64,000 nucleotides of DNA, taken from a virus. A program made the translations under genes and the position numbers. This document shows, in pieces, positions 1-64,000 of the stretch. The DNA lies in the IMG/VR virus record IMGVR_UViG_3300035183_001040, positions 1 to 64,000 of that record; one strand, given 5' to 3'. Position 1 is the first letter of the stretch. Every line of letters begins with the position of its first letter. The notes beneath the pieces were generated by a model. The model was given only the letters and a program-made list of their open reading frames with translations. It was not told the DNA's origin and ran no database searches.

Positions 1-266
1 ACCTCGCCGTCCGGGATCGCGCTCACGTCGATCCTGCGGACAGTTTTGAGCACCCGCGGTGCCTTTCGACGAATGTAGTCAGTCGCGGCGCGCACTCCGC
101 GCGTCTTCGCATACTCCAGGTATCTGTGCACGAAGATGCCGTAGAACTGCCCGAAGCTCGGCTTCGGGCGCTCGCACGAGTAAACGCCCGCGGCCGGGCA
201 AACCTCCAACCGCGGAATGTGCCGCGGCGTGAGCACGAAGTTCCTCGCCGACAAGCCTTGTGTCAT
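1..266 (-). CDS. PD-(D/E)XK (RecB/Cas4-like) nuclease, N-terminal part, truncated by window edge
   Basis: Own translation from ATG at 266: MTQGLSARNFVLTPRHIPRLEVCPAAGVYSCERPKPSFGQFYGIFVHRYLE, matching the 'CP...G..vH..lE' N-terminal signature; ATGA overlap with upstream gene. Confidence 0.55.
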   Translation of the reverse strand, partial: MTQGLSARNFVLTPRHIPRLEVCPAAGVYSCERPKPSFGQFYGIFVHRYLEYAKTRGVRAATDYIRRKAPRVLKTVRRIDVSAIPDGE

Positions 267-964
267 TTTCTAGGCAGGCGCAACGGATTGATGTCGATGT
301 GGTTGATTCGCATCGGCATCACGACGAGAACCACAGGCGCCAGCTTCGAGGAAAAGACGAACGGAGACAGCGGATCGATAGGAACCTCGATGTGAAGCTT
401 CGTCTCGTCGAAGAGCTTGAACATCTTGGTTGCGAGGGTGAGATACCTAGCGTCGATACCGACCCGCGAGAAGGCTTCATTGTTGGGCTTTTTAGGCGTC
501 GGAACCACATTCTCGTATCTCGGGAACGTATCGGCGGGGACCTTCTCCCACGTGCGAGCTCCGCTGTACCAGCGCATTCCTGCAAGCTTGTCGTCCTCGT
601 CGTAGACCGAAAGCTCTATCGTTGGCAGGTTACTGCACTCCTTCCACGCGGAAGCGATCTGGCTCGCCGGGACGAGAACGGCGCCGTCGCGAGCCGCGTT
701 GAATCCGTGATTTCCCACGGGCCAGTCGAAGTAGGCAAGCACGTGGCCATTCGTCGCGGCCAACTTCACCTTTCCGCCACGAACTCGAACGAGTACATGA
801 TTGAGGTAGGCGCGCTCCTCAACCTGCTTGTCGTCCTTGGCAGCGGCAAGAGACACCGCGTACAGAGCACGCAGACCGTCGATTCCGAAGTTGACAAGAT
901 ACTGGCTCGGTTGCGTTTCTGCGTTCTGCGCCTGCGTTTCTGCGTTCTGCACTTCTGCGCTCAT
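263..964 (-). CDS. DNA polymerase III beta-clamp-like protein (two domains only)
   Basis: Motifs ATNGHVLA (cf. ATDGHRLA), FPRYENVVP, GIDARYL and C-terminal VVMPMRI typical of DnaN domains 2-3; 233 aa. Confidence 0.75.
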   Translation of the reverse strand: MSAEVQNAETQAQNAETQPSQYLVNFGIDGLRALYAVSLAAAKDDKQVEERAYLNHVLVRVRGGKVKLAATNGHVLAYFDWPVGNHGFNAARDGAVLVPASQIASAWKECSNLPTIELSVYDEDDKLAGMRWYSGARTWEKVPADTFPRYENVVPTPKKPNNEAFSRVGIDARYLTLATKMFKLFDETKLHIEVPIDPLSPFVFSSKLAPVVLVVMPMRINHIDINPLRLPRK

Positions 965-969
965 AGCCT

Positions 970-1209
970 TTACCTCCTCTTCTCCTTCATCTCGTCTTCG
1001 ACTTCCTTGGCTGCGTGCTCGGTCCAAGCTCGCCTTACTTCATCGATTCTTGAGTCCTGGACTTCTATGTCAAAAAGACTCGTTCCCCATGAGAACTGCG
1101 CATTCAAAGCCTCGCGAAAGTCCTCGCTCAGGAACTGGCTACGGGTAAGGAAGCTAAGCACCTTCTCCAGGTCTGCATCCAACAGTTTCGCCAGCTCCGA
1201 GATGTTCAC
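970..1209 (-). CDS. Hypothetical protein, possible N-terminal HTH
   Basis: VNISELAKLLDADLEKV start; overlaps upstream stop (GTGA). Confidence 0.5.
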   Translation of the reverse strand: MNISELAKLLDADLEKVLSFLTRSQFLSEDFREALNAQFSWGTSLFDIEVQDSRIDEVRRAWTEHAAKEVEDEMKEKRR

Positions 1210-2483
1210 TCGGCCACCTCGACAAACGACCCCCACTCGATGTCCTTACCGGTGCGGGCGCACGCAGGCTTCCTGCTGTACTTCCCGACCAGGAGCCAAA
1301 TCACCTTCACACCGGGCGGCGGCAAAGACGGCGCAGGGCCGTGGCCATCCGTCGCGATGATGAGCACCTCAGGTCGCGGCTTCATCGCCAGCGTCTCCCG
1401 AAAGATCGGCTCGAAGTCGGTCCCACCTCCGCCGCGAACGTGCTTGAGTAGGTCACCTGCGCTGCGAACTCGCGCAACGCTGTGGACCTTCGCATCGCAT
1501 GCGATGAAGGTCGCCTCCGCACTCAGCGTTTGAAGCACTCCGGCCGCCTCGCGGAGCGCGTAGGACAGCTCGCGCTCGCTCATCGAACCGCTCGTGTCGA
1601 GCGCGAACGCGACACTCGGAATGGGGCGAACGCGACCGGCTACGATAGGCTTGCCCTCGCCAAACCCGATTCCCGCCTGACGTCTGCTCGGCCTACGAAA
1701 CGTGCGAGCAACCGCGCCCTGTCTGTATGCGATTGCGGAGCGGCACAGGACGGCGAGTTTCTTTCGCCAGTCCACCTTCTGTGGTTGGCGTTGGAGCTCC
1801 GCCCAGCGCCGAAGCCCCGTGGGCACGTCCCCTCGGCTCTTCTGGCGCTCTTCGATCTCCCGCGCAACCTGGGCACGGATGAGATCGAGCTCCTGTTCGC
1901 TGCGTCCGTCCTCCGGCGCTTCGTCCTCCAGACGCTTCTCGGCGTCGGACGGGGTGCCGGAGCACCCTCCGCACCTGCCGCTTCCTAGGCGGCGGCCGGA
2001 TTCGCCGTCCTGCTCCTCGTGGCTCGACTGCCCCTGCCTTTGCGCGCGGTCAAGGAGTTTTGCGTAGTACTCCTCGCCCGTGAGCCCCGTCTCGGCCGGG
2101 ATGTCCTTCGGCTGAAACCCGCCACCGTCGGGTAGCGCCAACCTCATCTCGACGAGGTCATCGTTGATGGCTGCGTCGTCGGCGAGGTTGAACAGCTTCG
2201 GGTCGAAGCTGTTCTCGGCGCACCTCGCATGCGTTCGCCGCAGAACGTGCTGCACCTCGTGGATGAGCACGGCAGCCAGTTCATCGACCGACCAGCGCTC
2301 GATTGCGCCTCGCTCCCATAGCAGTACGGCGCGCGAGGTGACAGCGATTGTGGTTTGGCCCTCGCCCATGAGCGTTCCGTCCGGCACCTCCTTCGGCACA
2401 AGCGCCATGAGCGCCGCGTTGAAGTAAGGCACGCGAATCGACGCGAACATGCGCGCCATGGCCAGTTTGGTAAGCGCGCTCAT
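1206..2483 (-). CDS. vWA-domain protein with N-terminal HExxH metallopeptidase-like domain (DUF2201-like)
   Basis: LIHEVQH, NLADDAAIND, DWRKKL, RPSRR, MIDAS DTSGSM, GGGGTDF, ATDG. Confidence 0.85.
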   Translation of the reverse strand: MSALTKLAMARMFASIRVPYFNAALMALVPKEVPDGTLMGEGQTTIAVTSRAVLLWERGAIERWSVDELAAVLIHEVQHVLRRTHARCAENSFDPKLFNLADDAAINDDLVEMRLALPDGGGFQPKDIPAETGLTGEEYYAKLLDRAQRQGQSSHEEQDGESGRRLGSGRCGGCSGTPSDAEKRLEDEAPEDGRSEQELDLIRAQVAREIEERQKSRGDVPTGLRRWAELQRQPQKVDWRKKLAVLCRSAIAYRQGAVARTFRRPSRRQAGIGFGEGKPIVAGRVRPIPSVAFALDTSGSMSERELSYALREAAGVLQTLSAEATFIACDAKVHSVARVRSAGDLLKHVRGGGGTDFEPIFRETLAMKPRPEVLIIATDGHGPAPSLPPPGVKVIWLLVGKYSRKPACARTGKDIEWGSFVEVAE

Positions 2484-3682
2484 CGGCGACCTCGCGCCCG
2501 CGCCTCGATCATGACATTGAGCGCGGCCAGTACCTTTCGCGCCTCGGAGGTGTTCACGCCGATGCCGCGCTTGACCAACGGCTCCGCCGCCTGCCAGACG
2601 ATGTCTTTGGCCGAAGAGCACGTCTCGTCAAGCAGTCTCCACATCGTTTCGACATGCTCCGCTGCCGGCTTGGGCGTGTTGCAGAGCAGCGCCGCGCACG
2701 CCGAGAGCACGGCAAAGGTGCGGTCGAGGCGTGCAGGTTCATGCGCCCACTTCACCTTGCCCGAGAGCACGTCGGCCGGATCGGGAAGGTCAGCCTTCGC
2801 GCGGAACTCGACGAATTCGCCCGCTGCTGCGCTACCGACGAACGCTGACGTGAGCGCGACCGAATCGGCTTCGCCAAGGCCGTGAATGGCCGAAGACGCG
2901 AGAGCGCGCGTTGCCATGTGCCACGTCCGCGGCGACGGCCACGCTCGCCCCGCCGCAGGGTCTCCTTCCGCCGGCTGCTTGAGCAGCAGGTGCGGGCGAG
3001 CGCGCACGAAGGCGGCGACGAGCCCTTTGGCCTTGGCAACCTCCGCAGGCCACGCCTGCATCACCCGCGCTTCCTCCGCCGCGCAGCTGAACTGCGGCTC
3101 TCCTGCTCCCTCCGCGCCGCCCGAAGAGGTCGCGAACACCGCCTCCTCCTCAACCAGCCAGCGTGCCCACTCCTGGGCGCTCGGCGGTTCCCACGACATG
3201 TGCCCGAAGCGGTTTGCGAGCGCTGGCGGAAGGTCCCACCCGCCCGCAGCCTGCTCGACCGGGTTTGCGGCGCCGAGCGGGCGCACGCCACGCCCGAGGT
3301 AGTGCGAGCCGATGCGCCGCGCCTCGATGAGGCCGAGCAGCGCTGGCTGCACATCCGGCGTCGCCGTGTTCAGCTCGTCGACGAACACGATGCCTTTGCC
3401 GTCCGTGTCGTCGAACATGTCGCACCAGTCCGGCTTCGGATACGAGAGAGACTGCGTGCCGTCTTTCTTCTTCTGCGGGACAGGCACGACACCGAACGCC
3501 GCCTCCCCGCGCTCTCCGGGCGAGAGCGTTTCGACGTGCATCCCGTACGCTCTGCCGAGCCCTTCGATGATGCTGCTCTTGCCGATGCCCGGTGGACCCC
3601 AGAACAGCATCGGCAACCCCCACCCTCGTGGCCCCGGCGTGAAGCACGCCACGTGCAGGATTTTTCGCGTTCTATCACTCAT
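2480..3682 (-). CDS. MoxR-type AAA+ ATPase
   Basis: Walker A GPPGIGKS, Walker B VFVDE, AANP, LPPALANRF, PSPRTW; adjacent to vWA gene. Confidence 0.88.
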   Translation of the reverse strand: MSDRTRKILHVACFTPGPRGWGLPMLFWGPPGIGKSSIIEGLGRAYGMHVETLSPGERGEAAFGVVPVPQKKKDGTQSLSYPKPDWCDMFDDTDGKGIVFVDELNTATPDVQPALLGLIEARRIGSHYLGRGVRPLGAANPVEQAAGGWDLPPALANRFGHMSWEPPSAQEWARWLVEEEAVFATSSGGAEGAGEPQFSCAAEEARVMQAWPAEVAKAKGLVAAFVRARPHLLLKQPAEGDPAAGRAWPSPRTWHMATRALASSAIHGLGEADSVALTSAFVGSAAAGEFVEFRAKADLPDPADVLSGKVKWAHEPARLDRTFAVLSACAALLCNTPKPAAEHVETMWRLLDETCSSAKDIVWQAAEPLVKRGIGVNTSEARKVLAALNVMIEARARGRR

Positions 3683-3727
3683 GACTTCCTCCTCTCGTAT
3701 CTGTCAAAAATATCGAATCGCGTATCG

Positions 3728-4192
3728 TCAGTATCCAAGCACTCTGCGCAGACGTTCGGCGCGCACTTCGAGTCTGTGAATCGTCCCTAACAGATCGACC
3801 TTGCGGACGCCTCGCGCGCGCATAGCTTTCTCCTTCGCCTTGTTCAGGCGCGCCACGGTTCTTTCGTACCGCAAGAACTCAAGCGTCTTGCGCCTCGCCG
3901 CCATGACTTCCGTCGGGGAAGTCCCGTTGCGGAAAACCACGTCGATGCCGTCCTCCACGTAGCGGCGCACACCGGCGCACTGAGCAGCGTGTTCTCTGCC
4001 GTTGCCGTATCCGAAACCGGGATTGCCGCATCCGAGGCATCGGGTCGTCGTGTCCGAAATGAATCCTCGAACAGGCGGCGCGGAAGGATAGGCCTTGTAG
4101 TAGCCGAGCCGGAACAGTTTCAGCCGAATTTCGGGAGACATCTCGGCCAGCGTCGAAAGCCCATCCCTGCCGTAGGATCTCAGATCCACCAT
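3728..4192 (-). CDS. Hypothetical protein with possible Zn-binding motif
   Basis: 154-aa ORF with CLGC...H...C. Confidence 0.55.
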   Translation of the reverse strand: MVDLRSYGRDGLSTLAEMSPEIRLKLFRLGYYKAYPSAPPVRGFISDTTTRCLGCGNPGFGYGNGREHAAQCAGVRRYVEDGIDVVFRNGTSPTEVMAARRKTLEFLRYERTVARLNKAKEKAMRARGVRKVDLLGTIHRLEVRAERLRRVLGY

Positions 4193-4407
4193 CGGTGTGC
4201 ACCCCTTGTCTTATGCGGTCCCGGCGGAATTTTTCGCTCGTGTGCCGAACGCGAGGAAAAATTCTCGCAGAACCTCGTCGAACTTCGTTTCGAACCCGCT
4301 CGAACCGGCAAATCGCCAAACCGCCGGAGACTCGAACCGCGCCTTCGAAAATTCTCGGAGAACGAAACCCGCGAGCGCGACGAAGTCGCGCCGCGGCTTC
4401 TGAGTGA

Positions 4408-4430
4408 GGTTCTATACTTCGTATAGAACC
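4408..4430. repeat. Perfect 10-bp inverted repeat GGTTCTATAC-TTC-GTATAGAACC beside an AT-rich tract
   Basis: Read directly; AT-rich run follows at ~4436-4480. Confidence 0.9.
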
Positions 4431-4487
4431 GAACGAAGAAGTTAATTTAAATCAACAAAATGCAAATCGAAAAGTTAACTGGCGCCG

Positions 4488-4530
4488 CTAAATCGCTTCG
4501 CGATTTAGTCGCTCCGGCGAAACTTGTCAA
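4488..4530 (-). promoter_or_regulatory. Promoter-palindrome element, copy 1
   Basis: Minus strand TTGACA(4530-4525)-N17-TAAATC; palindrome CTAAATCGC-GAA-GCGATTTAG at 4488-4508. Confidence 0.7.
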
Positions 4531-4988
4531 GGGACCTCCTCGGGGTCCCCGTCGATGGGACCCCGGAATTTCCCTTGTTTCGTGCGCGTTCTTTGATCCA
4601 CCGCAAGGTTTTGTACGATTTCTTTGACGCCGCCCCTCTTGCGTGCTAAGTCGCGAAGCGACTTAGTCGTTCCGCCGGAAATTCCGTTCGCCTGCGGCTT
4701 GACCTTCGACGAGGGCGATGCTAAGTCGCGAAGCGACTTAGTCGTTTTCCGGGAAATTCTGCGCGGCTGAAGTAGCCCGTAGACGTCGCGTTTCAGCTCC
4801 TGCAGCCAGAGAAGCCACGCATCCCGGTTCGGTGCGGGCAACGTCTGGACCTGCATTTGGGCGAGCGCGAAGACGTAAAACAGGTGCCTGCGCGCGAGCT
4901 CCTTTCGGGTTGGGCTCTTGGCGCTGCTCAGGCGTGCGACCGCGCCGTCGTTTGCCGGCGCGCGGTTCGGGAGCCTCCACGTGCTCAC
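4527..4988 (-). CDS. Hypothetical protein (C-terminal half runs through regulatory repeats)
   Basis: GTG start overlapping upstream stop; repeated TTKSLRDLA is simply the translation of the palindromes. Confidence 0.4.
   Translation of the reverse strand: MSTWRLPNRAPANDGAVARLSSAKSPTRKELARRHLFYVFALAQMQVQTLPAPNRDAWLLWLQELKRDVYGLLQPRRISRKTTKSLRDLASPSSKVKPQANGISGGTTKSLRDLARKRGGVKEIVQNLAVDQRTRTKQGKFRGPIDGDPEEVP
4624..4666 (+). promoter_or_regulatory. Promoter-palindrome element, copy 2
   Basis: TTGACG(4624)-N17-TAAGTC; CTAAGTCGC-GAA-GCGACTTAG at 4646-4666. Confidence 0.7.
4699..4741 (+). promoter_or_regulatory. Promoter-palindrome element, copy 3
   Basis: TTGACC(4699)-N17-TAAGTC; CTAAGTCGC-GAA-GCGACTTAG at 4721-4741. 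Confidence 0.7.
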
Positions 4989-5872
4989 TGCTCCTCCTCG
5001 GCGATGATTTTCGCCTCGGTGACCTTCGCCCTGAGCCCTTCGACGGCTTCGCGAAGCTTCTCCAACCGCGCCCCGACGAGCTCCTCGTACGTGCCGAGTT
5101 TGGAGAGCATCTCCTGGCACCTGTCCGCCCTCGCTTCGAGGGCGCGCTTTCCGATGCCGCTTGCGATGTCCTGCTCGATCTTTTTCGCGTCCTGCTCGAT
5201 TTCTTCCGCGAGCGCGTGGATGATCGCAAGCGCAGCCTGAGGGCTGCGCATCGCTGGCACCTCTTCAACAGTGCAGGTCGAGATGGAGTGCATGACCTCG
5301 CAGAACCTGTGCCAGTCACGTGCGAACTTGTGCGGGATGAAGTACACGCCGCCGGCGCTTCGCAGCCTGACAGGCGAAAAGTTCCAGACATACGCCGAGA
5401 TCCACGACGAGATGTCGGACGTGTCGAGAAGCATCGTGTTGTTCAGCATCCTCCCCTCGACCCAGTCCCGGAACGTCCGTTCGTTGCCTAGCGTGGGTTT
5501 CCACCCCGGGTTGAACCACCACTGCACGCTTCCGCCTTCGAGCCACGCGCTGCACCACGATTCCTGCTTCCGGTGCACGTCGGGATCTTCCTCGGTCGAG
5601 ACGTCTGCGAGAATCGTGTACCCTGACTTGCCTTTGAGCGGGATCACGCGCTCTCGCGCTGCCGCTGCTTTCATGGCGCGGTGCAGCGCCGCAACTGGGC
5701 TCACGGCAGGCGGCAGGTGGTTCGGGTCGAACGCTGCGACTGCCCACGCCCGTTTCAGCGTCTCGTGGTGGATTTCGCCGCTGAGCGTCCACCACGTGAT
5801 GACGCCTGCCTGGTGTTCCTCCATGAGCGCCTCGTCGCTCCACGGAACTGCGACTAGATCTCTGATTGCCAT
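4985..5872 (-). CDS. DUF6744/DUF3150-like protein
   Basis: GVITWWTLSG, LPPAVSPVAALHRA, LRSAGGVYFIP and C-terminal coiled coil; family usually near AAA/vWA genes in mobile elements. Confidence 0.6.
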   Translation of the reverse strand: MAIRDLVAVPWSDEALMEEHQAGVITWWTLSGEIHHETLKRAWAVAAFDPNHLPPAVSPVAALHRAMKAAAARERVIPLKGKSGYTILADVSTEEDPDVHRKQESWCSAWLEGGSVQWWFNPGWKPTLGNERTFRDWVEGRMLNNTMLLDTSDISSWISAYVWNFSPVRLRSAGGVYFIPHKFARDWHRFCEVMHSISTCTVEEVPAMRSPQAALAIIHALAEEIEQDAKKIEQDIASGIGKRALEARADRCQEMLSKLGTYEELVGARLEKLREAVEGLRAKVTEAKIIAEEEQ

Positions 5873-5907
5873 TTTTGGTCCTCCTCTCTATCTGGTTGTT
5901 TCCTTTT

Positions 5908-6426
5908 TCAGATCACGATAGCGTGCGCGGTCACTCGTGCCACATACGCCGAGTCGTACGCAGTCGCCTCAGCCGAGTCATGGGTAACCACCAGCGCCTT
6001 GTCGTATGCAAGCACACGCGCCGAGTCGTACGCTCTCACCTCCGACGTGCCGTAGGCGGTCACATGCGCTGTGCCATAGGCGACGGCAACGCCGCTGCGC
6101 ACTTCATGCGTTCCGGCGCTGAATATCTGGCGCGCCGCAAGCTCGGAGTCTGTGGCGACGCGGAGCAGTCGGCACCGCCTCGCTGCCACCTTGCGACTTC
6201 GAAAGTCGTCGAAGGAGCCTACGATGCCTTCCGCTTCCGCGACGTATACCGTGCAGCCTCGCACCCACCAGATCGCCGGCGTGTCCGTGAGGTGGAATCC
6301 GTTGCGGCACGGGATCACGGGGCCGTCCACCTCGTGCCACTCGCCGGGCTTGTCAGCATCGGGCAAGGACCACTGCATCTTGCCACCATAGTGTGACCTG
6401 CCATTGACCAGAACCTTGAACAGCAT
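5908..6426 (-). CDS. Phage protein with CxxGFH domain and 8-aa repeats
   Basis: PCRNGFHL motif followed by AYGTAHVT-type repeats. Confidence 0.65.
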   Translation of the reverse strand: MLFKVLVNGRSHYGGKMQWSLPDADKPGEWHEVDGPVIPCRNGFHLTDTPAIWWVRGCTVYVAEAEGIVGSFDDFRSRKVAARRCRLLRVATDSELAARQIFSAGTHEVRSGVAVAYGTAHVTAYGTSEVRAYDSARVLAYDKALVVTHDSAEATAYDSAYVARVTAHAIVI

Positions 6427-6454
6427 CTACGAGTTTCTCCTTTCCCGGTCTGCC

Positions 6455-7096
6455 TCAATCGTTCCGCTCGACCTGCGCATCGTCATGCGTGGTCACATGC
6501 GCATTGTCGCGAGCGATGACTCGTGCAGAGTCGTGCGCGACGACCCGTGTATAGTCGTGCGCGGTCACCTCCGCTTTTCCGTACGCTGTCACCAGCGCCC
6601 AGCCGTAGGCATCTACCTGCGCATCGTCGCGTGCATCCACCTGCGCCGAGTCGTTCGCGGTTACCCGTACCAAGTCGTACGCATCCACCTGCGAATCGCC
6701 GCAGGCGATCACCTGCGCCCTCCCGTACGCGTCCACGCTCGCCCAGTCGCAGGCGGTCACCTGCGCGTCGTACGCGGTCACCTGTACATAATCGTGTGCT
6801 GTCACCCTCGCCCAATCGTAAGCGAACACCTGCGCCGAGTAGTGCGCGTCCACCTGCGCTGAGTCATGCGCATCTACATGCACAGCGCCTCGAACGGTAG
6901 CCTGCGCCGCGTCTAAGACGGTCACTCGCGCCCTCCCGTACGCGATCACTTCAGCCCGCCCGTACGCGATAACACGCGCTGAGTCGTACGCTGTCACATG
7001 CGCATCGTAGCGGGCGATCACCTCCGCCGTGCCTCGGGCGATGACAGTACCCGCGTGCACTTCGTGAGTTCCTAAATAGAATTCCCGCGTGCTCAT
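6455..7096 (-). CDS. 8-aa repeat (predicted beta-solenoid) protein
   Basis: More than 20 tandem copies of V(T/D/I)A(Y/H)(D/G)xA(Q/R); 24-nt periodicity visible in DNA. Confidence 0.75.
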   Translation of the reverse strand: MSTREFYLGTHEVHAGTVIARGTAEVIARYDAHVTAYDSARVIAYGRAEVIAYGRARVTVLDAAQATVRGAVHVDAHDSAQVDAHYSAQVFAYDWARVTAHDYVQVTAYDAQVTACDWASVDAYGRAQVIACGDSQVDAYDLVRVTANDSAQVDARDDAQVDAYGWALVTAYGKAEVTAHDYTRVVAHDSARVIARDNAHVTTHDDAQVERND

Positions 7097-7305
7097 TGCC
7101 TTCCTCTCCGAGCAGGTATCGGCCGCGTCTGCTCATGAATCTCTAGGTGCGTGCGCCAAGTGCTTGGTCGCAAAAGGGGGACCGCAATGTGCGTGTGGAC
7201 GGTTGAGCAGTTTGCACAAACCATCCACGTCGCCCCATCGATCACCTGTACATCAAGCAGGTAGCATGCGCACGGGCAGACAGCAGTGTTCGTGGTCGTT
7301 TTCAT
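7093..7305 (-). CDS. Small Cys-rich hypothetical protein
   Basis: CPCAC and CANC; coupled start/stop with neighbours. Confidence 0.55.
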
Positions 7306-7559
7306 AACTTCTCCATCATCGGCTCCCTCTCGCGCTCGGGTGCAGTTGTGACGCTCGCACCTAGAAGCTCACTGGTGGCGGCGCCTCGAAACCGGCAGCG
7401 GAGCCGAGCAGCGCTGCGAACGTGGACGGTCCTGCCCGTGGCGAGGTTGGTAGCGTCCCATCCACCATAAGGAGACTCTCGGTCGATGCGGATTGACACC
7501 ACGCGTCTGCTAACTTTGGCGGCGTACACGCCGCCAATCTCCACCTCGTCCTTCCTCAT
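7302..7559 (-). CDS. Hypothetical protein (small beta-barrel-like)
   Basis: [17 protein letters not shown]...[23 protein letters not shown]; AGGAGA RBS upstream. Confidence 0.65.
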
Positions 7560-7591
7560 AACCTTTCTCCTTTCCTCATCAAACGGCGAGG

Positions 7592-8014
7592 TTAGCGGCG
7601 CACCGCCTTCGCGCTTTTCCAGTCCTCGGAGAGCTGCACGTGGTGCCCTTGCGTGCAGAGCCTGTAGCCCGGCACGTACCCAGCCTCGTACCAGACCAGT
7701 GCCCGTCCGCATCCCTTGTGCGGGCACGGCACCCACGCACCGTAGTCGCGCTGCACCTCTTCCGGTGGCCATTCGCCTGGGTACGGCGGCTCCGAAACGA
7801 GCCTCAACCCCCAGTGCTGGTGTTCTCCCTCTCCGATGCACACCTCGATGATGCCCGGAGGCACAATGCCGCGGAGTTCGACGTCGAAGACGGGAAAGCC
7901 AAACTCTCCCACCCCCGAGGACTTGATGCGGCTTCCCGCGCGTTCGAGCGCCTCGCGCACTGGAACGGTCATGCGCAAGCCGGTGTACACGGGCGGTTCG
8001 GCGATCGCCTTCAT
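7592..8014 (-). CDS. Hypothetical protein with C-terminal Zn-finger-like motif
   Basis: CPHKGC...C..GH; GAGGA RBS. Confidence 0.6.
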
Positions 8015-8030
8015 GGTTTCCTCCTCTCAC

Positions 8031-8360
8031 TCAAAACTTGTCGACGAGTTCGGCGCGCACAACGCCGAGCCGCTTGTCTTCTCGCTGGGCGAGAAATGCG
8101 GCGTGCTTGCGCGCCATCCTGTACGCCCGCTCCTCTGTCATGATGCAGAGGCTTCCGGTCGTGGCGTCGAATCCTCGGTCGAAGGTTGCATCATATCGAG
8201 CCCGGATGAGCAGCGGTTCGCCCCTGTCCGAAAGTTCGTAGACTTCGTAGCGCACGAATGGTCGCCGATGACAAACGGTGCACTCCGATTCGGGCGGGCA
8301 CCCGGGCTCGTGCGTCTCTCCGTAGTGGTCCTCGTAGCTGCATGCGGGTTCTCTTGTCAT
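8031..8360 (-). CDS. Hypothetical protein
   Basis: MTREPACS start with GGAGG RBS; Cys/His cluster. Confidence 0.55.
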   Translation of the reverse strand: MTREPACSYEDHYGETHEPGCPPESECTVCHRRPFVRYEVYELSDRGEPLLIRARYDATFDRGFDATTGSLCIMTEERAYRMARKHAAFLAQREDKRLGVVRAELVDKF

Positions 8361-8578
8361 GGGTTTCCTCCTCTCTTCTTTGCGATGAATGCTCGCCGAG
8401 CTCTCAGATCCTCGTCTTCGGCGAGCCAGCGAAAGAGCGTCCTGGTGCCGATGTTGAGTCGGCGCGCGGTGCGTTCGATGTGCCCTTGCTCGGCCACGAA
8501 CGCGGCCGAGACGGTGTCCAGCCATCGTTTTCTGTCGGCCTCTTTGAGGGCCGACAGCATCGGGTTGTATGACTTCAC
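8357..8578 (-). CDS. Fis-type (HTH_8) DNA-binding protein
   Basis: AFVAEQGHIERTARRLNIGTRTLFRWL matches the Fis/bEBP C-terminal HTH pattern. Confidence 0.7.
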   Translation of the reverse strand: MKSYNPMLSALKEADRKRWLDTVSAAFVAEQGHIERTARRLNIGTRTLFRWLAEDEDLRARRAFIAKKRGGNP

Positions 8579-9525
8579 GGCTTCTCCTCCTTCCACCGGC
8601 GCAGGCACACTTCGAGCGCGCGCCGGCAAAACTCGTGCGGTTCGCTGTTTCGGTAGCCCTTGTGCTGCCGCACCTGCATCGTGCGGCGGTCCAGCTCCGC
8701 GGTGGACCGGTACACGCCATCTCGCGCACGAACGCAAATCGACACGATCACGCTTCGCTGCGAACGGATATACTGCGAGTAGCTGCCCACGCAGTGCTGC
8801 ATGTCCTTGCCTTCGGCAATGAGTTCGGCCGCGCTCATGAGCAACCGAGCGCATCGGATCGGCCGATACCAGGCCGGCACCGGTGCGAGCGGCTCGTGCT
8901 TCTTCTCGTTTTCCTTCTGCCACTGCTCATATCGGCGCCGCGCCGCGTGCTCGAACGCCTCGCGCACTCCGGTCTTCTCGCCGCGCACGAGGTCATGGCG
9001 AGAGATTTCGTCGACGCGATCGATGAGCCGGCCGTGGATCTCCTCTCCGTGCGGGCCTCGCTCAACCCGCTCGGTCTCCAGCGCCGCCTTGCGCTGTGAG
9101 TCCTTGGCGCACGCCGCGAGCCACCGAGCGACCTCAGGGCCGCGCACTCGCGCGCGCTCCCACGGAGTATCACGGAGCAGCCACGCCTCTGCCGATACCA
9201 CACCGGCGGTGAGCGCCTCGTGCGCCTCGCGCGCCGTGAGCCCGCGCAGAATCTGTGTCGGCTTTTCTCCGAGCACGATCCGAGCTTGGATTCCCTCGGG
9301 CGCGTTCGGGTACGCCGGGCACAGATCGATGCCCGGATCGTCGGAAAGAAACGGCAGCAGTTCTGGGTGCCGCCAGCCGAAGTGGATTGCGAGCGCGGTC
9401 TCCACCTTGGGCCGCACGTGCTCAGGCGCGCGGTCGAGCGTGCGGCACACGCGCTCCAGCGCCTTGGGCACGGGCAAGCCTCGCGACCGTAGGATATCCC
9501 GCGCCTCATGCGGAGTCATCGCCAC
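8575..9525 (-). CDS. PcfJ-like domain protein
   Basis: C-terminal ELIAEGKDMQHCVGSY...TAEL...QHKGYRN. Confidence 0.75.
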   Translation of the reverse strand: MAMTPHEARDILRSRGLPVPKALERVCRTLDRAPEHVRPKVETALAIHFGWRHPELLPFLSDDPGIDLCPAYPNAPEGIQARIVLGEKPTQILRGLTAREAHEALTAGVVSAEAWLLRDTPWERARVRGPEVARWLAACAKDSQRKAALETERVERGPHGEEIHGRLIDRVDEISRHDLVRGEKTGVREAFEHAARRRYEQWQKENEKKHEPLAPVPAWYRPIRCARLLMSAAELIAEGKDMQHCVGSYSQYIRSQRSVIVSICVRARDGVYRSTAELDRRTMQVRQHKGYRNSEPHEFCRRALEVCLRRWKEEKP

Positions 9526-10301
9526 CTCCCGTTTTCGAGGCGTTCGACCACGAGCGCCGTTCCGCGACCGTTGCGCACGCGCACGGTCGGCGAGAGGTAG
9601 AGGTAGCCAGGCTCGGTGAGCGCCTGGACCTCCGGCCGGAGAATCTCACGCGATGCACAGATTCTGTGCTCACTTGTGGTGACCCAGTACGCCTTTTGCG
9701 CGTACGAACTCGGCAGCCCAACCTCGGACGGCCGGCACCGGTCCGTGCTGCTGTACGCACCCTCGCATCCAACATCCACGACACCTAAGACCACGGTATG
9801 GCCGTGCGTTGCCCCGCGCAGGCGCGCGCGCGAGTACGCCTCCCGTGCCCGGCGCTCGATGACCACGCGCTCGGCGTGCCTCGGCTTGCGCGCCGCGAGT
9901 TCGTCTCGGAGTTTGCGGCGGCGCGCGCGCTCGGCTCGCCTGGCGTCGACCTCCAGGCACTCGTCCGGTGCAAGCGCGCGCGCGATCTCGACACGTTCCC
10001 ACGTGCGCTCCGTTTCGGCGGAGGTTGCGTACCTGCGCGCCGCCATCGCCCGCCGCGCCCGGTGGTCGGTCGGGCACAGGAGGTAGCCGATCATCTCCTC
10101 GGAGGAGCCCCAGCGTCGCACGGCGCGTGCCAGCCGCGCCTCGTCCAGGCGCGCTTCGTCCGCGAGACCGAGCCGCACTTCGAGCTCGGCAAGGTCGACG
10201 TCGCTTACCGCCGCCCTCCGCTCCAACTCCGCGCGCCCACGGAAGCGGGTGCGCACGAGCCGACACAATGCCAGTCGTGTTTTGTGGTCGAGCATGTTCA
10301 A
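9516..10301 (-). CDS. Hypothetical Arg-rich protein
   Basis: 261-aa ORF tiling the operon. Confidence 0.55.
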   Translation of the reverse strand: MNMLDHKTRLALCRLVRTRFRGRAELERRAAVSDVDLAELEVRLGLADEARLDEARLARAVRRWGSSEEMIGYLLCPTDHRARRAMAARRYATSAETERTWERVEIARALAPDECLEVDARRAERARRRKLRDELAARKPRHAERVVIERRAREAYSRARLRGATHGHTVVLGVVDVGCEGAYSSTDRCRPSEVGLPSSYAQKAYWVTTSEHRICASREILRPEVQALTEPGYLYLSPTVRVRNGRGTALVVERLENGRWR

Positions 10302-10471
10302 CCTGACGCGGGCCTCGGCCGCCCGGAGCTACTGACCTCGACCGCCCGGAACTGCCATTCTGGCTCCGGGTGCGCAACGCGGATGACGCGCACCGCATCA
10401 CGCTCGTTCTTCGCGACGACCTGGCCGACCCAGGTCGTCGTTCGGGTGTGGAACACGTCGTACAGCTTCAT
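10298..10471 (-). CDS. Small hypothetical protein (57 aa, not in ORF track)
   Basis: Own translation MKLYDVFHTRTTTWVGQVVAKNERDAVRVIR...; GGAGG RBS; stop overlaps next start. Confidence 0.55.
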   Translation of the reverse strand: MKLYDVFHTRTTTWVGQVVAKNERDAVRVIRVAHPEPEWQFRAVEVSSSGRPRPASG

Positions 10472-10477
10472 GTTCGC

Positions 10478-10528
10478 TTCCTCCCCGCTGCGGCCGAACC
10501 GACAAGCTCGGCCGCAGTACGGGAGGAA
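10478..10528 (-). repeat. Early-arm hairpin element, covariant copy
   Basis: TTCCTCCC-CG-CTGCGGCCGA...TCGGCCGCAG-TAC-GGGAGGAA (plus-strand reading). Confidence 0.75.
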
Positions 10529-10537
10529 CCGAACGCC

Positions 10538-11011
10538 TCAGGCCGACGGGATGGTGACGGCTGCGAGCGGCAGGAAGAGCCGAATGCCGTTCGCCTCGAA
10601 CACCCCCCTCTTCCCCACGACCTGGACCACCTTGAGGTGGTCCAACGCTGCGTCGTCGAGCACAGCGGTGTACGCCGCCTTGCGCTTCGGCTTCATGGCA
10701 ACGACGTCGCCGGGCTTCAAGCTGGAAAGCTTGCCCTCGCTCTTCGGCTTCCAGTCGGCCGGAAGCCGATCGATGACCTCCCGCGCCTGCTGGATGCGGA
10801 AGAGGATGCCGTTGATATCGAGCGCGTCGGCGATGCCGCCGACGCCGTCGAGGCGACGCGAGAGCCGGGTGGCTTGCTTGGCGAGCGCCGCGGCCATCCT
10901 GGCCACGCGCTCCTTCGGGGAGCGCTTCGCCGGCTTCGCCGGCTTCTCCGAAGCGACGATGGGCGGGGTCTGGGTGGTCTGGGTCTGGATTTTCTTGGCT
11001 TCCTTCTTCAT
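10538..11011 (-). CDS. Hypothetical Lys-rich protein with possible C-terminal SH3/KOW-like fold
   Basis: MKKEAKK start with GAGGA RBS; LKPGDVVAMK. Confidence 0.6.
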   Translation of the reverse strand: MKKEAKKIQTQTTQTPPIVASEKPAKPAKRSPKERVARMAAALAKQATRLSRRLDGVGGIADALDINGILFRIQQAREVIDRLPADWKPKSEGKLSSLKPGDVVAMKPKRKAAYTAVLDDAALDHLKVVQVVGKRGVFEANGIRLFLPLAAVTIPSA

Positions 11012-11049
11012 GATTTCCTCTCCTGCCCCGTAGGGCTTCAACGGGCCTT

Positions 11050-11098
11050 CATCGGCTCCCTCCTGCACCCGAACTCGCGCTCGGGTGCAGGGTGGGAG
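11050..11098 (-). repeat. Early-arm hairpin element
   Basis: CATCGGCTCCC-TC-CTGCACCCGA-loop-TCGGGTGCAG-GGT-GGGAG (plus-strand reading). Confidence 0.85.
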
Positions 11099-11107
11099 AC
11101 GTCGAGG

Positions 11108-11395
11108 TCAGTCGCCCAGCGGCTCGGCGTAAGGCTCGCTGCAGTCCATGATCTCCCCGTCCTCGGAGATCGCGAAACAGTGCTTCTTGCCGGGCTCTGC
11201 GTTGACCGTCTCCATCAACAACCCCTCAGGGGTGAAGAGGATGGTGACCCCCATCCCATGCTGAACGGCATAGGCCGCGAGCCGGAACCATTGCGACCAC
11301 ACCGCGCGATGCGCAGCTACGGGCGCATGCCACAGCCTCCCGTTTGGGAGGACCTCACACCATTCCGGGGCTTTCATCTGCTCCATGACATTCAT
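11108..11395 (-). CDS. Hypothetical protein
   Basis: MNVMEQ start with GAGGAG RBS. Confidence 0.6.
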   Translation of the reverse strand: MNVMEQMKAPEWCEVLPNGRLWHAPVAAHRAVWSQWFRLAAYAVQHGMGVTILFTPEGLLMETVNAEPGKKHCFAISEDGEIMDCSEPYAEPLGD

Positions 11396-11434
11396 CTGCT
11401 TCTCCTCTCTTGGCCGCTTCGGCCGCGTAAGCCT

Positions 11435-11489
11435 CATCGGCTCCCTCCTGCACCCGAGCAGGTCTCGGGTGCAGGGTGGGAATCGACGA
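11435..11489 (-). repeat. Early-arm hairpin element
   Basis: Same arms as 11050-11098 with a different loop. Confidence 0.85.
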
Positions 11490-11495
11490 TGGTGA

Positions 11496-11678
11496 CTAGG
11501 CGCTCTGGGCCTCCAAAGCCTTGCGAGCCATGGCCTGCAACTCGGGGTCGGGGCTCTGGAGCAACTCCGCGAGCGACTGTCGCGCCAAGCGCGCCATCGG
11601 TCCCTTCTTCTTGGAGAGCTGGACGAGCTCGCTCAATCCCAACCGCTCGACCTTCAGCATCATGAGCTTTTCCTTCAT
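11496..11678 (-). CDS. Small helical hypothetical protein
   Basis: 60 aa, AGGAG RBS. Confidence 0.6.
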   Translation of the reverse strand: MKEKLMMLKVERLGLSELVQLSKKKGPMARLARQSLAELLQSPDPELQAMARKALEAQSA

Positions 11679-11690
11679 CTTCTTCTCCTC

Positions 11691-11876
11691 CTACTCTTCT
11701 TCCTCTTCCTCGCCGCTTTCGGCGGCGAGGGTATCGATGTCGAGCGCTCCGAGCTGCGCCCGGAGCACCGCGACCTCCATCGAGAGGTCGCGGCGCTCCC
11801 GCGCGGGCGTCCGCGCGTCGTACAGCCGCGCGGTGAGCGCGGCGAGTTCATTCCGAAGTTCAGCAGCGCGCTTCAT
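11691..11876 (-). CDS. Small coiled-coil protein with acidic tail
   Basis: MKRAAELRNEL...GEEEEEE; ATGA overlap. Confidence 0.6.
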   Translation of the reverse strand: MKRAAELRNELAALTARLYDARTPARERRDLSMEVAVLRAQLGALDIDTLAAESGEEEEEE

Positions 11877-12130
11877 CGTCGCACCGCCAAGTCGACGATC
11901 CACGAGTTCGCGCGGTCGAGTTCGTTGATCGCCGAAGAAGCGGCCCACGCCGCCACCCGGCAGATCTTGCCGGGCAGCTCGATGACCGTTCTGGCGTCGG
12001 CAGCTGCTTCGGCTTGCTGGAGCTCGGCGCGCGCCTCGCGCGCCGCGTTTTCGAGATCCTCCACCGCCCTTCGGGCGGAGGAGAGAACTTCCTGGAGCGC
12101 AAAGGGCGCCAACATGTCCTTCTCGCTCAT
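11873..12130 (-). CDS. Hypothetical coiled-coil protein
   Basis: 85 aa, GGAGG RBS, coupled. Confidence 0.6.
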   Translation of the reverse strand: MSEKDMLAPFALQEVLSSARRAVEDLENAAREARAELQQAEAAADARTVIELPGKICRVAAWAASSAINELDRANSWIVDLAVRR

Positions 12131-12378
12131 CGCGCCCTCCTTTCCGCGCGCAGCGCCTTGCGCGCCTTGCGAGCCTCACGTGCGAGCTCGCGCGCGAGCT
12201 CGACCAGATCGGCCAGCTCGTTTTCGGCTTTGACGATCTCGCTCTCGCTGTCGCCCTCGTCACCAATGGCCGCGTCGATTCGGCCATAGACGCTGTCGAC
12301 GACTTCCTCGATTATGCCCTTGAGGCCTTGGAGCGCTTCAAGGGCTTCGCTCAAGTCCATCTTTTCCATCTTCGTCAT
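12127..12378 (-). CDS. Hypothetical coiled-coil protein, first gene of leftward arm
   Basis: 83-aa helical ORF. Confidence 0.6.
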   Translation of the reverse strand: MTKMEKMDLSEALEALQGLKGIIEEVVDSVYGRIDAAIGDEGDSESEIVKAENELADLVELARELAREARKARKALRAERRAR

Positions 12379-12463
12379 CCCCTTTCATCGAGCGTTGTCA
12401 CGGATGAGGCGCTCGCGCGCTTCGTTCGCTCATCACCTTCGTCGTCTTCATACCCCCCATTAT

Positions 12464-12479
12464 TGCACACGACATGCCA
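12464..12479 (-). promoter_or_regulatory. Putative sigma54 (-24/-12) promoter, leftward
   Basis: TGGCATGTCGTGTGCA: GG-N10-GC with TGGCA and TGCA contexts, ~85 nt upstream of the first leftward gene. Confidence 0.6.
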
Positions 12480-12525
12480 CGACGGCATGCTAGCTAACCA
12501 TGCGAAATCATTAGGTGCGCACTAT

Positions 12526-12555
12526 GCATGGTATGACATTCATGTCATACCATGC
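12526..12555. repeat. 30-bp palindrome GCATGGTATGACAT-TC-ATGTCATACCATGC, copy 1
   Basis: Perfect 14-bp arms. Confidence 0.95.
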
Positions 12556-12615
12556 GCGCCATGCGTACCATGCGCGTAGCGTAACCACGCGTATTCTTTG
12601 GTTTTTTGCGTATTC

Positions 12616-12647
12616 TGCATGGTATGACATTCATGTCATACCATGCA
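12616..12647. repeat. Same palindrome, copy 2 (15-bp arms)
   Basis: Identical 30-bp core, 91 bp from copy 1. Confidence 0.95.
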
Positions 12648-12669
12648 ACCTTTGCATAGCTTGCGCGCT

Positions 12670-12685
12670 TGGCACGGTACGTGCT
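12670..12685 (+). promoter_or_regulatory. Putative sigma54 (-24/-12) promoter, rightward
   Basis: TGGCACGGTACGTGCT: TGGCACG and GG-N10-GC. Confidence 0.65.
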
Positions 12686-12795
12686 ACGCGCGCGCATGCG
12701 CGTGGTAAGTGTTGTGCGCGTGCATGGCGCACCATGCGCGCACGGTTCTTGCATGCGTGCTAGGCATATCGCGCACGTCACGCATGCAAGGACCC

Positions 12796-13353
12796 ATGAC
12801 CACGCCCGCTGCTGAGTTCCACGCCGTCGCCTTGAACACCGCCCGCAAGAACGCCGCCGTCGTCGCGCGCCGCTACGCTCGCCGGTGCTGGTGGGCTAGC
12901 CGCGAAGACCTGGAGCAGGAGGCACTTGCGGCGCAGCTCGACTGCTTGCCACGCTACGACCCGGCGCAAGGCCCGTGGGAGCGGTTTGCCTTCGCCGCGG
13001 CCAGGCGCGCCGTGGTTACCGCGCTCCTTCGCGAGAGCGCGCCTGTGAGCTGCCTCGGCCGGCCCGCGAAGCTGGTCGGCCTGCTTCGCGCTCCGCTCGA
13101 CCCCGAAGCGCACACCCTAACGGTACCCGTGGATGCGGCGATCGACCTTTGCCGCGCTCGCGAGCGCGTGGTCGAGCTGTTAGGCGAACGCGACGCAGAC
13201 TTGATCCTTGGCGTGATGGCAGGCTGGAAACCGGCAGAAATCGCAGAATACAACCGCGTACCAGTGCACGCCGTGTATACTCGGCTTGCCGCGATTAGGC
13301 GTCGCCTGGAAGGAGACTCCGAACTTCACCACTTCTGGAAGGAGCTATCGTGA
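12796..13353 (+). CDS. Sigma70-family RNA polymerase sigma factor (regions 2 and 4)
   Basis: EDLEQEA...RYDP...FA (region 2) and LGERDADLI...GWKPAEIAE...VYTRLAAIRRRL (region 4). Confidence 0.8.
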   Translation: MTTPAAEFHAVALNTARKNAAVVARRYARRCWWASREDLEQEALAAQLDCLPRYDPAQGPWERFAFAAARRAVVTALLRESAPVSCLGRPAKLVGLLRAPLDPEAHTLTVPVDAAIDLCRARERVVELLGERDADLILGVMAGWKPAEIAEYNRVPVHAVYTRLAAIRRRLEGDSELHHFWKELS

Positions 13354-14009
13354 AAACCCCTGAATCCATCGGTGAGCCCGTTCTTCTCGACCTCGACCGA
13401 ATCGTTCCCGTCTACGCCTCGGCAGACGAGAACCCGAACAAGATGGAACCCGAGCGCTTCGACCTGCTCGTTCAGGCCGTCGAGCGGTACGGGTTCTTGC
13501 AGGCCGTGCTCGTTCGGAAGTTCGGCAGCGCTGGCGGCAAACCGCGCTACCAGCTCATCGACGGCCATCACCGCTACTGGGCGATGCAAAAGGCCAGGCG
13601 CACGCAGCTTCTTGCGCAGATTGCCGACGTAGACGACGTGCAGGCTCGTGCTCTCAGCCTCGCCATGAACCGCCTGCGAGGAGACCTCGACCTGCGCATG
13701 TCAGCAGAAGCCATCCAAAGCATCGTCGAGATTACCGGCTGGGACATCGAAACGGTCACCGTTTCGACCGGATTCACGGCGGAAGAAATCGACGCGCTCT
13801 TGCAGAAAACCGCCCTGAACGCGCAAGACATTCTCGGCGAGAGCCTGGGCGAGGCCGAAGATGAGCGCGCGCCAGCAGCGCCGTTCGTGCTGGAGATTCC
13901 GTTTGCTGACCGTGAATCGTACAGGCTCGCGAAGCGCAAGCTCAAGAAGGCTGCTGGAAAGGGCGGCGACCTCGCCCGCGGCCTTCTCAACCTTCTCGGA
14001 GAGGTGTAG
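13350..14009 (+). CDS. ParB/Srx N-terminal domain protein
   Basis: NPNKM, YGFLQAVLVR, LIDGHHRY, MNRLRG. Confidence 0.85.
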   Translation: MKTPESIGEPVLLDLDRIVPVYASADENPNKMEPERFDLLVQAVERYGFLQAVLVRKFGSAGGKPRYQLIDGHHRYWAMQKARRTQLLAQIADVDDVQARALSLAMNRLRGDLDLRMSAEAIQSIVEITGWDIETVTVSTGFTAEEIDALLQKTALNAQDILGESLGEAEDERAPAAPFVLEIPFADRESYRLAKRKLKKAAGKGGDLARGLLNLLGEV

Positions 14010-14012
14010 GCG

Positions 14013-14309
14013 ATGAGCAACGAAAAGGCAGCCGGTGGCAGCAGCATCCAGGAAAAGATGCGCGCAGTTGGCTACATCACGGTTTACGAGGCGGCAAAGC
14101 GAATCGGCTGCGACGCAGCCACGATCATGCGCTGGGCAGATTCGGGCGACATCCGCTCGATTCGTGCGATGGAGCGGAAGCGCTTCGTCGCCGTCAGCGA
14201 CCTTGCGCTGAAGGTAGGGTTGGAAGCTTCGGTCATGATCGGGCTCATCACCGCTGAGCAAGCCAAGCAGCTTCGCGATCGCAGGGCAGCGTCGTCGGGT
14301 GCCAAGTGA
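14013..14309 (+). CDS. Excisionase-like (HTH_17) DNA-binding protein
   Basis: YITVYEAAKRIGCDAATIMRWADSGDI. Confidence 0.75.
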   Translation: MSNEKAAGGSSIQEKMRAVGYITVYEAAKRIGCDAATIMRWADSGDIRSIRAMERKRFVAVSDLALKVGLEASVMIGLITAEQAKQLRDRRAASSGAK

Positions 14310-15802
14310 TCGTCGAGCTCGGCAACCTGCACGCTCGCGTGATCCAGCACACGGCTCGGGAAACACGCTGGCTCAGCGACTACCTCGCCTTCCCCGATGA
14401 GAAGGCTCGGTTCCGCAAGCTTCCTCCGTGGAAGCGCGGCGATGGGATGCTTCGCATGCTCTCCGAGGCGACGATGACCTTTCCAGCCGGGTTTCGCGAC
14501 GCCGTCGCGAAGCAGGCAGCGGTAGACGGAATCAAGGTCGAGTGGGTGGATAAGCGCAAGCCTCCAGCGCAAGTCTCTCCAGACCCGAACGTCGATGTGA
14601 GCTGGCTCCGCGACTATCAGCTCGAAGCACTCCGGACGGGCAAAGAGCGGGGTGTTTTCCACCATGTGACAGGCGCGGGCAAGACCATGGTCATGGCGGC
14701 TCTTTGCGCTCAGTACAACCAGCTTCGCTGGGGTGTCTTCACGCATGACAAGACGCTACTGTCGCAGACCGCAGACCGCTTCGAGAAGCGCATCGGGGAA
14801 GAGGTCGGGTTCATTGGAGACGGCGCCGTTGCCCCGAAGCGTATCACGGCGGCGATGTTTCAGACCGCATACCGGCGTCTGCTGGCGCGCGACAAGAGGA
14901 TGCTCGACTGGCTCTGCAGTCTTGACGGCATCCTGGTCGACGAGTGCCACATCGTTCCCGCGGCGACGTTTTTGCACGTCGTGATGGCAACGCCGAACGC
15001 CTACTTTCGGTACGGCTTTTCCGCGACGCCGTTTGCCCGCGGGGACAAGAAGAGCATCTTTACCTGGGGCGCACTCGGCCCGGTGATCCATCGAGTCACC
15101 GCCCAGCGGCTCATCGATGCCGGGCTGCTCGCGAAGCCGAAAATCAAGATGGTCCCTGTGCGCCAGAAGTGCACGGGCAGCACGTGGGCCTCGGTGTACT
15201 CGGAGGCGATCGTGCGAAGCTCAGCTCGAAACTCTGTCCTCGTCTCGATTGCTCGCGTCGCGGCCAAGCCGTGCTTTCTGTTCGTGCAGCGAATCGAGCA
15301 CGGTAGGATTTTGGAGCGGGCGCTTCGAGCCGCAGGCGAAAAGGTGGAGTTCGTGTGGGGGCAGCACGAAACTGCACAGCGCAAAGCAGCCATCCGTCGC
15401 CTTGTGCACGGCGACACCGACATCCTCATCTGCAACGTCGTGTTCCAGCACGGCATCGACGTCCCGGAGCTCCAGTCCGTGATCATCGGCTCGGGAGGAA
15501 AGTCTGTGATTGCCGCGCTTCAGGATATCGGCCGAGGTACTCGCCGCCACGACAGCGCCGGGCGCGTGACCAAGACCGAGTTTGACGTGTGGGACATCGC
15601 GGACAAGGGCTGTGGCTGTGCGAGCCCTTCGAAACACCTCGGCTGCAAGTGGCTTGAGCGGCATACACGAGGCCGGCTCGCGGCCTACTCAATCGAGAAG
15701 TTCGACGTGGCAGAAGTTGCACAAGTTGTTGATAACCGGGTCAGGAGCATGCAAAATGATCGTCAGCAGGTTCATGGAACGCATGACGGACGTGCAGGTT
15801 GA
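14306..15802 (+). CDS. SF2 DExH helicase
   Basis: LRDYQ, TGAGKT, DECH, SATP, GIDVP, QDIGRGTR. Confidence 0.92.
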   Translation: MIVELGNLHARVIQHTARETRWLSDYLAFPDEKARFRKLPPWKRGDGMLRMLSEATMTFPAGFRDAVAKQAAVDGIKVEWVDKRKPPAQVSPDPNVDVSWLRDYQLEALRTGKERGVFHHVTGAGKTMVMAALCAQYNQLRWGVFTHDKTLLSQTADRFEKRIGEEVGFIGDGAVAPKRITAAMFQTAYRRLLARDKRMLDWLCSLDGILVDECHIVPAATFLHVVMATPNAYFRYGFSATPFARGDKKSIFTWGALGPVIHRVTAQRLIDAGLLAKPKIKMVPVRQKCTGSTWASVYSEAIVRSSARNSVLVSIARVAAKPCFLFVQRIEHGRILERALRAAGEKVEFVWGQHETAQRKAAIRRLVHGDTDILICNVVFQHGIDVPELQSVIIGSGGKSVIAALQDIGRGTRRHDSAGRVTKTEFDVWDIADKGCGCASPSKHLGCKWLERHTRGRLAAYSIEKFDVAEVAQVVDNRVRSMQNDRQQVHGTHDGRAG

Positions 15803-15962
15803 TGCCGTGGAGCGCGAGCTTCTGCGGCGCCTTTCGGATTCGCTACCGGTTTCCCCGGCCGAGGTGGCGGACTTCGCCGTTCGCATGCTCATTCTTGCGC
15901 TCGAAGAAATCCGAGTTCTTCGCGCCGAGAACGCCAAGCTTCGCCGCGCCGCAGCAGCGTGA
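15756..15962 (+). CDS. Small hypothetical protein
   Basis: AGGAG RBS; coiled-coil C-terminus. Confidence 0.5.
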   Translation: MIVSRFMERMTDVQVDAVERELLRRLSDSLPVSPAEVADFAVRMLILALEEIRVLRAENAKLRRAAAA

Positions 15963-15998
15963 AAAATCAGAGCAGGCCAAGGCAAACCGCATAAGGCT

Positions 15999-16727
15999 AT
16001 GCGTCAGGGGCACGTACAACTCCGGCTTGGAGGTAGCGGGCGTGGAGAACCTTTGCGCTGGGTGCAGGTACAGCGCCGATTCGCGAACCTGCTTCCTCCT
16101 GCGCCCACGCCCGATGTTATCCCGTGCGCGAAGCTTCCCCCTCCTCCTCTTCTTTCAGACGGGGCAAACCCAGCAGAAGACGTGCGACAGATGGCAGTTG
16201 CGTTCACCGAGGCTGCCAGGCGGTACTACCCGCACACGCGGGCACTCGCGCACATTCGCCCCAGAACGCCTTTGACCGTGGTTGTCGAACTTCCGTACTA
16301 CGCCGAGATGGCCGAGTTCGCGGGCAAACTGCGCACCTACAGGATTTCGCCCTTCGGCTGGTGCGCGTTCAGCGTCGAGGCGTGGGTAGAGCACGGAAGG
16401 CGCAGAATTTCTCCCTCGCCGAGGTGGGTCTTTTCTCTCAAACGGATCGAGTCCCGCGCTGACTGGTACGCGTGGGAGCAATCGAAGTGGGCAGGCGGCA
16501 GGCTGTACATGTCGCCTTCGCATCGCGACCTTTACCGGCTCTATGAGCAGATGCGGAGCGCGATCTTGCGCGAACCTGAGCTCGACGACGCAGTCGTGCA
16601 GCGCGTCGTGCAGCGTGTTCTCCCGCCTTCGCTCTACAGGAAGCTCGAAGCGCGTGCGAAGGCTGAGACAGAGTTCAAGCAGGCCGAGCTTGACGACGCG
16701 CTTAGGAGAGGAGAGTTCGTCTGGTGA
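15999..16727 (+). CDS. Hypothetical protein in replication module
   Basis: 242 aa, coupled (GTGA) to helicase. Confidence 0.6.
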   Translation: MRQGHVQLRLGGSGRGEPLRWVQVQRRFANLLPPAPTPDVIPCAKLPPPPLLSDGANPAEDVRQMAVAFTEAARRYYPHTRALAHIRPRTPLTVVVELPYYAEMAEFAGKLRTYRISPFGWCAFSVEAWVEHGRRRISPSPRWVFSLKRIESRADWYAWEQSKWAGGRLYMSPSHRDLYRLYEQMRSAILREPELDDAVVQRVVQRVLPPSLYRKLEARAKAETEFKQAELDDALRRGEFVW

Positions 16728-18016
16728 ATGCACAGAAATCTGAATCGTACTGCCTGGACCCGAGCTTCGAGCACGTTGTCGGAGTGCTCTGCTCGACCAG
16801 CCCGAAGTTCTACGGAGTCATCGGCTACGCCGTCGATCCTGAGGCGATTTCGCAGGAGGGCGTGCGCCTGCTCGTTCGCGCGGCCCAAGCAGTCGCGAAG
16901 GAGACAGGGCGCGGCCCTTCAGACCACAAGATCGTCGTGCAGAGGATCCGGCGCTGGGTCGAGGAGGGGAAGGTAACGCACAAGGCGCTCGACGAAGCCA
17001 TCGATGTGCTCTCGGAGACGAGCACCCCTTCGGACGAGGCGCAAGTCGTGAACGAGCTCAGGGCAGTCATCAAGCGCAGGATGGAGGCGCAGGCTGTGCG
17101 TGCAGCCATGGAGGAGTACAGCCGCCGAGGCGACTTCGACCAGGTGCTCAAACTTCTCCAGCGCGCCCGCTCCGTAGGCACGACGGACACGAGCGTCGGT
17201 TTGCGGCTCGGTCCTGGGAGCTTCGACGAGATTCGTCGCATGCGCCACCTCGACCGCATGCCGTTCGGCATCCCGGAGCTCGACATGGCGCTCTCGGGCG
17301 GACTCCCTCGGGGGTGTGCTGCGCTGTTCATGGCCAAGAGCGGCGGCGGAAAGAGCATGGCTCTTTCGCACGTCTCCGCGGACTTGATCAACAAGTCGCA
17401 CTTCGTTGCGTACGCAACGCTGGAACTCCCGCCCGTCGAAGTCATGGCCCGTGTGAAGGCAAACCTCACGGGCGTCCCGATCTCCAAAATCCTGCACGAG
17501 GACGAGCGCGAAGCGGAAGAACGCATCGAGGAACTCCTGCCAACCCTAGGCACGTTCGTGTGCAAAAGCTTCCCTGCAAAGATTACGACCGTGGCGCACA
17601 TCGAGGACTGGATCAAGGAGTTGGAGCAGGAAGAGGGCTACCCGTGCGACCTGGTAGTCATCGACTACATCGACAAGATGGCCTCGTCGAACAAGAACGA
17701 TCGCAGTCCGTACGAGATCCAAGGAACCGTCGCCGAAGAGTTCCGTCTCTTCGTCGAGCGCACAGGCAAGTGGGGCCTGTCGGCAAGCCAAGCCCGCAGA
17801 AGTGCTGGAAAGGAAAAGAACCGCCGGCTTGACCAAGACGACATGGCAGACAGCATCAACAAGGTTCGCGCGATCGACCTACTCGTCACCATCAACCCCG
17901 ATTCGAGCGGTGAACAGTACGAGTACTACGTTGCGAAGTTCCGCTTCGGGCGCGGCGAGTTTTCCGTCGGCCCGTTCCCGCATGACCTGCCCTTAGGGCG
18001 CTTAGTCGTCCGGTGA
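16724..18016 (+). CDS. DnaB/gp41-like replicative helicase
   Basis: Walker A AKSGGGKS, YATLE, VVIDYID, SASQARR, ADS, KFRFG. Confidence 0.9.
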   Translation: MNAQKSESYCLDPSFEHVVGVLCSTSPKFYGVIGYAVDPEAISQEGVRLLVRAAQAVAKETGRGPSDHKIVVQRIRRWVEEGKVTHKALDEAIDVLSETSTPSDEAQVVNELRAVIKRRMEAQAVRAAMEEYSRRGDFDQVLKLLQRARSVGTTDTSVGLRLGPGSFDEIRRMRHLDRMPFGIPELDMALSGGLPRGCAALFMAKSGGGKSMALSHVSADLINKSHFVAYATLELPPVEVMARVKANLTGVPISKILHEDEREAEERIEELLPTLGTFVCKSFPAKITTVAHIEDWIKELEQEEGYPCDLVVIDYIDKMASSNKNDRSPYEIQGTVAEEFRLFVERTGKWGLSASQARRSAGKEKNRRLDQDDMADSINKVRAIDLLVTINPDSSGEQYEYYVAKFRFGRGEFSVGPFPHDLPLGRLVVR

Positions 18017-18026
18017 AGGTGCCTAC

Positions 18027-18719
18027 ATGCCTGCGAAACTCCACCAAATCCAGCAGCTTGTCGCGAACTACTACGGGGTGAGCGTCGGCGACGTCCTTTC
18101 GTCGTCCAGGTCGAGGTCGGTAGTGCACGCGCGCCATGTAGCGATGTGGTTTTGCCGAACGCACACGAAGGCTTCGCTGAACGAAATCGGACGCGCGTTC
18201 GGTCGAGACCACGCAACCGTCATGACGGCTGTTCGTTGCATCGCGCGCGCTCTCGAAACGGACGGGGCGCTGAAGGGCGAAATCTCAGAGATCACACGCG
18301 CGATCGAAAAGTCTCAAGAGGATCGCACAAGGCATAGGGGGATGACCAGCTACGCGCTTCAGATCAACGAAAAGCATGCGGAGATTATCGCCGACGCGCT
18401 CGACCTCTACGTTCGCATCGGGCTCGGGCAGTTCGAGGAAATCGTGCGCGTCTACGACCGCAAGTACGCGCTCTCGCCCGAGGTGAAGCAGCGCATGGTC
18501 GAGAAGATTCAAGCCGCTAAGGTTCTCGCCGGGCATACACCACACGGGAGCTACGGGCTCTTGAACCCGGAGGTGAGCGACTGGTTTCGTGTCGCGTACG
18601 ACATCCTCCAGGTCGTTCGGGACCGGAACGTCTCTTCTCCGGCGGTTGCCGTCGACGAAGGCATCCGAGTGGCAGAAGGCGAGCCTCTGCCGACCATCGC
18701 ACCATCGGAGCAGTTTTGA
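18027..18719 (+). CDS. DnaA domain-IV (DNA-binding) protein fused to an unknown domain
   Basis: IQQLVANYYGV...SRSRSVVHARHVAMWFCR...SLNEIGRAFGRDHATVMTA. Confidence 0.85.
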   Translation: MPAKLHQIQQLVANYYGVSVGDVLSSSRSRSVVHARHVAMWFCRTHTKASLNEIGRAFGRDHATVMTAVRCIARALETDGALKGEISEITRAIEKSQEDRTRHRGMTSYALQINEKHAEIIADALDLYVRIGLGQFEEIVRVYDRKYALSPEVKQRMVEKIQAAKVLAGHTPHGSYGLLNPEVSDWFRVAYDILQVVRDRNVSSPAVAVDEGIRVAEGEPLPTIAPSEQF

Positions 18720-18722
18720 CCC

Positions 18723-19628
18723 ATGCGGGGCGCTGACGCAGAACGCATCTTCCGAGCTTTACCGCGCGCACACAGGGCTGGCGCGTGGTGGCGCATCGCA
18801 TGCCCGCTTTGCGAAGACGAGGGCCACACCGACCGAAAGCTGAGCATGGGCGTGCACTCGGAGACAGGTCACGTGCACTGCTTCAGGTGCGGCTTCCGCG
18901 GGAGGCTGGAAGGCGAGGACTTCCAATCGCCGACACCCGAGAGCAGCAACGAAGGTAACGCCGTCTCGGCCATTCCTCCGCCAGAGGGCTTCGTGCCGCT
19001 CGGTGAGGAGCCGGGCTCAGGCGCGCTCACGTTCCAGGAAGCCCGCGACTACCTTCTCGTCCGGCGCAAAGTCCCGCTCCCTTCCGTACGAAGGATGCGC
19101 GTTGGTGCGTGCGCTGAAGGCTGGTACGCGGGACGCATCGTCGTTCCCGTTCTCGACGACGACGGAGAAACGTGGCTCGGCTACGTGGCGCGGCTTTGGG
19201 CCGACCCGCCCAGGAGCGCCGAAGGCGCCGCCGCGCTCAAGTACCTGTACCCGAAAGGGATGCGGCGCGGGCAAATCCTGTACAACCGCCGCGTTCTCGA
19301 CACCGAAACCGACGTGCCCGTCCTCGTCGTCGAGGGCGTGTTCGACGCGCTCGCCTTCCCCGACGATGCCGTTGCTCTGCTCGGCACCTGCTCGGAGGCG
19401 CAAACCGAACTGCTCAAGGCCGCAAAGCGCCCCATCGCTATCGTGCTCGACGGCGACGCGTGGGAGAAAGGGCACATGCTCGCCGCGCGACTTCAGTTCG
19501 ATGGGCTGCGCGCAGGATGTGTGCGTCTCCCTCCCGGAGCGGACCCTGACGAAGTTCCGCGCGAGGCCTTGATCGACGCAACCCGTAGGAGCATAGGCAA
19601 GTTTGACCCAGTACCCTTGCATACCTGA
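18723..19628 (+). CDS. DNA primase (Zn finger + TOPRIM)
   Basis: CPLC...HCFRC, RIVVP, VVEGVFDA, LDGDA, DPD. Confidence 0.9.
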   Translation: MRGADAERIFRALPRAHRAGAWWRIACPLCEDEGHTDRKLSMGVHSETGHVHCFRCGFRGRLEGEDFQSPTPESSNEGNAVSAIPPPEGFVPLGEEPGSGALTFQEARDYLLVRRKVPLPSVRRMRVGACAEGWYAGRIVVPVLDDDGETWLGYVARLWADPPRSAEGAAALKYLYPKGMRRGQILYNRRVLDTETDVPVLVVEGVFDALAFPDDAVALLGTCSEAQTELLKAAKRPIAIVLDGDAWEKGHMLAARLQFDGLRAGCVRLPPGADPDEVPREALIDATRRSIGKFDPVPLHT

Positions 19629-19646
19629 GAGAGGAAGGAGTTGTTC

Positions 19647-19850
19647 ATGAGCTACAAGCGACGAAAGACTGCGCTCAACTTCTTCGAGTGCCGGAAGCTA
19701 TCGACCATCGTACGCGAGCATACGTCGAAGGCGCTCACCGAGAAATTCGGCATCGCGCGCGAAACGATCCACCGTGCGCTCGCCGGAGAACCCATCCACG
19801 TCGGGACGCGCGCGGTGATTGAGAAAATCTTCGAGGAGTACGAGACGTGA
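19647..19850 (+). CDS. Small HTH protein
   Basis: ALTEKFGIARETIHRALAG; AGGAG RBS. Confidence 0.6.
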   Translation: MSYKRRKTALNFFECRKLSTIVREHTSKALTEKFGIARETIHRALAGEPIHVGTRAVIEKIFEEYET

Positions 19851-19992
19851 CCAACTACACGCGAGGTCTTGGCCTAGCCACCGTACGCCTTCGCTGGTCT
19901 GCTAGTATGCACGGGACTTCTTTGATCCCGACGAGATCTCGCGTCCACAACCCGACGCGCTCCAGTTCGCGTGCTGGCCGGATGTGTGCGGA

Positions 19993-20505
19993 ATGATATG
20001 GCATCTCTCCTATCGCGCCGATCCGCGCGTCAGGGAGCTTGCAGATCGGCATTACAGTCGGCGGACGGTCGGCGCACCTCAATTCGTTCCGCCCGGCCGA
20101 TGTCTCGTCCTCTTCGTGCCAGGTGCGTTCTGGGTTACGTCATGGCAAGAATATACCAGGCACAATTGGAATGGTGCGTGGATGTGCAGCGCATTTCGGC
20201 GCGAGTACGGTGACATGATCGCGTCACGCATGATTGTGGATGCGCTCGCCGCGACCCGTTGGCGTTGGCCTGACGTGCCAGAAATCGCGTGTTCATGCGG
20301 GTGCCGGGTGGCGATGGTCACCTTCGTGGACGGCTCGAAGGTGAAGCGCAAGCGTGACCTCGGCCGATGTTTTCGGCGGGCAGGCTTCGTCGAGTGCACA
20401 CAGCACACGAAGAAATCAGGGCTGACCGTACTGCACATCGATCCGCGTGATCTGCCTGCGGCAGAACCTCCTATCGGAGCTCAGCGCATACTCCTTGGCT
20501 TGTAA
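19993..20505 (+). CDS. Conserved phage protein, possible Mom-like/GNAT DNA-modifying enzyme
   Basis: ADRHYSR, FRRE, MVTFVD, GRCFRRAGF resemble the Mom/GNAT layout; function inferred. Confidence 0.4.
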   Translation: MIWHLSYRADPRVRELADRHYSRRTVGAPQFVPPGRCLVLFVPGAFWVTSWQEYTRHNWNGAWMCSAFRREYGDMIASRMIVDALAATRWRWPDVPEIACSCGCRVAMVTFVDGSKVKRKRDLGRCFRRAGFVECTQHTKKSGLTVLHIDPRDLPAAEPPIGAQRILLGL

Positions 20506-20506
20506 C

Positions 20507-20995
20507 ATGCACGATACCGTGCCAACTTCGCTCGCCATGGATCTCGCAACCTGGATTCTCCACGCATCGCTGCTCGTAACCGACGCGCACGGCCATCACC
20601 CCATGCGGCCGATCGCCGCTGAGGGCGCGCAGGCCATCGCCCGCGCGTGCGAGCGGCAACCGGACGAGCAGGCGCAGCGCAAGTGCGCGGCGGTCTACCT
20701 CGTGATGGCCTTCCGCGAGTCAGGCTACCGGCTCGATGCCGTCGGCGACGGCGGGCGCGCCCGCGGGCCCTTCCAGGTCCACACCAAGCGCGCGCCGCGC
20801 ACCTGGTCCGAGGCGGTCGAGCAGTACACGCCCATCCTCGTGCGCTCTGCTACCTCGTGCGCCGAGCCCCTGGAGATGCTCGCCACCGGGCGGTGCGGCA
20901 CCTCGGTGGGTAGGCGCATCTCGCGCGAGCGGATGGCAGAGGCGGAGCGGATCGCGAACGCTGAACAGGAGTCAACATCGATCGAGAACCACTGA
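20507..20995 (+). CDS. Lysozyme-like/lytic transglycosylase fold protein
   Basis: MAFRESGYRLDAVGDGGRARGPFQV (ES catalytic motif and GxxQ); hydrophobic N-terminus. Confidence 0.65.
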   Translation: MHDTVPTSLAMDLATWILHASLLVTDAHGHHPMRPIAAEGAQAIARACERQPDEQAQRKCAAVYLVMAFRESGYRLDAVGDGGRARGPFQVHTKRAPRTWSEAVEQYTPILVRSATSCAEPLEMLATGRCGTSVGRRISRERMAEAERIANAEQESTSIENH

Positions 20996-21092
20996 CGACG
21001 CGAGCGCGACGAGACACAGCGTGGTGCTCGAAAATCGCATGCGCGCCCGTGGCTGACGGGCGGCGGCTTACTGTGCTACTGTCCTTTGCAGC

Positions 21093-21653
21093 ATGACTGA
21101 CAAGATTGCCGAAGCGTGGAGGACCATCCTTACAGAACTCGGGTATTCAGCGTCCGACGTGCACCTTGCAGAGTCTCCAGATCGCGTTGCCCGCTACATG
21201 CGGCAGTGGCACACGGCCGCGGCTCCAGCGCCGGAGCTTACGGTCTTTGACAACACCAACCCGCGCTACGACGAGTTGATCACGACGGAGCAGATTTGGT
21301 TCTACTCGCAGTGCGCACACCACGGGCTTCCGTTCTTCGGCACGGTCGCTGTCGGGTACATCCCCGGAGATCACATCCTAGGGCTGTCGAAGTTCGCACG
21401 GGTTGTCGACTACTTCGCGCACAGGTTCCAGGTGCAGGAGCGCATGACACACCAGATCGCAGAATTTCTCGACGAACGCCTAAGACCCAAGGGGTTAGGC
21501 GTGATCGTTCGAGCAGAGCACCTGTGCATGAGTTCCCGCGGGGTTCAGCGTCCCGGGCACAGGACTACGACGAGCGCACTGCGAGGTGTGTTCAGGGACA
21601 ACCCGGCAGCTCGTTCTGAATGGCTGGAATTCGCGAACGGAGGAAAACGGTGA
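21093..21653 (+). CDS. folE: GTP cyclohydrolase I
   Basis: SPDRVAR, SQCAHHGLPFFG, GLSKFAR, QVQERMT, AEHLCMSSRGV. Confidence 0.96.
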   Translation: MTDKIAEAWRTILTELGYSASDVHLAESPDRVARYMRQWHTAAAPAPELTVFDNTNPRYDELITTEQIWFYSQCAHHGLPFFGTVAVGYIPGDHILGLSKFARVVDYFAHRFQVQERMTHQIAEFLDERLRPKGLGVIVRAEHLCMSSRGVQRPGHRTTTSALRGVFRDNPAARSEWLEFANGGKR

Positions 21654-22009
21654 GTTCAGGCACGCTTGTGTGGGCAACGGAGCAGGTTGTCGGTTATCAC
21701 TGCTGGCCTGAGGCGCCGAAGGAGGACCGCATCGAGTACCTGCGTTCGCCTCATCGCCATGTGTTCAAAATCACGGTCTTTGTTGGCGTGACGAACGACG
21801 ATCGCCAGGTTGAGTTCCACGTACTCAAGCGCGCCATTCGGTCTCGCGGGCTTGCGCAGTTCGCAACCAACGAATTTGGTGAGTACGACTTTGGCTACTC
21901 CTCGTGCGAGGCGATCGCTCGGACCATCATGGACAACGTTGGCTTCGACGGAGTTCGCGCAGTAGAAGTCTCTGAAGACGGGGAAACCGGAGCAAGGGTG
22001 TTCAAATGA
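21650..22009 (+). CDS. QueD-like T-fold protein with LxxxHRHxF motif (DpdL-like, putative CDG decarboxylase)
   Basis: GYHCWP, YLRSPHRHVF, RQVEF, SCEAIA, VEVSEDGE. Confidence 0.7.
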   Translation: MSSGTLVWATEQVVGYHCWPEAPKEDRIEYLRSPHRHVFKITVFVGVTNDDRQVEFHVLKRAIRSRGLAQFATNEFGEYDFGYSSCEAIARTIMDNVGFDGVRAVEVSEDGETGARVFK

Positions 22010-23058
22010 GAATTTTCATCGTTCCTATCGAACCTCTGGACGAGCGCTACAGCGAACAGTGGTACAGGTGGTGGCCGGAGGGGCTGGCTCGCCTTGGGCA
22101 TAACGTGTCCGTTGTAGACCCACCGAAAATTTTCGACGCGGGAAAGAAAATCAAACACGGACAGTTTCTCGACGTTTACGACACGAACATTTACAAGGCT
22201 GGGCAGGCAGCGACGCTGGCGCAACTATTTCGAGACGGCGTGATCTGCGACGGGGACTGTGTTCTGTTCCTCGATGCGTGGAATCCTGCCGTCGATCAAG
22301 CAGCGTACATGCGAGACGCGGGCGATCGAAAGGTCGTCCTCGCAGGATGCTGGCACGCGGGCACTTACGACCCTCACGACTTTCTTACGCAGAAGGGCAT
22401 GTCGCCGTGGGCAGCATACTCCGAGATGGCTTGGGGGCGCGCACTCGATCTAAATTTCTTTGCCACCGAGTTTCACGCTCGACTGTTTCAGGATACAAGA
22501 ACCCCCGATCCAGCTACAGTGCACGTGACTGGATTCCCGCTGCTGGCACAGGAATGGCAGCAGTACTCGATGCCGTGGTCCGAGCGTCCGATGATCGTTG
22601 TCTTTCCTCACCGGCTCGCGCCAGAAAAGGGCCTCGAAGACTTCAGGCAAATCGTGGAGCTGTACGAGAAGAGATACGCAACCGAACCCGAAACCAAAAC
22701 GATACGCTGGGTCAGAACTCGGGATGAGTACAGGCCGAAACAGGTTTACTGCGAGCTTCTCGGGTCGGCGCGGGTGGCTGTGAGCACAGCACGCCAAGAA
22801 ACTTGGGGTATAGCGATGCTGGAGGCTGCATCGTTGGGGTGTCACATTTGTGCCCCCGATCGCTTGTCGTATCCGGAGATCTACGAAGCTAAAGAGCTGT
22901 ATCGATCAGTGGACGAGGCGGTCGAGATCATCCACGCAGCGCTGCACGCGTCGGAGCCGCGGCCGTGGGATGGTGCACGCTGGGAGAACGCTATTGGGAA
23001 GGCTGCTGCGCTCATCCAGAAAAAGTGCGAGGAGATAAGAGCACAACGCAGTGTGTAA
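22006..23058 (+). CDS. GT-B fold (GT4-like) glycosyltransferase
   Basis: FPHRLAPEKG, QETWGIAMLEA (ExxxxxxxE), PDRLSYPE. Confidence 0.85.
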   Translation: MRIFIVPIEPLDERYSEQWYRWWPEGLARLGHNVSVVDPPKIFDAGKKIKHGQFLDVYDTNIYKAGQAATLAQLFRDGVICDGDCVLFLDAWNPAVDQAAYMRDAGDRKVVLAGCWHAGTYDPHDFLTQKGMSPWAAYSEMAWGRALDLNFFATEFHARLFQDTRTPDPATVHVTGFPLLAQEWQQYSMPWSERPMIVVFPHRLAPEKGLEDFRQIVELYEKRYATEPETKTIRWVRTRDEYRPKQVYCELLGSARVAVSTARQETWGIAMLEAASLGCHICAPDRLSYPEIYEAKELYRSVDEAVEIIHAALHASEPRPWDGARWENAIGKAAALIQKKCEEIRAQRSV

Positions 23059-23104
23059 TCATCGGAGTTGATCGGCGGCGGCGTCGTCGCTGTTCGAGGT
23101 ACGA

Positions 23105-24025
23105 ATGAGGATAGCACTTGCTGGGGTTGAGAGTTCTCACGAACACTTGTGGGCAGCTTGTTTATCACGTGCGCGCTCTGTACTCACATCTTTCTTCTAC
23201 GCAGATACGATCGAACACTCGAACAGATTTAACCTGTGGAAATCGACGCTTCATCAAGCAACGTTTCGTCTTGTAGACTCGGGTGCATACACGTTCCGCA
23301 CCACCGCCTTGTGGGGCAACAAGGAAACCGCTGCAGGCATAGACGTCGACGCTTACCTCGACCGCTACATCAAGTGGATCTTGCGCATGCGGTCTTTGAA
23401 ACTGGTCGATTACTGGGTGGAGATGGACATTGGTGTGGCAGTTGGGGCAGAGTGGGTAACTCAGCACCGCAAGCGCTTCTTTGATGCGGGGCTCGGTTAC
23501 GGGCTTATCCGAGTTTGGCACTCTTTGGAAAGCGACTGGCAAGGGTGGCTGGACCTGATCGCCGAAGCGAAACAGCCGAATCGTTCCAGATTCGTAGCGA
23601 TCGAGGGAAGAAGCAAGTACTACGCACCGATTGACTACACCAAGTTTATCCGCGCAGCATACGACCAAGGAGTCCGAGTACACGGATTCAGAATGACAAG
23701 TTTCAAAGACTTGAAAAGGTACCCATTCTACTCCGTTGACTCGACAACTTGGACCACGGCGGTGCGTTTCGGTGTCACCCACTCTGTTCGAAACGGGTGG
23801 CTGGAATCAAGCTTGAACGGGGACCGGGTGTGGCGCGGTAGACTGATCCCACGGCGAACGTCGACGTACCGCACGCGCCTAGACCTGGTGAAGACGACTG
23901 CAGCGCAGTGGGTCAAAGCAGAAAAGCAAATCACAGAGCTATGGGAAAAGCGCGGCATAAACTGGGACAAACAACTGGAAAAGGTGCTGCATGAAGAAGG
24001 GAAAGCAACAACAGCAACCGTATAA
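23105..24025 (+). CDS. DpdA/TGT-like DNA base-exchange transglycosylase
   Basis: VDSGAYTF, EMDI, IRVWH, VHGF, FYSVDSTTW; lies within the que cluster. Confidence 0.75.
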   Translation: MRIALAGVESSHEHLWAACLSRARSVLTSFFYADTIEHSNRFNLWKSTLHQATFRLVDSGAYTFRTTALWGNKETAAGIDVDAYLDRYIKWILRMRSLKLVDYWVEMDIGVAVGAEWVTQHRKRFFDAGLGYGLIRVWHSLESDWQGWLDLIAEAKQPNRSRFVAIEGRSKYYAPIDYTKFIRAAYDQGVRVHGFRMTSFKDLKRYPFYSVDSTTWTTAVRFGVTHSVRNGWLESSLNGDRVWRGRLIPRRTSTYRTRLDLVKTTAAQWVKAEKQITELWEKRGINWDKQLEKVLHEEGKATTATV

Positions 24026-24755
24026 ACGCTTCGATGTGGGCGGCCTGCCGATGATCGTTCTTCCGATCGACCTCCCCGAAGACAACCCTGAGAACCCGAA
24101 CGAGATGTCCCCAGAGTTCTTCGAGAAGGAGAAGGAATCGATCAAGACCTACGGCATGATCGACCCGCCTGCTGTTCGAGAGCTGCCAGATGGGAGGTTC
24201 ATGATCGTCGATGGTCACCACAGACGCCGCGCCGCAAAAGAGCTCGGGCATGAGACGATCACCTGCGTTGACCTCAGTCGGATGAGCGACCATGACGCGC
24301 GCAAGTTCATGCTCATCGCGAACGAGCTTCGGGGACGCGCCGAGCCTGTGAAGCTCGCGGAGGTAGTGGCGACGCTTACCGCAGCCGAACCAATCGAGAA
24401 CCTCATCAGCACGCTGCCGTTCTCAGCGCAAGAGATCGAAAGCATGGTCAAAAGCATCGAGCCGTTCGACTGGTCCCCGGTAGGCATCGAAGAACCTGCC
24501 CGAGGCGGTGGTAGCGAAGGTAACGGCGGCTACGAGCAGGACAGAGTGTTCAGGCTCGGTTCGATCCACGCCCACATCCCCGTCAGGCTCCACGACGACC
24601 TCATGATCGAGTGGAGAAAAAGCGTCGAAGCTGTCAGCACACGCAACGCGGAGATCGTGCTTCGAGACATCCTGAAACGACTCCGGGCGTGCCCGCCTGA
24701 ACGGAAAGAGGAGGAACCGCACGATGATCACGATCACGAGAACGCTGGAAATTGA
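23991..24755 (+). CDS. ParB/Srx N-terminal domain protein
   Basis: NPENPNEM, YGMIDP, IVDGHHRRRAA, NELRG. Confidence 0.85.
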   Translation: MKKGKQQQQPYKRFDVGGLPMIVLPIDLPEDNPENPNEMSPEFFEKEKESIKTYGMIDPPAVRELPDGRFMIVDGHHRRRAAKELGHETITCVDLSRMSDHDARKFMLIANELRGRAEPVKLAEVVATLTAAEPIENLISTLPFSAQEIESMVKSIEPFDWSPVGIEEPARGGGSEGNGGYEQDRVFRLGSIHAHIPVRLHDDLMIEWRKSVEAVSTRNAEIVLRDILKRLRACPPERKEEEPHDDHDHENAGN

Positions 24756-25149
24756 CGCCGGCCACCGGCTTCTCAGGCACGAAGGGAAGTGCAAACACCC
24801 GCACGGGCACCGGTACAGATTCGACGTGACGCTCGGGTCGAACGGAGGCCTGGACGAGGTCGGGCGGGTCCTGGACTTCGGAAGAGTCAAGGACCTCGTC
24901 GGTAGGTGGCTGGATGACAACTGGGACCATGGGTTCATTCTTGAGCGGGGCGACCCGCTCGCAGCCTTCCTCGCGAGCTCCCAGTCCAAGCTCTACCTGC
25001 TCGACGCGCCCCCATCGGCCGAGGTTCTGGCCGCGCACCTTGCGGCACAGGTAAAGCGCACGCTCGCAGAGGAAAAGTCGCCGTTGTTCCTTGTTCGGGT
25101 CGTATGCTTCGAGACGCCGAACTGCTTTGCTACGTGGGAGGTCGGGTGA
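24724..25149 (+). CDS. queD: 6-carboxytetrahydropterin synthase
   Basis: DAGHRL, CKHPHGHRY, LDFG, WDHG, PSAEVLA, FETP. Confidence 0.93.
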   Translation: MITITRTLEIDAGHRLLRHEGKCKHPHGHRYRFDVTLGSNGGLDEVGRVLDFGRVKDLVGRWLDDNWDHGFILERGDPLAAFLASSQSKLYLLDAPPSAEVLAAHLAAQVKRTLAEEKSPLFLVRVVCFETPNCFATWEVG

Positions 25150-25907
25150 TGCCTGCAGGCGGAACGTACAGCGTCAAGGAGATTTTCCTCACGGTACAAG
25201 GCGAAGGAGCGCGGGCAGGGTCGAAGGCCGTGTTTCTTCGGTTTACGGGCTGCAACGTTTGGACCGGGAGACCTCAGGACCGAAGCAAAGGAAAAGGCGC
25301 GTGCGCGGCTTGGTGCGACTCGGACTTCTTCAAGGGCAAGAACATGACGACGCGCCAGATTGTCGAGCGGCTGGATGAGCTCTGGCCCGACGACGGGAAG
25401 CATCAGCGGTGGGTCGTTTTGACAGGCGGCGAACCCGCGCTCCAGTGGGACATGACGCTCAGGTATGCGCTCGAGGATGCTGACTGGTTCGTGGCGATGG
25501 AAACCAACGGCACCGTACTCCTTCAGGCGCCCGTCGACTGGCTCACGGTCAGTCCGAAGCTCGGCACGAAGCTCGTCGTCACCCGAGGCGACGAGTTGAA
25601 GGTCGTCTTGCCGGGAGTAGCACCCGGGACCACGGAGCAAGGGTGGACGGCGGAGCAAGGGTGGACGGACGAACAGTTGGAGCAGCTCGCGGGGGTCAAG
25701 CGATTCGAGCACAAGTTCGTGCAGCCTCAGGATGTTGTCCGCCCTGAGGCGACTGGAGAAACCCTGCTCAGCCGGAACCTGACGCACCCTATGCACACGG
25801 CAGAAGCGTTGTTCAGAACGAGCGTGAAACGCTGCCTAGACTTCATCAACACGCATCCTGATTGGCGACTGAGCTACCAGGTCCACAAGGCAATCGGAGT
25901 CCCGTGA
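25149..25907 (+). CDS. queE: 7-carboxy-7-deazaguanine synthase (radical SAM, extended Cys motif)
   Basis: EIFLTVQGEG, GCNVW...CAAWCDSDF, LTGGEP, ETNGT, VSPK, WRLSYQVHK. Confidence 0.95.
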   Translation: MPAGGTYSVKEIFLTVQGEGARAGSKAVFLRFTGCNVWTGRPQDRSKGKGACAAWCDSDFFKGKNMTTRQIVERLDELWPDDGKHQRWVVLTGGEPALQWDMTLRYALEDADWFVAMETNGTVLLQAPVDWLTVSPKLGTKLVVTRGDELKVVLPGVAPGTTEQGWTAEQGWTDEQLEQLAGVKRFEHKFVQPQDVVRPEATGETLLSRNLTHPMHTAEALFRTSVKRCLDFINTHPDWRLSYQVHKAIGVP

Positions 25908-26116
25908 TGCATCGCCGTTACCAGACCATGCTCGAAGAGGAGGCGAGCACCCTTCGGAGGCGAGTCGAAGGTGTCCTCGGATGGGCAGAGGGGGATGCAG
26001 ATCGCTTCGACCTCCCGATGCTCAGAGAGATGGTGCGCGAGAAATCACCAAAGCTGCATCACCTTCTTGGCCAAACAATTCGCGAGATGCGGCTCAGAGC
26101 GCTTGGGCGCCGCTGA
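25907..26116 (+). CDS. Small hypothetical protein
   Basis: TGATG coupling to queE. Confidence 0.55.
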   Translation: MHRRYQTMLEEEASTLRRRVEGVLGWAEGDADRFDLPMLREMVREKSPKLHHLLGQTIREMRLRALGRR

Positions 26117-26810
26117 CTTCCGCCGAAGCACACTCTAGCAGTTCCTCGTACTCCTCACGCGAGCCCGCGAACGCATCGACGTCGCACAGCCCGTCCACCC
26201 CGGGCCACGTCGCTCCGTTCGCGTCGCCCCCGTGCTGCCACACGTCGGCTCGCGCCCACGGGCGCGGGCAAGTGTACGGTGCCGATGGCCAGTGGTCGTA
26301 CTCGCAATCGCGCCTAAACTCGGATGGGTAGCGTGCAAGCCAGAGCGGCGCCGTGCTCCACGTCGCGTCGAGGTCGAGCTGCGCGGTGAAGGACTGGTAC
26401 GAGTACCAGCCGATCTCACGCCATACCTCACGCATCCGCTCGCGGAACGCCTGACACCACACGCGCCAGAGCGGTCTCTGACCGAGCGCGAGAGGATAGT
26501 TCTGCTCGACGTCGAGCCAGCAAAAGAACCTGCGCATGTGCCGCTGCTCGTGCACGTCGAGAACTTCGAGCACGTGCTTGGCCTCCGCCCTGGCGTCGGC
26601 GATCCAGTCCGGGCCGCTTGGGTGAGCGAAGTGGTAGACCGACACGTGCAGTCCGGCCGATAGAGCTCCAGCGATCTGCTCTCCTGCGAGCGAATTCGTG
26701 AGCGCGCCCCCTTCGGTGAGTTTGACGATCGCGAACTCGGCTCCGGCCTCGCGCACCTCGGCCCACCGGATGCGGCGCTGGTACGAGGAGACGTCGATGC
26801 CGGAGATCAT
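26094..26810 (-). CDS. Endolysin, GH25 muramidase
   Basis: GIDVSSYQ, IVKLTEG, YHFA, LDVE, LWLARY, WQH, CDVD. Confidence 0.92.
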   Translation of the reverse strand: MISGIDVSSYQRRIRWAEVREAGAEFAIVKLTEGGALTNSLAGEQIAGALSAGLHVSVYHFAHPSGPDWIADARAEAKHVLEVLDVHEQRHMRRFFCWLDVEQNYPLALGQRPLWRVWCQAFRERMREVWREIGWYSYQSFTAQLDLDATWSTAPLWLARYPSEFRRDCEYDHWPSAPYTCPRPWARADVWQHGGDANGATWPGVDGLCDVDAFAGSREEYEELLECASAEVSGAQAL

Positions 26811-27496
26811 GCCGGGGTACGTACGCGCCTACCGTACTTAGCCTTGAGCGTGCGCTTCCAGTTGGGCATCACAGCGCCGTAGACCTGCTTCGTGGTCCCC
26901 GCTGGCCCGCCCGCGCGAAGAACCATGTACCCTCCCGGGCTCATGGTGCGTGGATCGGTGAGTTGCCTCATAAAATCGTACGGCCCTTTGCCGTCCGAAA
27001 ACCATCTCGGACCGACGAAGTTGGACACAGCGACGCCGTAGATCTCGTAGGAGTCGCCTTCGACCGGGTCGCAAATCTCCATTGCCACCTCGTGCTCGTA
27101 GTCGAAGTCGGCCCAGAAATTCACGTACGGATCGATAATGGTCTCCAGCACTTCGTGCGAGAGCGTAGCCGAAAGCGACAACGAGCCGTAATACTGAGTC
27201 CCGCCGTTGCCCTTCACGACGCCCCAGCCGATGACCAGTTTCGGCCGGCCGCGCGCGTCGGTCGTGTGGTACGCGAGCGCGTCTGGCGCCTCGGGGATGT
27301 AGTCCTTGACCACGCAGTGGAGGTAGTCGCCCGGTGTGTCCTTCTCGCCTGCGAAAACGCCGATCGACACCGGCTGCACCTCCCACCAGCCGGCGAGGTC
27401 GCGCGCGACCTGCGCATCGAGCGCAGATCCGATGCGTTCGAGAGCGAAGCGCGTGAGCGTCACGTCTGAGGACTCGGAGTAGATGCCGATTTTCAT
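26807..27496 (-). CDS. Zincin-like putative metallopeptidase
   Basis: ALAYH, SHEVLE, EICDPVE, VSNFV.P.WF. Confidence 0.55.
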   Translation of the reverse strand: MKIGIYSESSDVTLTRFALERIGSALDAQVARDLAGWWEVQPVSIGVFAGEKDTPGDYLHCVVKDYIPEAPDALAYHTTDARGRPKLVIGWGVVKGNGGTQYYGSLSLSATLSHEVLETIIDPYVNFWADFDYEHEVAMEICDPVEGDSYEIYGVAVSNFVGPRWFSDGKGPYDFMRQLTDPRTMSPGGYMVLRAGGPAGTTKQVYGAVMPNWKRTLKAKYGRRVRTPA

Positions 27497-27753
27497 GCGA
27501 GCGCCTCGATTCTGCGCGCCAGCTCGCGAAGGTTTGCCAGAGCATCGCTGACCACTTTCAGCTTGGCCGTCTCAATCTTGGCGAGCGAATCTTCCTGGAA
27601 GACCACGTAGATCCACTTGTGCAGAGTTGCAGGCGACCATGCGCAAACCTCCACGCGATCGTCGTCGTGAATCTCTACGAGCAACCGAAACCCGGAGTCG
27701 AACTGCTTGCATCGCTGCACGAGGGCATCGATGGTGTCTGCGGTGTCGGTCAT
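27493..27753 (-). CDS. Hypothetical protein
   Basis: MTDTADT start, coupled to neighbours. Confidence 0.55.
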   Translation of the reverse strand: MTDTADTIDALVQRCKQFDSGFRLLVEIHDDDRVEVCAWSPATLHKWIYVVFQEDSLAKIETAKLKVVSDALANLRELARRIEALA

Positions 27754-28019
27754 TTCCCCGGCCCGTCCGGCGCGCCAGCATCGACCACGATCACGGTGCA
27801 GTTTCGTCGCCGCTCCGCCATCGCCTTGCGCTCCGCGATGAGTTTGAGCACATCGGGTAGCGCCTCGGCGCCGCAAACAAGCGCGATCTCCTCGGCCGGC
27901 ATCCCGACGTGGTCGTCGATGCACTCGATGATCTTGATCGCATCGCCGAGCCCCTCAGCCGTCTTGGCCGGGGTGCACGCGACGAGGGCGAGAGCGAGAG
28001 CAATCGTGCGAGCGGTCAT
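27750..28019 (-). CDS. Small lipoprotein in lysis cassette (possible spanin)
   Basis: MTARTIALALALVA-C lipobox; GGAGG RBS. Confidence 0.6.
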   Translation of the reverse strand: MTARTIALALALVACTPAKTAEGLGDAIKIIECIDDHVGMPAEEIALVCGAEALPDVLKLIAERKAMAERRRNCTVIVVDAGAPDGPGK

Positions 28020-28243
28020 TGCAGGTCCTCCTTCTTGGGTTTGGGTGCTACGTCCTCCTCGGGGTTCGGCGACGGGCTTGCGCCGTACGAAACCGGAGGA
28101 AGGTGCAAGCCGAACAAGCCGAGCACGCCTGCGGCGGCGAGCACGTACGAGCGCCATTCGGGGCGAAGTTGGATGATCGTTGCGGCGGCCGCGCTGAGCA
28201 TCGCGACCAGAAGCTGCCGCCAGTTTTGCTTGAGCCAGGTCAT
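28016..28243 (-). CDS. Holin-like protein
   Basis: 75 aa, two hydrophobic helices, charged tail. Confidence 0.7.
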   Translation of the reverse strand: MTWLKQNWRQLLVAMLSAAAATIIQLRPEWRSYVLAAAGVLGLFGLHLPPVSYGASPSPNPEEDVAPKPKKEDLQ

Positions 28244-28258
28244 GGCGCGAAGCGTACC

Positions 28259-28642
28259 TCAGAACGACAGACCAGCAACGTGAAACTTGCCCTCCGCAAC
28301 GCCGGCGGCGTCCCCAGTCGCAGTCCAGTAGAAGAGCCAGTCGCCCGCAACCGAGACCGGGATGCTCGCGGTGAACCTCCCCGTGCTGTCTTTGACAATC
28401 TGCGGGTCCACGCCGAAGGTGTAGAGCGTGACGACACCGACAGGATCTCGCGTGCGCAAGGTAAGCGTCGCAGGGTCGGTGAGCGTGCCGAAGCGGTCGC
28501 GCGTGACAAGGCAGATGCGCGCGACGTCTCCGACAACGAATCCCGAGGTTGCGTCTGAGCACGCTGCTGTCATCGATGTGCCTGCGTTACCTGCCGTGAC
28601 GAACGCGACCGGGCCTCGCCTGAAGACGGAAGTCTGGAGCAT
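28259..28642 (-). CDS. Ig-like virion-associated protein
   Basis: Beta-rich; DPATLTL...STGRF...AGDWLFYW. Confidence 0.55.
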   Translation of the reverse strand: MLQTSVFRRGPVAFVTAGNAGTSMTAACSDATSGFVVGDVARICLVTRDRFGTLTDPATLTLRTRDPVGVVTLYTFGVDPQIVKDSTGRFTASIPVSVAGDWLFYWTATGDAAGVAEGKFHVAGLSF

Positions 28643-28648
28643 CGAACG

Positions 28649-28897
28649 TCACGTGTCCACTGCTTCCGCCTCGTCGAGTTCGCTCGGCGACGGAGGGCGT
28701 AGTGTTTCGAGCGCGCCGTTCTGCGCCACCTCTTTCAGGCTTCTTGCCGCTTCCTGTAGCTTCCTCGATGCTTGCAGGAGTTTCGCGCACGCAGCATCAT
28801 GCTGCTCGTCTGGCTTGACCTCGGAGGCGGATTTCGGCGGCACCGACTTCGCCGTCTGGTCGAGCGCGGGGAAACTGGAACTTGCCATGGTTCTCAC
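28649..28897 (-). CDS. Hypothetical protein
   Basis: 82 aa, coupled. Confidence 0.5.
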   Translation of the reverse strand: MRTMASSSFPALDQTAKSVPPKSASEVKPDEQHDAACAKLLQASRKLQEAARSLKEVAQNGALETLRPPSPSELDEAEAVDT

Positions 28898-29181
28898 CTC
28901 GTTCGTCTGGTTTGGTACTCAGAGATCAAGACCTGAAGCTTTTCCCTGAGGTCGTTCATAGCCTCTGCTTCCGTTTCCATGGCCTTGGTCATGCTGACGA
29001 GGGCCTCGGTGCACTTGCGCACGTCCGAGAGCCGTGACTCGTGAAGCGCCGCGATGATCGCGTCCTTCGATTCGAGTTTGCGCCAGAGGATGATGACCGT
29101 TAGGCCGAGGAAGATGATGATCGCACCGGCTCCCCCGAGCTTGAGTAGTTCGTTCGCTGCAACGACTGCGGGAGGGTCCAT
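28894..29181 (-). CDS. Single-TM membrane protein with coiled coil (holin/BhlA-like)
   Basis: LGGAGAIIIFLGLTVIILWRK. Confidence 0.6.
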   Translation of the reverse strand: MDPPAVVAANELLKLGGAGAIIIFLGLTVIILWRKLESKDAIIAALHESRLSDVRKCTEALVSMTKAMETEAEAMNDLREKLQVLISEYQTRRTR

Positions 29182-29189
29182 GGGTAGGG

Positions 29190-29600
29190 CTAAGGCAGCT
29201 GTACTGCGGGTTCGATGATGAAGGGGCTGATTGGTATGACGGCGTCTCGTTTACCTGACTGCGTGAGCCACACGTCGTACACGTAGACGGCGGGCGGAAT
29301 GTTGGTCGAGAGCGTATCGGATGGCGTGAACGTGAACTCCCCGATTCCGTCCGCTGCTGCCGTAAGCGTTGCCGTTTTGGCGATCAGGGGCGGAACGTCG
29401 CCCGACTTTCGCTTCACCTGCAGAGCAAGGCTTGCTGCTCCCGTCCGCAGGTCTGCCTTGGTGCCGTTTGCGTGAAACACCTGCACACGGATCGTAACGT
29501 CGGCACCTTTCTGGACGCGGACTGCCTTGCGTGGATTCTGCGGCAAGAAGTCCGCCCGTATCGCACCGTCTTCCAGTACTCCGACGAGGTAAATCAGCAT
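29190..29600 (-). CDS. BppU N-terminal-like Ig-fold protein
   Basis: KGADVTI...DL...GEFTFTPSDT...YVYDV. Confidence 0.6.
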   Translation of the reverse strand: MLIYLVGVLEDGAIRADFLPQNPRKAVRVQKGADVTIRVQVFHANGTKADLRTGAASLALQVKRKSGDVPPLIAKTATLTAAADGIGEFTFTPSDTLSTNIPPAVYVYDVWLTQSGKRDAVIPISPFIIEPAVQLP

Positions 29601-29607
29601 CCTTCCC

Positions 29608-30363
29608 TCAATAGTGCCCGTATCGAGAGCGAAGATATTGCTCGCACTGTTGGTTCTTCGACGAGTCGACCCCAGTCACCATAAGAAACTCCGCGACCTT
29701 GTTTCCTGCGTTACTTGACCCGCTGAAGTTTGCTCCGAGTACGGTAAAGGTATTGCTCTGCAAGGTCCCAGGGTCGTTTGCGATTACGCTCACTGTGAAC
29801 TCGTTCGGCCCGTTGTTCAGAAACCCTTTGTGCCCTACATGGGTACCGTCAAACTCGACGCGCAGAGTCTTTACCCCGGAGAATACCCCCCACGTTGGGT
29901 TTGTATGGTTCCAATTGCTGTGCCCCGTACCGCCTCGCATGTCCACATGCGTCGACGAAGAGACAATGTTCGTGTCCCCGCGTAGGTAATCCCTGCCATT
30001 GCCGCGCATCCAAAAGTAGCTTCCCGCGGTCGTCAATCCGGTGCACACTTCGAAGACTGTATATGCCCCATCCCCGAGGTAATTCCCGGTGTGCAACCAG
30101 TCATTCACGCCGTCGAACTGCAGCGATGGCTTGCCGCCAAACGCAGGATCCGAAGCGATGTAGAGGGGCTGTTGCGACGCGGTCGCGTTCACCAGATTCC
30201 GCGCAGGGTCGTTGTTTCCGCTTTGGTCTACCCACTGCGCTACGGTGCCTCCGTTGAGCACGATGCCGAGGTCGGACCGATACCAAACCTGTAGCGCTGA
30301 ACCGAAGATTGCGATCGGGTCCGACACCGGAACAGCGGCCATTCCAATGAGCCGACCGAACAT
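29608..30363 (-). CDS. LamG/concanavalin-like receptor-binding or tail protein
   Basis: WYRSDLG...WVDQSGN...QPLY...GGKPSLQFDGVNDWL...YLRSRYG. Confidence 0.65.
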   Translation of the reverse strand: MFGRLIGMAAVPVSDPIAIFGSALQVWYRSDLGIVLNGGTVAQWVDQSGNNDPARNLVNATASQQPLYIASDPAFGGKPSLQFDGVNDWLHTGNYLGDGAYTVFEVCTGLTTAGSYFWMRGNGRDYLRGDTNIVSSSTHVDMRGGTGHSNWNHTNPTWGVFSGVKTLRVEFDGTHVGHKGFLNNGPNEFTVSVIANDPGTLQSNTFTVLGANFSGSSNAGNKVAEFLMVTGVDSSKNQQCEQYLRSRYGHY

Positions 30364-31211
30364 TACGGAGCCACCTCCACGATCTGAATCACGCCGAACC
30401 ACTGGATCGTCGTCGCGGCCTTGCCGGTCACGCGCACGCGCCCCGTCGTGCCGTTGTTGTCGATCGTGCAATCCCACGCCGGATCGTCCTCGTCCGTTTC
30501 GATATTGACGAGCGCTCCGGGGACTGGGCCGAGCGTACCGTACCTGAATCGCCGCTTGAGCTTGTAGCTCGCGCCTTGTGAGGCGTCGCTCTTGATCGCG
30601 GTGACGAGCGCATCGACGACCGTCTGCCCGGGTGAGAGCGTCCACGTGAAGAGGTCTGTCACGGTCGCGTCAACCGTCTGCACGTTGCGGTTGCGCGTGC
30701 GCACCGTGCCTTTCGCGTTGCCGACGTAGTCGAAGTCGTTGGCGGAGACCTGTACGAGCCCACCGTTTACCGCAGGAAACGCGCCGGTCAGAAACGAAAT
30801 CTCGTTCAGCCAGCTTTCCATGAACGGCGCCCAGCCGCGCGTCTGCCCGTTGATGTTCAGTTCCCCGGCCGCTGCGTCGAAGGGTGGGATGATGCGGTTG
30901 AAGACGTCCCGAACGAGCGCGCAGCGGACGTCCACCGACGTGTTGCCGTTCGCGTCTGTCGTGGTCAGCCGCACGCGGTACCCATACGGCTTGTCCGGCG
31001 TGAAGGTGACCGATTGCGTTGTGCCCATCACCCCTGTCGGCACGGAGGAGCCGGGGGGCACGTCGAGCATCTCCCAGAGCCAGGTGACGGTTGCGGGCGG
31101 TCCGACGTTGTCCGTGTTCTTGCACGTGATGGGAACGTTCAGCGTTGCGTCGATTGCCCTTCCTCCCGGCGGGAGGTTGGCACCTTGCTCGAACTTGATG
31201 AGCGCGCTCAT
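30363..31211 (-). CDS. Tail fibre-associated protein with PKD/Ig-like domain
   Basis: WLWEMLDVPPGS, TFTPDKPYGYRVRLT. Confidence 0.6.
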   Translation of the reverse strand: MSALIKFEQGANLPPGGRAIDATLNVPITCKNTDNVGPPATVTWLWEMLDVPPGSSVPTGVMGTTQSVTFTPDKPYGYRVRLTTTDANGNTSVDVRCALVRDVFNRIIPPFDAAAGELNINGQTRGWAPFMESWLNEISFLTGAFPAVNGGLVQVSANDFDYVGNAKGTVRTRNRNVQTVDATVTDLFTWTLSPGQTVVDALVTAIKSDASQGASYKLKRRFRYGTLGPVPGALVNIETDEDDPAWDCTIDNNGTTGRVRVTGKAATTIQWFGVIQIVEVAP

Positions 31212-31215
31212 AGAC

Positions 31216-32835
31216 CTACTCCGCCCTGCCGAAGTCCCATCCGTGGATCTGCATCGTGGTGCTCGCCGGCACACCGAGACCGCTCGACCAGGTCAAAACG
31301 ATGTCCCGAGTCGCAGGAGAGGAGTTCGGATAGTCGGGGACGATCGGAATCCGCGCCGTGAACCCCCAGAATGGCGTCATGGGAGCCGCAGTTGGGTTGG
31401 CAAGGGTTGTGACGTGGACGATCTGCGAGCCGACTGTGTTTCCGGAAGCGTCCTTCACGGAAAGCACCACGGTGTTGGTCACCGCGCTGTTTGCAGGCAG
31501 AGAACCCGCAGCCTCCGTTATTGAAATCGTCGCCAGAATGGCTTTCGCGCCTGCCGGAACGCGCACGTTGTCCGAGAGCGTGAACGTAGCCGTGCTCACA
31601 CCGACAGAGGATGCGTTGAACGCCGGAGGTCCTATCTGGCTCAGTTGCATACTGCCGTCGATCGTGAGCGCCTGCGGCACGCCAGCGCCGTTCGTCCTGC
31701 CGCACGCGATGAGCACGGCGGAAAAGTTTGGTATGATGCCCGGGTCGAGCCCGCACGACGCAGGCAGGTTGATCGCAGCAGATGGCGTGCCGTCCCTGTT
31801 CGGGGGCACGCTTGTGTAAACAGGAATCCCGCGCGGAGACCTTGGAAATCGCGGCTGCCCCGGGGCCCAGTAACGCGCCCACCGCGGAAGGCCGTTTGGC
31901 GTAACGAGGTAGACGTAGTAGAACGCGTTGCCACCAGGAACCTGGCCCGTCGCCTGATTGTCTGCGGCTCGAAGGTCGATTTGGTCTGCGTCCGCAGCCG
32001 CGCCTCCTGGCCGCAGACGCCCGCCGAGCCGTCTGCCTCCTGAAACATGCACGCCGGTCACATCGAAGTCGCCCGACAGGAAGGTGTTCGTAGGGGACAC
32101 GAACGCATGCCCGAACGCACGCACACCCTTCGACCAGAACCTCTTGATGTTGAACGGCGGGTGAATGCGGTCGGTTAGAAGCGGTCGCACATCCCAGAAA
32201 ATGGCGTCATCGGTCGTCGTTCCGCCGGCTTTCATCGAGGCGACGGCGAGCGGGAGCCATCCTTGCGCGACTCCGACGCTCGCAAACCCACCGCCCACTG
32301 TTCCAGTCCGCACGCGGTAACTGAGGCGACCTTCGCGCGCCTTGGTCACGAGCGCCGCGCTGAACGTTCCGGTGACCGGGTTGAAGATGTCGCGGTTGTC
32401 GGTCTCCGTCGTCGTTTCGGACCACGAGCACTCGATGACGGAAATCACGGGCGCCGCACCGCCGTTCGGCGGGATAGTCAGCGTTCCGATGGTACTGACT
32501 CCAGGGTCGTCGACGAACTTGTAGTCCGAGTCGTCCACGCCGCCGTCTGGGTTGAGGAACATGGCCCGCCCGGGGCTAACCAGGACGCTGGAAGATGCGG
32601 GCTGGGGCTGCACCATAAGCCCGTCCAGAATCTCGGCCGAGACGGGCGTGCTGAGGCCCGTGTTAGGAATGGCGACGGCTGCAGCGTCGATGTCGTCGTA
32701 TGCGTGAAACGTGTTGAAGAGCGCGCGAAGAAACTCCGCATCCATCTTGTCGCGGAAGTTCTGCTGCCTGTTGTGGTCCGCGCTGATGATTCGCTCCTCG
32801 TTGTTGAACACCAGCCGTTTCTTACCGCTCGACAT
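31216..32835 (-). CDS. Tail fibre/baseplate protein
   Basis: 539 aa after baseplate genes; GLMV...VLVSPGRA, WLPLA, WDVRP fibre-anchor-like motifs. Confidence 0.65.
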   Translation of the reverse strand: MSSGKKRLVFNNEERIISADHNRQQNFRDKMDAEFLRALFNTFHAYDDIDAAAVAIPNTGLSTPVSAEILDGLMVQPQPASSSVLVSPGRAMFLNPDGGVDDSDYKFVDDPGVSTIGTLTIPPNGGAAPVISVIECSWSETTTETDNRDIFNPVTGTFSAALVTKAREGRLSYRVRTGTVGGGFASVGVAQGWLPLAVASMKAGGTTTDDAIFWDVRPLLTDRIHPPFNIKRFWSKGVRAFGHAFVSPTNTFLSGDFDVTGVHVSGGRRLGGRLRPGGAAADADQIDLRAADNQATGQVPGGNAFYYVYLVTPNGLPRWARYWAPGQPRFPRSPRGIPVYTSVPPNRDGTPSAAINLPASCGLDPGIIPNFSAVLIACGRTNGAGVPQALTIDGSMQLSQIGPPAFNASSVGVSTATFTLSDNVRVPAGAKAILATISITEAAGSLPANSAVTNTVVLSVKDASGNTVGSQIVHVTTLANPTAAPMTPFWGFTARIPIVPDYPNSSPATRDIVLTWSSGLGVPASTTMQIHGWDFGRAE

Positions 32836-32852
32836 GTCTCACCTCTGGTTTA

Positions 32853-34223
32853 TCACGGGCACCCGATGTCCTCAAAGTACAGGTCGAAGCCGACGCCAGC
32901 TGCCTTGATTGCCGAAACCTGTGAGAACACGGACGCGTAGAATTTGCTTGCGGCGCTCGCGAACCCATCCATGAAGTTCGGGTACTTGGAGTTCTGGGTG
33001 TCGTAGGCGTTGAAAGGATGCGTGTCGTAGCAGACGCCGAACTCTCCATCGCTGAGGCGTGGCACACCTATCAGGAAGAACCCGCGGAACGATGCGTAGT
33101 CGAACTGAAGTCGGAACCTGCGCGGGTTGATCACGGACGCGGTCGAAACGACGGATGTCGGGTCGAACCGCGCTCCCGATTGCGTACCGACCACGCTGTA
33201 TCCCGCACCTGCCTTCTTTTGGCTGCCGGAGTTCTTCGGGACGAAGAAGAGCCGAGTGTTCGCGTTCTGCAACTGCCCGAAGTACCCGATGCCGATGGTA
33301 AGGTTCTGCGGGTCACGAAGCTCGATGACCTCTCCGCTCAGGAACCCCGGCACAACGAGTGCGCCGTCGAAGACGATGACGTTCTCGTCGTAGAAGTCGC
33401 TCAAGGGAACTGCAGCAGGTGACCCCGACACCCTGTCGCCGTCGTAGAAGGCGCCACGGAGAAGAAGCGAGCCGACTTCGCGGAAGCAGAAGGTGTTGAC
33501 GCCTCCGATCGAGTTGAGCAGGCGGATGATGGCTCCAGGGCTTACGACATCGGGGAGGCTCCGGATCTTGAAGCGGTAGAGATCGATGGGTTCGCCTGCG
33601 TACTCGATGCCGCGGTCGTGGCCGAGCGATTCGAGCATCGCACTTCGCCCGCCCGTTGTCGGCGACGGTTGCGAAACGACAAAACTCGTGTCGGCGAAGA
33701 CCGGTACGGTGACGAGTTTGCTGAACTGGTTGATTTCGCCTGGCAGCACCTCGCCGTTTGCTGCGGTGACTTGCCCAGGAACGTTGTACTCGAACCCCGT
33801 CGCGACCGCCGTTACAGAGACCGTGTGCGGACCGAGGTCCGCAGCACCGAACGCAACGTCCTGGTCGAGTTGGAACTCGCGGCCGTCGCTTGTCGAAACG
33901 AGCGAGCCTGCGGAAATCGTAACCGCCCCTGCGGCAGCCGTCGGGCGGGTAATTGAGATGGTACCTTTCGCCTTCGCCCCGAGCAAGGAGAAGACGATGA
34001 TCGAGTCGCAGTCGAGCTCGGAGGCTGCGGACGAGATCCGCTCGCCCATCTTGCTCATGGCCTGGAAGAGCTCGTAACCGCTGTTCGGCGTGGTCTTGAG
34101 CGGGAGCAGGTATCCCAAGGGATAGGAGCGGTCGAAAAGGCGCAGGAAGTACGCCTGGTCGAGCGAGGTGCAGTCACTCGGCTCGACGCCGCCTGAAATC
34201 GGGTACTGGGTCGGTTCGGTCAC
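32853..34223 (-). CDS. Baseplate wedge protein with second J-like domain
   Basis: AKGTISITR...ISAGSLVSTSDGREF...VTAVATGFEYNV...TGGR. Confidence 0.7.
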   Translation of the reverse strand: MTEPTQYPISGGVEPSDCTSLDQAYFLRLFDRSYPLGYLLPLKTTPNSGYELFQAMSKMGERISSAASELDCDSIIVFSLLGAKAKGTISITRPTAAAGAVTISAGSLVSTSDGREFQLDQDVAFGAADLGPHTVSVTAVATGFEYNVPGQVTAANGEVLPGEINQFSKLVTVPVFADTSFVVSQPSPTTGGRSAMLESLGHDRGIEYAGEPIDLYRFKIRSLPDVVSPGAIIRLLNSIGGVNTFCFREVGSLLLRGAFYDGDRVSGSPAAVPLSDFYDENVIVFDGALVVPGFLSGEVIELRDPQNLTIGIGYFGQLQNANTRLFFVPKNSGSQKKAGAGYSVVGTQSGARFDPTSVVSTASVINPRRFRLQFDYASFRGFFLIGVPRLSDGEFGVCYDTHPFNAYDTQNSKYPNFMDGFASAASKFYASVFSQVSAIKAAGVGFDLYFEDIGCP

Positions 34224-35374
34224 GTTCCGCTCACAACGACAAGACTGAGGGAGGTACGGAAGACCTGAAGCGTCTCGGCAACGACGTCTCCGGCAGGTGC
34301 CAGAATCTCGTTGCCTGTAAGGTGCAGGCCGACGATGGGCTCCAGCGCAGCTTGCGCATCCGCGCGCACGAACTTTTGCCCAGGGCTGAGTCCGTTGACG
34401 TAGCCGATGATCGCCGAGCGCGCTGCGAGAGCTACAGCGGCCGTGTCCACGCCGGAAAGGAACGTCAAGCCGAGCGAGACACCGAGCAGAACGACCTGAG
34501 CCACGACGACATTGACGTAGATGCCCGCGGCGCGCACGTCCGTGAGCGCCGAGCTGATATCGCCGGCAAGAACCTGGCTTTGGGCTTGGTACGAAGGCGG
34601 GGTAGGAGAGACGGAAACGAGCACGTCGGTGAAGGCGTCGGCGACGACAAGTTCGACGAATCGCGCAGGCCGCCCGCCAGAGTCAATCGCCTCGAAGGCC
34701 GTGGCGCGCCTGACTCCCGGCACCGCGAGCGCTCCTTGCTCGATTGCGCGAAGAGTGCCGCGCCGCGCAGTCGTGAAGAACAGCCGCGCGCGGTTGCGCA
34801 GGTCCTCGTCCGACTCCTCGTTGTCCGCGCCCGCCGATGCGAGTGCATTGGTGACTTTCAGGTCGGGCGGAGACCCCAAAGGGACATCAACGATGCTGGT
34901 GATGGTGTTCGCCGCAACCTGCTGGTCCAAGCCAGCCTTGACAGACCGAACCGGGACCGGAGCGATACTTGTCGCGCCGCCGGGGTAGTTCGCCGCGGCG
35001 ACTGTTTGCCACATCCTGCCGTCTACGGTTTGAAGGCGCGTGCCTACGGGAATCGAGAAGGGGCCGGGCGCCGGAGAAGCGGTGTAGAAGGTCACGCTGG
35101 TTTGCGCGACGGAGGCAGGCTTGCGCGTGAGGCCGTAGCGGTCGAAAACGAGACGGTCGAGTTTGCGGCCTTGCGCTGAGTCGAGGAACAGGCTTGCCTC
35201 GATTGCGATAAGCTGCCCTGTCACCTCGTCGCCTACGGCAGCGATGCCGCTCGTGATGGCGTTGGCGTCGCTCCCTTCGCGCTCGATGATGGTGCGAGAC
35301 AGGTTCGAGTTTCGTACCATCATTTCGTCGCGTGCGATGCGGAAGTGGTCTCGGAAGGTGGGAAAGTCGGCCAT
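34220..35374 (-). CDS. Baseplate J/gp47-family protein
   Basis: SAQGRKLDR...GLTRKPA, IPVGT, GADNEESDEDLRNR, AVPGV. Confidence 0.9.
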   Translation of the reverse strand: MADFPTFRDHFRIARDEMMVRNSNLSRTIIEREGSDANAITSGIAAVGDEVTGQLIAIEASLFLDSAQGRKLDRLVFDRYGLTRKPASVAQTSVTFYTASPAPGPFSIPVGTRLQTVDGRMWQTVAAANYPGGATSIAPVPVRSVKAGLDQQVAANTITSIVDVPLGSPPDLKVTNALASAGADNEESDEDLRNRARLFFTTARRGTLRAIEQGALAVPGVRRATAFEAIDSGGRPARFVELVVADAFTDVLVSVSPTPPSYQAQSQVLAGDISSALTDVRAAGIYVNVVVAQVVLLGVSLGLTFLSGVDTAAVALAARSAIIGYVNGLSPGQKFVRADAQAALEPIVGLHLTGNEILAPAGDVVAETLQVFRTSLSLVVVSGT

Positions 35375-35388
35375 GGCAGTGCCTCAAA

Positions 35389-36192
35389 TCATAGCTGCAC
35401 GAAGGTGGTAGGAACGGGGATTGAAATCTGCACCTGTCCGTTCGTACGCGCGAGCGTCGCGCGCACCTCGACAGTAAGCACACCGTTCGAGCCGAGAGAG
35501 AGCTGCACGTCGACGGTTCCGAATTCTGGCTCTTGCTGAAGCTGCCGGATTGCTTCGGCGCGCAGAAGGTTCAGGTCGGCGACGCGCAAGGGTTCCTTCA
35601 CCCGCAGGCCAAGGCCGTAGGACGGGTCGAGGAAGAAGAACTCGTTTGGGGCCGTGGTGAGGCGGCGGATGACAAGCTTGCGAAGCAGGCTCATGCCGGA
35701 CTCGGTCGCGTAGTCGCCGCCTGGCAACACGCGCAGCGTTGCCGCGAAAGAATCGGGCGCGGTCTGGATGCTCGCGAGGTCCACGAGTCCTCCTTCCACC
35801 TCGGCCGGAACGGAGGCTTCGCAGCCGTCGAAGTCTGCATGGTCGGGAGATGTGATGAGGTTGCCGTTGGGGTCGACGAGCGTAGGGGCGGAGACGCGGT
35901 GCTTGATGAGCGCGGCGGCGAACTTCTTCAGCGTGTAGAGCTGAAACACGGTGCCGAGCGTGACTGGAAGAACGCCTAGAACCGTGAGTTCAGCGCCCGT
36001 ATCCAGCCTCTGCACGTGCCAGGTGCGCGGGTTGAGCGCGTCGCCTTGGCCAATCGTGGACAGGGCGCGCGGAGGCTTGGAGAGCTCGACGAGCACCACC
36101 CGGTCGCCGATGGCGATGGCCTGAACAACGTAGAGCGTCGCGGCCATCCCTCCGCCCCAAAGCGATCCCCAGCTGTTGCCGCCCCAACCCAT
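35389..36192 (-). CDS. Baseplate protein with C-terminal gp25/W-like domain
   Basis: GDYATESG...RRLTTAPNEF..DPSYGLGL...LQQEP. Confidence 0.7.
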   Translation of the reverse strand: MGWGGNSWGSLWGGGMAATLYVVQAIAIGDRVVLVELSKPPRALSTIGQGDALNPRTWHVQRLDTGAELTVLGVLPVTLGTVFQLYTLKKFAAALIKHRVSAPTLVDPNGNLITSPDHADFDGCEASVPAEVEGGLVDLASIQTAPDSFAATLRVLPGGDYATESGMSLLRKLVIRRLTTAPNEFFFLDPSYGLGLRVKEPLRVADLNLLRAEAIRQLQQEPEFGTVDVQLSLGSNGVLTVEVRATLARTNGQVQISIPVPTTFVQL

Positions 36193-36894
36193 CTACGTCC
36201 CCTTCGCCTTTGTCGTTGCGATCGTTGCAAGCTGCGCCTGGATTGCCTGCTGCAGCACGGTAAGCGAAGATATCTTCGCGGCAGCATACTGAGCGTAGGT
36301 TGCCTGCGTGAGGTTATTGCTGATATCGGTAGAGATTTCGGTAAGCCACGCCGTAAGGATTGCTAGAAGCTCCTGCGCGTGCACGAGAGGGCGCGCGGTT
36401 TGGTCGCCCACCTTCACGTCCGAAGCCGTGACCTCGACGGAGGCCCCGCCGGCGTCGATTTGCACCTTACCCCCGCCGGAGACGACGATGCGGCAGGTCT
36501 TCCCAGGCTCGACAACAAGTACCACGTCGGATGTGGGTTCGTTGCTCCCTCCGTCGAACTCCTTTGCCGGCTTGTCCGCAACACCCCACAGCTTTCGAAC
36601 GATGACGGGGCCGAAGCCGGGTTCGCCGGAAGGCTGCACGACCACAACCGTGTCGCCCTTCTTGAGAGGCGCGAAGAGCCCGAAGCCGCTGCCAGCGTAC
36701 TCCGTGCCGACAAGGCACGTCTCCTCCTCGCCCGAGGGCATATAGACGACGTCGGCGAAGATGCCGTGGTCGGGGTCGAAGCCGAGCTCCTTGACCACGG
36801 CGAGCGTGCACCAGACGCGCGAGTCGACGTCCGGACGGCGCACGGCTGAAGACAGCCTTGCCACATCGATGCTTCTTCGAACCTTGCCTGCCAC
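36193..36894 (-). CDS. Baseplate spike (gpV-like OB fold)
   Basis: YAGSGFGLFAPLKKGDTVVV...GEP..GPVI. Confidence 0.75.
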   Translation of the reverse strand: MAGKVRRSIDVARLSSAVRRPDVDSRVWCTLAVVKELGFDPDHGIFADVVYMPSGEEETCLVGTEYAGSGFGLFAPLKKGDTVVVVQPSGEPGFGPVIVRKLWGVADKPAKEFDGGSNEPTSDVVLVVEPGKTCRIVVSGGGKVQIDAGGASVEVTASDVKVGDQTARPLVHAQELLAILTAWLTEISTDISNNLTQATYAQYAAAKISSLTVLQQAIQAQLATIATTKAKGT

Positions 36895-38693
36895 TACAAC
36901 GCCTCCCTCCGCGGAACAGGTCGAGTTTTCACCTCGCCAGGAGTCGTCGAAACATCGTCCACCTGCGAGCGCGCGATGACGTAGTTCTGATAGTCGAAGT
37001 CGATGCGCAAGCCTCTCTCTCCCCAGTCGTACCGAACGTTCGCAACGCGAAAGAATCGCTGAAGCTCGACCACGTTGCCGCGCGTTGACGCAACAAGAAC
37101 CCGTGCGAGGTTCTCGTCGCCGAGCGTTCTGGTGATTCGCCTCACCTGCTCCTCGAAGCTGTTTCGTTCGCTGTCGATGAGCGCGGAGACGAGCGGGGAA
37201 GCCGCGGTCAGGTTGCGCGTGTCGATGAGGAACTCAACCCCGTCACCTGGTCGCAACCGAACGAGGTCAGGATCTGCATTGTTGCCGCCGAAGCTCGCCA
37301 GGTTAGGTGTGGATGCCGAGCCGCCCACTTCTCCTCGGCCGATTTCCTCGTAGATTGCGTGTGCAATCTGGGTAAGCCGCTCAGGGTCCGTGACTCCTGA
37401 AGGCGCGGGCAGGATGAGCACCTGCTCGCTCGAACTTCGGGCACCCGGTCCAACGAAGGTCTTTCGGGCGGCCTTCGCCTTGTCGCTGACGGCGGCGTCG
37501 GGAGGCCATTCCGCGACGATGAGCTGCCCGAGCCCATCGTCCTTGTCTGCGCCGTCGGGGTCGACCGCGACGAGGCGCACGACGCGAGGGCGCTGGAAAC
37601 CTGTGTACTTTCGGTCGAAGCTGAGGGACTGCAGATCTCGGCCGTAAACGAGCCTACGCACGCTGAGAGGCGGGTCGATGGGTTCGAGCGCCTGCTGGTC
37701 GAAGGCGCGGGGCGCGCCTCCCTTGAACGGTGTCTTGGTGCCGTCAAACCCTGCACGCTGTTGCGCAAAGATGGCACGGGAAGGACGGATGAGCAGGTCA
37801 TAGCCTCGGAAGAACGGAATGGCACCGACGAGGTAGCAGAACTGGACGATGAGGTCCCAGAAGGACAGGCTGCCCGTCTCGCTCTTCATCGTCATGCGCG
37901 GAGCCGCACGGGTCCCTTTCGCGCCTTGGCGATGTCGAGAGACATGGCGAAGACCCGGCGCTGCCGGAGAGGGCACTTGCGCGTCGGGCCATTCGTCTGG
38001 GTTGACGAGCACTTTGCAATTCTGGAAGGCGTTGCCGGGGTAGAGCGCGAGGATGTTGGCAACGACGACGTCGATGGGCTGGGTGGTGTCGAGCTGGTCC
38101 CAGAACTCGCCGACTTTGACCGGAGCCGATGCGACCTGCATGTCGAGCAGAGCGCCGCGGAGGTCCCTGCCTTTGAGGGAGATCGAACTGCCCTTGTCGT
38201 TGTGCGTCACCTCGGCCTCGTCCACGAGGCCGACCATGACCAGTGTGTCGGGGTTGGGCAGGCCGAGTTCGTTGCGCGTACGAAGAATCGACCGAGTCGA
38301 CCCGTCGAGCGCGTTCGGGTTCGGCACTGCCATTCCTTGCGCGAACTCGACGGCTGAAACCGCGCCGATGTGAATCTCCGCCGACCACGCGCGCGCAACC
38401 TGCGGATTGATCGGGAACTGCAGAAAGTCCATCTCGATGGTGAACGTGCCGGCCTGCCTGTACCCGGGGAGTTCGACCGTGCACCTCTTCGGCACGCGGT
38501 TGAAGATTTTGCTCGCGCCCTCAAGGCCTGGTTGCAGGATGAGCGGCTCGGTGTAAGGGGGTTGCGGAACGACGGCCCCTTCCACCTGTTTGTCCACGGT
38601 GCCTGCTTCGGGAGGAGGCGTTGCGGTAACGTGCAGCGTCTCGTCGAAGAGCAGGGTGAAGTTCACTACGCAGCTCGGGTAGTAGGTGGCCAT
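36894..38693 (-). CDS. Baseplate hub protein
   Basis: Position; GLVDE...ISLKGRDLRGALLD, FRVANVRYDW. Confidence 0.65.
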   Translation of the reverse strand: MATYYPSCVVNFTLLFDETLHVTATPPPEAGTVDKQVEGAVVPQPPYTEPLILQPGLEGASKIFNRVPKRCTVELPGYRQAGTFTIEMDFLQFPINPQVARAWSAEIHIGAVSAVEFAQGMAVPNPNALDGSTRSILRTRNELGLPNPDTLVMVGLVDEAEVTHNDKGSSISLKGRDLRGALLDMQVASAPVKVGEFWDQLDTTQPIDVVVANILALYPGNAFQNCKVLVNPDEWPDAQVPSPAAPGLRHVSRHRQGAKGTRAAPRMTMKSETGSLSFWDLIVQFCYLVGAIPFFRGYDLLIRPSRAIFAQQRAGFDGTKTPFKGGAPRAFDQQALEPIDPPLSVRRLVYGRDLQSLSFDRKYTGFQRPRVVRLVAVDPDGADKDDGLGQLIVAEWPPDAAVSDKAKAARKTFVGPGARSSSEQVLILPAPSGVTDPERLTQIAHAIYEEIGRGEVGGSASTPNLASFGGNNADPDLVRLRPGDGVEFLIDTRNLTAASPLVSALIDSERNSFEEQVRRITRTLGDENLARVLVASTRGNVVELQRFFRVANVRYDWGERGLRIDFDYQNYVIARSQVDDVSTTPGEVKTRPVPRREAL

Positions 38694-38694
38694 C

Positions 38695-39846
38695 CTACGC
38701 TCCTGCTCCTTGCCCAAGGGGCAGTTTCGGCACGAGCACGACTTGGCCTGGTTCGAGTTCGGCCGAGGTCAGGTTGTTGAACCGAAGAAGCGTTCGCCAT
38801 TCGAGCGGCGTGCCGTAGAAGAGGCGCGAGACGTCGCGCAGGTCGTCGCCCTCCTTCGCCGTGTAGACCGCGAGCAGATTGCTCCCGGCCGCCGAGACTT
38901 GGGCAGCGTAGAAGTCGCGCCTCTCCACGGCCTCGTTGCGGAGAGAGCGGGCTGCACGCTTGAGGTCTGAGATGAACATTTCGGCCTGGCGTTTCTGCCC
39001 CGCGCTCATCTGAGCCGGGGTAGGACGGAAGCGCGTTGCAGCTGCGGTCTGCGCTTCGAGCGCGTCGCGGATGTCGTTCAACGCGCCGACCATCCCTTGC
39101 AACGCTGACCATGCCATGTGGACAGCGCTCAGCGGTGTGAGCACCAAGGACACCGCGTTCGTGATTGCTCCTTGCAGTTTGTCGAAGCTGTCGGAGAACT
39201 TCTGGGAAAGTTGAAGGAGTTTGCCGAGTAGGTCGGTGTTCAGGCCGAACGGCGGTTCGCTCAGCAGGTTGTCGAAGTCGTCCTTGAGCCTGCGCATGCG
39301 TGGGAGCGTGCCGGCGAGGGAGTTTTCGACCGTGAACACCCCCGGTGCCGTGCGCTCGCCCTGGCTTGTCCACGCGAACTTGATGCTGTACTCGAGGTCG
39401 TGCGTGTTGTGCCACCTCTGCTCGAACTCCACGAGGTGGCCGTGCCTTGTCACCTCGTCCCAGGTCACTTCCAGGAGTTGGCCTCTGCGCCGGATAGCAT
39501 CGATGGTTTTCGCCGCCTCGCGCGCGGTGCGAATGGGGCGACCGTTGAGCGTGAAGGAGAACACCGGGTCAGCGCCGCTCAAACCCCCTGCGGTATCGGC
39601 AGAGGTGTCGAGGTACTTGTTCTTCCACCACCCCGTGATTTCCGTTGGCTCTTCGCTCGGCCCGAGCACGGTTGCCGTCGCCTCCGCGTACCCCGGAAGC
39701 CATGTGAATTCGACTCGTTGGGTCCCGCGCAGGTGAAAAGGACGGTAGGGAAGAGCGCGACCGCGAAGTTGCACGGTGGATGGGTTGGGGCCAGTCAACT
39801 CCAGTATCTGAAAGGCTGAGACCGTGTTGACTACCGCCGCAGCCAT
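38695..39846 (-). CDS. Tail tube initiator with C-terminal LysM-like domain
   Basis: YTAKEGDDLRDVSRLFYGTPLEWRTLLRFNNL...LEPGQVVLVP. Confidence 0.75.
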   Translation of the reverse strand: MAAAVVNTVSAFQILELTGPNPSTVQLRGRALPYRPFHLRGTQRVEFTWLPGYAEATATVLGPSEEPTEITGWWKNKYLDTSADTAGGLSGADPVFSFTLNGRPIRTAREAAKTIDAIRRRGQLLEVTWDEVTRHGHLVEFEQRWHNTHDLEYSIKFAWTSQGERTAPGVFTVENSLAGTLPRMRRLKDDFDNLLSEPPFGLNTDLLGKLLQLSQKFSDSFDKLQGAITNAVSLVLTPLSAVHMAWSALQGMVGALNDIRDALEAQTAAATRFRPTPAQMSAGQKRQAEMFISDLKRAARSLRNEAVERRDFYAAQVSAAGSNLLAVYTAKEGDDLRDVSRLFYGTPLEWRTLLRFNNLTSAELEPGQVVLVPKLPLGQGAGA

Positions 39847-39852
39847 CGCGCG

Positions 39853-41757
39853 TTACCTGATGCCCATGATCGGCTCGAAGCCGCTCTGAAGCCGCATCTC
39901 CGCGACGCGTGCAAGGTCGTCGGCGAACGCGATCGCGATGCGGTCCGGGTCGAACCCCTCCGCGAACTTCTGCGTGATGTCGAACTTCGACCCGCGAAAG
40001 TCCATGTACGGCTCGCCTGGGCGGATGTCGGGAGCAGTCGCTCGCGGTAAGCTCTCGACGTCGACCACAAGCGGCTTCTTCTCGAACAGCCCGGCGAGCA
40101 GTTTGTTGAATGCCTCAAACCTCCCAGCTTCACCGACCGTTTTTGGTATCTCGAACTTCGGAGCGCCTGGTATCTGCTTCAAGAGCCAGGCGAGAGTTTT
40201 CATGAACAGAGTTACGATCTGGATGAGCCCTTTGAAAACATCGATCAAGAAACCAAGCACCGGTATGGCAACCGTGCTGACGAAGCTGAAGAACGTTCTA
40301 ACTCCGTCGATGAGCACTGGGAACGCGGCAGAAGCGAGTTCGCCAACTGCCTGTAGCATATCGGCAACGATGGTCCCGAAATCGCTTAAGTAAGGCGCAA
40401 GACTGTCAGCTATGACGCTTATAATCTCGACCACGGCGTTGTACATCTGCGAGAGCCCGGCGACGACTGCCGCGCCGGCCTCGAAGAGCGGCGGCATGAC
40501 GGTGCTCAGAAACACACCGAACGCATCGCCTAGTTTCTGAAGGAGGTTCCAAACTGGGTCGATTGTCGAAAGAACAGATTGAATGGTGGACGACAGGCCT
40601 TCAAGCGACTTGCCGACAGCGTCGGTGTTCTGGAGAAACTTGCCGATGCCGATACCGGCAACGGTCGCGATCGCGCCTCCTAGAGATCCCCGCGCAAGGC
40701 CTGTAAGGCCCAGTTTCAACGGAGACTGCTCCTGCATCTCCATCACCGACCCCAGCGCACCCTCCAATCCACGGAAACCTGTCGTCTTGCTGAGCACCGC
40801 AAGCCATCGCGTGAACCCGTCAACCGCGTTCTCAACCCAGTTGCCGATCGTCTTGAGCACCTCAGCGATGTGCGTACTGAAAATTTTCCCCACCTCGACC
40901 GCGATCGATGCTATCTTCGTGAGATTGCCCTCGCTGTCGAACAGAAGTGCGTTGATGTCTCTGAGCGATGCCTTCATCTGCTCGAAGAGCGGAGACGAGG
41001 CGTAGCGGCCAACCAGGCGCGTGTTGGACTGCAACGCACCGACCTGCGACTCCCACGAATTCGAGGCCTGGTCGAGCATCGGTTGCAGTTTTTCCAGCGT
41101 TTTGACGAGCAGCTCCGCGCGCTGCTGTTCGGTCATCTCGTTGAACGACTGGGCGGTGAGGTTGGCATGCCCTTCGACCTGCTTCATGAACGGAAGCAGG
41201 TTCTGGAACGTGCGCGTCGCCTGCCTAGCCAAACCTGCACCCGGTGCGAGCATGCGCTGCAAGTCACGGCCGATCTGCGACGCCCCGATGCCGAACGTGA
41301 TACCGACGGCGGAAATCTTGTTGGAGAAACTGACGAAGTCTCCAACGTTGCCCTTCAGCGCTCGGCTCACGTACGGGAGCCCCATCTTGAAGACTTCGAT
41401 GTAGTCTTCGGCTTCTCCGGGAAGCGCCGCAGAGTCGTGGATGATCTTGTCCATGACCCTGCTCGCGTCCTTCATCCCCGACTCGATGTCCTTGGACATG
41501 CCAAGGCCGGTCATGAAGCCGGCGACTTGAATTTGCGCCTGCTCGGCCTTCGAACCTATCTCGGCAACGACGCTGCCGATGTCGATGGCATGCCCGATGA
41601 CAGACTTGACCACGCCCCCGATCGCGCCGATCGCAGCCTTGAGTTGCCCGATAACTGCCCCTGCGGCTTCGGCTTGGCGCGCCATCTGGCTGACGGGCTG
41701 GGAGAAGCCTTGCGTATCGGCAATGAAGGTTTCCTTGATGGTGTTGTCGGTAGCCAT
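39853..41757 (-). CDS. Tape measure protein
   Basis: 634-aa helical protein with amphipathic repeats, following the chaperones. Confidence 0.85.
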   Translation of the reverse strand: MATDNTIKETFIADTQGFSQPVSQMARQAEAAGAVIGQLKAAIGAIGGVVKSVIGHAIDIGSVVAEIGSKAEQAQIQVAGFMTGLGMSKDIESGMKDASRVMDKIIHDSAALPGEAEDYIEVFKMGLPYVSRALKGNVGDFVSFSNKISAVGITFGIGASQIGRDLQRMLAPGAGLARQATRTFQNLLPFMKQVEGHANLTAQSFNEMTEQQRAELLVKTLEKLQPMLDQASNSWESQVGALQSNTRLVGRYASSPLFEQMKASLRDINALLFDSEGNLTKIASIAVEVGKIFSTHIAEVLKTIGNWVENAVDGFTRWLAVLSKTTGFRGLEGALGSVMEMQEQSPLKLGLTGLARGSLGGAIATVAGIGIGKFLQNTDAVGKSLEGLSSTIQSVLSTIDPVWNLLQKLGDAFGVFLSTVMPPLFEAGAAVVAGLSQMYNAVVEIISVIADSLAPYLSDFGTIVADMLQAVGELASAAFPVLIDGVRTFFSFVSTVAIPVLGFLIDVFKGLIQIVTLFMKTLAWLLKQIPGAPKFEIPKTVGEAGRFEAFNKLLAGLFEKKPLVVDVESLPRATAPDIRPGEPYMDFRGSKFDITQKFAEGFDPDRIAIAFADDLARVAEMRLQSGFEPIMGIR

Positions 41758-41761
41758 GGTT

Positions 41762-41965
41762 TCAATCCCGCTCGTACCGAGCGCGCATCGCCTCGCCTTC
41801 TTCCCGAATCAACTCTCCGACCTCTGCTGCGAGCGCAACGAGCTCTCGAACAGTCAGCTTGAGCATTTCGGTTGCGCTCTGGTGCCCATAGCGCCCGAGG
41901 AACGCGAGCAGTTTGTAAAGCTGCACTTCGCGCGGCGGCTTCTGCCGACCGAGCGCGCAGGCCAT
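41762..41965 (-). CDS. Tail assembly chaperone, frameshift extension (gpT-like)
   Basis: In the -1 frame of the upstream chaperone and open from the slippery site. Confidence 0.75.
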   Translation of the reverse strand: MACALGRQKPPREVQLYKLLAFLGRYGHQSATEMLKLTVRELVALAAEVGELIREEGEAMRARYERD

Positions 41966-41976
41966 CGCCGCCAGGC

Positions 41977-42393
41977 TCAGCCCGCCCGCACCTGGCGGCT
42001 CTGGAGAAAACCCTCAGCGGCGCCCTCGGGCGGGTTGTGGATCTGCGCGTACGCCTGAAGGACCAAGGAGCGGATTTTTGCAGGCATGCGATTCCACGCC
42101 GCATCCACGCTCCCGTCGGCGAGCGAGACGCGCTTGCCGTCGATTTCGCGCAGCGACTCCTTGACCAGTTCTCCGGCAAGGCGGAACTGGTCGCCTCGCG
42201 CTCGCTTGATCGCCATCTGCTCCTCCTCCGCCGTCAACTCCACCAGCCCCACGGAGGAGATTCCGAGCGAGGCGAGCTCCGAGGGAACGGTGTAGGTGTA
42301 GACGACGCGCTCGCGCCGGATTGCTTGGATGTCGGCCACGGACCGAACATGCTGCGGCGCGGTGCCATCTTGTTGCTGCATGAAAACCTCCAT
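41977..42393 (-). CDS. Tail assembly chaperone (gpG-like)
   Basis: Between tube and tape measure; ends EGF at G GGT TTT. Confidence 0.8.
   Translation of the reverse strand: MEVFMQQQDGTAPQHVRSVADIQAIRRERVVYTYTVPSELASLGISSVGLVELTAEEEQMAIKRARGDQFRLAGELVKESLREIDGKRVSLADGSVDAAWNRMPAKIRSLVLQAYAQIHNPPEGAAEGFLQSRQVRAG
42007..42013 (-). other. Programmed -1 frameshift heptamer GGGTTTT
   Basis: XXXYYYZ in frame; 9-bp stem GCCGCCAGG/CCTGGCGGC (41967-41999) starts 7 nt downstream. Confidence 0.8.
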
Positions 42394-42413
42394 CTGCGTT
42401 GCTCCTTCGTGGG

Positions 42414-42845
42414 TCAGAAGATCACCTGCGCCTCGGACGCCTCGTACTCCAGCGTCACGGTGCCGTAGTCGGAGCGAGAGCCGAAGTTGATCGGCACCTC
42501 ACCAAACTCGACGTTGGGGATGAGCACGCGGGGCCTGTCGCCGTTGGGGAAGTTGAGCGTGGTCTTGATATTGACCTTCGTTCCTGCCTCTCGCCGGCGG
42601 GCCTTGTCGACGAGCGCCTTGATGAGGTCGAAGATGTCCTCGTTTTCGATGTGCAACTCCATCCGCCCGCGGATGCCTCGAAAAATCGAGTCGCGCCTGT
42701 CGGTCGTTTCGCCGAGGTAGCCTTCGCGCAGGATTTCGAGCTGGAAGGCGAACTCGTGGCTGCGGATGTCGGTGATGGTGTCCTGGGGCGTTCCGTTCAG
42801 GACGATGATGGCTTCGGTTTCCTGCCCTTTGATTCTCTGTGACAC
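42414..42845 (-). CDS. Tail tube protein
   Basis: 143-aa beta-rich protein after sheath; GGAGG RBS, GTG start. Confidence 0.75.
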   Translation of the reverse strand: MSQRIKGQETEAIIVLNGTPQDTITDIRSHEFAFQLEILREGYLGETTDRRDSIFRGIRGRMELHIENEDIFDLIKALVDKARRREAGTKVNIKTTLNFPNGDRPRVLIPNVEFGEVPINFGSRSDYGTVTLEYEASEAQVIF

Positions 42846-42859
42846 GGCTTCGGACCTCC

Positions 42860-43116
42860 TTCGACTGGCTGCTCCTGGCTGGAAAAGGCGAAAGGCCCGC
42901 GAAGACCTTTTCGGGGTCTGCTCGCGGGCCCTATCTCCCGCGCAGCGGCGAACTGCGCGGGATGAAGCTCGGCGCCTGGCGCGCTGGTGCGCCCCAAGCT
43001 AACCGCACCGGAAGAAGCCCGAAAGTCGGGGAGGGGATGCCAGGCTCCGGACTCCCCCCGTGCGCGGCTACACGAATGATGCCGCAGACGCCGAAAGCCG
43101 TCAAGCAGGCGCGCGG
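42860..43116 (-). ncRNA. Structured non-coding region between sheath and tube genes
   Basis: Several stems (e.g. TCCCGCGCAG/CTGCGCGGGA, GGCCCGCGA/TCGCGGGCC); mismatches resolve as G-U on the minus strand. Confidence 0.5.
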
Positions 43117-45183
43117 CTACTGCTGCCGGCTGACGTTGAGCACGCCCTCGCCGATCTCCGCCTGCAGCACGATGAAGTCCGCCGTCGCGAGGGTTCGGAC
43201 GCGCACGATGAGCACGAAGATGCCCTTCGCTTCGAGCTCCTTCGTGTTGCCGCTCTTGTCGTCGACCTGGAAGTCAACGATGCGCTGAGCGGGCGGGTTG
43301 TTGGGCGAAAGCAGCTCGTTGAGGAACGCCACCGTTTCGCCCACCATCTGGTCTTTGAGCGCTGCGGTGAGGGGCAGTTTGGAGAACTGCACGAGGCGCT
43401 CGGCAAGACTGTCCTCGATGAAGTCCGCCATGCGCCTGCGGTTGATGTTCTTTTGGCCGGAAATCAGGCTCGTCGTGACGCCGGACTGGAAGATGGGACC
43501 GGCGGTTCGGTCGAACCGGACCGCGACCACGCCCTTGTCTCGAAGCTGGATGTACTCGCCGATGCCGAGGGCGCTCGGAGCAAGGCCGCGCTGCATGCCG
43601 AGCACTGGCGCCATGACTTCCGGCACCGGAGGGCCTGCCTGGCCCGGATTGCGCTCCGGAGGCAAGTTGGACATGACGCTCGCGAGCCAGAAGTCGGTCG
43701 AGTCGTCGAGAATTCCGTCGATCGTGGTGTTGACGTCTGCGGTCTTGAGCCGGAAGTTCACCGCCTCCGGAACGAACATCTTGACGCCCGGCCAAGCGTA
43801 GTCGACGCGCTCGCTTCGGTTCGCGCCTACGCCGGGGTCGGTGTCGCCGAGCACGGTGGTGAGCAAAACGGTGCCGAGGTCGGGCGAGAGCACAGCACTG
43901 CGCCCGATTCCTTGCGACGACGCGGTTTCGACGTGCGACTTGAGCTTGCTACGAATCACCGCGCTCTTGCGCGCCGCGACGAGGATGTTGACGGAACGCG
44001 CCGGGTCTGCGTCGGCGAGGAGGGCGTCGATGGCGGTGGCGTAGAGCGCGTCGATGCCTGCTGACGCCGGAGCGTTGATGCCTTGCACGGCGGCGGTGAA
44101 CTGGATGCCGCCACCTCCACCCGGCATGAGCCTGCCACCGAGCCCGCTCAGCACGTCCCAGGATGAGCCTGTTGTTGCGGGCGGGACCTCGCGCGGAGTG
44201 AGTTGCGTGCCTGCGGCCCAGGCTCCGCTGGTGTTTCCGCCGGTTGCGTTGGTGAGAGGACGAGAGGGAATCGTGTAGCCACCCACGTCCGCCGCGCCGT
44301 AGCCGCCGGGGGTCGAAGCGCCCGGGACGAGCACGGGAGCGCTGTCGGCGTCGCTCGCGAAGTGTAGGCGCCAGGGAACGTTGGCCGCGCCGGCGAAGGG
44401 AAAGTTTGCGCCGTTGAGCGCCTCGACCGTGATCGACGCGCCCGGAGCCGGGTCGGAAGCGACGCGGTAGGTGCCGGCGTCCGTGGACTTGGCGCCGGCG
44501 TTGTTGAAGCCGAGCACGAGGATGTCACCCTTGTGCGCGCCGAGGGTACCGTCAGGGCGTACGATGGTGGTCCAGTCGAAGCCGCCCGCTGCGTTGAACG
44601 TCTGCGTCGCTGCAGGAGCGCCCGCAACCGTCGCGCCGCCTGTCCCCGTGGCGATCGGCGAAAGCGCCGTGAAGACGACTCGCTTTGCCACGCGCAGTCG
44701 CGCAGGGCCGGAAAGAAACTCTCGGCCTGCCGCAATCGTGCCAGACTGGACAGGCACGACAGGCAAGGTGTTGGTCTGCGAAAGGCAGAGGGGGAGGTCG
44801 CGGAAGTACCGCACGCCCTTTGCGCTCGCGAGGTTGACGGGAACGCAGACGAGACGCGAAAAGCGCTTGTTTCGCAAGGCGACGAAGCCGTTGCCAAGAC
44901 TGCCGCCGAACTCGCCAATCGTCTCGTCGAAGCCGCCGAGCTTCTGAATGAGGTCGGCCCCTGAGAAGATTTCGACCGACTGAGGGTTGGTTGTGACATT
45001 GCCCGAGTCGTCGACAGAGGTCGCAAACGACATGTCCGCGAACTCTCCGACTACGCCCACGGTCCCGACCGATACCCCACGAACCGCGCCCGGGGGCGGC
45101 AGGTCGACGATGACCACGCCTTCGATTTGCGTGATCTGCTCGGTGCCTGGGAAGTACCCGAACCTGCGAATGAAGCCTGCCAC
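43117..45183 (-). CDS. Tail sheath protein
   Basis: GVVIVDL, GVVGEF, YAWP, INRRRMADFI, FQVD..SGNT, ADFIVL. Confidence 0.9.
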   Translation of the reverse strand: MAGFIRRFGYFPGTEQITQIEGVVIVDLPPPGAVRGVSVGTVGVVGEFADMSFATSVDDSGNVTTNPQSVEIFSGADLIQKLGGFDETIGEFGGSLGNGFVALRNKRFSRLVCVPVNLASAKGVRYFRDLPLCLSQTNTLPVVPVQSGTIAAGREFLSGPARLRVAKRVVFTALSPIATGTGGATVAGAPAATQTFNAAGGFDWTTIVRPDGTLGAHKGDILVLGFNNAGAKSTDAGTYRVASDPAPGASITVEALNGANFPFAGAANVPWRLHFASDADSAPVLVPGASTPGGYGAADVGGYTIPSRPLTNATGGNTSGAWAAGTQLTPREVPPATTGSSWDVLSGLGGRLMPGGGGGIQFTAAVQGINAPASAGIDALYATAIDALLADADPARSVNILVAARKSAVIRSKLKSHVETASSQGIGRSAVLSPDLGTVLLTTVLGDTDPGVGANRSERVDYAWPGVKMFVPEAVNFRLKTADVNTTIDGILDDSTDFWLASVMSNLPPERNPGQAGPPVPEVMAPVLGMQRGLAPSALGIGEYIQLRDKGVVAVRFDRTAGPIFQSGVTTSLISGQKNINRRRMADFIEDSLAERLVQFSKLPLTAALKDQMVGETVAFLNELLSPNNPPAQRIVDFQVDDKSGNTKELEAKGIFVLIVRVRTLATADFIVLQAEIGEGVLNVSRQQ

Positions 45184-45230
45184 GTTTCTGCCTCCGTACT
45201 CTCTTACGTCACCTTACCGCAAATCATCGC

Positions 45231-45938
45231 CTACGTCTTGCTGAACACGCCGCCGACTTCTCCGCCTTCCAGAACGAGGTCAATGCGGGGGCGAGCGTTG
45301 GGAATTGGAGTGCTCAGCCGAACCTGCGCCACCTTACCATTCACCGTGAACCTCGCAACGCGCCAGCGCTGCTTCGCGTTGCTCTCGAAATCCTGGTACG
45401 CCATGTCCTTCTTCTCGTACGTGGCTCGGATGTTGTGGTAGTGCGGCAGTTCGAGCCTGAAGCCGACCATGAAATCGACCGGGTCGAAGGCGTCTTCGCA
45501 CATCGCGACCAAAGCCATGCGCTCCTTCGGGTCCGTGCACCAAATCTCCACGGTGATATCGAGCACGTACTCGGCCACGAACAGCAGGACGCGGTCGGAG
45601 GCGGGGCCTGAGGCGCGCGCCGTGCTGACACGGGCAACGCGCGGCGCCATCACGGTCCAGTCGTAGTCGCCCTCACCCACGGCGTACACGGTTGCGGAAG
45701 GGTACACGGCAGGCTCGACCGGTTCGGCCCAGGTCTCCTTCACCTCGCGAAAGCGCAGCTGACGGCCGCCCGGCATCTCAATCGAGAGTTGTTCGAGGTA
45801 CTCCTTCAGCCCGCGTGTGAGAGCGGTGCGACAGTCGGTCTCGCGGTTGACGGACAGAACCTGCCTGTCGTCGGGGTCGGTAATGAGGCGGGTCGGCCGA
45901 GCGGGGGGCAGGGGCGCGACAGCGGATTGCATCGTCAT
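45231..45938 (-). CDS. Tail terminator/completion protein
   Basis: Position before sheath; YPSATV, ITVEIWC. Confidence 0.6.
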   Translation of the reverse strand: MTMQSAVAPLPPARPTRLITDPDDRQVLSVNRETDCRTALTRGLKEYLEQLSIEMPGGRQLRFREVKETWAEPVEPAVYPSATVYAVGEGDYDWTVMAPRVARVSTARASGPASDRVLLFVAEYVLDITVEIWCTDPKERMALVAMCEDAFDPVDFMVGFRLELPHYHNIRATYEKKDMAYQDFESNAKQRWRVARFTVNGKVAQVRLSTPIPNARPRIDLVLEGGEVGGVFSKT

Positions 45939-46459
45939 GGGCGCTCCAGAGCCTCGTCCAGTTCCTCCGCAACCCTGTCAAGGAAGATCGGCACAAGGAC
46001 GTCCTGCACGAAGTCCTGGTCGGTGAGCACGGGGCGAGGCGCAATCCCTCTGCGCCCGATGGCACGTGCGATCAAGAACGCCACAGCCCTGTACGGGTCA
46101 GAGCCGCGTCTGCTGCGCGTTTGCCCGTCGAGCTGAATGTGACGGCGGACCCAAGGCAAAATCGCATCGACCGGAGGCGGGCGCGCGCCGGGGCGACGGC
46201 CACGTTCGACAAAGACCGTATGCCGAGCCCTGTTGTAGACCAGTACGGTGTTCCAGTTTTTCTGCTGCGCCTTCCATCCTGCGTGCATGCGGCCGAGGTC
46301 CCAGATGGGAATCTCCGCTGTTCGACGCTGCAGTTCCCTCACCGCCTCCTTGCCAGCTCGCGCCATGCCTTTGCGCACGGCGGCGCGCATCTTCGCGCCG
46401 CCTAGGCGACGGTGGTACTCGACCCAATCGCGAACCTGCATGTGGACGGGCATGGGCAC
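45935..46459 (-). CDS. HK97 gp10-like neck protein
   Basis: PIWDLGRMHAGW, FVERGRRPG..PP, IARAIGRRGIAPRP. Confidence 0.75.
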   Translation of the reverse strand: MPMPVHMQVRDWVEYHRRLGGAKMRAAVRKGMARAGKEAVRELQRRTAEIPIWDLGRMHAGWKAQQKNWNTVLVYNRARHTVFVERGRRPGARPPPVDAILPWVRRHIQLDGQTRSRRGSDPYRAVAFLIARAIGRRGIAPRPVLTDQDFVQDVLVPIFLDRVAEELDEALERP

Positions 46460-47037
46460 TATCCGTTCGGGTCTCCTGCGCGGGTGCGGTCGTCATGGGC
46501 GCGGCGCAAGTCGATCCACCATTGAAACTGGGTCGGGTTGTAGTTCGGAACGCCCGTCGGAATGAACCTGCGCCGAACGCCGTCCGAGTCCGGGCGCACG
46601 AACTCGATCTCGTAGTAGAACTCCGTATCCGAGCTGACAGGTGTACCGTCGTTGTCTCGGCCGACAAGCTGGTCTTCGGTGTAGCGGGGGCTGATTTCCG
46701 AGATGCGCACCTGCCCGACCTCCTCCATGCCTATGGGGAGAAGCTCCTGGGACAGGTTCGCAAGGTCGCTGACGCGAGGGGTGGGCAGGATGGGCGTTTC
46801 GCACACGACCTCCTCGACGCCGACGCCTCGCATGCCGCCAGTCCAGCGGGTCCTAACCATGCGCACACGGTACGGGCGAGCACCGAGCTGGGTGTAGATG
46901 TCGCGCACGCTGTCTACGGTGTCGGTCAACGACGCGATGAGCGTTTCTCGTATCTGCGCCTGGTCAAGGACGGTGAAGCGCGCCGAGCACCCGCACGCTC
47001 CGCTCACCGCGCCGCAGAAGCTGCACGAGTCGGCCAT
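46459..47037 (-). CDS. Head closure/neck protein
   Basis: Position and beta-rich composition. Confidence 0.55.
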   Translation of the reverse strand: MADSCSFCGAVSGACGCSARFTVLDQAQIRETLIASLTDTVDSVRDIYTQLGARPYRVRMVRTRWTGGMRGVGVEEVVCETPILPTPRVSDLANLSQELLPIGMEEVGQVRISEISPRYTEDQLVGRDNDGTPVSSDTEFYYEIEFVRPDSDGVRRRFIPTGVPNYNPTQFQWWIDLRRAHDDRTRAGDPNG

Positions 47038-47043
47038 CCTCCG

Positions 47044-47469
47044 CTACCCCGAGGTGACTGGAACGTTGGTTACGCCGAAGCTCGGGCGAAAGCGGGCGCT
47101 GTAGGGGTAGAGCGGGACGCCGAAGATGTCCGCCAAGCGCTTTGCCCATCTCACATACTCGCGTTCGAGAAGGTCCGGGTACGTCTCGCCCTGTTTGGAA
47201 CCACGAAGGGTCAAGTCGCCAAGCTTCTCAGCGGCAAGCTGCGCCGGCGCACGTTTGAGCAAGCACTCGAGGTTGTCGAGATGGTCAAGGATGCTGACGA
47301 CGCGCGCGATTGCGTCCGCGTCGACCAGCAGGTTCATGGCCTGTTCGAGCAGGAAGACGGTCTGCACGGGGCGCGGGATGCCGAACTGCACAGACCCCGC
47401 GAACGAGACTTCCATGTAGCCGGTGTGGTACCGGATTCGTTCCCTGTCCTTGCTCGTGAGGGCTGCCAT
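47044..47469 (-). CDS. Head-tail adaptor
   Basis: ALT..DRERIRYHTGY; helical; position. Confidence 0.6.
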   Translation of the reverse strand: MAALTSKDRERIRYHTGYMEVSFAGSVQFGIPRPVQTVFLLEQAMNLLVDADAIARVVSILDHLDNLECLLKRAPAQLAAEKLGDLTLRGSKQGETYPDLLEREYVRWAKRLADIFGVPLYPYSARFRPSFGVTNVPVTSG

Positions 47470-47493
47470 GAGGGGGCGAAGAGCGGGTCTGCG

Positions 47494-47886
47494 TTAGTCT
47501 GGCACCTCTTCGAGGGCGACGCCCGCGATTTTCATCTTCTCGATGGCTCCCGAGCCGTACAAGGAGTCGCTCACGATGGCGCCTGCGCCGAGTTGAATCA
47601 TGCTCGCGCCCCAACTGATCGTTGTTGAGACCTTCACGCGGTACTTCTTCGCGGTCGCGGACTCCGCGGCTGCGGCCATCTTGCCAGGCGGCGGAAGGAC
47701 GGGTTCGACGGCCAGCTCGGCTTTCTTTTCTTGCGCGTCGTCGTCTCCGACCTTCTGCGGCGCAGCGCTGGGCTTCTGCGGCAGCGAGGAAGGCGGAGGC
47801 GCCTCGGGATTGTCATCCTGCGTGAGCGCCAAGGGGACGTCGAGCTTTGCAGATTCGAGCGGGTCTACGGATTTCTTCGAGGCCAT
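47494..47886 (-). CDS. Hypothetical protein (disordered N-terminus, small C-terminal domain)
   Basis: 130 aa, GGAG RBS. Confidence 0.6.
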   Translation of the reverse strand: MASKKSVDPLESAKLDVPLALTQDDNPEAPPPSSLPQKPSAAPQKVGDDDAQEKKAELAVEPVLPPPGKMAAAAESATAKKYRVKVSTTISWGASMIQLGAGAIVSDSLYGSGAIEKMKIAGVALEEVPD

Positions 47887-47894
47887 CTTGCTCT

Positions 47895-48550
47895 CCGTGG
47901 GACGGGGAAAAGTAGCGGCGACGCCGACCGCGGTTCAAACCAGGCTAAAAGCCCAAGGTTTACGAGCAGGGCTAGGCTCGATGCTGGGCGAAACCGCGGT
48001 CGGCGTCAGACGTGACCAGGCGCACCGAAACGGGCGAACCGTATCGGAAGCGGTGGTGCGTCCTTGGCACGGAGGCCTTCCGAAGAAGGCTCGCAGCCAT
48101 GCCGCCGAAAGCGGCCGCGGTTCCATGGCCCGAAGGCCAGGGTTTGCGACCGCTTACGGTACCGAGCCGCGAAACGCGAGGTTTCGCGCGAGGCTCTGCC
48201 GAAAAGACCTCGACCGAAGAGGTCTTCGGCGAATGCGCCCGGCACCTACAACCCGGCGGCTGGCAAGTGCTCACGGCCGAGGCCGAAAGCGAGCCGCAGG
48301 GGTGGCAGAGAGCACCTTTGCCGAGGTGCTCTGAAGGTTGGCGCGAAGAAGCCAAACCACTGCCGAAAAAAGCACTGACGGCAACAGGAGCACGTTGCCG
48401 CGTGCAAGGCCGCCCGAACGAATCGGAGCAGCCCCGGCGCAAACCGGCCGAGTCGAACGGCCAGGTCCGCAGGAAAAGAGCAGACCCCCGCGCAGCCCTC
48501 TGAGGAGAGGAGGAAGCTGAACTCGAAGGCTGCGCGGGAGTCTGCGCCAT
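47895..48550 (-). ncRNA. Large structured non-coding region downstream of the major capsid gene
   Basis: More than a dozen consecutive stems incl. 21-bp (48480-48500/48525-48545) and 16-bp (47920-47935/47992-48007); cUUCGg loops and G-U pairs on the minus strand; overlapping ORFs are not protein-like. Confidence 0.6.
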
Positions 48551-48555
48551 CGTGG

Positions 48556-49965
48556 TCACTCGCCGTGCTCGATGACGGCGAAGCGCTTGTAGCGGGCAAC
48601 ACCGCCCGTCGCACCGTCGGTGCGCAAGGGCCAGTCGCCGATGAACTTCCACGCCGTCGACACCATGTCCTGCAGGCGGTTGAGCGGTGCGCGGATGATG
48701 AGTTGAATGCGGTCGCTCATCACCTCGATGCCGTTGTTGACGATGTGCGGGTCCCCGACCTTGCCGAGCAACCCTGCTTCCGTGAGCAGGTTGGACAGGT
48801 CGGAGTAGTACTCGTAGATGCCGCCCTGCGCCGTGAACAGGATGCGGTGCACCTTGACGTTGTTCACGTTGTAGAGTTCGCCCGCGAACGGGTCGCGCTT
48901 GTCGAAGACCTGCGTTGCGTTGCTGCCGCCGTCTCCGACCACCGTACCGGCGCCGCCGACCGGGGCTCGGCTGTTGCGGAAGAAGACGGTGTTGAGAAGC
49001 TCGCCGATCGCGAACTTCTTGTACATGTAGTAGTCGGGCAGCGCGGTGAGCAGACGCTGGAACTCGTTGTCCTGGTATATCTTCGCCTGCGAGACCGGGT
49101 CGAGGTGCGCGTGGAAGCGTCCGTCTGGGTGCTCGGGCACGTTCTGTTGCCAGAAGTACGACACCGCGGCTCGAATGTCCGCGAGCGTTGGCAACGAGGA
49201 GCTCAAGATGGTGTCGATGCTGTTGCCACCGCTGACGCGGAAAATCTCCGTCCGGTCGACGGAGAAGACGTAGGCGCGGTCCGCGACGGTGACGGCAGCG
49301 TCGAGCGTGAGCGTTCCCGGCCCCGTCTCGTCTCCGGGCGTGTCCGGCGTGAAGCCGATGACGTTGCGCGTCACATCGTTGCCGCCCGAGAACGTGTGGA
49401 TGAGCAGCGGGTTGGTCGAGGAGACGAAATCGTACTGAACCGGCGAGCCGCCTGCGAGGTTCGGGTTGCGCGCGCGCGTGAAGCCGTTGAGGCGCTTGAC
49501 GCGAAGCGTGGTTGTGGCGGCTTGCGCACCGTCCGCCACCGTCCAGCCGCTCAGCGCTGCGTTGTACATCTGGTCTCGGACCTTGGTGTCGAGCGCGAGC
49601 GCGGCCATGAGGCCGAGTTGGTGGCAGTTGCGCAGGAACAGGTTCGCGATCGCCACCATGCTGGTCGGCATGTGCGTGTCGATCGCGCCGGCGTACTGCT
49701 GAAGCTGCGCGGTCCACTGCTCCTGCGGGAACGACGCGACGGCGGGCTCGTCGCCGGGTTTGAGCGGCGAGGCATCGACGGTCATGAGACCGGCGGCGGT
49801 GAACACCATGGTGTCACCGACACCTGCCGGCCACGGCTGCGGGGTTGCCTCGCCCCGGAACAGAATGCGCGGAAACAGCGCATCGTGGAACGCGCGCTCC
49901 AGGATGTTCTGCTGAACCAGCGCACGAATCTGAGGCGCTTGGAGAATGACGGAAAAGTCGGGCAT
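48556..49965 (-). CDS. Major capsid protein
   Basis: 469 aa after scaffold; GDTMVF, EQW..QLQQY, LGLMAALALD, FHAHLDP, PLNRLQ..STAWK. Confidence 0.85.
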   Translation of the reverse strand: MPDFSVILQAPQIRALVQQNILERAFHDALFPRILFRGEATPQPWPAGVGDTMVFTAAGLMTVDASPLKPGDEPAVASFPQEQWTAQLQQYAGAIDTHMPTSMVAIANLFLRNCHQLGLMAALALDTKVRDQMYNAALSGWTVADGAQAATTTLRVKRLNGFTRARNPNLAGGSPVQYDFVSSTNPLLIHTFSGGNDVTRNVIGFTPDTPGDETGPGTLTLDAAVTVADRAYVFSVDRTEIFRVSGGNSIDTILSSSLPTLADIRAAVSYFWQQNVPEHPDGRFHAHLDPVSQAKIYQDNEFQRLLTALPDYYMYKKFAIGELLNTVFFRNSRAPVGGAGTVVGDGGSNATQVFDKRDPFAGELYNVNNVKVHRILFTAQGGIYEYYSDLSNLLTEAGLLGKVGDPHIVNNGIEVMSDRIQLIIRAPLNRLQDMVSTAWKFIGDWPLRTDGATGGVARYKRFAVIEHGE

Positions 49966-50030
49966 GGGTTGCGATCCTTCGTCCTAGTTGCTGCTTGGGT
50001 TACACGAAGAATAGCAGACTTGCGCGACGG

Positions 50031-50885
50031 TCAACGCGGGATTGTAGCAACGTCGGGCAGTTGAAGCCCCATGTTTGCGAGGAGCTTGTGGAACTCCTCG
50101 GCCGGCATCTTGGTTGCGTCGAGCGTCCCGTTGCTTGCCCCGTCGCGCGTCACCTTTTCGGGCTTCGGTGCGGGGGGCAAGCCACCTGCCTCTTCGGGTT
50201 TGGAAGCGGTCGTCGCCGGCTGCTCCCGAATCTCGTAGAGGTAGGGGTGGGTTTTGCGCAGCTCGGTGCGGAAGAATTGCTCCTCGTCGAAGGCTCGGAG
50301 TTCCTCTTCCGTCTTGCCGCGCATCATTCGGCGCAAGAGCTCCACGGCGTAGTCGACATCCTGCACGCCACACTTGACCGCGGCAAGGCGCAGCTCGGCC
50401 TCTGCTTCCTTCGCGTCCAGGTGTGACTGCAGTTGTGCGGCTCGCTTCTCCGCCTTCGCCCTCGCCGAGCGCTCCTTGCGAAGTTTGTCGTCGAGGTCCT
50501 GCAACTGCCGTTGCAGGCGTTGGAGCTCACGACTCGAAGCATGAGCCTGGCCGTTGCGTTGCGGCTGTTGAGGAGCCGAGCGCTTCGGCTGGTTACCGGC
50601 TTGCTTCGGTTGCTGCTTGATGCTCATGGCGGCTTTGCGAAGCAGGTCCTCGTGCGAAGCGAACCCCAAGGCTTTCGCCTTTTCGTCAAGCTCGCGCAAG
50701 AACTGCTTCTTGCCTCGTTCCCTCTCCTCGGTCTTGATTCGCGCCATCGAAGATGTCGGAATCGAGATCACCTTCGCACCGCCGTTCTTCTGTGAAGAGC
50801 CGGAGTGCTTTGGTTGATCCTGCTGAGAAGAGGATGGTTGCTGAGATGCCGTGCTTACCGTCTCGGTTGTCTGCTCGTTGTCCAT
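50031..50885 (-). CDS. Capsid scaffolding protein
   Basis: Coiled coil, GVQDVDYA, LRKTHPYLY, TKMPAEEF. Confidence 0.8.
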   Translation of the reverse strand: MDNEQTTETVSTASQQPSSSQQDQPKHSGSSQKNGGAKVISIPTSSMARIKTEERERGKKQFLRELDEKAKALGFASHEDLLRKAAMSIKQQPKQAGNQPKRSAPQQPQRNGQAHASSRELQRLQRQLQDLDDKLRKERSARAKAEKRAAQLQSHLDAKEAEAELRLAAVKCGVQDVDYAVELLRRMMRGKTEEELRAFDEEQFFRTELRKTHPYLYEIREQPATTASKPEEAGGLPPAPKPEKVTRDGASNGTLDATKMPAEEFHKLLANMGLQLPDVATIPR

Positions 50886-50889
50886 CGCC

Positions 50890-51075
50890 GATTTTTCTCT
50901 CTTCGCGCGTCTCCGTCTCGGTCTACCGACTGTTTTACCGCCGTCGTTGCGCGTTTGCAGGACGACAGATCAGCGGAAGCTGAGCGAATACTCGTTGATG
51001 GCTGTGGGAAAAGGAAGGTTCTGAAGAACCCAGACAGGCTTGACCACCCCGGCCCATTCCGGGGTTTGGGTCAAG
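50890..51075 (-). promoter_or_regulatory. Structured leader upstream of scaffold gene
   Basis: CTTGACC/GGTCAAG stem, GGTTCT/AGAACC hairpin + pyrimidine tract, CGAC-GGCGGTAAAACA-GTCG hairpin near the RBS. Confidence 0.45.
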
Positions 51076-51547
51076 AGCTGGGCGCAAACTCGCTCGTCAC
51101 CGGCACGGCGCCACGCGGGGTGTAGTGCAGTTCGAAGCCGGTGATGGTGGTGGGGAAGGTGAGCACCTTCCCGTCGTCGGACAGTTTGGCGAGCCCCACA
51201 CTGGACCCGCCCGAGGGCGAAAGCGGCGTCGAGCCCGCGTCGCCGACGACGTACGAGCCGACGGTCGCGGGCGTGCCCGATGTCGTGCAGCGCAAAGTCA
51301 GCACGGAGCCGATCGGGGGCAGGTTCTCGCCCGTGTCGAGGTCGATGCCGGAGATGACCGCGGCCGCCTTCACTGCCGCGCTTGTGATGTCCGGGGTTGC
51401 GGTCGCTGTGAGACCCGACACGACGACCTTGACCACGGCGTTCTGCGCGCCTGCCTTGAGCATCTGGAACGCGCGCGGCATGCGGTTGATGTCGCCGCTG
51501 TTGAGAACACGCTGAATGGATTCGGTTTTGGTTGCGGTTACGGCCAT
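51071..51547 (-). CDS. Putative virion structural protein
   Basis: 158 aa, Ala/Thr/Val-rich. Confidence 0.6.
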   Translation of the reverse strand: MAVTATKTESIQRVLNSGDINRMPRAFQMLKAGAQNAVVKVVVSGLTATATPDITSAAVKAAAVISGIDLDTGENLPPIGSVLTLRCTTSGTPATVGSYVVGDAGSTPLSPSGGSSVGLAKLSDDGKVLTFPTTITGFELHYTPRGAVPVTSEFAPSS

Positions 51548-51575
51548 TGTTTCCTTCTCCGGGGGCTCTCTTCTC

Positions 51576-51974
51576 TTACGGGCCCATGTCGCCCAAGAGC
51601 ACCTTGACTGTGGTGAGGGTAGCAGGAGTTCTCGTCACGTCAACTGCTGTGATGGGCGTAGAAGTCGAAATCACGATGAGCAACGGGTCTGCGGGAACGC
51701 TTTGTACGGCGCCGTCGATCGTCGTGATGCGTAGTCGGACCTTGCCTCCGACTGCGCGCACCTGGAGCACGTGGGCGGCTTTGATTGCGTCGTTTGGACC
51801 GCCGACTGGCAGCGTAACAGGAGCGTCGGCGGTAAGGGTGTACTCGACCTCCAGTTTGCGCGCGAGCAGTACGGACTCTTGGACCGGGGCAGTGAACGTC
51901 GGATCGAACGACTGCACGCCGAACTCGGCCGGGTCTACGGTCCAAGCTCCCGCGAGCGTGTAGAGGCTGGCCAT
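51576..51974 (-). CDS. Putative virion structural protein
   Basis: 132 aa, beta-rich. Confidence 0.6.
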   Translation of the reverse strand: MASLYTLAGAWTVDPAEFGVQSFDPTFTAPVQESVLLARKLEVEYTLTADAPVTLPVGGPNDAIKAAHVLQVRAVGGKVRLRITTIDGAVQSVPADPLLIVISTSTPITAVDVTRTPATLTTVKVLLGDMGP

Positions 51975-52012
51975 CGCGCGTTACACCGAAGACGCTGCGC
52001 GTCGCGCTGACG

Positions 52013-52210
52013 TCAGCGCTGCCCGGTCGCGGCGCTGAGGTTCTTGAAGGGGTTCTTGTCGGGGGCCTTTGGCATCTGCGCCTGCGGGTAGTGCAACTCC
52101 ACGGCGAGCGCGCCCTGAATCGGGTCGTTGTAGGTGCCGGTTTGGGCCTTGATCGCATCCATCGGATCTTGGAATTGCGCGTCTTGGCCGATCTTGCTCA
52201 CGTCGATCAT
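52013..52210 (-). CDS. Small protein with C-terminal PFKNL motif
   Basis: 65 aa, AAGGA RBS. Confidence 0.6.
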   Translation of the reverse strand: MIDVSKIGQDAQFQDPMDAIKAQTGTYNDPIQGALAVELHYPQAQMPKAPDKNPFKNLSAATGQR

Positions 52211-52230
52211 CGGAGGGGTTCCTTTCTTCT

Positions 52231-52425
52231 TCAGGGCGCGAGGTCTTGGTTGTGGAGGTTTCGGAAGGGCGTGACCGTGCTCGTTGCCTGCGCGAGCTTG
52301 GCCTTGGTGCGTACCTGGGCGAGTTCGTCTGCGTACACGCCGAACTCGTAGTCGTAGCAGCGTGCGGGGTCGAAGTCGGGCTTCCCTTGCCCGACCGAGG
52401 CGGCGATCTGGTTGTTCTTCGTCAT
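52231..52425 (-). CDS. Small protein with C-terminal PFRNL motif
   Basis: 64 aa, GAGG RBS. Confidence 0.6.
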   Translation of the reverse strand: MTKNNQIAASVGQGKPDFDPARCYDYEFGVYADELAQVRTKAKLAQATSTVTPFRNLHNQDLAP

Positions 52426-52438
52426 GGTGTGGCCTCTC

Positions 52439-52699
52439 TCACTGGTTGTACTTGCCTCGGAGGTTGGTCAAGGGGCGAGGTTCGTGCGGCGGACGAGGTT
52501 TGAGGGCGGCCGAAGGAGGCGGAAGGGCTGCGGCTGCCTCGTCTGCGTAAACACCGCCGGAGACTGCCTTCGGGGCGCCGGCCGCGTGGTCGTAGGGCAA
52601 GTCTTCGGGGAACGAGGCGGGCGCAGTGCCCTTGTCCTCCGCAATCGAACGGAGGGTGCGAGGTTGAGCTGCGGGGCGAACTCCCTTGTGTCTGTCCAT
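52439..52699 (-). CDS. Small protein with C-terminal PLTNL motif
   Basis: 86 aa, GAGGA RBS. Confidence 0.6.
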   Translation of the reverse strand: MDRHKGVRPAAQPRTLRSIAEDKGTAPASFPEDLPYDHAAGAPKAVSGGVYADEAAAALPPPSAALKPRPPHEPRPLTNLRGKYNQ

Positions 52700-52702
52700 G
52701 GG

Positions 52703-53095
52703 TCACTTCCTCTTTGGCTTGTAGCCTTGTGCCTTCATCCAGTGCGCCAGCGCCCAGGGGTTGTCGACGTCTGACTCCTTCTTCAGCGACTTTACCACGC
52801 GCTCCCAACCTGCGCCTGACGGAGTTGCGTTGTGCATGTCGGAATAAGGCCCTGGAACCACCGGGCCTTTGGGCGGGCGGTGGTCGACGAGACGCTCGAC
52901 GGGGCTTGCGCCCGAATCGTTGAAGCGCCGCTCGGGCAAGTCGCTCCAGCCACGGTTTCCTCGGGCACGCCCCTCCGGCGAATCGCCAGCTACGGTAACC
53001 GCGCCGAACTTGTTCGAGCCGTGAAAGTCCGACTCGCGCAGCGGCACGGGCCGAGGCGTGTCGAGAGGTACCGTGTAGAAGTTCTCCTTGGCCAT
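52703..53095 (-). CDS. Hypothetical protein
   Basis: MAKENF start; C-terminal WERVVKSLKK..DVDNPWALAHWMK. Confidence 0.55.
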   Translation of the reverse strand: MAKENFYTVPLDTPRPVPLRESDFHGSNKFGAVTVAGDSPEGRARGNRGWSDLPERRFNDSGASPVERLVDHRPPKGPVVPGPYSDMHNATPSGAGWERVVKSLKKESDVDNPWALAHWMKAQGYKPKRK

Positions 53096-53139
53096 GAGCC
53101 AAATCGTACGGCTGAAGGGCGCTCGGCGCAAAGGGGAAA

Positions 53140-53745
53140 TCAATCCTCGTCCGCGCCGCCGTAGTCGTAGTCGTCGAACTCGTCGAGGTCGCTGCCCTCG
53201 ACATCTTCCTCGTCCTCCTCGTCTTCGAGGTCGAGGTCCTTTGCTACGGCCGCCGCGCGCACGATCCACCCCGCGAGCAGGTCGGGGTCGGCGTCCTCGA
53301 TGTACCCCTCGCCTTGGAGGTGCGTGGCGAGTTTGTACGCTGAGTCCATGTCGATTGGCGCGAGCTCGCCAAGCTCCTGGACAAGCTCGGTGTCGAGCTC
53401 CTTCACGCCCGACTCGAACAGTTTTTGCTCGGCCTCGTCGAGCTCGACGTGCGGGTCCTCGAGCGCTTCTCGACTCGCCTCGTCGAGGCAGTAGCCGATG
53501 TCCTCGGCGTGCTTTTCGAGGAGGCGAATGAGAGCGCTGTACTTTCCCTCGCCGCCTTCCTTGAAGTCGTCGTCCTTCGTGGCTTGGTTGCCCCCGCCCT
53601 TCTTCGGCGGAGCGGAACTGCCTTTCTTCCCCGCTTCCTTTGTCGCAGCAGCCTGCTTTCCGGTGGCCTTCTGCGGAGGCGGTTCCACCAACTTCTGCGG
53701 GCCAGTGCCTTTGCTCGCGAACGCCTTGAGTTTCGTCGTGTCCAT
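53140..53745 (-). CDS. Hypothetical protein with basic N-terminus and acidic C-terminus
   Basis: 201 aa. Confidence 0.65.
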   Translation of the reverse strand: MDTTKLKAFASKGTGPQKLVEPPPQKATGKQAAATKEAGKKGSSAPPKKGGGNQATKDDDFKEGGEGKYSALIRLLEKHAEDIGYCLDEASREALEDPHVELDEAEQKLFESGVKELDTELVQELGELAPIDMDSAYKLATHLQGEGYIEDADPDLLAGWIVRAAAVAKDLDLEDEEDEEDVEGSDLDEFDDYDYGGADED

Positions 53746-53775
53746 CCTGTGCGTGCCTTTCTCCCTTGGAGCGTA

Positions 53776-54747
53776 TCAGTCCTCCGGTTCTACGTCGCCA
53801 AGTAGTTCGTGCCGCTTGCGCCTGCCGCGCGGCGGTGTGAGCCACCTGCGCGTCCTGCCCGTCCAAACCCATCCAGGGATCCCCCAGCCCGGCGCCCAGG
53901 GCGTGAGCACGGCGCGGTCGTTGGGGCGGTTGGGCGGGTGGTACCAGGTCTTGCCGATCATGCCCTCCCAAACGCGCGTGTTCGGAGGCATGATGAACTT
54001 GCCGCCCAAGGGTGCAAGCTGCGCGTGCAGTTCCATACTGTCGTCGGCAACCTTGTCGTCGAGCGGGTTGCCGTCAAGATCAATCTTTTCGGTCCAGCGC
54101 TGCATGAGCCCGGGCACCGCGCGCGAAAGCGCGGCGAGCGCGACGGCCTGGGCAAGATTGAAGGCGTGCGCGGTTTCGGTGTTGGCCACGCGCTCAACGC
54201 GCCACCACTGCCCTTCGAGCGCGTCGTGCAAGTCGGTTACGAGGTCTTGCGCACCACCTTCCTCGGGCTGTGCCGTCGAGAGTGCTGCAACTTTTCGGGC
54301 GAGAAGTTCCTGCAGGCTCGCGTCAACCGCAGCGACCGCTGATGCAATCGACTGCGCGCGCTGCTCCTCGACGCGGCCTCTGTGCTCGCCGACGATTGCG
54401 CGCACGTAGGCAGGATCGTCAATGTAGGTTGGGACCGAAGGCGCGACTGCGCGAAGAAGAGCACCCAAGCTGTAGAGCGCATCGGTCATCGTGTCGCTCG
54501 ATGCGCGCCGCAGCTCTGCCCCGAGCTCCGTGCCGAGGTCGAGCAAATGGCTGCGCAGGGCCGCAGACAGCGCCTGTTGCAGCGCGGCAAAGTTCCCACG
54601 ACTTCGACGAGAAACGGAAACGAAGTCCGCCAGCATCCGACTCGTGCGCGCGTCCCAGAGAGTGCGCAGAGGGGTGCGGGCTTGCTGATCGATGGCGCGG
54701 TCGAGCGCTGCCTGGTGGCTCAGCACCGCGGTGTCAAGCCCGCGCAT
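53776..54747 (-). CDS. Minor head morphogenesis protein (Mu gpF/SPP1 gp7-like)
   Basis: RVERVANTETAHAFN, W...D...H...F, HPPNRPNDRAVLTP. Confidence 0.75.
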   Translation of the reverse strand: MRGLDTAVLSHQAALDRAIDQQARTPLRTLWDARTSRMLADFVSVSRRSRGNFAALQQALSAALRSHLLDLGTELGAELRRASSDTMTDALYSLGALLRAVAPSVPTYIDDPAYVRAIVGEHRGRVEEQRAQSIASAVAAVDASLQELLARKVAALSTAQPEEGGAQDLVTDLHDALEGQWWRVERVANTETAHAFNLAQAVALAALSRAVPGLMQRWTEKIDLDGNPLDDKVADDSMELHAQLAPLGGKFIMPPNTRVWEGMIGKTWYHPPNRPNDRAVLTPWAPGWGIPGWVWTGRTRRWLTPPRGRRKRHELLGDVEPED

Positions 54748-55060
54748 TGTCGCCCCTTCGTTGCGCCAGGCGCTCCTTGAGCCTGTACCTGAAGGCCCAC
54801 GTCCAGACGAGCAGTTTGAGCCCGCACCACGTCCCTGCAACCCACCAGGTCCAGAAGAGCCAGCAGGCGAGGCGGAGGGCGGTAGAGGGTTCGACGCTGA
54901 AGGAGGTCACGGTCTTTCTGCCTTGGTAGAAGTCGAGCGCGTCGCCGCGCGTGACAACCGCGAACTCCGCGCCGTCGGCGGACGGACGTCGGAACACGCG
55001 CCCTGCCCCAGGAATGCGCCGGGCTAGAACGCGCCGCGCCACTGCGCCGAGCCAAGGCAT
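54734..55060 (-). CDS. Trp-rich hypothetical protein
   Basis: WLFWTWWVAGTWCGLK. Confidence 0.5.
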   Translation of the reverse strand: MPWLGAVARRVLARRIPGAGRVFRRPSADGAEFAVVTRGDALDFYQGRKTVTSFSVEPSTALRLACWLFWTWWVAGTWCGLKLLVWTWAFRYRLKERLAQRRGDNARA

Positions 55061-55073
55061 CTCGCGCCCACAC

Positions 55074-55268
55074 CTACGGTTCGGGGTTGCTCGGGGGAAC
55101 GCCAACAGGCGCCTCGAACGGCACGAACACGCCGTCCTTGGTCCTCTTGAGCGTCAGAGCACGCTCGCGAAGCTCCTCGGGGAGAGAGGCAAACTCGGCC
55201 TCGGTTGGAGGCGACTGGTCGTCGGAGAGTTCGTACCACCTGCCTTGATACTGCGCGTACGGGGGCAT
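55074..55268 (-). CDS. Small protein, paralog of 55280-55483
   Basis: PYAQYQGRWYELSDDQSPPT...LP..LR.RA..L.RTK.G. Confidence 0.65.
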   Translation of the reverse strand: MPPYAQYQGRWYELSDDQSPPTEAEFASLPEELRERALTLKRTKDGVFVPFEAPVGVPPSNPEP

Positions 55269-55279
55269 TGCGACACCTC

Positions 55280-55483
55280 TCACACGTGAACAGGGCACCC
55301 GTCGATCGGCTCGTCGAACACCTTCCCGAGCACAAGCGCGCCGGTCTTGGTGCGAACGAGCGCCGAAGCGCGCGCGCGGAGTGCCGGAGGGAGTGCCTCG
55401 AGTTCTTCCTGCGTAGGCGGAGACTGATCGGCCGCGACCTCGTACCATTCGTTCTGGAACTTCACGTAGGGCATTTGAGTCAC
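55280..55483 (-). CDS. Small protein, paralog of 55074-55268
   Basis: PYVKFQNEWYEVAADQSPPT...LP..LR.RA..L.RTK.G. Confidence 0.65.
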   Translation of the reverse strand: MTQMPYVKFQNEWYEVAADQSPPTQEELEALPPALRARASALVRTKTGALVLGKVFDEPIDGCPVHV

Positions 55484-55484
55484 C

Positions 55485-57056
55485 TCACAAGTTGAAGAGC
55501 TTGTAGGCGTGCGCGTCGTGCGGGATGTCGTGCATGTTGTTGAGCCCTGGGGTACCGGTAAGATTCGCCCACGTCGTGGCGACGTTCTCGGTGAATGTTC
55601 CGGTAGCTGTGTTGTACGTTGCGCCTGTCATTCGCCCCCCGAGACGGAAGTCGCCGGCTACGCCGGTCACGAAGAACTTCGTACCGTCGGTGTACATGAA
55701 GCGACTTCCGTCGGCGATGTCCACGCCGACAGTGCCCGGGCTTGCACTCGCGCCCCACATGCCGGAAACCCCGTACAGGATGTACTGAAAGTTGACGTTG
55801 CCTCGGCGATACGCCGTGAACCCTCCAGCGATACCGACAAACTTGTTCCAATCCATCACGCCGCAGTCTTCGGGAACGACGGTGCCGCCGGCTTGCGCGA
55901 TAACGTGCTTGCCTTGCACAAGGGTTGCTTGGGTAAGAGCGATCGTGGCGCCATTGTCCGCCGAGATATCACCACGACATAGGCACGCGTCGACGTACGC
56001 AGAAATGAACATGTCGCCAGGTGCGGTTCCGCCCGCAACCATCGTCGAATCTACCTCGCACGTGCTTAGGTAATACCAAGTGTTGTTGATGTCCGACGAC
56101 GCATCGATGAGCACGAAGTAAGACCCCGTGAATCTGCAATTCCCAAACGCGATCGCAGCCGTGTCACGCACGAATTTGTTGATTGAGTCGCTGTCTGCCG
56201 GGGCAAAATCGAAGTCGAGGAACAGAACGAGCGGCTCGTTCGGAAAGCCGGAGGTCTTGTTTGCGCTCACCTTCACGTGGTCCACGACCATGACGCCGGG
56301 TGCGGTGAGGATCTGGTACGGGTCGCCCGCCGCTGGTGTGATAGGCGTAGTGAAGAGCCCACCCGGAGTGAAGTCCGGCAGCACCCACTCGCTCGTGCGA
56401 AGCGAAGTTGAGCTGAGAAGCTTCGCGGCGAACGTGCGTGTGCCAGCTCTTGGGCCGGTCGGAATGAGTATGCGCTGACCGACGTCGGTGGCGTCGAACA
56501 CCGCGCCTGCGTCGGCGAAGTTCCACGGCGTGTTCGTCGAGCGGTCGCGGGCAGTGACAGTCCCGATGGTGCCGCTCTTCTTGACCGTGAGCGGAGGCGC
56601 CTGGAACGTGACCACGACCTGCGAAGTCCCTTGCTCGATGCGCAGGTCGAGCGCGAGCGGGTCCGTTGCCGGCGGATAGGACGTGTAGGAGATGGTGAGG
56701 CTCTGCTTGATCGGAACGTTGCCGATGCGCCGAGCGAGTTCGGCGTTGGTCTTGATCGGGTAGGAGGCGGAGCCGGTGGCGCTGTCGTCGCCGTTCACTG
56801 GGTCGATGGTGATGCTCGAAATCGCGCCCGTCTGCACGCCGAGGCCGGTTGTCATTGCCCCGTCGAACTCGCCCGAGTAGTTGGGTAGGGCGCGCAGTTT
56901 GAATCCGCGGTCGATGCCGGGGATGAGCCTGACAAGGTCGGAGATCGAGGCGGGGACAACGAGTTCTTGTCCCGGCCCGAGCATACCTCGGAGCGGAGGC
57001 GGAAGGAGTACAGGGTAACCGCTCTTGTTCGTGATTTCAGTCGCGTCCATGCTCAC
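55485..57056 (-). CDS. Beta-helix fibre/spike-like protein
   Basis: ITIDPVNGDDSATGSASYPIKT (pectin-lyase-like cap) followed by beta-helix-like sequence. Confidence 0.6.
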   Translation of the reverse strand: MSMDATEITNKSGYPVLLPPPLRGMLGPGQELVVPASISDLVRLIPGIDRGFKLRALPNYSGEFDGAMTTGLGVQTGAISSITIDPVNGDDSATGSASYPIKTNAELARRIGNVPIKQSLTISYTSYPPATDPLALDLRIEQGTSQVVVTFQAPPLTVKKSGTIGTVTARDRSTNTPWNFADAGAVFDATDVGQRILIPTGPRAGTRTFAAKLLSSTSLRTSEWVLPDFTPGGLFTTPITPAAGDPYQILTAPGVMVVDHVKVSANKTSGFPNEPLVLFLDFDFAPADSDSINKFVRDTAAIAFGNCRFTGSYFVLIDASSDINNTWYYLSTCEVDSTMVAGGTAPGDMFISAYVDACLCRGDISADNGATIALTQATLVQGKHVIAQAGGTVVPEDCGVMDWNKFVGIAGGFTAYRRGNVNFQYILYGVSGMWGASASPGTVGVDIADGSRFMYTDGTKFFVTGVAGDFRLGGRMTGATYNTATGTFTENVATTWANLTGTPGLNNMHDIPHDAHAYKLFNL

Positions 57057-57498
57057 CCTCGCCCTCTTGTACCATGTCTCCCTCTGGAGTCACCTGCGAT
57101 GAATCGACGCCGCGTGCCCGCGCCTTTTCGTGCAACTCGTTGTGCGCCTTCGCGCAGAGCGTGACGAGGTTGTTCGGCTCGTTCTTGTGCCCTTTGCGCG
57201 ACAGCCACGCGCTTTCGGGGATGCCGCCTTTGTGGTGCAGCTCCAGCCCTCCGTACTCGCCCTCACCCCGGTCGCCGTGCACGTGACACCGGTAGCCGTC
57301 GCGGCGCATGACGTGCAGAACCAGTCCGGCGCTGAGTCCGCCGACTCCACCGCTTTTGAGCTTCGCGCCTGCCGCGCGCGCCTCCTGTCGAAGTTTGTGC
57401 AGAGCGCGGCGCTCTTCGAGCGAGGGAGGTTTGCGGGCGTGCTCGCCACCGCCAGGATTCCCTCTCGCACGGAGAGCCTTGCGAAGCACGTCTCCCAT
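57037..57498 (-). CDS. HNH endonuclease
   Basis: RRDGYRC, LELHH, NNLVTLCAKAHNELH. Confidence 0.85.
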   Translation of the reverse strand: MGDVLRKALRARGNPGGGEHARKPPSLEERRALHKLRQEARAAGAKLKSGGVGGLSAGLVLHVMRRDGYRCHVHGDRGEGEYGGLELHHKGGIPESAWLSRKGHKNEPNNLVTLCAKAHNELHEKARARGVDSSQVTPEGDMVQEGEGEHGRD

Positions 57499-57505
57499 CG
57501 CGGCC

Positions 57506-57910
57506 CTACCCCGACGTGACAACCTTGTCCGGTCCGGGGCCGCGGTTGATTTCGACGATGCACCAGCTCGGCGCCTTCGCCGCCTCGCGCTCGAGCGCTG
57601 GGCTGCACTGCTTGCATGCGTAGACGACGGAAACCCGCAGGTACGGTTTCGGAGTGCCGTCGCCTTCGTCGATTTGAACAAGCTGCTCGACCAGCGACTG
57701 CGGACTGCACGATGCGAGCGCGTCGAGCGCGCCGTTGCGCCTGCGCATCTCGCTCAGAGGAGCCATGACAATGACGCGAGTGATCGGAGGCGCACCGCAC
57801 GCCTGACACTTCGCGCCGACGGGAAAGGCGTACTTGGAGTGATACTCCTCGGCCGTGTAGCGCCCGCCGAAGAGTTTGCGACGGTGGATGACGCTACTGC
57901 TCTGACTCAC
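57506..57910 (-). CDS. Zn-finger hypothetical protein
   Basis: CQAC...CKQC. Confidence 0.6.
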   Translation of the reverse strand: MSQSSSVIHRRKLFGGRYTAEEYHSKYAFPVGAKCQACGAPPITRVIVMAPLSEMRRRNGALDALASCSPQSLVEQLVQIDEGDGTPKPYLRVSVVYACKQCSPALEREAAKAPSWCIVEINRGPGPDKVVTSG

Positions 57911-58389
57911 CAGGACCTCCGACTTGCAGCATAGCGCACGGCGGGGCTCTTTGCTCCGTACGTTTGGGAGATCCAGTCCCAGGTAACTGCTCCTGGACCT
58001 CGGCCGACTCGAAGCGCGCGGTCGTCGATGTACAGGTCGGCCGAGACCTTGCCTTGGTTACCGTAGTCGATGGCGGAGAAGACCCCTGGCAGTTCCTTCT
58101 CGACGAACCTAACCATCTGCTCGAAGCGAGCCTGGTTGATGGGCAAGTTGCGCCTCCAGAACCCTTCGTTGAAGGGGACAACACCGAGGGCGTAGAGCGG
58201 ATCGTGATGCCAATCGTCGCGCAGGGCGAGGTTGGCGCGGCTGCTGTAGAGGATGAGGATGTGCCCGGCGCGCTTGAGCGCGATGAGGGCTTCTTTCGCC
58301 CCGGGGAGGAACTCGAGCGGGGTCTCGACGTCCTCGTAGGGCCTGTCCTGGCTGACGATCGTACCGTCGAAGTCTACAGCGATCTTCAT
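57907..58389 (-). CDS. HAD-superfamily phosphatase
   Basis: IAVDFDGTI, YSSR, KVSADLYIDDRA. Confidence 0.88.
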   Translation of the reverse strand: MKIAVDFDGTIVSQDRPYEDVETPLEFLPGAKEALIALKRAGHILILYSSRANLALRDDWHHDPLYALGVVPFNEGFWRRNLPINQARFEQMVRFVEKELPGVFSAIDYGNQGKVSADLYIDDRALRVGRGPGAVTWDWISQTYGAKSPAVRYAASRRSW

Positions 58390-58829
58390 CGTCGTTCGGC
58401 TTGGCGGCGCAGTTTTTCGGGCAAGTAGCGGTGGTGCTTGCGCGCAATCCAGTCAAGGATGCGCGTTTCGTCCCGGCACCGAAAGCGCTTCGTTGGACTG
58501 CCGCGCTCCATCGCCGCGTCCATCAGTCCGAGTTCGACCCATTCGAGCAGGGCGCTGAAGGGGACGCAGTACCGGTCGCACCAGAAGCGCGACGTGCCCC
58601 ATCCCTCCTCGATGCGTAGGCGCTCGACGATGCGCAACACCATGCCCGTGTCAGGATCGCGGTAAGCAACGCCGGCGCGCATGGGCGAGTCGGGAGAATC
58701 GGGCGGAATGGGGGACAGGTCGAGGATGCGCCCGCTGCCATCCAGGTCCACCGCAGGTGTTGGAGGTTGCGGACGGTAGCCGAGCGAGAAGGCAACCGGG
58801 CGTCCGCCGACGAAGATTCTGCTTCCCAT
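58386..58829 (-). CDS. Hypothetical protein, possible C-terminal HTH
   Basis: MGSRIF start with GGAGG RBS. Confidence 0.5.
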   Translation of the reverse strand: MGSRIFVGGRPVAFSLGYRPQPPTPAVDLDGSGRILDLSPIPPDSPDSPMRAGVAYRDPDTGMVLRIVERLRIEEGWGTSRFWCDRYCVPFSALLEWVELGLMDAAMERGSPTKRFRCRDETRILDWIARKHHRYLPEKLRRQAERR

Positions 58830-58837
58830 CGCCTCCC

Positions 58838-60571
58838 TCACCTACGCCCTCCGCCGAGCCCAAGCGATGGCATGGGCGGGCGGCGTTTCGCCGCCGCCTC
58901 GGCCTCCTTCGGCGTCGGGGCGTGAATCTGCATGCGGCGCATCATTTCGTCTTCGACCTTGGCCTGCGCTGAGCCTGCCTGGGCGCGAATTGCAGAGAGC
59001 ATCGCAGACACGTCCTTGACGCCGAAGTACGGCGCGATGAAGCGCGCCGCCGCCTCCTCGTCGATGAGCCTGCTCGCGAGCGCCATGCCGGCCGCAGCGA
59101 CCGCGCGCTGGATGTCTTCGAGCGAGGGCTGGAAGTAGGGCGGCCACGAGAGAACGACCTGCTCGCCCTTGCCGAGCTCGCGCCTGACAAGACGCTTTTC
59201 GCCGGTCTTCGGGTCCGTCTCCTCCTTGTCGGGAAGAACGATGGTGGAGCGAACGAGCCGAACGACCCCGTCCTCGCCCTGCTCTTTGCGGGTGGTTTGG
59301 GTGAGCTTGCGCGCGGCGCGGAGGAGCTTTTCGAGCAAGCGCTTGATGGCCGCGCCGTACTGCTGTCGCAGTTCATCGCAGGCCGCGAGAAAGCTTGAGT
59401 AGCGGCGATCGATTTCGGTCGCGGTTCTCTGCGGACCGCCTTCGTCGAGGTCGAGCACGCACCGGGTGTGCTCCAGCACCTGCCTCTCCAGCCGCTCGGC
59501 GGCGTCCCAGGCTGCTTGGATACCCGCGGCGGTGATTTCGAGGTAACTCACGCTGCCGCCCTTTTCCGTCTTGATCGCGTTGCCAGAGCCTTTGCTTATC
59601 TGCGAGAACTCCTCGTCGGAGGCTATGTGGACGGTGGGGTCGCAGTTGGCGATGGTGCCGCGGAGCGCCTGTGACACCTGACGGTCGAGCTCCTCGATCT
59701 TGTCGTAGGCGCCGTGGCAGTCAGCGTCACCGTCGATTTCCGACTGCACGGGGGAGTTCTGGATCCACTCGCACGGCACCTCGCCGAAGCCGTGCTCGTA
59801 CTCGACGCGCTCCCAGCGCGGGTCGTCCCAGTCGGGTTCCGGGGCCTGGTCGTCGAGCACAGGCACCTTCGGCCAGACCGTGTCGCGCTGCCGGTCGATG
59901 AGCCGACGGTACCAGAACCGCGCCTCCACGTAGCTGCCGTCCGGGGCGCGGAGAAAGTCGGTGTAGATGTAGCGCTTGTCGATGGCGTCGAGTTCGCCGG
60001 TTTGCGGATCTCGGAAGATGGGCGTGGTGAGGCGCGGGTCGTGCACCTCGAACTGCACCTCGCCCGAGACGACCTTGAAGCCGATGCACGCGCTGCCCGT
60101 CGCGCCGCCGTAGTCGCGCGCCATCGCGCACTGTTTCCAGAACTGCCCTTGGTCGAGCACGCCCGAGAGCCAGTCCTCGGTATCGGCGTCGCCGAGCACG
60201 TGGGCGCTCGGATGACGCCGGGAGCTGAAGAGCATCGCGGTGAAGCGCTTGACGATCATGCGCACGAGGTAGTGCGGCGCGGTGGGGCGGCGGAACTTGA
60301 GCGGCATCGTCTGCCCGGCATCGTAGAAGCCGGGCGGGACGTACTGCGCCGTCGCCACGAACTCGGTCTCGACCTTGGGAAGGCGCTGCGCGCCGTCCCA
60401 GTCGACGGCGCGGTGGTCGTAGTTCTCGCACCGATAGTAGGCGAAGAGGCGGTTGAGTTCGATTTGGCGCGCAGTGAGGCCCATCCTTCTTCCCGCCTCG
60501 AACGCGGTCGCGGCGATGCCTGGGAGCATGCCCGAGGCCTGCCGCACGTCTGCGCGCGTTGCGCTGCTCAC
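58838..60571 (-). CDS. Portal protein
   Basis: IVKRFTAMLF, ATGSACI, EHGFGEVPCEW, VSYLE, TATEI, LSWP; follows terminase. Confidence 0.88.
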   Translation of the reverse strand: MSSATRADVRQASGMLPGIAATAFEAGRRMGLTARQIELNRLFAYYRCENYDHRAVDWDGAQRLPKVETEFVATAQYVPPGFYDAGQTMPLKFRRPTAPHYLVRMIVKRFTAMLFSSRRHPSAHVLGDADTEDWLSGVLDQGQFWKQCAMARDYGGATGSACIGFKVVSGEVQFEVHDPRLTTPIFRDPQTGELDAIDKRYIYTDFLRAPDGSYVEARFWYRRLIDRQRDTVWPKVPVLDDQAPEPDWDDPRWERVEYEHGFGEVPCEWIQNSPVQSEIDGDADCHGAYDKIEELDRQVSQALRGTIANCDPTVHIASDEEFSQISKGSGNAIKTEKGGSVSYLEITAAGIQAAWDAAERLERQVLEHTRCVLDLDEGGPQRTATEIDRRYSSFLAACDELRQQYGAAIKRLLEKLLRAARKLTQTTRKEQGEDGVVRLVRSTIVLPDKEETDPKTGEKRLVRRELGKGEQVVLSWPPYFQPSLEDIQRAVAAAGMALASRLIDEEAAARFIAPYFGVKDVSAMLSAIRAQAGSAQAKVEDEMMRRMQIHAPTPKEAEAAAKRRPPMPSLGLGGGRR

Positions 60572-60585
60572 CGCTCTGTTCCTCC

Positions 60586-60861
60586 TCAGCTCTCCGCGAT
60601 GATGGTCACGCTCGGGGTGCCCGCTGCGCGCTTGACCCAGATGTTCCTCATGCGCTGAGTGCATTGGTAGACGCTACCAACACCCCCGCCGCCGAGCACC
60701 TTGCCAGAGTCGGTTAGGCCGTCGAAGGAGAAGAGCACGGCGTTTGCGAGCGTAGCATTTTCGTTGATGAAGGTGATTCTGCGCGGCTCGAAGCCGAGCG
60801 TGAGAGTCGGCGTAGCCGAATAGGTCGCTGGTGCGGCTACCGTGAGCATTTGGATCGCCAT
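60586..60861 (-). CDS. Small beta-rich putative virion protein
   Basis: 91 aa jelly-roll-like composition. Confidence 0.55.
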   Translation of the reverse strand: MAIQMLTVAAPATYSATPTLTLGFEPRRITFINENATLANAVLFSFDGLTDSGKVLGGGGVGSVYQCTQRMRNIWVKRAAGTPSVTIIAES

Positions 60862-60888
60862 GCGAAGGAGCTTACCACACTCAAGGAA

Positions 60889-63082
<2,194 letters not shown>

Positions 63083-63091
63083 CAGCGCACC

Positions 63092-63134
63092 TTGACAACG
63101 AGCCGAAAAGCTGCTAAGTCGCAAAGCGACTTAG
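63092..63134 (+). promoter_or_regulatory. Promoter-palindrome element, copy 5
   Basis: TTGACA(63092)-N17-TAAGTC; CTAAGTCGC-AAA-GCGACTTAG at 63114-63134. Confidence 0.7.
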
Positions 63135-63160
63135 TTGAAACGCGCCAATTCTCAGTGCAG

Positions 63161-63176
63161 TGTTTCACGTGAAACC
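63161..63176. promoter_or_regulatory. parS-like site
   Basis: TGTTTCACGTGAAACC, 15/16 match to the consensus TGTTTCACGTGAAACA. Confidence 0.7.
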
Positions 63177-63949
63177 TACTGAAGCGTGCGAGGCGAAGTA
63201 GAGCCGCCGCCGCCGTCGTCGCTGAGGAGCGCCGTGTCGACCACACCGTCCTGCCGGGCGCGGGCAATGGTGCGGGCGATGCGCTCAAGCTCACGCGCCG
63301 CCTGCTCGGGGGTAATGGCGTCGAGTTCCTTCTGCGGGTTGAGAAAGTGGCCCGGGTCGCCAACACGCAAGCGCTCGATCTCGAAGGCGGTTTTGATCGC
63401 CTCGTTCGCCCTCGCCGTAAGCTGCGCGGTCTGGCGAATGATGGCTTCGACGGCACCTGGGTCGACCGAGCCCGAAGCCGCCATCCGCTTGTACTCGGCC
63501 ACGAGCATGTCGCTCAGCGCGGAAACGGGGCCGAACAGGCGATTGATGATGACGGCCATGGCGAGCGAGTTCTTGCGCGCGGCGTCGGCTGCGCGCGCTT
63601 CGTCGGTGCGCGCAGCAACGGCGTCCTGCATCGCCTTTTCCCGCTGCTCCTGCGCGATGCGCTGGCGCTCCTCGAACGCCTTCTGGCGCTCGAAGCGAGC
63701 TCGCTCCTGCTCCTCCTCCAGCATGAGTTTGATGGCGGGGCAGTTGAGCTTCTTCGTCCGCCAGCCAATCAACCACGCGCGCCTTGCGGTGCGCGCGTCG
63801 CACCCGCACTTCTTCGCCGCCGCAGTGTAAACGCCCGGATTTTCACGGAAAGCCGCCACCAACGCCTCGTAAAGATTCTGCGTGATGGGCTGCCGACCCA
63901 TAGAGCGCCTACGGTCGGGAGATGTAAGGGGATTTTGCGAGTCGGACAT
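63176..63949 (-). CDS. Putative terminase small subunit
   Basis: N-terminal HTH (YTAAAKKCGCDARTARRAW) and coiled coil; directly upstream of terL. Confidence 0.65.
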   Translation of the reverse strand: MSDSQNPLTSPDRRRSMGRQPITQNLYEALVAAFRENPGVYTAAAKKCGCDARTARRAWLIGWRTKKLNCPAIKLMLEEEQERARFERQKAFEERQRIAQEQREKAMQDAVAARTDEARAADAARKNSLAMAVIINRLFGPVSALSDMLVAEYKRMAASGSVDPGAVEAIIRQTAQLTARANEAIKTAFEIERLRVGDPGHFLNPQKELDAITPEQAARELERIARTIARARQDGVVDTALLSDDGGGGSTSPRTLQ

Positions 63950-64000
63950 GGACACACTAAGTGTAGCACAAGCGCCGAACACCCCGCGCAAAACAAGAAA

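Follow-up and report, generated by a model that had tools for sequence, protein, structure and literature searches.

What lies in the 669 nt between the major capsid gene of this virus and the gene that follows it? The window, the whole 64,000-nt stretch of DNA that was analysed, is part of a 74.8-kb IMG/VR virus record, and its DNA is present in two microbial-mat metagenome DNA runs, perhaps from its sample of origin. On the minus strand the gene order is the capsid gene, the gap (47887-48555, from the capsid stop to the next start codon at 47884-47886), a small gene here called g130, and conserved head-completion genes, one of which is HK97-gp10-like. The landmarks that bound the gap are as follows.

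48556-49965, minus strand: gene of the major capsid (major head) protein, 469 aa, lying upstream of the RNA; PHROG phrog_1357 'major head protein', E = 2.7e-08
48556-48558, minus strand: capsid stop codon
47893-47896 and 47884-47886, minus strand: Shine-Dalgarno sequence GGAG and ATG of g130, read from the sequence
47494-47886, minus strand: g130, small head-region protein gene, 130 aa, next gene after the RNA

A Pfam search of the window's capsid protein gave no Mu-like_gpT hit. In the g130 family the N-terminus is rich in Pro, Ala and Glu and differs widely in length (about 20-270 aa), and the C-terminus is a conserved beta domain of ~50 aa, for which AlphaFold gave pLDDT values of 92-97 at residues 80-130. 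By this C-terminal domain a g130 homologue was recognised downstream of the capsid gene in 72 of 82 loci (tblastn and HMM searches), and also in L113, the most divergent relative discussed below. The protein belongs to no Pfam family, has no sequence match among solved structures and no significant fold match in the PDB; a structure search returned weak matches only, to uncharacterised phage proteins.

A preliminary description of the gap had proposed a densely structured, non-coding RNA read from the minus strand, and the structures that it listed were all found. Folding of the whole gap gave an MFE of -362.9 kcal/mol, compared with -287.7 +/- 7.3 for dinucleotide shuffles (z = -10.3), so that the structure goes well beyond chance; folded alone, the 5' part of the gap gave z = -7.4 and the 3' part z = -7.05. 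The 21-bp helix reported just after the capsid stop has arms at 48480-48500 and 48525-48545 that are 90% complementary, the perfect 16-bp helix joins 47920-47935 to 47992-48007, the stem followed by U6 is a hairpin at 48366-48406, and the two cUUCGg hairpins have their loops at 48131-48134 and near 48081. The reverse strand of the gap folds about equally well, and folding energy therefore cannot by itself fix the strand.

The non-coding status of the gap was likewise upheld. A 192-codon frame (47972-48550) has its ATG 5 nt past the capsid stop. Its GC content by codon position is flat (.63/.68/.67), whereas real genes here have GC2 of.42-.49 and GC3 of.74-.88, and tblastn of the frame against the relatives gave no match. 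Lower-GC relatives have open frames of about 140-143 aa in the same gap; these are mutually unrelated as proteins, and the nucleotide island that is conserved (below) falls in different reading frames in different loci. A longer frame of 581 codons (47972-49717, minus strand), which runs out of frame over the capsid gene and on through the gap, was rejected as an artefact of high GC content and is no gene.

Relatives were collected by a capsid-protein search, followed by a capsid-profile search, of viral and metagenome contigs. There were 139 viral contigs with full-length capsid homologues, and the best 80 of the 139 were taken as loci. When the window's gap was compared by blastn with all of these loci, a single conserved island appeared at gap positions 404-446, about 90% identical in phages whose capsids are only 40-68% identical. 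The first ~400 nt of the gap showed no blastn similarity to any relative's locus. The idea of one ~670-nt RNA thus gives way to a smaller unit: what is conserved is a core of ~250 nt in the last part of the gap (47904-48159, minus strand), and the 5' ~400 nt are lineage-specific. From 5' to 3' the core consists of P1, the 5' strand of P2, zero to three variable hairpins, P3 with a pseudoknot, the 3' strand of P2, a U-run, the ribosome-binding site and the g130 start. Its elements in the window are these, all on the minus strand.

48109-48155: P1, a 10-bp stem (48146-48155 with 48109-48118); the only stretch conserved in primary sequence
48140-48145 and 48119-48125: P1 internal loop, AAACCC ... 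UGGAACC, nearly invariant and A/C-rich (AAACCC...YGGAACC in the family)
48126-48139: P1a, inner hairpin with a UUCG loop, within P1
48101-48106: P2 5' strand, GGCGGC, of the long-range closing helix; pairs with 47914-47919
48008-48100: variable hairpins in the junction closed by P2, including the second cUUCGg hairpin (MFE of the core)
47920-48007: 3' domain, made up of P3, P4 and an H-type pseudoknot
47992-48007 with 47920-47935: P3, the 16-bp helix (inverted repeat I2)
47984-47987 with 47940-47943: P4, by inspection only
47976-47980 with 47963-47967: pseudoknot stem S1, by inspection in the window's subtype
47969-47973 with 47950-47954: pseudoknot stem S2, by inspection in the window's subtype
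47914-47919: P2 3' strand, GCCGCU, directly behind the P3 3' strand
47904-47913: single-stranded tail ACUUUUCCCC; its conserved U-run is at 47908-47911

Folded by itself, the window's core gave an MFE structure that again contains P2, P3 and P1 with its internal loop. Across the family P1 is a stem of 5-10 bp, different in sequence in almost every phage, placed around GC-AAACCC, an inner hairpin of 4-6 bp, and YGGAACC-GC. In a MAFFT alignment of 21 sequences, 83.6% of the cells of P1 were paired, against 63.4% in shuffles, and two-sided changes were seen at 8 of the 10 outer pairs and at all 4 variable pairs of the inner hairpin; 0 of 500 shuffles and no slid register came near the observed values. 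A model of the P1 domain (R1) had a single hit in the window, at P1, with 59.6 bits.

P2 was found at the same place in 19 of 21 relatives. It has 4-7 bp, its 5' strand lies 6-13 nt past P1, its 3' strand abuts P3, and the helix spans 150-190 nt. Versions such as GGCAGC/GCUGCC, GAUGGC/GCCGUC, GGUGGC/GCCACC, GACAG/CUGUC, GUAGU/GCUAC and GAGGC/GCCUC keep the pairing, and a phage's own two strands pair better than strands swapped among phages in 5000 of 5000 permutations. The hairpins that P2 encloses vary in sequence and number zero to three in the relatives, with poorly conserved joining strands. The 3' domain is 88-95 nt long in most members, with a P3 of 12-16 bp and a pseudoknot of the form CCC-YAC-S2-GGG-AUA-S2'-G-UU. 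In a MAFFT alignment of 17 sequences it showed two-sided changes at 9 of 10 P3 pairs and at all 6 S2 pairs, and beat 500 of 500 shuffles. The window belongs with L001, L013 and L040 to a subtype in which, by inspection, S1 is CGAGC/GCUCG and S2 is AGCCC/GGGCU in the window and CGUC/GACG in L001 and L040. In P1, P2, P3 and the pseudoknot alike, compensatory changes exceeded every shuffle or permutation control; the homologues downstream of related capsids, with such changes in P1, P2, P3 and S2, define a new RNA family.

Behind P2 comes AC(C) and a U-run, 0-4 nt past the P2 3' strand in most members and 3-6 nt long; 13 of 20 relatives have at least three U there, against an expectation of 14% taken from the other windows in these gaps (p = 3e-7), and in the other 7 of the 20 the run is missing. 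From the 3' end of P3 to the start codon there are 19-89 nt (median 28, 20 relatives). Another hairpin stands between the core and the ribosome-binding site in L025, L027 and L076.

Which strand is the RNA? Allowing G-U pairs lengthens P3 by 54 bp in total over 20 sequences and allowing A-C pairs by only 6 (p = 0.013, P1 included). Because an A-C pair on one strand is a G-U pair on the other, this difference makes the RNA a transcript of the gene strand, i.e., the minus strand, in agreement with the preliminary description. A comparison of sense and antisense MFE did not discriminate the strands (p = 0.7), nor did G-U and A-C counts on the MAFFT alignments (37 vs 29).

The 5' part of the gap is of a different kind. 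It contains these features.

48160-48555, minus strand: lineage-specific 5' hairpin array, ~400 nt, non-coding; z = -7.4, no sequence conservation
48472-48548, minus strand: T1, terminator-like; first hairpin, 21-bp stem with two G-U pairs, then UCUUUUCC (inverted repeat I1; MFE structure)
48366-48406, minus strand: T2, second terminator-like hairpin, then U6 (terminator scan)

At the position of this array the relatives carry 170-400 nt of their own, unrelated hairpins. T1 is placed right after the capsid stop, its U-run at gap position 79 behind a stable hairpin; in a separate scan for U-runs, that of T2 was found at gap position 185 with -18.8 kcal/mol upstream. Both T1 and T2 fit the pattern predicted for an intrinsic (Rho-independent) terminator, a GC-rich hairpin followed at once by a U-run. 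Terminator-like hairpins stand past the capsid stop and ahead of the core in about half of the members; the window has two. This pattern leaves the conserved core unexplained: with its A/C loop and pseudoknot it stands apart from T1 and T2. The companion proposal, co-transcription with the capsid mRNA, stood in part. The strand is the same, but the core is not simply the tail of the abundant capsid mRNA, since two terminator-like hairpins intervene. In members with such hairpins, which precede the core, the core would therefore lie on read-through RNA as the leader of the downstream genes.

Extra DNA occurs in some of these gaps. In L008 an additional ORF between the capsid gene and the core (3900-4523) is an HNH endonuclease (Pfam PF01844, E = 2.9e-09), L047 has an additional 204-aa ORF there (3959-4570) with a Cys/His motif and no Pfam hit, and L113 has an extra ~750 nt between the capsid gene and the core. 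The ORFs inserted in L008 and L047 look like free-standing homing endonucleases for which the gap is a landing site. In all three phages the extra DNA is on the capsid side of the core, never between the core and g130.

How widespread is the core, and how constant is its place? Most loci have 414-669 nt from the capsid stop to the g130 homologue, and some, e.g., L002 and L026, have merely 28-80 nt. The core follows a homologous capsid gene (40-68% identity) in 36 or more of the 76 related phage contigs that are non-redundant. When these 76 loci were placed on a quick capsid tree, the 36 that bear the RNA, as judged by model or pattern, included the deepest branch; 13 loci, in about 3-4 clades, have no room for the RNA. 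Four of the other 27 (L040, L053, L057 and L061) were inspected; the versions that they bear have diverged so far that the 'invariant' P1 loop itself varies. The simplest history is that the element was ancestral and was lost several times. The RNA is missing in at least 3-4 clades that retain g130, and g130 expression therefore does not need it.

Model R1 and a second model, R2, of the 3' domain, hit the plus strand of the loci only, downstream of the capsid gene. An exact-pattern scan of IMG/VR returned 23 contigs; in all those examined a homologous capsid gene precedes the motif, with identities as low as 40% (L113). At capsid identities from 68% to 40% the RNA is without exception flanked by the capsid gene and a g130-family gene, and none of the 23 exact-pattern hits and about 40 model hits was away from that junction. 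Neither R1 nor R2 matched the gap between the sheath-like and tube-like genes of the window (42850-43120, minus strand, ~270 nt), which is also structured (z = -3.9) and terminates in a strong GC hairpin with a U-rich run, terminator-like, about 45 nt ahead of the next start. Blastn of the capsid-g130 gap against 50,697 phage records gave no match, and a capsid search in GTDB genomes found none.

Two further observations concern hosts and bacterial chromosomes. The most divergent RNA-bearing relative (L110 / L113, capsid 40% identical) is a 39.7-kb contig binned into a Gemmatimonadaceae MAG, a possible host clue for part of the phage clade. The exact inner motif of P1, GCAAACCC-hairpin-UGGAACCGC, occurs in a chromosome contig of Alloyangia pacifica DSM 26894 (L109, 1636-1673), in a 5' UTR about 40 nt ahead of a DUF3072 gene and with no phage context. 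It was rejected as a general feature of that bacterial family, in which 141 genomes gave 4 weak, chance-like hits.

What might such an RNA do? Regulation of phage late operons is usually ascribed to simple terminators and translational coupling. We give about an even chance to a cis-acting leader and boundary element that sets the expression of the genes after the capsid gene. From the observed structure, covariation, strand, synteny and spacing we infer the following course. The element would act on the late polycistronic transcript. Polymerases that read past the post-capsid terminators would transcribe the core, which would then fold into a compact domain ending about 20-30 nt ahead of the start codon. 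The folded domain would set the output of g130, and probably also of the genes behind it, relative to capsid protein. It might do so as a translational operator held by a bound protein or a tertiary contact, by protecting the 5' end of the downstream mRNA, by partial termination at P2 and the U-run, or by a mix of these; the P1 loop and the pseudoknot could form a recognition surface, combined with the compact 5' domain.

A role in cis is favoured because the next gene is always of the g130 family, because the 3' end of P3 lies at a median of 28 nt before the g130 start, because the U-run after P2 is enriched, because insertions always fall on the capsid side of the core, and because terminator-like hairpins precede the core in about half of the members. 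Several observations count against it. The P1 loop and the pseudoknot are clear of the Shine-Dalgarno sequence, and simple occlusion of the ribosome site cannot be general because the extra hairpin intervenes in L025, L027 and L076. At least 3-4 clades have lost the RNA and retained g130, and the constant synteny could reflect vertical descent alone. A closed domain that ends in a U-run is also typical of a stable small RNA with its own terminator. Further, the C-terminal domain of g130 has no recognisable RNA-binding fold, and the searches gave no lead to g130 as an RNA-binding partner of the core.

The same features can be read as those of a stable non-coding RNA that acts in trans, which we consider possible, though with a good deal of doubt. 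The core, perhaps together with hairpins upstream of it, would come free of the late transcript or be transcribed from a promoter of its own, ending at P2 and the U-run, and would work elsewhere: it might take part in virion assembly, act as a decoy that binds a host factor, or counter a defence system. It is an independently folding closed domain; its nearly invariant internal loop and its pseudoknot resemble recognition surfaces, and the conserved U-run behind the closing helix is as found at a terminator or at Hfq-type 3' ends. It is optional, like a moron, having been lost in several clades, and in some members it is loosely coupled to the Shine-Dalgarno sequence. However, the core was never found off the capsid/g130 junction in the 23 exact-pattern hits and about 40 model hits; nor do insertions ever part it from g130, and no promoter-like site was found. 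The more specific proposal, a new class of stable phage RNA made late and abundantly from the structural operon and acting in trans through the A/C loop and pseudoknot, is rather doubtful. Were it true, the RNA might serve head completion as a cofactor, or act as a decoy that captures a host RNA-binding or defence protein, and its fixed position would merely time and dose its synthesis. The preliminary description had offered a packaging RNA or a protein sponge; the leader and boundary role is preferred to either because the core strictly adjoins the ribosome-binding site of g130.

A purely transcriptional role is unlikely. At the capsid-to-neck boundary P2, P3 and the U-run would here form a branched intrinsic terminator or attenuator that halts a fixed share of the polymerases, over and above the effect of the simple terminators upstream. 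The U-run does follow the P2 3' strand by 0-4 nt in most members, the same gap often holds terminator-like hairpins, and attenuation after a capsid gene is a familiar theme, as at T-phi of T7. Terminators, however, require neither an invariant A/C internal loop nor a conserved pseudoknot, and a closing helix that spans 150-190 nt is ill-suited to fast co-transcriptional termination. The U-runs are short, at 3-6 nt, 7 of 20 members have none, and the window already has two conventional terminator-like hairpins upstream.

A riboswitch-like sensor, in which a small molecule held by the junction and pseudoknot would control access to the U-run or the ribosome-binding site, is very unlikely. There are conserved unpaired nucleotides in the P1 loop and the pseudoknot loops, and both the U-run and the ribosome-binding site are near; but the junction tolerates zero to three extra hairpins, its joining strands are poorly conserved, no alternative pairing is conserved across the members, the 'invariant' loop varies in more distant ones, and no Rfam riboswitch matched. 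Finally, that the gap holds no RNA element but a protein gene (47972-48550) or its decayed remnant, a DNA-level site, or chance GC-rich hairpins is judged refuted: the 192-codon ATG frame right after the capsid stop and the ~143-aa frames of lower-GC relatives speak for it, but the former has no codon-position GC signature, such frames are not kept as protein across lineages and the conserved island is read in varying frames, four helices show compensatory changes, the G-U asymmetry speaks for RNA over duplex DNA, and the folding z-scores are -7 to -10.

The mechanism with the better support is one in cis, at the junction of the capsid gene and g130. A ~250-nt pseudoknotted RNA has been kept at the exact junction of capsid and next gene across capsids diverged to 40% identity, and such conservation suggests an RNA dedicated to setting the ratios of structural proteins; a new phage RNA that acts in trans is the less likely alternative. 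With its support from covariation, the secondary structure gives enough detail to guide mutagenesis, probing and structural studies.

How does the core compare with RNAs already known? At the gathering score, Rfam 15 gave 0 matches in the whole window and in 12 relatives, and at E <= 10 it gave only sub-threshold miRNA/sRNA noise, on the first hairpin. The absence of tRNA, tmRNA and intron hallmarks, remarked on earlier, was borne out by ARAGORN, which found 0 tRNA/tmRNA genes in the window, and by the Rfam models, including Intron_gpI, which had no match. A group I intron in the capsid gene was rejected, as capsid homologues end at the same residue with or without the RNA (in L002 and L026 the gaps are 28-80 nt).

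By position, the closest catalogued family is Mu-gpT-DE, whose name presumably stands for 'Mu-like gpT downstream element' and which we take to be a conserved structured RNA downstream of a phage major head gene, its function unknown. To our knowledge it is the sole small family catalogued for the post-capsid slot. The likeness is one of position only, downstream of a major head protein gene: the Mu-gpT-DE model has 53 positions, and the RNA described here is about five times larger, with a long-range helix and a pseudoknot. At E <= 10 the Mu-gpT-DE model had no match over the 74.8-kb virus record. The motif comes from the survey of Weinberg et al. 2017 (PMC5737381), and its accession is RF03012 (PMC7657543). 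Among IMG/VR sequences a survey predicted 10,006 structured RNA candidates, all unnamed (PMC10690425). The core is a real, evolutionarily conserved structured RNA family, new relative to Rfam 15.

ROOL (RF03087) and GOLLD (RF01998) are, like the present RNA, large, highly structured and uncharacterised RNAs of phages and prophages. They are 580-800 nt long and lie near tRNAs, whereas the conserved unit here is ~250 nt, in a fixed intercistronic slot by a ribosome-binding site. The Rfam search covered both, together with phage pRNA, riboswitches, ribozymes and group I/II introns, and found no match, so the RNA belongs to no known Rfam family. Cis-acting RNAs of processive antitermination, such as put of HK022 and the Bacillus EAR (epsC) motif, the latter containing a pseudoknot, are also structured RNAs in long operons that could act on the transcribing polymerase. 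The epsC model had no match, and here the terminator-like hairpins are upstream of the core, beyond the reach of such an RNA.

T-phi, the intrinsic terminator and attenuator after the T7 major capsid gene, gene 10, resembles T1 and T2, strong hairpins with U-runs right behind the capsid stop, and this fits partial termination that would set the ratio of capsid to downstream products. The comparable hairpins are only in the non-conserved 5' part, however, and the conserved core downstream is far more elaborate. Pseudoknots that serve as translational operators beside ribosome-binding sites are known from the phage T4 gene 32 leader and from the E. coli rpsO/S15 and L20 systems. Like these, the core is a compact pseudoknotted domain a few tens of nt before a start codon (a median of 28 nt in 20 members), followed by a U-rich single strand. 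The pseudoknot here is buried at the end of a long arm, away from the ribosome-binding site, the sequences are not similar, and the RNA is inside an operon behind a terminator-like hairpin; by analogy with the operators, it may bind a protein. The likenesses to T4 gene 32, S15, L20 and T7 T-phi are resemblances, not memberships.
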